Below, in pieces: positions 1-64,000 of a DNA stretch of 64,000 nt. How positions within the stretch are numbered: the stretch's first letter is position 1; the number at the start of each line of letters is the position of its first letter. The notes below the pieces were generated by a model. The model was not told where the DNA came from. It worked only from the letters and a program-made list of their open reading frames with translations, and searched no databases. Source of the stretch: Styela clava (Eukaryota); the NCBI RefSeq assembly GCF_964204865.1, contig NC_135252.1:7068001-7132000 (forward strand), in the 5' to 3' direction. Both the position numbers and the translations under genes were made by a program.

Positions 1-2639
1 ATTTAGATACATAATAATTATTCGAAAAAAAAATCAATTATAAGCATTATCAAGAATATATATATATAATAGCAGTATTCCAATGCAAGGTTATTGCCGA
101 CCTGACCTTAACCAGAACTAAAATATTTTAAATCGGCTGATATTTAAGAATTGGCATTTTGTGTCACTAGCAATCGTGAATCTAAAAGAAGTGACATCAC
201 TGTTTTAATATTTCGCAAATAATTCAATTAATCGTTGCAACTGACTTTTACATTGTATTCCATGAATTTTGTACAGACCATTTTTGAAACATTCATTTTA
301 TTCCCAGCACATAACAGAGAAATGAAACCAAAATACCAACTTCATCAGAACAGCTGAAAATTTCGTAACATCGAATCAGTAAATGGAAAAAGGGCAATTT
401 TGAAGGTTCATTTCATAACTCTTAACAAATCTTGCAGTGTACAATTCCAGACGGTTGTTAGAATTAACAAACAGGGTCTTGATAAAAACCAAACATGGGA
501 GAAAAAGAGATTTCCAGCCAACAATACAAACTGTTTTCCATATCACTCTCATAAAAAAAATCTCATATTTTGCCCATAGGGAATCAATTAATAGATATTA
601 CTTGAAAATGTATTTTAAATGAACATATTTCAATAGAAAGGGTTTTCAAAAACTATGCACTGATGTGGTATTGCTATCAATTTTGACTATTTGAGCATTC
701 TTTTTATTGAACAAAAAGGTACCTTAGGGAAAATAAACAAGTCTACATTACCTATATAATTTTAGAAAAAAAACGAATCATTTGAAAAATTACCCTATTT
801 GTACAAGAAAACTAATTACCGGTAGTTTTATTTATCACTACATACTGGAAAATGAAAATTTCTGATCAGCATTTCAAAAAAAACGTTTTGATTTCATTGC
901 AAAGCTAAAGAAGATTGCTCTCGCAGCATCATTGCTTGATCAAAAACAACAAAAACAAAGCGTAAAGACTAAATAGGAATAGCAAAAAAATATAAAAAGC
1001 AAAAAGCATGTTATTTATGCATGAGATTTACATCACCATAATAAAATGAATTACAATCTTATACAAAATAATATTGTAAAAAGCAATTTACACCATTTAG
1101 ACATGGGCAGTTGTGAATGATCTAACTATATTATAACCTAGCATTCGGTTATGGGGCATATTTAATAAAAGGCATAAAAGAGTCCAATATGTTTAATCTG
1201 TAACCTTATCCGCAAAGAATTCAGTAGTACATCGATCCAATCTAATCAAAAGAGCCAAAAAAATTGGTCAAAAACAAGCATAAAAATCCAAGCACATACT
1301 AACTCGCAATATTTTTACAGCATGAAGACAATAATAGGGCATGAGAAATTGTAAACAATACAGAAATATTTGAAATACTGTTTTAATTTTACATTCCAAG
1401 TTTTCGAACCCAAGTCTAATAAATAAATGTGTGGCATTGACTGATAAATTGAAGTTATTTACATTTACTAAGTCTTATTATTCAAACTGAATTAATGAAA
1501 CTTTATGAAACAAGAATGAAAACATTCGGCAGACAGTGTACTGCAAAAATGAGCGCATCATTTGAATGAATGGAGAAGCACCGCAGTCTCTCGGAAAACT
1601 GATCTCTGTGCAGAAATACCCACTTTTCATTGGTTGCGCCATACGCAATTAAGATAACGAAAAAAAATTATATAAAAATAATAGATAACAAAGCCGGTCA
1701 ATGTGACTGATTAAAAGGGACACCTACAGCCCAAATTTAATTAAAAAATCGAAATCTCACTAAGTTTAATGGGATACTTGCTTATAATTCTATTACATTT
1801 CTATATGTGTCCCACTCATCGGTAATAAACAGAAGTACATTATCAATACAAAAGAAAATGCTGAAAAAATTAAAAATTAGTAGCATGATATAGCTCCGAA
1901 GAAGGTGGACATAATTTGGGCAACACAAACTACCATTTACATTGAACACTTCTCCAAAAGTAAGATTGTTCAAAATGATAATTCGAAAGCATTCAAAATT
2001 CATTATATTTGACACAGTATATATGTGGTTTTCGAAAGAAATTAGATTAATTATTTTTGAAAATTTAGCGTTTTGAACATTTGAAATCTGATGGTAAGAC
2101 ACGAAGTGAACTTCACTTAATTTCTGACACCATTCCGCAACTAAATTTAATTTCTATCAATTTACAACGAATTTCTCTGTTGATCCCAATTTATTGTATA
2201 TAGGATATTCCAAATTTGAATTTTTTTTCGAATGTGTATTCAGAATAGTAAAGTATTCAAGTTAGGCCATCCCTAGCACATGCCATTAAATCTTTTTTAT
2301 TTCCCAATATGAGTGATACAGTATAGTTAAAAGCAGAAGAACTATCGTTACCTTTTATTATATTTTAACAATATGCAAATACCCAATCAACTACGATAAA
2401 TTTTTCATAGTAAAATGTTTAGATTATCATATCCAGTTCCTTCAGAATACAGATTCCGCAAATACAATGAACGACAAAATAACAAATAGGGCAGTTACAA
2501 ACGATAATCGCTTATGCATCACACTCTCAAATTTGGCACAACAGGTTTAGCATATATCGAATCAGACCATATCTGGAGAACGAACTGGCCAACCGTAACC
2601 TCGGGTTTTGACTGTTTAAATTCTTCATATTCATTGTAT

Positions 2640-20280
<17,641 letters not shown>

Positions 20281-21387
20281 CTCCCAACTTTTAAATGGTA
20301 TAATTTTTCACAAATGTGAAACAGATTTTTGAATAACAAAAAACTTATTCAAAGAGCTAGTTCAAATCAATCCTCAGCTCCTCTAGTCAAAGTTATTGCA
20401 GTGCTGTTACCCCAAAAACAGGAAAGCAGACGATTCAAACAGATTTTCTGTTCCCGTTTTCATCTGTCGCTATATTCGAATGTTGCTTGATGATAAAATA
20501 CCGTACTGAAATAAGTTGTTACTGTGTTTATGTGAGCACTCTCAGACTATGGCTTTCAAATTCTGAAAATAGGACACAAACTATTAGATAAACGAACAGC
20601 GTTAGCGAACTGGTACCGTCAATACGTCACTGTGTTAAAAGAATGAGTTCCGCAGTACCGGTACAGGAATAGCTCAGGAACAGGACACGGATAGTTCATA
20701 TTATGACTGTATGACAATGCAGTAACTACCGTATATGCTGGACTGACTAATAAGGTTACATATCCTAAAAAAATTGTAGTTTGTGAGAATCGATCGAGTA
20801 GCACTTCAATTTCATAATTTGATAATTGAAAAACATTCAGAATTGTGTCAGATATAAAAATATGAATTAATTTATGGTAGCATTAGAACTAACGGTCAAG
20901 TTACCCTACATTCATATTTCAGTACAGTATGTACGCTTTTCTTTAATTCATACAGTAATATAAAACATAGATATGCAGATGCAGTTATACAAAAAAGTGA
21001 AACACAACAACTTATCTATCTACTTTTTTTGGGGGGGTGGCCAAATTAAAATCCATTGCCAATTTGGATTCATGAATATGATATTTTTGGTTATCGAAAT
21101 ACATGATTTCAAATTAGTTCAAAACTATCTACCTTTCCTGTTATCACAATTAATGTAATTATGTAAACTTGCCGTAGAACCGAAAATACGAACTCTTAGT
21201 AATAAAGAATTTGACATTCACCGCTGTCATCGACTACTAGAGTAGACACAATTTTGCAATATGCTCTATAGCGTCTCCACGTGATGACACAAATCACGAT
21301 CCCGGATGAATCGAAATGTACCTAGGAGAGAGAGAGAGAATTTATTGTTTCTTCAAACCAGAAAACACATACAATATATATATATAT

Positions 21388-22948
21388 CAGTGGCGGCGCG
21401 TCAATATGGCCAACCGGGGCAATGCCCCGGTTGTTTTTTCGGTATAATAAAAAATATTCGAAAAATACCTCAATATTGGTTGCACAGACTGTCTACAGTC
21501 TACACTAGCCATATTCTCCCGACATGGTTCATTTTTCGCTCGCAAAGCCTTCGCCGAACGTCGACGGGGCGACGCCGATTTTGCCCCGGTTGCTCATTAT
21601 TCTCTCTTATCTTCCACTCGCCGCGTTTGTCTCGTTTGTTTTCTGTTTCTTTTACTAAATCATCGGGGCCGATCGGGGCTAGCCCCGAAATTATGACGAC
21701 ACAATGCCGACGTTTCTTACAACAACGTGTTGACATATTCACGCATTGAGGCGGCAGGGGTAAAGCTTCTGCTAGAAGATGGTGAGTTTTCATTTTTTCT
21801 CGCTTTTTTCTCCACAATATTCTATCACGTGGATGTATTATACGGCGCATTGCAGTAAAGGCTAATGGATGGAGCGTCTGTGCAGTCGTGTATTTCAGAC
21901 TTCTGCGATGCTGTATCTCGTATCCGGGAAACAATAAAATACGACGACACATGGAGTGCTTCTTTACGCCGCGGGCAAACAACGCAGCGTTTGATTTTGT
22001 CTGCAAAGGAATGCTGTGACATTCTGGTGAATCAAATAGGCGATCGTCTGCGCACTGAACACCTTGCCGCGTTCTCTTTGATGAACCCCAAAAATTTTTC
22101 AAAATTTGCACGTCAATTTCCCATCCATTTGTTGGCTACTGTCTCCAAATTTTACCCCATGATAAACGTGGGTAAATTGGAAAATGAATTGCGATGTATA
22201 TACACCAATCAAACTTTTTTGAACATCACATCAACTTGCGCGCTCTATGGGTTCCTCATAGATAACACTCTAGTAACTACCTTTGCGGCGTCTGCAAAAT
22301 TTTTGGACATCATTTTGACGACGCCTATTTCTTCCGCCGACGCAGAGCGAACATTCAGCACGCTGAAGCATATTAAAACGTATCTCAGAAACACAATGAA
22401 GCAAGATAGATTAAATTCCTTGGCTGTTTTATCCATTCACAGAGACGTTATTTCTGCATGACTTTAATCAGCGCGTTATTGAGCATTTTGCTTCCAAGAA
22501 ACCGCGGCGTGTTGCATATATGTTCAAGCAGTAGAAGTCTAGCAGCATATATATCTATGAGTGAGCGACGCATGTCCTTATCTTTGCATTAACTTTCCTT
22601 TCTTCATAGTAACGTTTTGAACCTTATTTTAGGTTTTGTCTGCTTTCGCGAAGTTTCTGTTAATATGTCATTGTATTTATCTGGGTAAACATTGCCTTTC
22701 CTTTTGAAAGAGGTTTCAAAATAAACTATGTCTATATTTTTTAATCCCTTGACTTTGACCGGTTTTAAAGACACTTTCTTATCGTTAAAAATTGTCGCTT
22801 TTGCCGATTGGTTGTTACCGATGGAATGGTTTTTATACTCATAAAATGATGGGCGAACTTACAGCGCTCATCTTGTCCCCGTAGATGGGGGTGACTTGGT
22901 CCCGCAGTAGCTTGCCCTGGTTGTCAAAATGACCACGCGCCGCCACTG
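21388..22948 (+). mobile_element. Internally deleted, decayed hAT-superfamily DNA transposon
   Basis: 14-bp perfect TIR cagtggcggcgcgt / acgcgccgccactg, extending imperfectly (caacc.gggcaa); 8-bp TSD atatatat / ttatatat; carries only the transposase C-terminus. Confidence 0.9.
21767..22533 (+). pseudogene. hAT transposase C-terminal fragment (hATC dimerization domain)
   Basis: ORF 21865-22461 contains PISSADAERTFSTLKHIKTYLRNTMKQDRLNSLAVLSIH. There is an upstream in-frame stop (…YGALQ*RLMDG) and a frameshift near 22455 before the typical tail VIEHFASKKPRR. Confidence 0.85.
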
Positions 22949-23094
22949 TTATATATGATAGCAAAATGAGAAAAATTAGGTTTCGGTAGATGACTTGGTG
23001 GTGACGATACGACCATTAACAGTCATCTGAGTCGGTTACCAGCTAAAGCAAGCACATGAATAAATAAATTAATAACACAAGTCCATGCTTCCGA

Positions 23095-23216
23095 AAACAA
23101 ATAACTGGCTAACTAATCCCATACCGACCTGGTAACCGGACGAGAGGCCGTGGTTCGCCATATGATTAAGACGTCTTATCGGCTTTCCTCTCCCTCGGGA
23201 TAAATATGTAGATCCC
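23095..23216 (+). repeat. SINE-like 3' fragment
   Basis: ctaactaatcccatacc...ggacgagaggccgtggttcgccatatgattaag...ggctttcctctccc.cgggataaatatgta resembles an interspersed repeat tail I recall from ascidian genomes; not verified. Confidence 0.4.
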
Positions 23217-25503
23217 GTAATATTACACTCTCAAGATATACATATGGAAAAAATATATACATACACTATGTAAAAAAATGATATCTGATTAGATATGAGA
23301 TAAATATCTAATCGGGACTAGGAAGTTATTTAAATAAATTTTAAATAGAGAAGAGCAAAAAATAAGAATTCCATACCAAATATATTATTATTTAGTATAT
23401 TAATTTACACTTTCAATATATTCTGAATCTTCTTTTGTGCTTACACACGATAAAATATAAGGGATAAGATCACAGGGAAATTGAAAGTTTTATAAGTGAC
23501 AATAATGTGTCGTCTGAATGTGTAAGGATCGTTTCGAGAATTGCTCTACTGACGTACTTTGCTGTCAAATACATATAGGCGCGCATATTTATCTATCTTG
23601 GTGTTTGGTTCATTTGGTGAAAGGATTATTGTTATCAAACCAGGAAATGTCCGGTTTCAGTAAATCGTTTAGGAATAGAGCAAAATGGCGTTGGAAAGGA
23701 GGGCTATGAATTTATATCTCACTGCAAATGCCGCGAAATTCTGTTTGAACAAAATTGTTGATTTTTTGGGGAGTGGCGGTGGTATGGCCCCACAGGCCCC
23801 CGCACTGACTACGCCTATTGATACAGTACCAGTTATGTGATATTTTCAGTACAAGGATACAGTTGGCTTTGACGATCTCTCCGACAATAGTCTTGAAACG
23901 GTACATTATTTCTCGCGGAATTGGTGGAACTGTCTTCTTGACGAATATCACAGTGCGTAATGTAAGGATCGGGCATGATTAAAGTCCTGGACAAAAACGT
24001 TGTTGAAAATTACGGCCAATAAAGTAAGTAAAAGATGATAACATTTATATATATATGAAAATAGTTTAAGTAATTAAAAGATGATAACATTTATATATAT
24101 TTATATATATATATATATGAAAATAATTTAAGAGAGAAAGAATTGAAGATCGATATGATGATGACTTTGACATGTGACTCACCCTCCTGATAATTCGGTA
24201 TCCATAAAGAATGTAACTAAGTATGAAAACCATGATATAATAAACTATCATACAATCATATAATGTATCTGTAATTCTGGAGGCCTATAATAGATGGAAA
24301 TCATTTGAAGAGGAGGAATTGAATAACGATATTGCAATGAATTTATCTGATTACAGCTCGCTCTATGACTCGGTACTTTTCATGGTTTCAAAATAGTTTG
24401 AAAGGGAATGCCACTCAGAGAGTGTTATATTAGTAACAGGGGGTTCGGCGGTGTGGCGTACAAAATAGCACAAAGTAGCCCAAGTACCTGAGTACAATTG
24501 CCGTAACCAAAATTTAAGAGACAAACACACGGTGGAGATGAACGCTAGGCACGGTGAAGTAAAAGGGAAATCGATCATGTCAAAAATTAATCACCCGCTA
24601 GTTATCCGGGGAATTCTATTAAAATTATACTATGGATCGAAACTAGAAAATGAGTCGAATTCCATGTGTCTCACGAACGCGAATTTTCGAAATTTTGACC
24701 CATTTTTCTGGGCAGTTTCTTTAAAAAAAATAACCGCTGATGAAGTTTCTTGCCACGAAGGAAATTAATGTCAGGAAACTAATAATGCATTTTCCAATGT
24801 TAGCTACGTTTCACGAAAAATATCTTGTTATTGTAGAATAATGAATTTTGAGAGCTTCCGTTGGTGTGAAAATCTGCAGAACATCACATTTCACAAATGA
24901 GTAAATTTAGTGATTCTACAATGAAATGGTTCTGCATTCCAATTAATTAGTCATCGGGGAGTAATCTAATTTTGACGAAAACAGAACGCCATTGTCCAAA
25001 CTTATATATATTATAATATTAATTTAGATACATTTTTTAAGATATTTTCGTACATCAATGTTTGACATGAGACAAGAAGGTCAGCATAAGCTTTACCCGA
25101 TAATTGCTCTGTGTCGAAAGAAATTAGTCAAACCGTAATTAATGGTCTGATGATATCCGTGCTTCTTTGTGACCGCGGAACCGGGATCGGAATTGCGACA
25201 AAATTGGTCGCCATGGCTACCTCGGCCGTACTTCGGCGCCTCTGGATCGTAAATTTGTTTCCCAACTGGAGACAAACAGGCAGACAGGTCTCGATATCCC
25301 AACAGGCGGACAGACCTCGCGCCAGGCTGGAAAGCATGGCATTGTCGTCAACCGTTCAATATCGTTAACCGTCGGCCTAATTTTTCAATCGTCAAGTTTA
25401 CAGCAAACTTCTTCATTTTATCAGAGCTATAATTTTTTGAAACCACGTACCCTTCTCAATGGCATGTTGGCTTGAAACTGGGAAAGCCCGGTAGCCTCAA
25501 AAG

Positions 25504-25706
25504 GGTGACCGTACATTTGTACCCATGTACATTTGAACCCATGCGTATATCCACGGGTTCAATCTATATGCGGGTGCTAAAACCCATGGGTTAGGGTTAG
25601 TATGGGTTTAACTATCCATGAAACAAAAAAAATTCCATAGGTGCAATAGCATACAGGTGCAATTGTCATGGGTTCAAATGTACGTGGGTTCAAATGTAAT
25701 GGAACC
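25504..25706. mobile_element. Foldback/MULE-like MITE with 9-bp TSD (second copy 27857-28059)
   Basis: Inverted tacatttgaaccc / gggttcaaatgta repeats; perfect direct flank cctcaaaag on both sides; internal gggttagggttag. Confidence 0.75.
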
Positions 25707-26197
25707 CCTCAAAAGATGTCGTGATAACACGGTTGTGCAAATTGGTGCACAAAATAAATTCATTACAGAATTTTTTATTATCAATTTTACTTTCTGATTT
25801 CCTAAGGTTCCGCGAGGTGATATAAAAAACGTAGATGGGCAACAAAGTTTGAGAAACGCTGGTGTAACCGATCATTGTATGAAATTGTCGTATGCGTTCA
25901 ATTCCTATAATTTGTAAATTACGGATATATATATATATATTGTGTGTAAGTTTTTATGCAAAGTTACCAATGTGCAGCACATATTCAATTGCAATATATA
26001 TATATGACACTATTACAGATTTCTGATACGATAACGGAAGTTCATAGCAAAAATTTCTATTTTATTTTTATCCGTAGCTCGACTAATGAGAATATATTCG
26101 ACTATCCATTGCCACAAATGCTAACTCCTTATAAATCACATCCAACGTTACGTTTTTTCACTATGTATTATTCTACAGTAATTACTATTCTCATGCC

Positions 26198-27018
26198 CAG
26201 GGATGTAAGTTTCGAATATATTTTTTTCGAATCGAATTTCGAATCACAATGTTCCGATTCGAATATTTGCGAATCTGATTCTATTTAGTATATCATCATA
26301 TTATTGTTAACTTAGGAGGAAATATAGTATAAATTTTGATAAAATAACAATAATGAGCCCAAAGTAGGATTAAAGTTACTAGAAAAACACATTCCACGGA
26401 TTTATCGACTATCAAATATATTCCACATGAGATTTATTTTTTGTTAGTGGTCACATATTTATTTACATACAATATCGGTTTTCTAGTATCTAATGATTGT
26501 TTCTTCTAAAATTGATCTTCAAAATACACCCAAATGATAATCGCTACTTAGTACCGTTTGCGCCATGATTTTATAAGAAGCAATGATAACGTGGGAAGCA
26601 TCGCAGGCTGGTTTTTAATAATATATATATAAAGCAATGATGTTTTATTATAATAATATTATGTAGATAATTTGAAGGAACCTTTATATATTGAAATATT
26701 TGTGGGACTCCGTAACATTTTAATTAATAAAGAAAAATGAGCAAAACCATTGGCCCCTTTAAAGCTGCTACCAATATAAAATATAACAACTCTGGGAGTG
26801 TTAGACTTTGAAAAGCTGTAAACGCAAGGAAAATAAACGCTTTTGGGCGATATCGAGACTGCGCCGCTCATCGAGCGTCGTGCAAATGTCCTGTGTTATC
26901 TATGTAATTCATTTTTAAATAGAATCAAGCCTCTTTTTTCTAAATTGCTTCGAATCGATTCGAACTGATGTTGATTCGAATCGCTTCGATTCGAAATTCT
27001 GAAACTTTCAACCCCACG
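26198..27018. mobile_element. hAT-like non-autonomous element with TTCGAA subterminal repeats (second copy in the duplicate)
   Basis: Ends cagggatgtaagtttc / gaaactttcaacccc; clusters of ttcgaa at both ends; 8-bp TSD ctcatgcc / gtcatgcc. Confidence 0.65.
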
Positions 27019-30000
27019 GTCATGCCGTTTAATCCGGCAGAATCGGGCCTTAACATTGTTTTGGGACATAAAGTTTTTTTTATTGTTCAGATATAATGTA
27101 TATGACATATATAATGATACCCAGGTGGGTGTGGAGTGTATAATGTTGAGCAATTTTTTTTAAGTGGATTCAAAGTATTCGGTCCAAGATGACGCACATC
27201 CTGAACCCTAACCTGGTAAACATACAATGTTCGGGTTGTACGCCATCTTGATACGAATACTTCAGGAGCGCCTTTTTGTTAAAAACACTTATTTCATAAC
27301 TACATGGTTTAGTTTTGCATACATAGTAACATTAAACCTCCTTACAATGTCAGAAATTCAATTTTAGTAGAATAAATGGTAGTTTATTTCACTAATACAA
27401 GCCAAGATCCATCGACAGCATCTAGCCACTTTCTATTGCGCTATTCAAACTACATTTGCATTGCCGCGCGCATTTCGTTTTCCTAGTTTAAGCTTAGGGA
27501 CTTGGGAAATATTTTATTAGTTGACTTGGATTGGAATATTTGACCTTGTCTTTCACTCCGAACAAGGCCATGTAAAACCATCCACTGGTATCTAAAGATG
27601 TATAACGTGTTTTCTTTTGGAAGAACCGCAACCTTTCAGTGCTGCATTGACTTTGGCAAAATTAATATATCCTTGTGGAGATAGAAGGTATGCGTATGCG
27701 AAACCGAGATGTGCACCTGTTATGCCAACATAGTTGAGTCAAACGTTTTGAATACTAGTACATCTTCATTTTATCAGAGCTATAATTTTTTGAAACCACG
27801 TACTCTTCTCAATGGCATGTTGGCTTGAAACTGGGAAAGCCCGGTAGCCTCAAAAGGGTGACCGTACATTTGAACCCATGTACATTTGAACCCATGCGTA
27901 TATCCACGGGTTCAATCTATATGCGGGTGCTAAAACCCATGGGTTAGGGTTAGTATGGGTTTAACTATCCATGAAACAAAAAAAATTCCATAGGTGCAAT
28001 AGCATACAGGTGCAATTGTCATGGGTTCAAATGTACGAGGGTTCAAATGTAATGGAACCCCTCAAAAGATGTCGTGATAACACGGTTGTGCAAATTGATG
28101 CACAAAATAAATTCATTACAGAATTTTTATTATCAATTTTACTTTCTGATTTCCTAAGATTCCGCGAGGTGATATAAAAAACGTAGATGGGCAACAAAGT
28201 TTGAGAAACGCTGGTGTAACCGATCATTGTATGAAATTGTCGTATGCGTTCAATTCCTATAATTTGTAAATTACGGATATATATATATATATATTGTGTG
28301 TAAGTTTTTATGCAAAGTTACCAATGTGCAGCACATATTCAATTGCAATATATATATATATATATATGACACTATTACAGATTTCTGATACGATAACGAA
28401 AGTTCATAGCAAAAATTTCTATTTTATTTTTATCCGTAGCTCGACTAATGAGAATATATACGACTATCCACTGCCACAAATGCTAACTCCTTATAAATCA
28501 CATCCAACGTTACGTTTTTTCACTATGTATTATTCTACAGTAATTACTATTCTCATGCCCAGGGATGTAAGTTTCGAATATATTTTTTTCGAATCGAATT
28601 TCGAATCACAATGTTCCGCTTCGAATATTTCCGAATCTGATCCTATTTAGTATATCATCATTTTATTGTAAACTTAGGAGGAAATATAGTATAAATTTTG
28701 ATAAAATAACAATAATGAGCCCAAAGTAGGATTAAAGTTACTAGAAATACACATTCCACGGATTTATCGACTATCAAATATATTCCACATGAGATTTATT
28801 TTTTGTTGGTGGTCACATATTTATTTACATACAATATCGGTTTTCTAGTATCTAATGATTGTTTCTTCTAAAATTGATCTTCAAAATACACCCAAATGAT
28901 AATCGCTACTTGGTACCGTTTGCGCCATGATTTTATAAGAAACAATGATAACGTGGGAAGCATCGCAGGCTGGTTTTTAATAATATATATATAAAGCAAT
29001 GATGTTCTATTATAATAATATTATGTAGATAATTTAAAGGAACCTTTATATATTGAAATATTTGTGGGACTCCGTAACATTTTAATTAATAAAGAAAAAT
29101 GAGCAAAACCATTGGCCCCTCTAAAGCTGCTACCAATATAAAATATAACAACTCTGGGAGTGTTAGACTTTGAAAAGCTGTAAACGCAAGGAAAATAAAC
29201 GCTTTTGGGCGATATCGAGACTGCGCCGCTGCATCGAGCGTCGTGCAATTGTCCTGTGTTATCTATGTAATTCATTTTTAAATAGAATCAAGCCTCTTTT
29301 TTCTAAATTGCTTCGAATCGATTCGAACTGATGTTGATTCGAATCGCTTCGATTCGAAATTCTGAAACTTTCAACCCCACGGTCATGCCGTTTAATCCGG
29401 CAGAATCGGGCCTTAACATTGCTTTGGGACATAAAGTTTTTTTTATTGTTCAGATATCATGTATATGACATATATAATGATACCCAGGTGGGTGTGGAGT
29501 ATATAATGTTGAGCAATTTTTTTTAAGTGGATTCAAAGTATTCGGTCCAAGATGACGCACATCCTGAATCCTAACCTGGTAAACATACAATGTTCGGGTT
29601 GTACGCCATCTTGATACGAATACTTCAGGAGCGCCTTTTTGTTAAAAACAATCATTTCATAACTACATGGTTTCGTTTTGCATACATAGTAACATTAAAC
29701 CTCCTTACAATGTCAGAAATTCAATTTTAGTAGAATAAATGGTAGTTTATTTCACTAATACAAGCCAAGATCCATCGACAGCATCTAGCCACTTTCTATT
29801 GCGCTATTCAAACTACATTTGCGTTGCCGCGCGCATTTCGTTTTCCTAGTTTAAGCTTAGGGACTTGAGAAATATTTTATTAGTTGACTTGGATTGGAAT
29901 ATTTGACCTTGTCTTTCACTCCGAACAAGGCCATGTAAAACCATCCACTGGTATCTAAAGATGTATAACGTGTTTTCTTTTGGAAGAACCGCAACCTTTC

Positions 30001-31509
30001 AGTGCTGCATTGACTTTGGCAAAATTAATATATCCTTGTGGAGATAGAAGGTATGCGTATGCGAAACCGAGATGTGCACCTGTTATGCCAACATAGTTGA
30101 GTCAAACGTTTTGAATACTAGTAAATCACACACATTTTCCTGTGTGCTTCGGTTGTACGTAGTAACGCGCACATTTTTGCGCACATGCATTATATTCCAC
30201 TTGATTATTTAGCTATAGGTTTTTGATGAGCTTTCGTGTATGATTTCATTCCATAGAATTTGTATGCTGTTCTAAAGAATACTAGTTTCAGCTTTTCTCA
30301 TTCATTCAAACCACGTGTTGAAAGTAAGTTTTGTAATATTGCGTGTTGGTTTACAACATCCTTAAATCGGTGATGCCAGTAAATCTTTAATACAAAAAGA
30401 TCAGTAACATCTGCAATAAAAACAGCAGTACCCACTCAAATGACAGCTGGGGGATGGATACTCTTAGTATCTGCTCCATCACGTGCCTCTTACAGTCTTA
30501 CCAGTTTACATGAGTGCCAATTGGTATCTAAGCTCAGCCAAAGACGGACTGCAGTTGGCGTGACGAAATGTTTTTAAATATATATTCTACAATAAGATTA
30601 TTTGATTGCACACTACTGAAAGTTCCGCCTTATATGTCTTTTCACTATTCCTTTACTGATATTCGATAATATGACGCTCATCAGACATAGTTCTTAAAGT
30701 GTGTAGATGGGTATAATCTTTTCCACGCTGTTCAGATGGGAATGCGCGAATATATATAAGAATTGCTAATATTGGTTTGCAATGCGATGAAATCCCATCT
30801 TGGCATTTCTGCCTCTCGCAATTGCTGCGTATACTTATCGGGGAAGTTCTGTGGCGTGGTTATCAAATAAAAAAAAAACATGGGAGTATTTTTTCTACTT
30901 CTCTACTACTATCAAACCTTGACATTTTGTGAAAACTTTTTTCCATGCAACCTTTTTTAAAAACATCCCCAACAACCACAATTAATTTTGTTATTAAACT
31001 TCCGAAACAAAAACATAAAATCATCAACAGATGCATATCACCAAGTAAATATTGCTGAATTGATCTTTATTTTACCATTTTTCATGTAATTCTTTTTGGT
31101 AAACCTGTTATCTATCGTAAATATAGCACATTTGACAATGTTGTAGTGTGACTTTTTTGGCCTCACATTTTTGATATTTGTAGTTAGAGCTCTTGGGGCT
31201 CTGTCAAACAAAGTTACATAGGCTACAAAATATTGGTTGTAAATTGCAAAACATGATCCTGTTGTTGGAATAACTTGACACTTTACCACGCGTATATATC
31301 ATATATATCATTCATTGTTGAGAATATTAATTCTCGCTAACAAATAATTGACTGTACTCCACCGGGTGTATATACACTTGAACCACAGGCATTAGCAGGC
31401 TTGTATTGTTAATTGCAACAAAAACGGGTATTTTGAAATAGTACTCTTTATTTCACGCGTATGTTTCGACAGTATTTCCATATACTGTATATGGGACCCA
31501 AAGCTGGAC

Positions 31510-31847
31510 TCAACAAATACCTAAAAGTTATTGATTTTATTTCCTAGTAAATTTGGTGCTTGCGTGGTTTGTGCACCAAGATTGCGCACAACCTGAACAT
31601 AGTATTGTAACAGGTTATGGTTCAGGTTGTGCGTTATTATGATACACATGTTTGACGAAAAACACTAATACAAATATCTCAATAAATACCTAAAAGTTAT
31701 TGATTTTATTTCCTAGTAAATTCGGTGCTTGCGTAGTTTTTGCACCAAGATTGCGCACAACCAGAACATAGTATTGTAACAGGTTATAGTTCAGGTTGTG
31801 CGTCATTATGATGCACAGGTTTGACGAAAAACACTAATACAAATATC
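31510..31847. repeat. Tandem duplication, 2 x 169 bp, each containing a small palindromic MITE-like core
   Basis: tcaa.aaatacctaaaagttattg...aatacaaatatc is repeated; the core caagattgcgcacaacctgaac...gttcaggttgtgcg is related to 27176-27260. Confidence 0.9.
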
Positions 31848-33678
31848 AGGCCGTAAAAAAAATTGCTCAAGGCTGCAAACTCCACACCCATGTAGAAATG
31901 ATGGGCAATTACCCCAAGATGAATAATCACAAATAAAAAAAACTTTATGTCTGAAATCAAACTTGGGACAAAAAGGTCCCCTTATATATATTATCTGCCG
32001 GACTAGTTATACACTTTCGTGTGTTTTCGATTATCATTTCTTGAATGATGGAAATAATATCTGAATCGTTACCGGCCACGAGTTTACTATGAATGTAAAG
32101 CGTGCTTAAATGTCAGTTAGTGCATGTTCACACGTGTAGCGTGTATTTTGGTCAATGCCCTTGCTTGAACTTACAAAAAGTATTTGTGTCTAGTGTCATC
32201 ATAGGACATATATGATTAAACAAAGGTTAAAAGTGTCGATGGTGCCGTGTTGTTGTTTATGATTTCGATTTTGAAAGGTCAGAACCAAAGCGTATATATA
32301 ATATAAGCGAGGCAACGCTCAGACAATGGACGCCATCTTGTGCCTATTGTTCTCGGCAATTTAACTCGGCGCCTTATGAGAAGTTCCAACACAATTATTG
32401 AAACATATCTATTATTTTCACTAATATTTTAGGTAGAAAAATTTTGAAGGTCGCGTTTTGAAATAGAATCATAGCCGAACATGCTTATATCCTTTCATGT
32501 TGGCCAAATTACATTTATAGTACATCAAATTGTCTTTGAAGACATGTATACCGGTTCCGAGTTGCTTCCGAAGTAAATAGGCCATTCTAATCGTCATAAT
32601 TAACCATTTGACAATGGCGTTCCGTATGACGTCACAGATGAAAAGTTGTATTTATTCGTCGAAATTACCGGCCGACCCAACTTTGCTTCAATGGCCGTTT
32701 CTATTTTCTGGTTAATATTTTTCGTCCGTCAAGCTCCTTACTGCTCGGCTCCAAGCTGCGCTAGAAGAACAAATGACATTGTAGGATTGTTGCGGAGACA
32801 TTTTACTGCCTCAAATTAGCGTATCACTATAAAATCTTTGAAAAAAAGGCCAAAAATGGTTCTACGCTGTGTTTGGTGTCAAATTTAACGCATTAGATAG
32901 TTTTTTATTATTAATTGCGTTATATATTTAGATAGCATATATCTTATAGTTCCAAATCCACCCCTCAGTTTCATTATAGCCCCTATAAAAGCGGACTTAT
33001 TCGATTCGGTACAACAACACGACGAAAATTTCCCATAAGACTCCATTGTTTCGCGTTTACCAAATATGGCACAAGATGGCGTCCATGAACCTGTTTAACA
33101 TTAGGCAAGTTGGTTGCCGGCCGTTGGTCAGAACACGGACATTAAAACTAAGCCCGCACGTTGATTTTGTTGATGGAATGAATCAAAAATCGATTCACAA
33201 CTCGCTTTTATCGCATTGCACAAGCCTAGTATAACATATCTCCTGTATCTGCAAGTACGGTACTGATGAGATGCAATACGGCATGTCGCGCTATCAATGA
33301 CAGACGAAGCAAAAAAAGTCAGGTGAAAGATACAGCTATGGGTTTATTGCGATGGTTCTGTTTATCGCCTGTTCTGTATGCTGATTATGAAGTCGAAATA
33401 CCTTGAATCGGAGTGCCGACGTACTGGCGTAGCGGTATTTCCAGTACCGTACTCTGATGCTGATGTAATATCGCACCTTCCATATATCAGTATCCAGCTA
33501 TGATAGTACATGAGTATAGTCTGATAGTCGTACTGCTGTACTGGCATCGCATTCGCATGTATCAGGGTAGGCTATTCAATAAAATTCTATGACAGAATAC
33601 AGAGATATATAAATCTGACACATATTTTCTTTGTTTACATAAGTCAGTCTTTCAACACTAATGAAATAATTATTGCAA

Positions 33679-36600
33679 ATGAAGTTAATTAATAATTCGT
33701 TTCGTCTTTTCCAATTTGGACTCCAATCTAAAACACACCACCGTAGGTTTTGTGGATACAATATTTTCAGAATACACCAATGCCAAACAGATTTCAAACA
33801 AGTCAGGTAAGTAAAAAATAATCTTGTTATTTATTCAAATTTATATATCACAACATAATATTGACTTATCTCTGTACTATCTGGAAGGAAACTTGCTTGT
33901 TTCCAATAATCAATATCAATTTTTGTAAGTAGACTAAGTTTGTACGAACTTGTGATAAATAGATCTAAACAAAGGCAAAAAAAATTACAATCGAGGATTT
34001 CTTCTGAAATAATGATTTTAGATATAAGTTAGCATAAAAGTCATAAATATTGGCTGAGCAATACCAAGATAGTACATACACCCATTTGAAAAACTTTCTG
34101 GGGATTCTGGATCAGCGTTTGTATGTGTAACTCAATCAATATTGTTGTCCATCAATGTTTCATCCATGGATAAATTATCATCTTGACTTCCATTTGTAAT
34201 AGGTTATTTTCCAAACTTAATTGTGAGGTTCCAAATACTGATTTGAGATTGTGTAACTGTTTGTATTGTGTAACTTAAACCAAAATATACATCCGTTTTA
34301 TTCCTGTTGTAATTTGTCAATATTGTTGTTGATCAATGTTCCAATTTCCATTCACAGATAAATTCTCATTATGACTTTTCTTTGTAACAGGTTATTTTCC
34401 AAACTTAATTATGAAGTTCCAGACACTGATTTGAGATTGATATCAGACACAATATTTGAAATATATAAAGACAATGCGAATGAAATACAATTATCAACCC
34501 TGCACAATGTAAGTTTAGTACTTTTTTAAGTAGGAATGCTTGTCTCTTGTATGTGAATGCCTTTTTATTACTTGGAATCGAATAATTTTGGTAAATTTAA
34601 TAAGTTTTCAGTAAGCATGCATTTTACAAAAAACAAAATTGTTGAGTACTTCCCTAACTGCACTTACTTTGTTTTCTATTTACTTAGCCTACATATAATA
34701 ACAATCTTATATCTTTTAATTTTCTTAGGCGTTGCTCGAACAAGGTATAAGGTGTAAAACAGATCCCAGATTCTCAACTTTTCAAACAAATTTAGCAGAT
34801 TGGAAAGAAAGTAAAAAATCTGAAAACTTGGATGGAACTAAATGTAATAAAGATGAATTATTCAGGTATATTGCTTTGTTTTCTATCATCAGTGATAATA
34901 TATGGATTGTTTTAAGTAAGTTGTCCTAATTTTTGACACGCTTGTAATCAACAGTAATTTTTAAGCTTTTTATCAGTTTTTTTTCATTAATGTGTTTAAA
35001 CTCAAAAACAGAATATTATTACTGATTCATGTAAGCACTTTGCTAAATGAGCCTGATTTTAAAAACTTAATTTTGGAAATATTTCATATTATGGAATTAT
35101 ATCTGAAATACAAGGATTAACTTGTAATATTAATTAAAACTTAATCATATCAGGGCGGTTCAAGGTTGCGGGGTTGAATGGTCGCAAAACCTTTTGAGGA
35201 GGTCTCGTGGTCACAGTCGGAGAAAACCCAAAAGTTGTCAAAATATCGCGAATTTACTTACTTTGAATATATTAATAAATGATAGTTTACCGTTCTAATA
35301 AGTCTGCGTGTTGCGTGGCTGTTTTTTAAGGAAGATATATAAAGGCCTTTAGTTATTTTAAATTCCCGAGAAGTACTGTGGTTTTTTCCGTATCTTCTCT
35401 CGTGTTTGGAATGTCGCTTCAAAATATATCCTTTGTAACAGATATTACTTGTAAGCAGACCAGACACTGCAGTTTATCGTTGCGTTGCGCAAGGAAATAC
35501 GTTTCCTCACAATTTTCCTCTGTCACGTTTCTTTTGACACTCATTTCATGATGAATTATTATATTTGACTAAATCAATAATTTGCAGCGTGAGCAGGCCT
35601 AATGCTATCGTCAAATAACAACCGAGTCCATCTAAGTTGGGATTTTGGGACCTAGCTGTCAGCTGATGAACCCTGGATTGCACAGACACTATGTAAGCTC
35701 TCTGTTTTGTCATCGCTGTAACATAGCCCACGCTTGAAAATAGAGAAGTGTTTTTACTAAACTAAGCTCACAAAAATATAGAAATATACGCTAAACTTAT
35801 TCTGTGGGCCACACAGAATCTGTCCATTGCTCGTGTGCCGGGGTTTGGAGTCCTTGGACAACCCTGATCTACATCCATTTCTCTTATTAAGCCTGGCAAT
35901 GACAGGCCTATAACAAATGTATAATACTCACAGTTTAATAGGTGACAGCACTTGTCTGGAAGTGATAACCAAAACTCTGGGACGTCAGTGCATCATTCCA
36001 GACTTTCAATCATTCTCTTCCAAGATTCATGCAATATTTGACTCAGTTAGGCATTGTGACACTGGCTCGGTAAGTTGGAAATAAATCTATATTCTCATTC
36101 TATTCTTCAGTGGTTAGTTCTTAGTTGTTGGCAGAAGTGCTGATATAGTTCTTGTGGAAAAGAGAGTGATAGTCGTCTTCATATAGCAAAAAGCAGCTGG
36201 TTTATTTTATTGGTATCTGGTCAAAATTTTACCGAACATAGGCTCCAAGTTTGCCCTGCTATTGATAAAGTTCTTAATCTCAAACTTAATCACATAAGTG
36301 ATGGAGGATTTATGTACAAATTTCATAGGTCATTATTTCAAGTAGTTTCAAAGTGTGGAAATTATGAAATCAGATATAATTGTTTAAAAGAGTGACTTTT
36401 GAAGAGTTGAAGTTATTTATTAATATTATGTTAGTAGTATTGACAGTGGAGGAAATGTAATCAGTCAGGTGTAATCGCTACAAAACTGATACTTGAAAAA
36501 TTAATTTTAGCTTGCGTCTTATATTCCTCAGCTAGCAAAAGAAGATCCCACGAAGTTTGGAATGTCATTATGTACTGTTGATGGTCAAAGGTAGGATGAA

Positions 36601-39600
36601 TTAAAAACTTGTATCATTCATAATAGTCAAATCCATGTAAGTTATGATATCTTCACTTGTGAAGTTTAAATGTAAAATTTGATATTCAACCGAATAATGA
36701 AAACTTGTTCAATTTTGTAGATATGAATTAATTTTTTATTGAAAAATGTTTGGTTCAAATTTGCCTCAAACTTTCAGCTTATTCTTCAGCATCTGGTAAC
36801 GTTTTTTCACTTTTCCTATTAATGAGTGTAAATTTAGGTAGAAATTACAGCATTGTCATGTTTGTATATATATTTACTCATAAGTAGTAATCAATAATAG
36901 ACACAGGATAACTAGCTCACTGTTAAACAGCTTCCTGCTACATGTTAGCATTGACTCATACTTTTCTTTTCAACATTGTGTTTTTAAGTATTCCTGTCAC
37001 AAAAATGGAAAGTTGTTTTTGTTGCTAATATTACTCAATATTTGAATGAAATATTACAGAATAGCTATCGGCGATGCTGAAATACCTTTTTGTCTACAGT
37101 CATGTATGAAGCCATTCCAGTATGCAATTGCAGTATCGAATTATACATCACAATATGTTCATCAACATATTGGGAAGGAACCAAGTGGAAATATGTTTAA
37201 TGCAATCATGTTAAATCAAGAGGGTAAGTTTACAAAAGTATGTTTGTTTGGTGAAGAACTTTACAATTACAATATTGTAGTGTCGTCTATTCAGTAAGTA
37301 ATATGTTATGGGATTAGGTGTCCTCTCTTGTTCTGAGGCAAAAGAATTAACGATACATTGAAACTTTAAGCTAGTGTTTCCCATTCGGGGAAGAATTTTG
37401 CCGTCTTGGGGAAAGCAGTTTCGCTATAGTATTACTTATGTTTTTTAGTTCTTTATTATTATTATGATCTTTAAAGAACTTTACAATGTTTATTATAGTC
37501 TATTCGAGTAATAGTGATATGTTATGGGATTAGGTTTCGTCTCTTGTTCTGAGACAAAGGAATTAACAACGCATTGAAACTCTATGCTAATGTCCACACA
37601 ATCACTGATAGGATTATTTTATATGTGCTATCTCGGCATAGCTTTCTTAAAGAGCCTCTTCCAGTGTTTATATAAACGAGCAAAGTGTCATTTGAAATTA
37701 TCTTCAAATAAAATCCTAGTTTTCACACATTATGATACTGATCCAATATTCTAGTACTCTATGAAGTAAAAAATATGTACGCCTTATGCGCCTGTCTCAT
37801 GAATTGACAAATCCAAATCTAAGCAATTTATTGACAGTGTGCCTCATGGTCCATGAAATACGATAATCCTATATTTAAAATTCCCTTTCACAGTAGTTTG
37901 TTGCAGTTATTTATTTCTGAAAACTTTAGAATACTATCCGAATCATTGTACTTTAAAGGCCATGCTGAAATGTGTTGTTTTCAAATTTTCATCTATGTCC
38001 TTTTTATCCTCCAGACCAACCACACAATCCTATGATAAATGCTGGGGCACTAGTAGTGTGTTCACTAATAAAACCTGAACTTCCAGTGGCTGAGAGATAT
38101 GTTCATGTAAGTTTGCTTAGTGTTGTACTTGTAGTAAATAAACACATTTCATGCGAGTGACCTCAGCTGTATTGGCTTATTTGATTTGATTTTTTTTTTC
38201 ATTTAGAAGTAAAATGGTATATGTCGCTCTCATTGTTTTAGCACAGTATGGTGATCTGTTAATTTGTATTACCAATGGGGTAGAAATCTATGACTGAATT
38301 ACGCAATATGTGAATCTCAAGTGCATTCTTTAGTCAAAATTTAAATAAATATTTTCGTTGTTTTCGGAAACTTTTGTGGCCATATTTGTTTATCGTACTT
38401 CCCACAATTTTATATTAATAGTGATATTTTTGTCAGAAGGAAGAATTCTTATTTCAATTCAGGTTCAAAATATTATTAGTGATATGGCCGCAGGTGAATA
38501 CACATCATTCCACAATGCTGTATTTCAATCTGAAAAGGCAACATCATACCGGAACTTTGCTCTTGCTTATTTATTAAAAGAAAAAAATGTAAGTAACTTT
38601 TTACATTAGAAATTTATTGTAAATACTTTCTTAAAATTCTAAAATCATATTCTATTTAGTGTTTCGCTGATGGTACATCTGTAGAAGAGACAGTGGATTT
38701 ATATTTGCAACTATGTGCATTTAAAATGACATGTTCATCTGCATCTGTGGCAGCTGCTACTCTAGCCAATGGTGGTGTTTGTCCTTTGAAACCAGAAAGA
38801 AGGATATTAAACTCTGATGCAGTGCGGAATACACTGGCATTGATGCACTCCTGTGGGATGTACGACTATTCTGGTGTTTTTGCCTTTCATGTGAGTTTGT
38901 ATTTTAATTAAATGGCGTACAAATTTTAAAGTGATTAGGTATAAAGATGAATATATGTTACAGGTGGGACTCCCGGCAAAGTCTGGTGTCGCAGGTGGCT
39001 TAATGCTTGTTATTCCAAAAGTGATGGGAGTTACAATATGGAGTCCTCTGCTAGATGAAAAAGGTAAGAGTTTTTTTTATTAAAAGAAGAATCTATCTTC
39101 TAGATCAGTGTACTTCGTAGTTTTCCCGTCATGTCCCACTTGGCACCGCAAAATTTTTTCGCGACACCTGAGAATACAGAAATGTGAAAAAATAATAATA
39201 AAACAGACAATAATTTAGGTGAGGCTGAAATGATCACACAAAAAAACGAATCTTGGCTCTATTTCGGTGATGGTGGGTCTCAGTATTTGATCCTTTGTTT
39301 GTTTTAACATAAGTTGGTGCCGAAAAATATTTTACCATGGGATCAGGACCCCCAGTTTGAAAAGCCCTATTCTAGATCAGCGTTTCCAAACTGGGCACTC
39401 ATCCTGCGGACCATGAGCAAAGATTTTCATTAGGTGTCATTCATGCCGACTGCAATAATTCAAATAAATTGATCCAGTTTGTAAACCTCCATCCTCCAAA
39501 GCACTCGCAAAATGAAAATAAAAAAGTTTACAATTGTAAAGTATAGGGAGAAATTTTCTTGGGTCAGAGGTTGGGAAACACTACATTTGTTTTAAATGTT

Positions 39601-40540
39601 TTAAGCATTTAATCAACAAATGTAGTGTCAGAACATCATTGTATTATGATTAAACAGGTCGAAGTTATACTGTTATTTACCTTCTATGTCAGGCAATAGC
39701 ATGAGAGGATTGGAATTTTGCAGAGAACTTGTTGAACAATACAACCTCCATGCTTATGACAACTTGAGATATTCGGAAAGGAAAAGTGATCCAAGAGTTT
39801 TGAAGCGTGCTCTAACCGTATGTAATAGTTTTTATTCCAGAGTTACCAGGCATGTTAATAAAAATGAAATTAATTATGACCTTTCTCATTATTAATGTAA
39901 AATATGATATAGTGTGATTGATGCATGTATTGTTGAATTGAATCCAAACAGATATATTAAAATATACATTTAAAACCTATTACCAGCTATACGGTTGAAA
40001 TACAAATCAGCAACACAAAACATGGAAAACACTAAATTCCCAACTCTTGGCTGGAAACACGTCACAGATTGATCAATATCACAGATTGATCAATACAAAG
40101 CGCTCGATACAAAAAGCATAAACAGCAAATCCTTGCTCACCATCAAGGAAATTGCTAAAATGACCTATTTTCATTGAATTCAACATGCTATTAATACAAA
40201 TTCATTGTTATATTTCACAGTCGCTACAATTTCACTAATTTTATTCTGCAACGTTTCGTCTCACCCTAGATAGGCAGCCTAAAACAATAAGGAAAGAACA
40301 TTTACGTGATTTAAATGTAGATGAAAGTGTGTTGCATCTTGCATGACCTTTGAACCTTCCAATATAGCCATTTTGATTCTTGCTACGGCATCTTTGGTCC
40401 TTCAACTGTACAATCAACCATATTTTTAATATTTATCAGCAATTTTTGTTTTTCAGGATAACGAAATTTGCCTTTTGTCATCATATGCACAACTCAAGTC
40501 AATTGAACGCCAGCATACACACCATCTCAACCTTGTGTAA
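33679..40540 (+). CDS. GLS: Glutaminase (GLS/GLS2 family), mitochondrial, 12 exons, ~506 aa
   Basis: Exons: 33679-33806 (R/F/S-rich transit-like [13 protein letters not shown]...), 34391-34508, 34729-34865 (DPRF), 35934-36069 (IIPDFQSF), 36511-36590 (ASYIPQLAK...CTVDGQR), 37060-37223 (catalytic QSCMKP, GKEPSG), 38015-38106 ([10 protein letters not shown]), 38463-38588, 38660-38890 ([16 protein letters not shown]), 38964-39063 (VGLPAKSGV), 39693-39817 (GNSMRG), 40457-40540 (least certain). GT-AG introns, consistent phases, total 1521 nt. Confidence 0.93.
34140..34440 (+). repeat. Partial tandem duplication of the glutaminase intron 1/exon 2 boundary
   Basis: 34140-34251 mirrors 34321-34439, including the acceptor (tttgtaatag vs tttgtaacag) and the first ~16 codons of exon 2. 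Confidence 0.85.
35151..35866. mobile_element. hAT-like non-autonomous element in glutaminase intron 3
   Basis: Ends cagggcggttcaagg / ccttggacaaccctg form imperfect TIRs; TSD poorly conserved. Confidence 0.5.
37300..37592. repeat. Local duplication of a ~75-bp segment (37300-37378 and 37517-37592)
   Basis: atatgttatgggattagg...ctcttgttctgag.caaa.gaattaac...cattgaaact occurs twice. Confidence 0.8.
39106..39583. mobile_element. Two adjacent hAT-type MITEs (39106-39369 and 39378-39583)
   Basis: The first is flanked by the 8-bp TSD ttctagat; the second has ends cagcgtttccaaac / gttgggaaacacta. Confidence 0.6.
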
Positions 40541-41140
40541 ATAGATTCTCGACTCAGAAAATATTATTGAGAAGTTTTTTAATATTGCAATTTAGGTTCA
40601 CATCAGAATGATATTTATTTTATTTTTGTGCCTATAATACGTAGTGGCGCTTTGTATGAATATCCCTGCCAGCTTCAAACTTTTATTTGTGCTTCAAACA
40701 CCTCAATGCAATTGTGATACACAATGTTTTCAAAATTTTATTGTTTTGTCATCTAGAAGCTTTTTGTATATACAGAATGTTACAAAATATGTTTTCAAAA
40801 TCTTTTCCACGTTATACACAATAGAAATTGCGCTAGTACTCTTGATTAATTTTCATTGTGGATTATATCAATCATTTCAACTATGATGTCACACTGTGAT
40901 ATATGACACACCATGTTTGCACAAAGCTGTTTGTGTTTCCCTCATTGCCTGATAGTGTAACTATATGTTGAAGTGTTTTTAGAATAGTTTTATCTCCGCT
41001 TGCTTTATTTTATTGCACAGTTTATTATTTATTTTATTGCCACTTAACCATGTCTTGAATTTACCAGATATTGCTTGAATTAAACTTATTTTAAACATGG
41101 AATTCTATCTAGTACTTATGATAAGAACTAGGGTCTAGTA

Positions 41141-41432
41141 CAGGGGTGGACAAGGTTTTCGTAACGGGGGCCAAAAATTTTGCGCATTTAGACTGGCAGG
41201 CCATGTAAGTATGAAGTATAAGTTGCATTTTATAAACAATATTTACAGTGTTGCAAAAGTGGAAAAAAATAAGCCCCATGCCGACAAAACTCAATTTAAT
41301 CGCAATCCAACAAATTCCTTGAGCTATTTTTTGATAAAACAGCAAAATTTGCTTGTGACAGAATCTGGCAGGCCAGATTGTATTACTGAATGGGCCGGAT
41401 TTGGCCCGCGGTCCATAGTTTGCCCATGTCTG
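41141..41432. mobile_element. hAT (Buster/Charlie-type) MITE
   Basis: Ends caggggtggacaa / ttgcccatgtctg; perfect 8-bp TSD gtctagta (nnnTAnnn); ggcccgcgg subterminal motif. Confidence 0.85.
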
Positions 41433-42024
41433 GTCTAGTAGCTAACTTTTGTGGTGAGGCCATATGTTGCCCGCAGCTTTATTATCCGTGGCTCGCGTCG
41501 CAGAGTGAATAAAAAATCGCATATGGTGTTGTTTCATCATCACTGATATGGCTAGCTGAGGCAACTAGCACCTACTAGTGAATGATGTGCTTGGCAGTCT
41601 AAATTGTTAGCTGGTTTTCTTTTTGGTCAGAATTTTGGCATCATAGCAAACTAAAAATTCAATGCAGATTCTATTAGGCTATGCCTGATAACTAAATATT
41701 AATATTATGGCCTAACAATATAATTCATGCTGGGTGTTTTTTGCAAGCAGCCTAAACTGTATTACGAAAAATATTGCCTTTATGTCAGAAAATTTAGTAA
41801 TTACCCCCTTGGACCTCACATTTGATAACCAATCAATCTGGATTTATTTTGAGTTTGAAATGACGAATTCAAACAGATTTTTAACTGGATATGAGAGGGA
41901 AAATACCACAATACTTGCTATCGGAAAGTTGTGTCGGGAAAAAAAGAATATGATTTAAAACGGCATTTTAGAATCTCATGAACAATGAGCATTTTCCAAA
42001 GTTAAGATTTTGCTTCGAGAATCT

Positions 42025-42315
42025 TATCGATGTTCGAAAGCACATTTTTCTGTTATGAAGAATCTGGAATCTTACACTAAATGCAGATATAGAAAGACTT
42101 TTGCAGGTTTTAGTAAGTTTTTTGGTGGCTTTTAGCTTGATAAATGACAAATACTGATCAATGTGTTGTGTATCATCGATGTTCAAAAGCACTTTCTCCG
42201 TTCTGAGTAGTCTGAAATCTTACACTAAATGTAAATATAGAAAGGCTTTTGCAGGTTTTAGGAAGTTTTTTGGTGGTTTTTGCATGATAAATGACGAGTA
42301 CTGATCAATGTGTTT
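42025..42315. repeat. Diverged tandem duplication, 2 x ~150 bp
   Basis: atcgatgttc.aaagcac...aatcttacactaaatg...ttttgcaggtttta...actgatcaatgtgtt is repeated. Confidence 0.85.
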
Positions 42316-42659
42316 GCACGATAAAGTGTTCGTTTCATATTGCACTGTATAACTGATCTTGGCACTATTGTGGCCCGCGATACGCAAGATTGACCAATTC
42401 GGCACTGGTCAATTTTTCAACACTGTGAAATGGACCAAGACATAAATACTAGTGATTGACAGAAACTGTGAGACGATTTAGAGCGCAGGATAAGTCAACT
42501 ATGAAAGAATGCTTCTTGTGCAACACTGCAGTCATTCTACTAATATATATTACATATGACACAAGAATGATACAAAACATATATTTAATTCTAAATACTA
42601 CACACATCTACATGATACACAAATCTATAATTTCTTGTTGATGCTGCATTCTCGACTCT

Positions 42660-45600
42660 TCAATCATCAGTCAGAAGCAATGATATCACACTGTGATCCA
42701 TCTTTTCATGTTTGCTTGTTTTCATCCCTCTTTCCATGGTTGATAATACGGATTGAAGCGCAACAGTGTATGCTGAAAAAATTACCAATAAAAATTCATT
42801 TGCTTGTTATATTCTGATTTTGATTTTATACATTTCACAATGATATGAGATGGAAACATCTCATACAGAAGATGTACCAAAGGTCAAATTTCCGAATAAA
42901 CTTTAATAATTTTTTAAAGTACCGTAAGCAAAATCATTTGTTCACATCAGTGAGATCTTGTATTGCCAAATATCCTTTTTAGAGATAACTTTCATATGTC
43001 GTATGAAAGCTAAACGATAACAATTGGCAGTACTTCATCTTATGTATGTCAAACCCAACTTTTCTGTGGACACATGGTCAAGGAAACCCACGCCTTAACG
43101 AGCATCAGTAGAACATTTCCTGCTGTACTAAGTGTAGTGAAGTCTTAGAAAAAACTTGCAGCCTTACATCCAAGTATTGAAATGGCCAGCTGATTTCTTA
43201 CTCTGATTAATATCCCAACAAGATTTCTCTACTTGGTGATTAATTTGTCTTAATTGATTTTTAACGTTCACACTCTTACCTTCCATATTTCTGTAGAACA
43301 GGCAATTGTTTGCACATGTGTATGGATTTGTTCCCCAGAATGTTGTTGAACAGCAGCAAAGTGGAGGAAGTGTTATTCGATTCATTTCAAGCCTTTCTTG
43401 AATTTGAGCTTTTATTGCAGTTGCAAATCTGAAAAATTAACATGCTGGTGTCTGGTCTGGTCGTTAGACACAGAGTACATTATCAAGTCTTATAGTGCAA
43501 CACTGTGATTTCCAAACTGTGCGCTACGATGCACTTGAATTTTGAGTGCATTCTAAAATGTCGATCCATTATTTGAAACTACTTCATATCTTCCCTTGTT
43601 GAATAAAAACTTGACATGAAATGATCAAATTTAGGTTTTACTACAGACTATTCAACAAAATTATTGTTGATGTTGCATTATGAAACATTGCCATGTATAC
43701 AGTTGCATATACTATAAAACTTTTCGATGCTACTTTGGCATGCATTTTATCTCATAAAGACATGCTCATAGAATTCAATTCCTAACTCTAACTGAAATCA
43801 CTGAGATCACACAGCCGTTGAGATCGCATACCAAAATAGCACCAACTTTATTCTTTTATATAAATAGTATTTTATAAAGGTAACAAGCTGTGAGAATAAA
43901 AGAGTTTGGGACCCTCCTAAGTCCGAACAAACTTAATGTAAATACGAAAACGCAAGTGGAGGTGATCAAGACACAGGTTGCCAGTGACAGAGAGGGGGAC
44001 AAAAATAGGCTATATATAAAAAGACAATACATGCTTGCATGTCATGTGATAAGCACATTGTCCACAGAGAAATGTGTATTGTCAAATAGATCAAAAGCCA
44101 CATCATCTTAAAAAAGATTCCCAAACAGACACCAGATTGAGTATCGTATTTTACTGACTATAAGACAAACCTGATTGTGAGGCACACTGTCAATAAATGG
44201 CTTAGTTTGAGTTTTTATTCATACATAAGGCGCGAACGAATTACCTTTCTATTCGCTTCTGCTTTTCAATTTTATCTTTCTCTTTTTTGGCTTTTCGTTT
44301 CTCCTTCATGTCTTTTGCAATTTTACGTTGCTCAATTTTTGCTGCAGCAGCATGGATTCTCCCATCATGTTCTTTTTCTAGTTGTTCGCGGGCAGCTTCT
44401 TTCTCTGCACGAAGTCTATAAACAGCACAGCAGTATACAGTAAGGAGTATTGCTTTAATTAGGTGGATATCAAAGATTAAAAAAATTCTTTATTACAGTG
44501 GGTTTTCTATGTCAAACAAGAAAAATCCGGTCTTCCCAAACGTAGACGTTTCTTATGCCCAAGTGATTATGTTCACAGAGCATAATATAGAATGCATATC
44601 TTGAGGATAAATAAAGCACAACCGCTGTTAATAAAATGATGTTATTTATGCTGTTATTTAGTTTCGAATTTCTATATAGAAAAGCTTCATCAGGACATGA
44701 TATGAAAAGGTCACAAGTATATACAGCAAGAAAAAAATTATCAAGGTATACAATCTAATCTAAAAATTGGAAAAACACCATGATAATATATCGGGGTTGT
44801 TTAGCGGAAGTTAGCAATAATGGGGACCACTTAAATCTATTATCATGCTATCATTTTTGATAATTTTTTCCTTGCTATATATATATATATACATATGATT
44901 GCGTCCTTTCGATATCATGCCAACATGAAGTTTTTCTGTATAGAACTTCGAAATAGCGGTTTGCTAACACCGGTTGTGTTTTATTTATCCTCTATACCTA
45001 GTGGATACAGAATACATATGTTGAAATAAAGGCAATAATAAAATTGAAGAGCTATAATACCTTTCTACTTTACACTTGTGTTCTCTCCTTCGTCTTTCTT
45101 CTCGAACTTTCTCTCTTTCCATGTCTGAGAAAACTCGTCTTGACAACAATCTGCTCCTTTCATCCATTTTCTTTCTTTCATGTTCAACAACACCAGGAGC
45201 AGCTACAGGATATTCACCTTAACGAATATTTACTATAAAGATAAGTAAAAGTAAGTGTAAGTTTTATTCAATCGACTTATGACTGTTTGTTCTTGTCCAT
45301 ACACAACATGGTTTTTGATGAATCACATCTATATTATCTTTCAGTTTCAGTTATCAGCACAGTTTTGATGAGAAGCATTGTTTAGGCAAGTTGTACACAA
45401 TGGTATTAATTAATTTTTATTTTAGAGCGACCATAACTTCCAGGCATCAAGACATTCCATGGCGCCGAAGAGGCTACGGATCTTTATTGAAAATGTAATA
45501 CATGATGAGACATCTTGGAAGTTAAAATTCATTTTTCTCTAATATAAGGAATTCACTGCTGAGCAACAGACTATAAGCAAATTGAAAATAATCAATTAGC

Positions 45601-48600
45601 AGTTTATGCCTAGTTTGGATTTATAGGTTATGAAATGATCTAGATAAAATGAATGCCTTCTCACTTTTTTCTTGCATGTTTGTTGAATGACATTTGTGTT
45701 GTTTGATTGCAACATCGGATTCTCTTAATAAATTCTTTCCCATTCTGGTAATTGCCACTTGTTTTGGGGAATGATTCTCACATGGAATGACTTCTTGTCT
45801 GACAGAAAAAAAGTGACATGAATAAAACCATTGATTTATCTCTGGAATAAAACAAATTTATGAAAACAAGTGACAACATTCAGTTATTTAAACACATAGG
45901 CCTAGTCCATATATATTAAAGAGAATATCACAGTATGCTTTGAGAATCAATCTAATCCAGAAGTTCATCTTACAATAAGCTTTTTGTCATTCCTGACTTT
46001 AGAATTCGATTTTCCTATCCATCCAGAGAATAGGAGAGGAAATTTGATAATCAAACTCAATCGCATGGTACATCACAGCCTCTCTTCCCCTTTACCTGTT
46101 CATATCAGATATGGGTATAGCTAACAAATTATAGATTTCAGATGCATGCACTTGTTGTGGTGGAAGAATAGTGCTAACATAAACCATCTGTCCTACAACG
46201 ACAACAAATTCAGCAATGCTGTCGCACATAGTTATCCCAGACAGGATTGGTACCTGTGAAGTGTGTACCCAACACTATTTGTGAGCTTCGATTCAGTTTT
46301 TTAATACAAGGCCTATATCAGGATGGTCCGAACCAAGGCCCATAGTGTTTGTTCTGTATTGCACTGCATACCTATTCTTGGCACTATTGTGGCCTGCGAA
46401 CAATGCAAAAATAACTTTGTGGCCCCCGGAGTCGACAACCTTGGACCACCCTGGCCTATACAATCCGAATAGAGATCACTTAAAATACCTTCTCCAATGT
46501 CCTTCAACTCCGGATTTAAAATAAACTGAGCTTGGGGCAAGCGATGAAGCAGGTACAGAATAGAACTCCTGTTCTTCAGTTTTCATGTCTTCTTCATTTT
46601 CTTTATTGTCATCATCATTGTCTTCAAGTCTTAAAGCAGTTGGTAAATTGGTTGCAATTGCTTCAATATTTCTCTGTAATTTTGATTTGATGGCTGGAGA
46701 TGCTAGAATACAGAAAAAATTTCAAAAAAAATTTAACGATTTGCAATGGATAAATACTTTTTCAAATACTTACATCCAATACCCTCTGTTACAGCAGCAA
46801 TGGCAATATCATGTGGTGCAGAAATTGCAGTTATAGTTTGAGGATGATCTTCTATAGAATCTGGATTATCATTGTCACCATTGTAATAAGGATGTTTCGT
46901 CGGCGAAAGCATCCGAGCTGATTTCTAGAAATAGAATATTGAACATAAGCATAATACTCTTCATATATCAGTAACAGTAAATGTAGGCTATTTCCCATTT
47001 AGAAATCTAATATATTATAAACCATGATATTATAAAAAAAAAAGTGTTTTGAAGATCTCAAATGCTAAAAATTTAATTTATTCAGAATATTGAACAAGTT
47101 CTGAATTTTTTGAATATAAAAACATTAATATGAATAGTAAATGCTAATAAATTAAACATAGGGGTATTTTTTTTGTGGGTGCAGTGACGTAGTGGTTACT
47201 GGTTAGATCGCTGGGCAACAGCTTGAACATTTCAAGTTCAAACTCCATGCCCACAGCTTAGCCGTGGATTCAATAAATTGGAAAAGCAATGCTGAAATGG
47301 ATACTTAGAGCGGTGTTTCCCAACTTTGGTCACCTGAAATTTTTCTCTGGCCTCTTGTTTTTTCAATAATAACCTTGAAAGTACTGATTTTATTTTGTTG
47401 GGGACGACTGGCTTAGAGCATTAGTTCCCAAGTATTTATGATTGCTTGTCCGAAGCTTTGCGCAAGGTATGGGTATGAAAGCGATTAATAATAACATTGA
47501 TTCAAGCACATCCATATTTAAATAGTGTCAAATTCTAACATCTTTTCTTGGATTCCCTCATAATATACTGAAAAATGAGTACAAATGCTATAAAATATAA
47601 TCATTCTGTAAAATGATAAATGTACTGTAAACGGAAATTTTAAAAATAGTAACAAAAACCCTTTTTTAATAACACTAATTTTAAATGTGGTTCATCTGGA
47701 TTACTTGGACAACCAAAAACACAACTCACATCTCTAGTTGCACTTGTGCCCCAAAACCCTCCAGGTAACCCTTTTTCTTCTTCACTGTCTCCATCTGGGT
47801 CATTTTCTTGAGATCTAAGAAAACTGCGCTCAATCAGATTCTTCCTTGCTTTCCTGTGTAGTCTTTCTATCTCAGATGATTGTTTTACAAGAGCAGTTGC
47901 ACCCTATGAAATGGATGCTAATTAAACCCAGGAAACAAAAAAAATGACAAAAATTTCATTAGAGCACTTTACTCACTTTTTCAGTAGGATATTCATGTTT
48001 GTAATGGGCTGTCAATTTACCAGATGCATCGATGGTAACTTGATTAATATTATATGTACATCTATTCTTTTTGGGCGTTAAATTCTCAGCTGCAGCTACA
48101 CTTCGATATAAAATTTCTTGTTCCTCTTTCATCTGAAATATTTGAAAGTAAATTAATTACCGTAAACAAACATAAGCTGGAAATAGGTTACAATTACACC
48201 CTAAAATAAATTGTACTGAATTCGGGTATTTCATTATAGTTTTTTTAGGATGGAAAATAGGCTGAATTCATTTTCAAGTTTTATATAGACTTAACTAATT
48301 TGATACTAGGTTTGAGAGCTGAGAGTAATTTATTTATTAATGCAATATAACCAATACAATTTTTTTAAATGAAAAAAATACAAAAATCAAAAAAGCAGTT
48401 TTATAATAGGAGAGATTTCATGATCATATCGGGGGAGTGGGATCTCATAAAATTGCTAAATGATATAGCAAATCTTTATCTCTTGTTCAGTTACCAGTAC
48501 ATAGACACCAGGTATACACTTCTGATGCACGAACATAAATATATTGAAGAATGAATTCAGAGATCCATTTAAAAAAATATCCCATTCTCAATTTCATAGC

Positions 48601-51600
48601 AGATGTAAACACTAATATTGAATCGAGGTAAATTTTTTGGTCAACTTTGTATTATTGGAACCATGAAGTGTTCAAGTACAGCAAATACAGAATTTTGATA
48701 TATTTCAATACGTACATTTTCTGATTGTGCCTTTGTGGCAACCTGTCTTTGGGCTCTACTAATCTGAGTCACCCTCTTCTGTACATTTCGTTGAAACTCT
48801 TTCAATTTCATTTCTTTCTCTTCAATAACTTTGTCGATCTTTTGTTGTTCAATGATTGCATCATGCTAAATACAAGCAAGAGTGTCAATGAGTGATGACA
48901 AATCCTCTACAAGTAAATAACTTTACTGATTCAGATAATGCGAGTGCCCTTGCTTTGAGCAACCATTTACGAGCATTTTTAAGATACACTATGGGCAAGA
49001 CAGCAACAATTTGTTTAGTGATGACCTAAAATTAAAAATGTCACAAAATACAAGGTATCTGGAGGTCAAATTGGTTCGCTAGGTACTAATAAAATAAAAG
49101 ATTTAATAGGTCTTCTACCTGAAAAGTTAACAATTCTTGTAGCTTTTAGTTATCTAAGGAGAGGGTAACTAGGTAGGTAACTAGGGAGAGAAATACCACC
49201 AAATCACATACTACAAAAAATCCTTGAATTATTGGGTGAAATATAATCATTCACAAAAAAGTAATGGAGCAGTTCCTGAGTGCTGGAACCAGAATGAAAT
49301 AAAATATGATTGCGATAAGAAGGATAATCATGAACATTGGCCACAATGAAGCATCTTATACAGTCGCAAAAGGTTTCAAAACTGTAAGAAACTCATCTTC
49401 AATTCTTGTAAATAGCACATGAAAGCAGATGATGCTTCCGAACTCAGCGAACTGGTGCCCAGATGACTGATCCATGATTACTCACCAAGACATAATCTCT
49501 GACCGAAGCAATAAATATACCAAGTCCAAGACCCTAGCAAAGTGATAGCTAATACTTTATTACCCATTGCAAATATTACCGTAAATTCGTTATAAGCCAT
49601 AACGCGTTTCCTTAGAAATCTACCTTAATAAACAATCCCTGATATCAATACTAGATAACAACTTCTCGGGTCAGAATCAGCCAGTTTTTTTGAACATATA
49701 TTTCCTTTATTGCAATAAATACGGTAATCAAATAACAGTGACGATTTCATGATGAATATATTCTAACTTACAAATCAATAACATACATGTGAAAAAAGGT
49801 TAATATTACAGAACAGATCAGATTTAATCACTTCCTTATAAAAGATAGTAGCAATATACAGAGTTAACTTCACTGAAAAATTAATGAAATCTATTTTGGC
49901 TGAGCTTGACTAAACCTATGATTTTAACTTGGCAAGAATTGAAATTAGAATTGAGCTTGTGGTACATTTTTGTTACAATATTATTTATTGAGAATAGAAT
50001 TCCAAAGTAATTCGATCATTTACATACTACTAGCACCCATACAATGTATATAACTTTTCCATATGATCAAAAATATTTATACATAGGTAAACATTGTATT
50101 GAGGTCAAATGTATTAAAATTTGAATATTCCTATATATAAAAATTCTGGTTTGAAAATATTTCATCATCCAATAAAAATTTATAATGTATGCAAAAAAGA
50201 TGATAGTTTAGCAATATAATTTGTAAAACAAACATTTAAAGTTCTGCAAAAAAAATCTGAATTACCATATATCCTCGCATATAAGCTGAGTTTAAAACTC
50301 AAAAACAGAATTGCCATACCAAGAGGGCGGCAGAACTAACTCTGGTCGCACTAAAAATTTGGCTTATACACACAAAGCTCTGAGCACACTCAAATAAAAG
50401 ACATTATGCTAACTTTAATTCAACAGCTACAAGTTCTCACGCAAAGCAGCATTTGAAACGCTATGACAGCGATATCAGTCTGTGATTGGTTGTCATACAC
50501 ATGATCGCTTGTTTAGATTTGTAGGGTCGGCTTATATGCTAATTTTTATGAATTCACCGTTTTAGAGCAGTTTTTTTGGGGGGTCAGCTCATATGTGAGG
50601 GAGGATATATGGCAGGTCAGGATTTACTTTTCATAAAGCATTCTTTTTCAACATACTACAACGTAGCAAACACAGGTGAAACCAACTATGTCAAAAGATT
50701 GATTTCACTTATACTTAATGATGTAAGAACATTTACCGGTACACTTTCTGATGAGAAGTTGAAGAACTTGGACTGAGTATGGTGCAGTGTTATAATGACC
50801 AATAAATGCTTTTCATGTTTGAACAAGGAAAATTAATAATTTCTGTTAGAATTATAAAAATGAAGATAATGAGGAGTTCAATTATTTTGAGGTTGACAAA
50901 ACTGTTTAAAAACAAAACAAGATTTCAAAGGTGTAATGTTGGGAAGCATAATATAGAATAACATGGACATATTATAAATTGATTAGGAGAAAATCATATT
51001 GTCATAGTTTATTTTATTGGACTGAAAACAATCATCTTATAATTTCCATTCGCTACATTGTATAAAATGCATAGAATCGATGAATCGATGAAATAGAACA
51101 TCAAGCCAATAATATTACCAAATATATGTTTGGATGGATCGCTTTGGCACAACAGCATTGAAATTTAAATTTTTAGATGAGCCATGTACTGAAACAGTAA
51201 ATGAAACATCTGTGTCTTCCTTGTTTAAGACAACCATGACTGTATAGCCATCTTTTCTAAATACAGCAGTATATTTGATTTTCAGTTGTTGATCGGACTG
51301 TGAATGTACTCTAACAGAATTTTCATTGATATACTTTGAAAAATGTCCGAGATGATAAAACATTGGTTGCTTGTAAAATTCATCTGCCGTGGCATTGACA
51401 ATAATCGGACTATTATCAAAATTTTTTACCCAGTTAGGGCCTCCTTGCATATCCAAGCACATGTTCCAATCCACCCATCCTACAGCCCAGTTATTCAAGT
51501 TGTCCAAAATATCATTGCTGTACTTTTCCCCCATTTCCCAGTTGCCGATCGATTCTGTAGGTGGATGTTTCACACAGGCTTCAGTAGCCAAAATAAATTT

Positions 51601-54600
51601 ATCAGGAAATAAATTATGAGTAATATTAAGCACTTCAGGTCCAATAAGCCAATCCCAATACCAATGAACTCCTATACCAGAAACATACTTCGCAGCACTT
51701 GGATCAGATAAGACTTCTTTAGGCCATGCCGGTAAAAATACACGTTGGTCATCATGGATCATTAATTTAACATTACCATAACCCTTCTTTTCCAGCATTG
51801 GACCTAAGTCAGTCTTCACGAAGTCTTTTTGTTGTTCTGGTGTCCAACCCATTGCTTGCCATTTAGCAGCTAAAACCAGACCATTAGATGGTTCATTTTG
51901 CATAGTAACACCCCAAAAATTGATTCCCTCTTTCTTGTATTCATCGAAAAATCTTGTAAAATATTCTGCCCATGTTTTGTGATATTTATCACCAGCTTTA
52001 CCTTGTAATCCCCCTATACCAATTTCATCACCACTTGTTTTCATCCATGCCGGAGCTGTCCACGGACTTGCGTAAAGTGAAATATTTTTCATAGTCATGG
52101 AGAAGATTTGCTTTAGCAATGGAATTTTGAATTTGATATCCTCCATAGCAAGAGCAAAAGTGCTCAAGTTAAAATCATTTGGTTTGTCTAGATAGGTATA
52201 TTCTCTTGTTGAATAATCACATCCAGCCATTGGAATTCGAATAAGATTGTACTCAATACTACCTTTGCCAAAGTAGGATTTCAGTAAATTATCTCTTGAT
52301 TTGGGCGAAAGCGACATGATGTTAATGGAGGCAGCGTCAGTTAAAGCACCACCAAAACCTTTGATTGCCTGGTAAAATTTTGTGGTGTTGATAATGATAT
52401 TGACAGACGAATCTTTTTTGAAGTTCTCATGAAGGTATTCAAGATCATAAAATGTTGATGAAAGCGATTACCGCTCATTGAAGATGTCAGGACAAGTAGT
52501 TTTCCTTTTCCCGGAAAAGTTTTGTTTAGAGTGTCACAGTATGTTGAGTTACAGACACAAACTGAAGAATCGCTCCCATACTTTCTAACAACACATGGAG
52601 TGCTCGTGGTAGCACCGAGCAAAAGAAAAGTATTTACCAAGAATATATATAACCTATACATTATTGTGCTTAGTAAATCCTGAAATACATATACTGTTGT
52701 TTGAATACAAATATAAGACAGAACCTGACAGCTTAAACTACAATCGTTGTGTTACTGTAATCAAAAAGCTCATAGATTGCGGTCATAAGGTAGACTAGGT
52801 CTAAATAACACTTGCGAATTGACGAAGCCGTATGAGGTACCGAACTGTTGTACTGGGATTGTTGAAGTTGATACATTCTGCAGCTCTAAAGGGTGTTCAT
52901 AATGTAACTTTTATGGGGACTGATGTTCAAAAAACGAGGACGTAGGCTAATCATAATAAAATTTGAGGCATATTGAAAAACTGATGCTGGACTACTAGAG
53001 TACAGCAGTATGATACTAGCTTGGGGGTCTCGTGTAGTTTCATACTTCTAGTAGGCGTACCGTAAACGCAGGTAACTTCGGATGGTTTGTAACTTCGGAT
53101 GAAATTTTCAAACGTTTATATCTTGACTAAATTACGTCATATTTTGCTTCTGGCAGTTTCTATAGAGAGTCCTTATATATCTAAATCTGTTATCATATTC
53201 AATCGCCTAATCTTATTTATTTTTTGACACAAAAAATCACATTTTATCCAAAAATTGACACCTTGTTTTTAAGCGGCTAACATAGCGAATTCTGTCGCCG
53301 CTAACTTCACTAAAAGACCATCAATCGCTAGAGGGCATACACAATGTACAAGGAAAATTACAGTGATCACGAGATGTCGTGTGCGATTCAAGTAAAATAT
53401 ATTATTTTGATTTAAAAATTTCGTCAAAATATCGACGTTACGAGGCTTACGCTGAACGTGACGTCAACAACGTGATTCAATTTCGCTCCATTTAACGCCG
53501 ACGTCACATTGCGTAGCTCGCTGCGACATTTGAACGCCAGACTATGTGGCGCCACGTGTAGTTAAATATAAAGTGAAAGCTCCTACCTGATCCTAGTCAC
53601 CAAATCCTACAAAAACTTCATTATAGCCCCAGTCATATGCTGTTTATTCATTGTGAATCCGTTTATTGCACATCAAATTTGTGCGTTAATATTTTTGCAT
53701 TCATTCTCCGAACGTATAGATGTTGTTGATACGTAAGGCTAATGAACAGCCAGTTACGCGTATCTATACTATCACAATGATAAGGTATGTATGTTTACGA
53801 TGATAATATCTTAAGCGTAGAAATAGAATGTTGCACAGGTGAGCATGAAACTCAGGTGCACTCAGTAGCAGGTCGAAAAATGAAGAAAAGAGTATCAAAG
53901 TTTCTATTTGGCGTTTTTATCTGTTTCATGTCATTTGACTTTGTCTATCTGCCTGTGAATACATTATATCTGAATTATGAACACGAGCCACAAGCTACAC
54001 CGTTCCATATTGTTTTCCATTTCCACTGCCATTTTTTACTACCTATCGTAATTCATCATTCGTTTTATTATTATTTTCATTCGTTTCATTTTTGCTTCGT
54101 ATTAAAATTGGTTTTCCACTTCCATTTTTACGACTTAGTTTATTCGTCTGTTTTTTTTATTTTCATTTGTCCCACGTTGTCTCATTTTTGTTTTGTATTA
54201 AAACGATCATATTAGCAACATCTAGCACTTTCATGAAATTAAGAATAGTCAGAAGTAAATGGTTCAGTTTTGCGAAATGTCAGAAATAGCGCTGGGCAAA
54301 ATTATCATAAATTATTACATGCGTTGTATTTTGAAGCATTTTAGCGGTAATAATTATGGCGTGACACTGTCAAAATCGTCGAGTAAAGTGCTGTGTTCGC
54401 AAATTCCGTAGATAAAATTGTGAGTTAGTCGGTAACGATTTTAGCTATAATAACCGTCCGGTTATTGTTTTGTCCAAAAAAAAAACGTTAAAACTTGAGG
54501 GAAATAGTTATATATAATTAGGACCAAAAGCCCAATGACAAGTATAAATGCATAACGGCCGATTTATTCAATTATTATTATAAATAAAAATTCAGGATTC

Positions 54601-57600
54601 GTGCAATCGCAGGTGCAAAGCATAAGAACGTCAATCATCGTCTTCATAAATATCTCCATCCCGGTGTCGCTTTAAACTCGAACGATTAATAATATACAAA
54701 CAGTGATAAGATCAAAGCCAACACTTAAGATAATGAAATCAGTCCTTCTTGTCTTCAAGAGCTGTTGCCGACGTAAACGCACGGGTATACCAGATCAATG
54801 ACATTAAGCATGCTGCTAATGTCATTGACCAGATATATAAAACTTCAATGTCCGCCGACCCGAAAGAATTAACAATCGGAAAAAAATAAAACGGCCGTCA
54901 TAGATGAACGTCAGTGTGCGACACGCAAAACGGATCACGGCATCGTAAGTTCTACGCAGCGACGTTATAACGCGTCACTGATCACGCAGACATTTCTCTC
55001 TCACGACGAAGTGACGCAAAGCGAAAAGTGGCCATCCGAAGTTAGAAACATTTGGAATACAGATCTGCAGACAAATAAAGTCAATAATTTGAATGAAAAA
55101 GGGTATTGACTGATATGAAACTGAGTTTATCGTGAAGAGAAAGGCATCAATGTATTATATTCCAAGTTTGGCTTCAATTGAACAATAAACGGCGGAGAAA
55201 TTGTTTATAATATAGTGAAATCATCCGAAGTTACCTGCTTTTACGGTAGCATAACAATCTTTCGACATGCCAATCCTAACCCTCATTTGAGTACGCCATC
55301 CAAAAATTACGTCACTACGACGTCACAATCACGTCATAGAGCTTATCAAATATGATCGCCCGAAATGGCATCAGCGCTGACGATAAAGAACTGACTAAAG
55401 TCAGCGATCTCTCTCCTATCGGGATCAATGCAACGTGTGAAATGGCTGTTCGATTTCGGGTTATCGTCTGCGCATCTTGGATGACAGTTCGCATAGTTTG
55501 AAGGGCTCCATTACGTCACTGTGACGTCGTAGTGACATAATTTTTGGATGGTGGGGGTTAGGATTGACACGTGAAAAAATTGTTATGCTACACCTACTAG
55601 AAGTTCGTTAGGTACGAAACTACATGAGACCCCTAGTTTGGTAATAAATTAAAATTTGCCACAAAATATCGTAAGTCCACACCCACATCAGCACATAGAA
55701 TAGTCTATTCTGCTATTGGACAACAGTAGGTACGGGTACTGTATTCAAACCATACATCTCGAAAAATATCTACATGTTGGCTTAATATAGCTTATGTACG
55801 GTTTACCATAACCATCTCACTAGCAAATAGGCCTAGTCAACTGTCCCACCCTGCTAGACACCCTACAAACACACCTGAAAATGCGTTAATAACTACACGA
55901 AAGCTCTGCACAACAGTCCTAAAATCCACTGCCTGTTGGTGCCATCTAGCGGAGATATAAAGCCATCTCGTATTAATTCAGATCATAAGCCAGGTCAAGT
56001 ATATTCTACATCTATCGCGATCTCCAAAGTGTAACCATTAGTAAAATTATCCGCACTTGTATGATGCTTACAACAACAGCGGTATTTTTTAAGGAAATTT
56101 ATAGACAGATAGACCAAGTACACTGCACGGCAAGTAGACGTAGTTACGTTTATCTGTCTATGAGAGGCCATAAGAGCCAAGGTGCTTTGGGAGTGCAGAA
56201 TTTATACGATCGCTTCCAACCGAAAATACTACTACATCCGCGTCTCTATCTCACCCCACCCCATCTACGCATTCAATCAGCAAATAAAACTTCATTTCTG
56301 GACAGTTACCTTTTTTCCTTAACGCCAATCGCAACTTCCATGCATACGATTGATTCGTAACTCCAAAACTCAAATTAAATATGCCATTGAATAAAATGTC
56401 TACCTATTGCCATTACCGTACATCGCAGCACACACTTGATGTGAGTTGATGCATTTATTTGACTTGTATTTTTAAAAGTTTAAAGAGCTCATGGAAAAAG
56501 CTTATTACCGTACCAAAAGGCGCCCCGTGGACCGGTTTGCAACGATTTACTATCGATCTGCGAAAAAAAATTGTAGTTTCTCTGCTAGCGCCACTGCTTG
56601 GTTAACGTAAGGACAATGTTGGTTACTTTCTTGACAATCTTTCCGTCGTTATATTGAGTGTTTGACAAGTGTGAATGTGTGATATTATTTGCGGCGATGT
56701 TTTGGTGGCCGGGTATCACACTTTCCGATCCATCGCGAAAGCGTTTTGTTAATTCTCGCCAATGTCTAATATCTAAAAAAATATACTGTACATCTACGCG
56801 TTTTAGTCCACACCACCCTCGCATACAAGTGAACAAGGATATGTGAGTATTATCGTACTTGGACAACAAAATAAACAACTCTTAAATAAAATATTAAGCA
56901 CGTTATAGTGATATAGTCCTTTCCCCTTTTAGTATAATACATATCAGATCAGATAAGAATATTACTTGTTCCAAAATTTCTGCTCAAATGTGGAATGAGA
57001 TTGACATTTTAATCATAATTAATGGGACGAATATTTTTAACAATTTCCGACCCACATTCGTGTTTGGTATCATCGAGTAAACTAGAATTTTCCTTTAAAA
57101 AATTTATTTCAAAGAGTGTCGCATAATGCTCCTTGTACCACATTGCACGGAAAATGTCATATATAACTGTAGGCCACATTGTTTTATATATATATTATAG
57201 CAAAACAGTTCAATAGGCATGACTTTGAAAAAATAAGAATGTCGCATTGTTCAAAAAAGTGTCCACCGTTAGTATAAATCGTATGATTTGTCACTTTGTA
57301 TGCTGCCGTAACGCGTAAAAATAGTAAGTGTGGAAGGAAGCCTGTAACTTTCGAACTATGAATTTTGAGCAAGTCGCAATGCTACTTATGCCTTTGTTTT
57401 TTAATATGTTGTGTTGATAGTAGATGATCCTATGATTTTACATAATCATTCCACAACGAGTGACTTATTGGTGAAAAAAGCTCGTTCGTTACTCGTTAAA
57501 AGAGCCGACTTCTTCAGCCAAAAAAATATGCAATACATGGCCGACACGAGCATTTTTAAATTTCTCACAATATTAATTCAGCGTAATAGTATTCAACGTA

Positions 57601-58792
57601 ACTCGGCGGCGTTTAATTAATTTTAAGACATGGTCGGTGGAAAAATTTCAAGGTCGACGAAAAAAGTACAATTCATTTTAGTGCAATAAAAATGATTGAA
57701 CATACGTCACATTAAGTAGCTTATTATTGTAATCCGGGGAAACGTCGGGTGCCGCCAGGCGGGAGTTCAAGAATGAATAATTGAATGGTCCAACTTCAAT
57801 GACTACGGTATAGTTTTCAACTAATCACAATGATTCGGCCATATCATTGTCTAAAATAACATTTGGTGTTTTCGATATACTTCAGGTATTTCAGGTATAT
57901 AACATCGTTCTCAGTCCCAGTACTCACTGTCTGCATACGCATCGCCAATCCTGCGCTTTTGCTCGGTCTCCCCGTTCAACGTCACGCACTTTTGCGCAAC
58001 CTTACTCCTTTTTGTTACAATTTAATATCTTGTACAACTCAATTCCTATATAGACAGGATATATCCTACTCTCAACCTCTATAAATTGTATTCTACATTA
58101 TTTTAAATCTTAATCATATCTCATTTAGACACTCGCACCTCGACTGTCAAATGGTTAATACGTTTACCAAAATTTAATGAAGTAAATTTTGTTTGCTTGT
58201 CAAGAGATTTTGCAGAAGAGTTTGAATACTTTGAAACAAACCATTATTCTTTAAGAAAAAGGATATGTCACCTGTTCTAATTTTTTTTTATACAACACAA
58301 TTGTATGTTGTTTACTCTGAAAAAGGCTCCGCATAAGCAGCCGCTGTTAGGTGAAGAGCTAATTTATTTTAGAATGATTTTTATCATAAACATAGCATGA
58401 GTTGAACTACACTCAATATGCTTACTTTAACCATTTGCTCCACAATATTTATCTACCCTAACTCAGAACAATGCAACAAGTGTACTAACATTGTGACATG
58501 TGACTCTGTGAGGCACAGCATTTTTGAGACACCCCTAAAATATCAGAATAAGGTGATTTTAAAGTTACAAAACATAATATAGAAAGTTCTAACTTACCAC
58601 TGCCATAGACTGTGCTGGTTGTGATTCCACTTGCACCCAAACACTATCTGATAATATACCTTCTGGTCTTCCATTGAATATGTTTTTATCAACCAAAGGT
58701 AAAGATGTTGGAGTGGTGGGAAGAACTCGTATCTGTTTGGACACTGACATTTGAACAGCAGCCAACTGCTTTGAGCTACCCCTTTTTTGCAT
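42660..58792 (-). CDS. CCDC15: Coiled-coil domain-containing protein 15-like (centriolar), 11 coding exons, ~582-587 aa
   Basis: Exons (minus): 58598-58792 (…RPEGILSDSVWVQ, same spacing as human RNEAIVPVGAWVE), 48716-48865 (EKEMKLKEFQRNVQKRV), 47977-48132, 47730-47903 (LPGGFWG), 46774-46924, 46489-46702, 45665-45798, 45061-45217 (or -45202; RRVFSDMEREKVRE), 44245-44415, 43280-43428 (ITLPPLCCCSTTFWGTNPYTCANNCLFYRN, the CCDC15 C-terminal signature), 42660-42772 (AYTVALQSVL...stop). All phases are compatible; exon 1 is less certain than the rest. Confidence 0.85.
46319..46453. mobile_element. Short hAT MITE
   Basis: Ends caggatggtcc / ggaccaccctg; 8-bp TSD gcctatat / gcctatac. Confidence 0.75.
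47178..47270 (+). repeat. tRNA-derived SINE-like head
   Basis: A-box-like gtgacgtagtggtta and B-box-like gttcaaactcc at plausible spacing; I could not fold a full cloverleaf. Confidence 0.4.
50265..50612. mobile_element. TA-TSD MITE, family A copy 2
   Basis: ccatatatcctcgcatataagc...ggtcggcttatatgc...gaggatatatgg, homologous to 3421-3639. Confidence 0.65.
51008..51018 (-). promoter_or_regulatory. Overlapping AATAAA poly(A) signals ~100 nt downstream of the GBA stop
   Basis: Plus-strand tttattttatt equals two overlapping AATAAA on the minus strand; chance occurrence is possible in AT-rich DNA. Confidence 0.45.
51115..52661 (-). CDS. GBA: Lysosomal glucosylceramidase (GH30), intronless, with one frameshift at ~52415-52460; ~515 aa if corrected
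   Basis: Signal peptide and CVVRKYGSDSSVCVCNSTYCD lie in ORF 52341-52661. YQAIKGFGGALTDAA and the catalytic domain lie in the -1 frame (ORF 51115-52317): ASPWTAPAWMKT, QNEP (acid/base Glu), GVHWY, ATEAC (nucleophile Glu), GWVDWN, GGPNWVKN, FYKQPMFYHLGHFSK. Confidence 0.93.
52680..52687 (-). promoter_or_regulatory. Splice acceptor (TATTTCAG) 18 nt upstream of the GBA ATG
   Basis: Minus strand ATGTATTTCAG|GATTTACTAAGCACAATAATG; identical to the TATTTCAG acceptor of CCDC15 exon 3. Confidence 0.6.
53025..55632. mobile_element. Palindromic MULE-like MITE (~420 bp) split by a nested insertion
   Basis: The left arm (gggtctcgtgtagtttc...ttctagtaggcgta|gcataacaat...ccatccaaaaattacgtcactacgacgtcac) is the reverse complement of the right arm; 9-bp TSD ctagcttgg / ctagtttgg. 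Confidence 0.8.
53060..55246. mobile_element. 2.19-kb non-autonomous TA-TSD DNA transposon (Tc1/mariner-pogo-like ends)
   Basis: 25-bp TIR ccgtaaacgcaggtaacttcggatg / catccgaagttacctgcttttacgg, TA duplicated, subterminal aacttcggatg copies at both ends, no transposase ORF seen. Confidence 0.85.
55939..55952 (-). promoter_or_regulatory. CTCF-like motif
   Basis: Minus strand CCGCTAGATGGCAC closely matches the CTCF core consensus; motif evidence only. Confidence 0.4.
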
Positions 58793-61700
58793 GTTGAAAA
58801 TTTGATATCTACACTTTCAATATGAAAAAGTAACAAAAACTATTACTGTAGCTTAAATTAATAAAAATATCTAAAAAAAAAATTTGGAGATCAACCATAT
58901 TACAGGTTTGTCATGTTTCAATTTACTTTTCCCCATTTCTTAAAAAATTAATGTTTTTTTAAAATGATTAAAGTTTTTGATAAATTCCAAAAAATTACAG
59001 GATTTATATAAAAATAATGTTTCTGTGTCATATATAGAGAACTGAATATCGCAATAGACACATAGCACATGAATATTTGATTATTCTTGTCTCGCTATAT
59101 ATTTTATGTTAATAAAAGAAAGGAGAATGCGATACTATACATACACAGAGAATTTGAAACTACTGTATTAGAAAGACCAGCGGTTCATGGAGCCAGAGAG
59201 GTCCACACAAAGACTTTTGGGATTCCACTGACTTTGCATGCCTAAGATGAAAATAATAGCAAAATAAAACTACATGCTATTGTGTTCCAGCTTGAATAAA
59301 ACTAATAAAATATAAGACAGCTCTAAAACATGGGCTACATGGCAAGACAGACAAGATCATATGAGCAAATATAGTTTTCGACAGAGAAATTCTTACAATC
59401 TTATATTATTCTCCAAATTCAGAAATTCGAAACAATCCATGTGTATGTATAATGACTGAATTTGAAGCATTGTTTCTAGTGATACCACTTGCTGACTCGT
59501 GCAAAACACTATCAAAATACAGCCAGTTTCATTCAAATGTTGAAATGGGGTCAACAAATTTCATACAAATAATTGAGAGGGTTCATAGCACTAAAAAATT
59601 TGGGAATCACTGCAGTGCACAAGGGTAGGGAAGCTAAATCTAATATCTAGTGCTTTTGAAATAATTTTAGTTATATTCAGATATTACAGTATTAAAATTT
59701 TTCATTCTTTCTGAAGTAACAAATTCATTCTCTATATAAATATTTTGGATATTATAAATGCTAAATGCTTTCTGCTGAACTCCCCCAGCTTAGAATATAG
59801 ACTATTCAAAGGATAATTTATATTTAAAAATATATTTTTAGAATGTACCGTACAGTACCTTATTCTTTTTTTTTGCTTGGCGATACACTGATACAGCTGT
59901 CAGGCTGTACATGGATATCTAGCCGAGTACGGTACCTACAGATCTCGGGATGCACTGCTGTGTAATTAATCCTCAAATAGGATAATAAAATGGAATGCCT
60001 TTTCTCATAATTACACTAAAATATCTAAATCCATCACATGCAATCACATCCAGACATATGGCAAACGAACGAATAGCCTACTTATCCATGAAAATATTGC
60101 ACCTCCGGGTAGTTTCTGAATTTTTAGGTTTGAAATTCCCTCCGTTGTTTTCGTGCTGCAATATGACTCATCAGTGACACCACGCGGTGTAAAGGTATAG
60201 TATTTATTTGTTGCAACTGCGGTGCGCATTTTGCATTTGTAATATTTAAATCAAAGTAATAAAAAAAGAACCAAATCCGTTCAAGAGGAATCAATCTCAT
60301 ATTCAATTTCCAACATTGTATTATAATTCGTATGCACCAATCAAATCTTGTAAATATCACTACAAATATAGTTTTCTGTAGCTGTTTTCCCTTGTAAGGT
60401 TATTTGGCTGTTTACGTTAGTGACCCGATTTGCGACCACTTTGCGCGGTACCGGTATCACTCCGTCTCTACTCTCTACCCAAATGTCCTAATTCATGAAT
60501 TGGTCCGGCATCACACAGTCAGGACTCGTTTACACTCGATATGAACAAACCTGGTGCAGCAGTAGGGCTAGGGGCTAAGGCAGTACAGAAGTATGTCCGT
60601 GTGTCATGTCAGCCTTGTCATGTCCTGACCTTGCAACATTTTTTGCCATACAAGATTTTAATAAGGATTATCCAAAGTCCAAATCAAATTGAGTAAACGA
60701 CTCGAATTTTCCAACGCTGTAGTTAATGCAGGAAATGGTAATAATTATTATTTAAATTCAGTATACCAGTATACAATGACTGAATGAACAAACTATAGAA
60801 CCTGAACTAGTCTATTATTTTTTATTCATATTCCATTGTATACATGACTTATTGCAGGAAATAAATGTATTCCTAATAAATATCGATTGCTGAGAAAAGT
60901 TGCATTGCCTGATAATTACTCAAACCCATTGCTGCATTGAGTTTAAGTGAGGTAGGTTAATATTGATATACATTCCTATTATCTGGTTCTGCCACGGGAC
61001 GAAATCAAGAAGTGTGGGAAGTCTCTGGGTCAACTATTACTGAATTCAAATAAGGTATTGCTTATATTATCTAAGCTGTAACTTGCATGCTAACTTTATA
61101 CAGTTTCAGAATTTTGAGCTGCATGAATCCAATTAACATAGCATGGTGAGCAATCAATAATATCACTCTGAAAATAATGTTGTATTGTCATACTACAGTA
61201 CATATATTCAACTGTTCTAAACTATTTATGTTTAAATTTTTGAAATTAATTTTATCACATCTCATTGGTAGTCATTGCAGAGAAAATTTGTTTAAATGAA
61301 ATGTAATTTCAATCTACTTCTGTTGAAAAATTATTTTTAAGAATTCAATCATTTGGACTTTCTAATGTTTTGCAAGATTAAACATTACTTAGGATTTATA
61401 AGGATTTAGTGCAAAAATAGATTTTTCATTGTCAGATTTTTTTATTTGTATTAGAAATTTTTATGAGGTAAAATTTTAAAACAAGATTTTAACGTGTAAC
61501 ACTTAGCATTTTTAGCCATTGTCTTATATTAATCGAGCGAGAATGTGTAAGAACATTATCTTATTTTGATATTAAGTTTTGAGGTGAAAAAAATGAGACT
61601 TAGTTAGATAAAGATATTTACTTGAAGTTGGAAGTAATTTCTGTTTTTTTTATTTCAAGGAGTTTTTATAAATAAAATTTATTTGCAGGCATCTAGTTAT

Positions 61701-62360
61701 TCTAAAATTTTCAATAGGCTACAAATAATAATTATGTTTCATTAATGGCAGGAATTTGAGGACCAGATTTCCAATCCAAGTTTTTTTTATATTAGTTCAT
61801 CTTTACTGGAATATACCGTAGTTTTTTCTTGTTGTACTAATAAGAAGGCTACTGATGCATTTTATGCTTCAATCCTTCGCTATTTTATATTGTGTTATAC
61901 TTATTTCAGCATTTACTTAATATTATTTTTGCACTTGATATGAAATAAGCTTTCTTGCAATATCAAGCTTTTTAATTTATATAAAATGAGATAATCAATG
62001 GCAGACATGGAGGGTTGTTGAGCATTGTCTGAGGTTACTTTATGGATAACCATAGCGACAACATCAATCTTTAACCACTGAAAATGTACCTCGTATTTGG
62101 GCATACATGTGTTCAGTAATTCGAAAGAAACCAAACAAGTTTAGATTAATTGTTTTTGACCTATTCACATTATCTTTTGTTCTTTCCATTCTTCACATTA
62201 AATTTTAGGTATGTTAATTATAAATATTGTGAAATGGTATTATAATGGTTCTGACACATTGTATCCCTAGATTGTATCTCTATGTATTTCCAATATAGAA
62301 ATTCAGTATTTTTAGTAATAAAATTGATAAGCAAACATGTTCCACTTTCGTTTAGTATCT

Positions 62361-63391
62361 TCATTCATTCACTTCATGCCTTAGATTAGGATTTCTTAGG
62401 AACGCAAAATTTAGGATATTGTAGGTAAACAAATATTCATCCCAGGTATAGGAAAGCTGATACTGAGGACCAATATCATGCGTCCCATTTACCAGTCCAC
62501 ATTGATCATGAAACAGATGAACAGATAACAAATCGTCATGACGATAGTCTTTGGATGGGTGGGAATAGGCAAAATCTGACAAGTGAACTGTCCAGTGCCA
62601 CTATTTCTTGGCACGTTCCACTAGGATTCTAACCTATACTGGCTATACATGATAGGTAATCAGTGGTACAGTGGAAAAGAATGTACCTAAATCGTGTCCA
62701 ACCTTTGATCTCTGAGGTCTGATTCTCCCACCTATGAAAAAAATCATTTTATAGAAAAAATAAATAAAATATGTGCTCTCACACATTCCCCTATTACCTT
62801 TCTTGTTGTGTTGTCATTTCTATGTATGTAACTCAAGGTTTGTTTTTAATCCGCTCTGGCCATAATTCCCATATTTGACCACTGGCATAAAAAGAGCAAC
62901 CAAATCTATAAATAGGATTGAGTATAAAAATAGGTACACATCATTAACATAATGAGAATTATAAATAGCAGAGGAATTCATTAATGTGTAACCAGATTAG
63001 CCTTTTTATTGGGCACAAAGTGGACCTGTGGGTTGTTTTGTAATGTTGTTTGTTGGTATTTATCTTCTTGTTGTTAACCTATGAAAAATTTTTCTCATTA
63101 ACTACTGAATCAATTGCTTTTAAATTTTCGATTATATTCACGTAGTACTTCATTTTTGTCGTTGTGTTCATATATTTTGAGCATCGATCTCTTGTTTATT
63201 TATTTTATACTGATGGTGGCGCACATCAGCAAATATTTGTTCGGACGTATTACCTATGTATCCAATAGCAATCCTTGCAATAAATCACGGTGGTCACAAA
63301 TAAAAAACTATAGTAATGCTCCAACAAATGTCATATGAAGATGTATCTGTGTATTACAAGAACCAGCGAAGTTCAGAATGAGATATCTGGA
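62361..63391 (-). pseudogene. Spliced-looking multi-exon region without a continuous ORF (decayed gene or lncRNA)
   Basis: Consensus acceptors and donors define candidate exons 63254-63391, one starting at 63078, 62798-62905 and one starting at 62731 (66-nt intron 62732-62797); the two bounded exons contain stops in every frame. Confidence 0.35.
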
Positions 63392-64000
63392 CTGAGAAAA
63401 AATTTAAATGGAAAAAGGAATAACCTTCTAGCGACTTCTTTCTTATTTAAGTACTAAATATTTAAATCGATTGCTTCATCAGTTGTGGAGAAACGCATTT
63501 TTTTTTAACAATCTAAACAAGAAAAACAACTTAGCAAAACGATCTCATAGTTCCACTTCATGTTGAATGAAAATGAGTTTTTTTAATTATTTTACGACGT
63601 CGTTCCTGTAATATAAAATTTGAATTCAGTACTAAACCACCCCAGACATGCTAGCGATTTGTAAAGCAATATAATTAATTGTATTATTTGGAATATTAAG
63701 CCGCAATATTTTATTCCCATGTTCTGAACTTTGCTTTTGTGTCTGTACCCTGCTTTGTTTTAAAATATTGACGTCGAGATTACTTGTGTGATTTCGATTA
63801 TTTATAATTTTGTGTATGTGTTTAATAGTTTTGTGTTGTAACAAAAAATTGAATGGACTGGCGCAAATTACTGTTTCAAATTAAATTGGAATATATCCAT
63901 TCTCCCGATAACAATCCCGATAAATTGAACTGGAAAAATCCAATTTCCCGTTACCGAGATTTGCGGAAATTTTATTTTTAGGGGAACTATTCGAATGAAA

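What the first reader, a model, noticed from the sequence alone, without database searches (positions are those of the whole stretch)
48866..58792. Intronless GBA nested on the same strand in CCDC15 intron 1, with an acceptor in frame to CCDC15 exon 1
Seen in the sequence: CCDC15 exon 1 (58598-58792) ends GTG|GTAAGT in phase 0, and its next exon is ~9.7 kb away at 48865. The entire GBA gene lies between them on the same strand. GBA has a strong acceptor at 52680, and the 18 nt before its ATG (GAT TTA CTA AGC ACA ATA) are stop-free and in frame with that phase-0 donor. AATAAA follows the GBA stop. Known: nested genes are more often antisense, and vertebrate GBA1 has many introns, so this copy looks retroposed or intron-lost. 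Inference: one promoter and first exon could yield either a centriolar protein or a lysosomal hydrolase by alternative splicing and polyadenylation. The fusion would add 71 aa before the signal peptide, possibly converting it to a signal anchor. Alternatively the acceptor serves a private 5' UTR exon or, if this is a tunicate, spliced-leader trans-splicing. In-frame status has a 1-in-3 chance probability.
Basis: partly seen in the sequence, partly recalled or inferred. Interest (0 to 1): 0.8.

Follow-up and report, generated by a model that had tools for sequence, protein, structure and literature searches.

The report
Intronless GBA nested in host intron
A sea squirt's one-piece copy of the Gaucher-disease enzyme gene lies inside the first intron of a coiled-coil gene and seems to be expressed on its own, so it looks like an ordinary nested gene rather than one promoter making two proteins.

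Summary
The anatomy is real. RNA-like contigs join host exon 1 (donor 58598) to exon 2 (48865), then to 48132. A GH30 glucosylceramidase gene with no intron in its coding part lies between them on the same strand. The 18 letters before its ATG are stop-free and in frame with exon 1.

The fusion reading is not supported. GBA contigs of two RNA runs stop at 52665 with no letters of exon 1. No RNA joint reaches 52679, and RNA depth is 0 in 52700-52899. The public Styela clava protein (515 aa, 509/515 identical) starts at the same Met.

The acceptor is TTTCAG|G, but its pyrimidine tract is poor, 7 of 15. Whether a spliced leader is added there stays open.

The copy belongs to an old ascidian paralogue clade. 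It is also intronless in an unnamed organism closer to Ciona and Phallusia. A paralogue in at least 9 coding pieces lies on another contig.

The assembly lacks one letter at 52452/3. RNA contigs of three studies have it. The scan noted this frameshift on this window before (s1-820062).

The name CCDC15 could not be verified. Verdict: ordinary nested gene, low interest.

The parts
58598..58792 (-). Host gene exon 1, coding part: ATG at 58792, 65 codons, phase 0, followed by donor GTAAGT at 58597-58592
   Evidence: Its last 30 letters are the overhang of an X5 RNA contig at exon 2. A 70-aa homologue from another organism, P0122 (45% identity, E 5.7e-6), ends at the same boundary.
48866..58597 (-). 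Host intron 1, 9,732 nt, which holds the whole GBA transcription unit
   Evidence: Junction 58598>48865 in RNA contigs. RNA depth is 0 in 48900-49099 and 52700-52899, while the DNA run has about 8.4-8.9.
48716..48865 (-). Host exon 2 (150 nt, 50 codons, coiled-coil-like)
   Evidence: Pieces of contigs X1 rec 1 and X6 rec 25, and the X5 loose ends on both sides.
47959..48132 (-). Start of host exon 3 (open frame MKEEQEILYR...). Only the start at 48132 is shown by RNA.
   Evidence: The X5 overhang at 48716 equals window 48103-48132. ORF listed.
51115..52661 (-). GBA-a coding region: one exon, 515 aa once the letter missing at 52452/52453 is counted, stop codon at 51115-51117
   Evidence: Pfam GH30 domains. 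Two ORFs in the assembly. RNA contigs are colinear with one extra letter. 515 aa, no internal stop, 509/515 identical to P0001.
52452..52453 (-). Site of the one-letter gap in the assembly that breaks the GBA frame
   Evidence: 'T put in behind 52452' in 1 of 1 contigs of X1, X5 and X6 at full depth. Absent in DNA run X10. P0001 reads FHQQFYDLEY across it.
52662..52685 (-). Acceptor-like TTTCAG|G (AG at 52681-52680) and the 18-nt in-frame leader. RNA contigs end at 52665.
   Evidence: Contig ends of X1 rec 6 and X5 rec 22.
49685..51114 (-). Probable long GBA 3' UTR. AATAAA at 51018/51013 is read through, and cover ends beside the AATAAA at 49711-49706. The strand of the RNA is not shown by contigs.
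   Evidence: Near-continuous RNA contigs from 52665 down to 49685-49725 in X1, X5 and X6. Hexamer positions.
50252..50625 (.). Short repeat with 25-nt inverted ends (MITE-like) inside the 3' UTR stretch
   Evidence: Inverted repeat I5. DNA depth is 66-78 against 8.4 beside it, with many loose ends at 50260-50546.
53057..55248 (.). 2.2-kb element with 31-nt terminal inverted repeats, many copies in the genome, no long ORF: a non-autonomous DNA transposon 377 nt upstream of the GBA acceptor
   Evidence: Inverted repeat I3. Own-genome matches to query 377-2568 include 3 places at 99% and dozens at 83-94%. DNA depth is 94-585.
55246..55635 (.). Foldback, MITE-like repeat next to the 2.2-kb element
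   Evidence: Inverted repeats I1 and I2. Repeated matches to query 2566-2955.

Best explanation
This is an ordinary nested gene. GBA-a is an old, single-exon paralogue of lysosomal acid glucosylceramidase. It sits in the sense direction inside the 9.7-kb first intron of a coiled-coil gene. It is expressed as its own mRNA, whose 5' end lies at or within a few tens of letters upstream of 52665. Its 3' UTR runs to about 49690. The host's RNA polymerase reads through it, and the spliceosome removes it with intron 1.

Shown:
- the nesting;
- the host exon 1>2>3 junctions;
- GBA RNA that is colinear and free of exon 1 letters;
- the intact 515-aa frame in RNA.

Inferred:
- The 5' end comes from a start site in the 376 nt of unique DNA before the gene. 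TATA-like TATAT motifs lie at 52693 and 52715.
- This may happen with or without addition of a spliced leader at the AG of 52681-52680.
- The in-frame relation to exon 1 is chance (1 in 3).
For: Host junction:
- The X5 overhang at 48866 equals window 58599-58628.
- X6 rec 25 has 285 letters before exon 2.

GBA RNA:
- X5 rec 22 (2,088 nt) lies on 50579-52665 from its first to its last letter.
- X1 rec 6 also ends at 52665.
- Depth is 0 in 52700-52899 in 3 of 3 RNA-like runs.
- No RNA joint involves 52679. The only RNA joint listed is 50332>50471, inside a repeat.

Public protein and family:
- P0001 (Styela clava, 515 aa) starts MYRLYIF at the same Met. It is the only hit at 90% identity or more among the 120 listed.
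- Clade a has 100/100 support, and catalytic-type glutamates E257 and E361 are invariant in 20 of 20 sequences.
- The gene is intronless also in L011-L013, which encode P0010.

Splice sites:
- The acceptor tract is weak (7 of 15 pyrimidines) while the exon 1 donor is a consensus GTAAGT.
- In Ciona an acceptor with a partner donor upstream is cis-spliced by preference (PMC1488885, passages). A working acceptor on host pre-mRNA should therefore give fusions, and none is seen.
Against: - Only contigs were available, not raw reads. They drop rare variants and cannot show starts, strand or level.
- 61 loose ends and 312 pieces were not shown.
- Exon 1 itself lay outside the 6,000 letters laid.
- The identical contig end at 52665 is unexplained. 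It would mean a 4-nt 5' UTR if it were the true start.
- TTTCAGG directly before the ATG is unlikely by chance: 11 in 128 kb of both strands.
- An orthologous gene also has a good acceptor-like site 72 nt before its ATG. Some splicing at the 5' end is therefore plausible, and its partner is unknown.
- No promoter was shown.
Confidence: 0.72

Rival explanations
1. Intronic operon. GBA has no promoter of its own. Host pre-mRNA from the exon 1 promoter is cut into a GBA mRNA by spliced-leader trans-splicing at 52680 and polyadenylation near 49690 or 51000. This competes with removal of intron 1. One promoter would then give two proteins, but without a fusion.
For: - The animal is a tunicate: P0001 is 99% identical, and earlier notes say sea squirt.
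- In Ciona most genes have trans-splice acceptors, and trans-splicing can compete with cis-splicing at the first acceptor (PMC11155486, passages).
- Single-exon genes are enriched in Ciona operons (PMC2760879, passages).
- TTTCAG|G lies 18 nt before the ATG.
- There is no RNA cover upstream, which would fit a discarded outron.
Against: - No leader letters are seen on any shown contig.
- The strong GTAAGT donor upstream should favour cis-splicing, and no fusion is seen.
- Ciona operons have no DNA between cistrons. Here about 820 nt separate the last AATAAA-linked RNA end from exon 2.
- The species' leader was not found.
Confidence: 0.12
2. Host exon 1 is alternatively cis-spliced to 52679 and gives a protein with 71 extra residues before the GBA signal peptide.
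For: - The 18-nt leader is in frame and stop-free, and the donor is phase 0.
- An acceptor-like site is present.
- Contigs cannot exclude rare isoforms.
Against: - 0 of 2 GBA contigs that reach the 5' region carry exon 1 letters (X1 rec 6, X5 rec 22).
- No such joint is listed.
- The X5 and X6 host contigs run from exon 1 straight into exon 2.
- There is no longer public isoform among the 120 listed hits.
- Being in frame has a chance probability of 1 in 3.
Confidence: 0.05
3. The copy in this genome is a dying gene. The one-letter loss at 52452/3 is real and makes a null allele.
For: The assembly and DNA run X10 (probably the same sample) lack the letter, and the frame then stops after 106 aa.
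Against: - RNA contigs of three studies have the letter.
- The public protein is intact and not flagged low quality in its name.
- The rest of the ORF is clean, and clade a is conserved across ascidians.
- At most this is one allele or an assembly slip, not loss of the gene in the species.
Confidence: 0.08

Closest known systems
Lysosomal acid glucosylceramidase (GBA1, glycoside hydrolase family 30)
   Same: - GH30 TIM barrel plus beta-sandwich.
- About 50% identity to vertebrate GBA over 400 aa.
- N-terminal hydrophobic leader, and invariant glutamates in the NEP and TEAC motifs. Mapping these to the human catalytic residues is from recall.
   Different: - The coding part is a single exon. 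Vertebrate GBA1 has many introns (recalled), and the second copy in this genome has at least 9 coding pieces.
- It is one of two old ascidian paralogues.
Nested (intronic) genes of animals
   Same: A complete gene with its own mRNA lies inside an intron of a host whose flanking exons are spliced together.
   Different: It has the same orientation as the host. It also lies in a tunicate, where trans-splicing could in principle process it from host RNA.
Ciona operons and spliced-leader trans-spliced genes (PMC1488885, PMC2760879, PMC11155486; passages read)
   Same: A single-exon gene with an AG acceptor-like site just before its ATG, downstream of another promoter on the same strand.
   Different: - No leader is seen on the RNA.
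- The gene is not abutted to an upstream cistron's poly(A) site.
- It sits inside an intron, not between genes.
Retrogenes (processed, functional gene copies)
   Same: An intronless copy next to an intron-bearing paralogue. It is conserved and expressed.
   Different: No poly(A) remnant or target-site duplication is visible by eye. This is expected if the event predates the split of the ascidian orders. Stepwise intron loss cannot be excluded.

Membership tests
GH30 glucosylceramidase (GBA) | GH30 TIM-barrel domain and C-terminal beta-sandwich | tested here: met
   PF02055 E 2e-130 (435 bits, cut-off 23) and PF17189 E 2.3e-13 on the 400-aa ORF.
GH30 glucosylceramidase (GBA) | Conserved acid/base and nucleophile glutamates | tested here: met
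   E257 and E361 (P0001 numbering) are invariant in 20 of 20 clade sequences. Their equivalence to the human catalytic pair is recalled, not computed.
GH30 glucosylceramidase (GBA) | Hydrolysis of glucosylceramide in lysosomes | not testable with these tools
   Needs an enzyme assay and localisation.
Nested intronic gene | Host exons on both sides are joined in RNA across the inner gene | tested here: met
   The X5 contig overhang at 48866 equals window 58599-58628.
Nested intronic gene | The inner gene gives its own RNA | tested here: met
   Contigs on 50483-52665 in three RNA-like runs of three studies, with zero depth on both unique flanks. The strand is not shown by contigs.
Alternative-splice fusion of host exon 1 with GBA | RNA with the junction 58598>52679 | tested here: not met
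   No such joint or overhang in the shown contigs of X1, X5 and X6. Contigs only, so rare forms are not excluded.
Alternative-splice fusion of host exon 1 with GBA | Open, in-frame path from exon 1 into the GBA ATG | tested here: met
   195 nt in phase 0, then DLLSTI and Met. The chance probability is 1 in 3.
Spliced-leader trans-spliced gene or operon member | Leader sequence at the mRNA 5' end that is absent from the locus | tested here: inconclusive
   Contigs end at 52665 without foreign letters. The Ciona leader plus GT has 2 hits with one mismatch against 3 in the control. The 45 or more hits on C3 are a motif in a tRNA array.
Spliced-leader trans-spliced gene or operon member | Ciona-type operon: poly(A) site of the upstream cistron abuts the acceptor of the next | tested here: not met
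   There is no cistron end at 52680. About 820 nt lie between the RNA end near 49690 and the exon 2 acceptor. The rule is from PMC1488885.
Retrogene | Intronless copy of an intron-bearing parent or paralogue | tested here: met
   A single colinear ORF here. P0031 maps in 9 pieces over 4.3 kb of L090.
Retrogene | Poly(A) remnant and target-site duplication | tested here: inconclusive
   None seen by eye after the 3' UTR. No formal search was made, and the copy is old.
CCDC15 (name given to the host) | Significant sequence similarity to a named CCDC15 | tested here: inconclusive
   No Pfam family on 9 host exon or ORF pieces and P0122. The atlas was blank for exons 1 and 2. Exon 1 against 1.84 billion representatives gave only an unnamed 70-aa homologue and two repeat proteins. 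No named CCDC15 sequence was at hand. A likeness to the human N-terminus is recalled only.

The most novel reading that the evidence does not exclude
GBA-a has no promoter of its own. Its mRNA is carved out of the host's intron 1 RNA by spliced-leader trans-splicing at 52680 and polyadenylation. One promoter would then serve a coiled-coil (possibly centriolar) gene and a lysosomal enzyme: an operon hidden in an intron. A rare in-frame exon 1-GBA fusion would be a by-product.
Probability: 0.12. Interest if true: 0.55.

Novelty: new member of a known kind. Interest (0 to 1): 0.2.

Why it matters
As it stands it matters little. It is a well-behaved nested gene, and the protein is already in public databases.

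It gives two modest points:
- Ascidians carry two old GBA paralogues, one of them intronless in at least two distant lineages.
- The reference assembly carries a one-letter break in that gene which RNA from three studies does not have. Annotators should not call it a pseudogene.

If the novel reading were true, the locus would be a clean case for asking how trans-splicing, cis-splicing and polyadenylation compete on one pre-mRNA in a chordate.

Tried and rejected
1. Host name. None of the following named the host. The joined spliced model was left out.
- Pfam on exon 1, exon 2, seven further minus-strand ORFs and P0122.
- The protein atlas on exons 2 and 1.
- phmmer of exon 1 against 1.84 billion representatives.

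2. The species' spliced leader.
- The Ciona 16-nt leader (Table 1 of PMC1488885) plus GT is not enriched: 2 hits against 3 in the control at one mismatch.
- At three mismatches, a block of 45 or more identical hits on G000:C3 at 24.85-24.92 Mb looked like a leader gene array. It is a motif about 40 nt upstream of tRNA genes in a tRNA array. Rejected.

3. Synteny. The intronless orthologue in metagenome contigs L011-L013 shows no detectable host exon within 10 kb. The best tblastn E-values were 2.4-8.7, and a motif scan was blank. This is inconclusive, because the host exons are short and fast-evolving.

4. Papers.
- 'spliced leader' + 'trans-splicing' + 'Styela' found 0 papers.
- 'glucosylceramidase', 'ascidian', 'intronless': none of the 10 listed papers contains 'glucosylceramidase'.
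- 'nested gene', 'trans-splicing', 'tunicate', 'intron': no listed title is about nested genes processed by trans-splicing.
- Supplementary files were not opened. Those of PMC1488885 and PMC11155486 may hold acceptor-site details.

5. A private 5' exon within 52681-54699. There is no RNA cover on unique DNA and no joint. RNA depth at 52900-54699 falls on high-copy repeats.

6. RNA editing as the source of the extra letter. The public protein, which is not flagged low quality in its name, is intact.


Full report
**What is there**

On the minus strand, an ATG at 58792 opens 65 codons that end GTG|GTAAGT at 58598. A GH30 glucosylceramidase gene runs from ATG 52661 to the stop at 51115-51117. Pfam gives PF02055 at E 2e-130 and PF17189 at E 2.3e-13 on the 400-aa ORF.

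In this assembly the gene is split into ORFs of 106 aa (52341-52661) and 400 aa (51115-52317) by a one-letter shift. AG at 52681-52680 is followed by 18 stop-free letters (DLLSTI) in frame with exon 1.

**RNA evidence**

One search found 13 runs that hold the gene. Nine are transcriptome-sized and labelled 'RNA?' (three studies). Four are genome-sized runs from one sample. I laid X1, X5, X6 and the DNA-like X10 on 48700-54699. All are contigs, not raw reads.

X1, X5 and X6 behave as RNA:
- Depth is zero in 48900-49099 and 52700-52899, where X10 has about 8.4-8.9.
- They carry exon-exon joins.

Host gene:
- X5's overhang at 48866 is identical to window 58599-58628, the end of exon 1.
- Its overhang at 48716 equals 48103-48132.
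- X6 rec 25 has 285 letters before exon 2, and X1 rec 1 has only 7.

Exon 1 > exon 2 (48716-48865) > exon 3 (from 48132) is therefore real, and intron 1 is 9,732 nt. The nesting is confirmed.

GBA RNA:
- X5 rec 22 (2,088 nt) lies on 50579-52665 from end to end.
- X1 rec 5 lies on 50483-52489 and rec 6 on 52511-52665.
- X6 rec 27 and rec 28 cover 50932-52591.
- All are colinear with the genome, with a single one-letter gap, so the coding part has no intron.

Further contigs continue almost without a break to 49685-49725, beside the AATAAA at 49711-49706. The AATAAA pair at 51018/51013 is read through. The likely 3' UTR is about 1.4 kb, with a MITE-like repeat at 50252-50625. Contigs do not show the strand.

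**The 5' end and the fusion idea**

Two contigs from different studies stop at exactly 52665 with no foreign letters. The bin depth of X6 fits a third contig ending there, which is my inference. No RNA joint touches 52679.

If exon 1 were commonly joined to 52679, these contigs should run on into exon 1. They do not. The X5 and X6 host contigs run from exon 1 into exon 2.

The public Styela clava protein P0001 (515 aa) starts at the same Met. It is the only hit at 90% identity or more among the 120 listed, of 2,811 with E at or below 1e-20.

The fusion reading is thus unsupported. A rare isoform cannot be excluded, because contigs drop rare variants and 61 loose ends and 312 pieces were not shown.

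**The acceptor**

- TTTCAGG is rare: 11 in the window on both strands, about 9 expected. Its place 18 nt before the ATG is therefore suggestive.
- Its pyrimidine tract is poor, 7 of 15. 35 YAG sites on the same strand of the intron have 10 or more.
- The orthologue in L011 also has a good acceptor-like site 72 nt before its ATG.

From the Ciona literature (passages read):
- Acceptors with an upstream partner donor are cis-spliced by preference (PMC1488885).
- Trans-splicing prefers the first functional acceptor and is helped by weak first donors (PMC11155486).
- Single-exon genes are enriched in operons (PMC2760879).

The host donor here is a consensus GTAAGT. If the GBA acceptor worked on host pre-mRNA, fusions would be expected. 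Their absence points to a separate start downstream of exon 1, with or without a spliced leader.

TATA-like TATAT motifs at 52693 and 52715 (by eye) would fit starts near 52665 and 52685. I could not find the species' leader, so this point stays open.

**Origin**

- The genome holds a second GBA on contig C6. It is about 50% identical and P0031 maps to it in 9 pieces over 4.3 kb.
- In a tree of 22 proteins the window's type forms a 100/100 clade with Ciona intestinalis, C. savignyi, Phallusia and Clavelina. The other type pairs Styela with Ciona (100/100). The order of these clades and the vertebrates is unresolved.
- Three metagenome contigs of one unnamed organism encode P0010 as a single 513-aa ORF. 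P0010 is 68% identical to Ciona and Phallusia and 60% to Styela.

The intronless state is therefore old. Retroposition is plausible, but its hallmarks are gone. Host exons were not detectable near that orthologue, so conservation of the nesting is unknown.

**Intron content**

| Window stretch | Content |
|---|---|
| 52681-53056 | unique |
| 53057-55248 | 2.2-kb element with 31-nt inverted ends; copies up to 99% identical elsewhere |
| 55246-55635 | foldback repeat |
| 55636-58597 | gave no other match |

Only 40 of 2,951 candidates were scored.

**The frame break**

All three RNA-like runs have a T behind 52452 on the + strand, at full depth. X10 does not. With that letter the ORF is 515 aa, without an internal stop, and 509/515 identical to P0001. 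This is an allele of the sequenced animal or an assembly slip, not a dead gene.

**Host name**

Exon-by-exon searches gave no name. P0122 shows that exon 1 is conserved in another organism. A likeness to the N-terminus of human CCDC15 is my recollection only. CCDC15's centriolar role is from the listing and abstract of PMC10630097. The word search in that paper found nothing on orthologues. The joined spliced model was not built or searched.

**Verdict**

The striking interpretation is not supported. This is an ordinary same-strand nested gene of an old intronless GBA paralogue.

Noticed in passing
window 52452-52453: The assembly lacks one letter that RNA contigs of three studies carry, and the DNA run of the likely source sample lacks it too. 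This breaks GBA after 106 aa in the reference only. It is either a null allele of the sequenced animal or an assembly slip.
   Followed up: partly
window 53057-55248: A 2.2-kb element with 31-nt terminal inverted repeats and no long ORF. The genome has three copies at 99% identity and dozens at 83-94%, so a non-autonomous DNA transposon has been active recently.
   Followed up: partly
window 55246-55635 and 50252-50625: Two short foldback, MITE-like repeats. One abuts the 2.2-kb element. The other lies inside the stretch covered by GBA 3' UTR RNA.
   Followed up: no
window 37046-39083 (+): Exons of a glutaminase gene (PF04960, E 1.5e-15 to 6.9e-21 on three ORFs). It lies on the opposite strand and converges on the host gene's 3' side.
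   Followed up: partly
window 21865-22461 (+): ORF with a hAT-family transposase dimerisation domain (PF05699, E 2e-10): a remnant of a hAT transposon.
   Followed up: no
window 25618-30000: Two near-identical tandem copies of a unit of about 2.35 kb. Paired ORFs lie at 25618/27971, 25956/28294, 26659/29021 and so on.
   Followed up: no
G000:C3:24847563-24923046 (L089 = 24872000-24878000): A large tandem array of tRNA genes with units of about 1.8 kb. An 18-nt motif about 40 nt upstream of one tRNA gene in each ~1.8-kb unit differs from the Ciona spliced leader plus GT by two letters and holds an ATTTGCAT octamer. It mimics a leader gene array in pattern searches.
   Followed up: partly
window 52665: RNA contigs of two independent studies end on the same letter, 4 nt before the GBA ATG, with no overhang. 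It may be a true start site or a library effect.
   Followed up: partly
L011 19585-20839 (-): In the unnamed organism that carries the intronless orthologue, a helicase-like ORF (UPF1/MOV10-like by eye) and reverse-transcriptase remnants lie 4-9 kb downstream of GBA. No host-like exons were seen.
   Followed up: no
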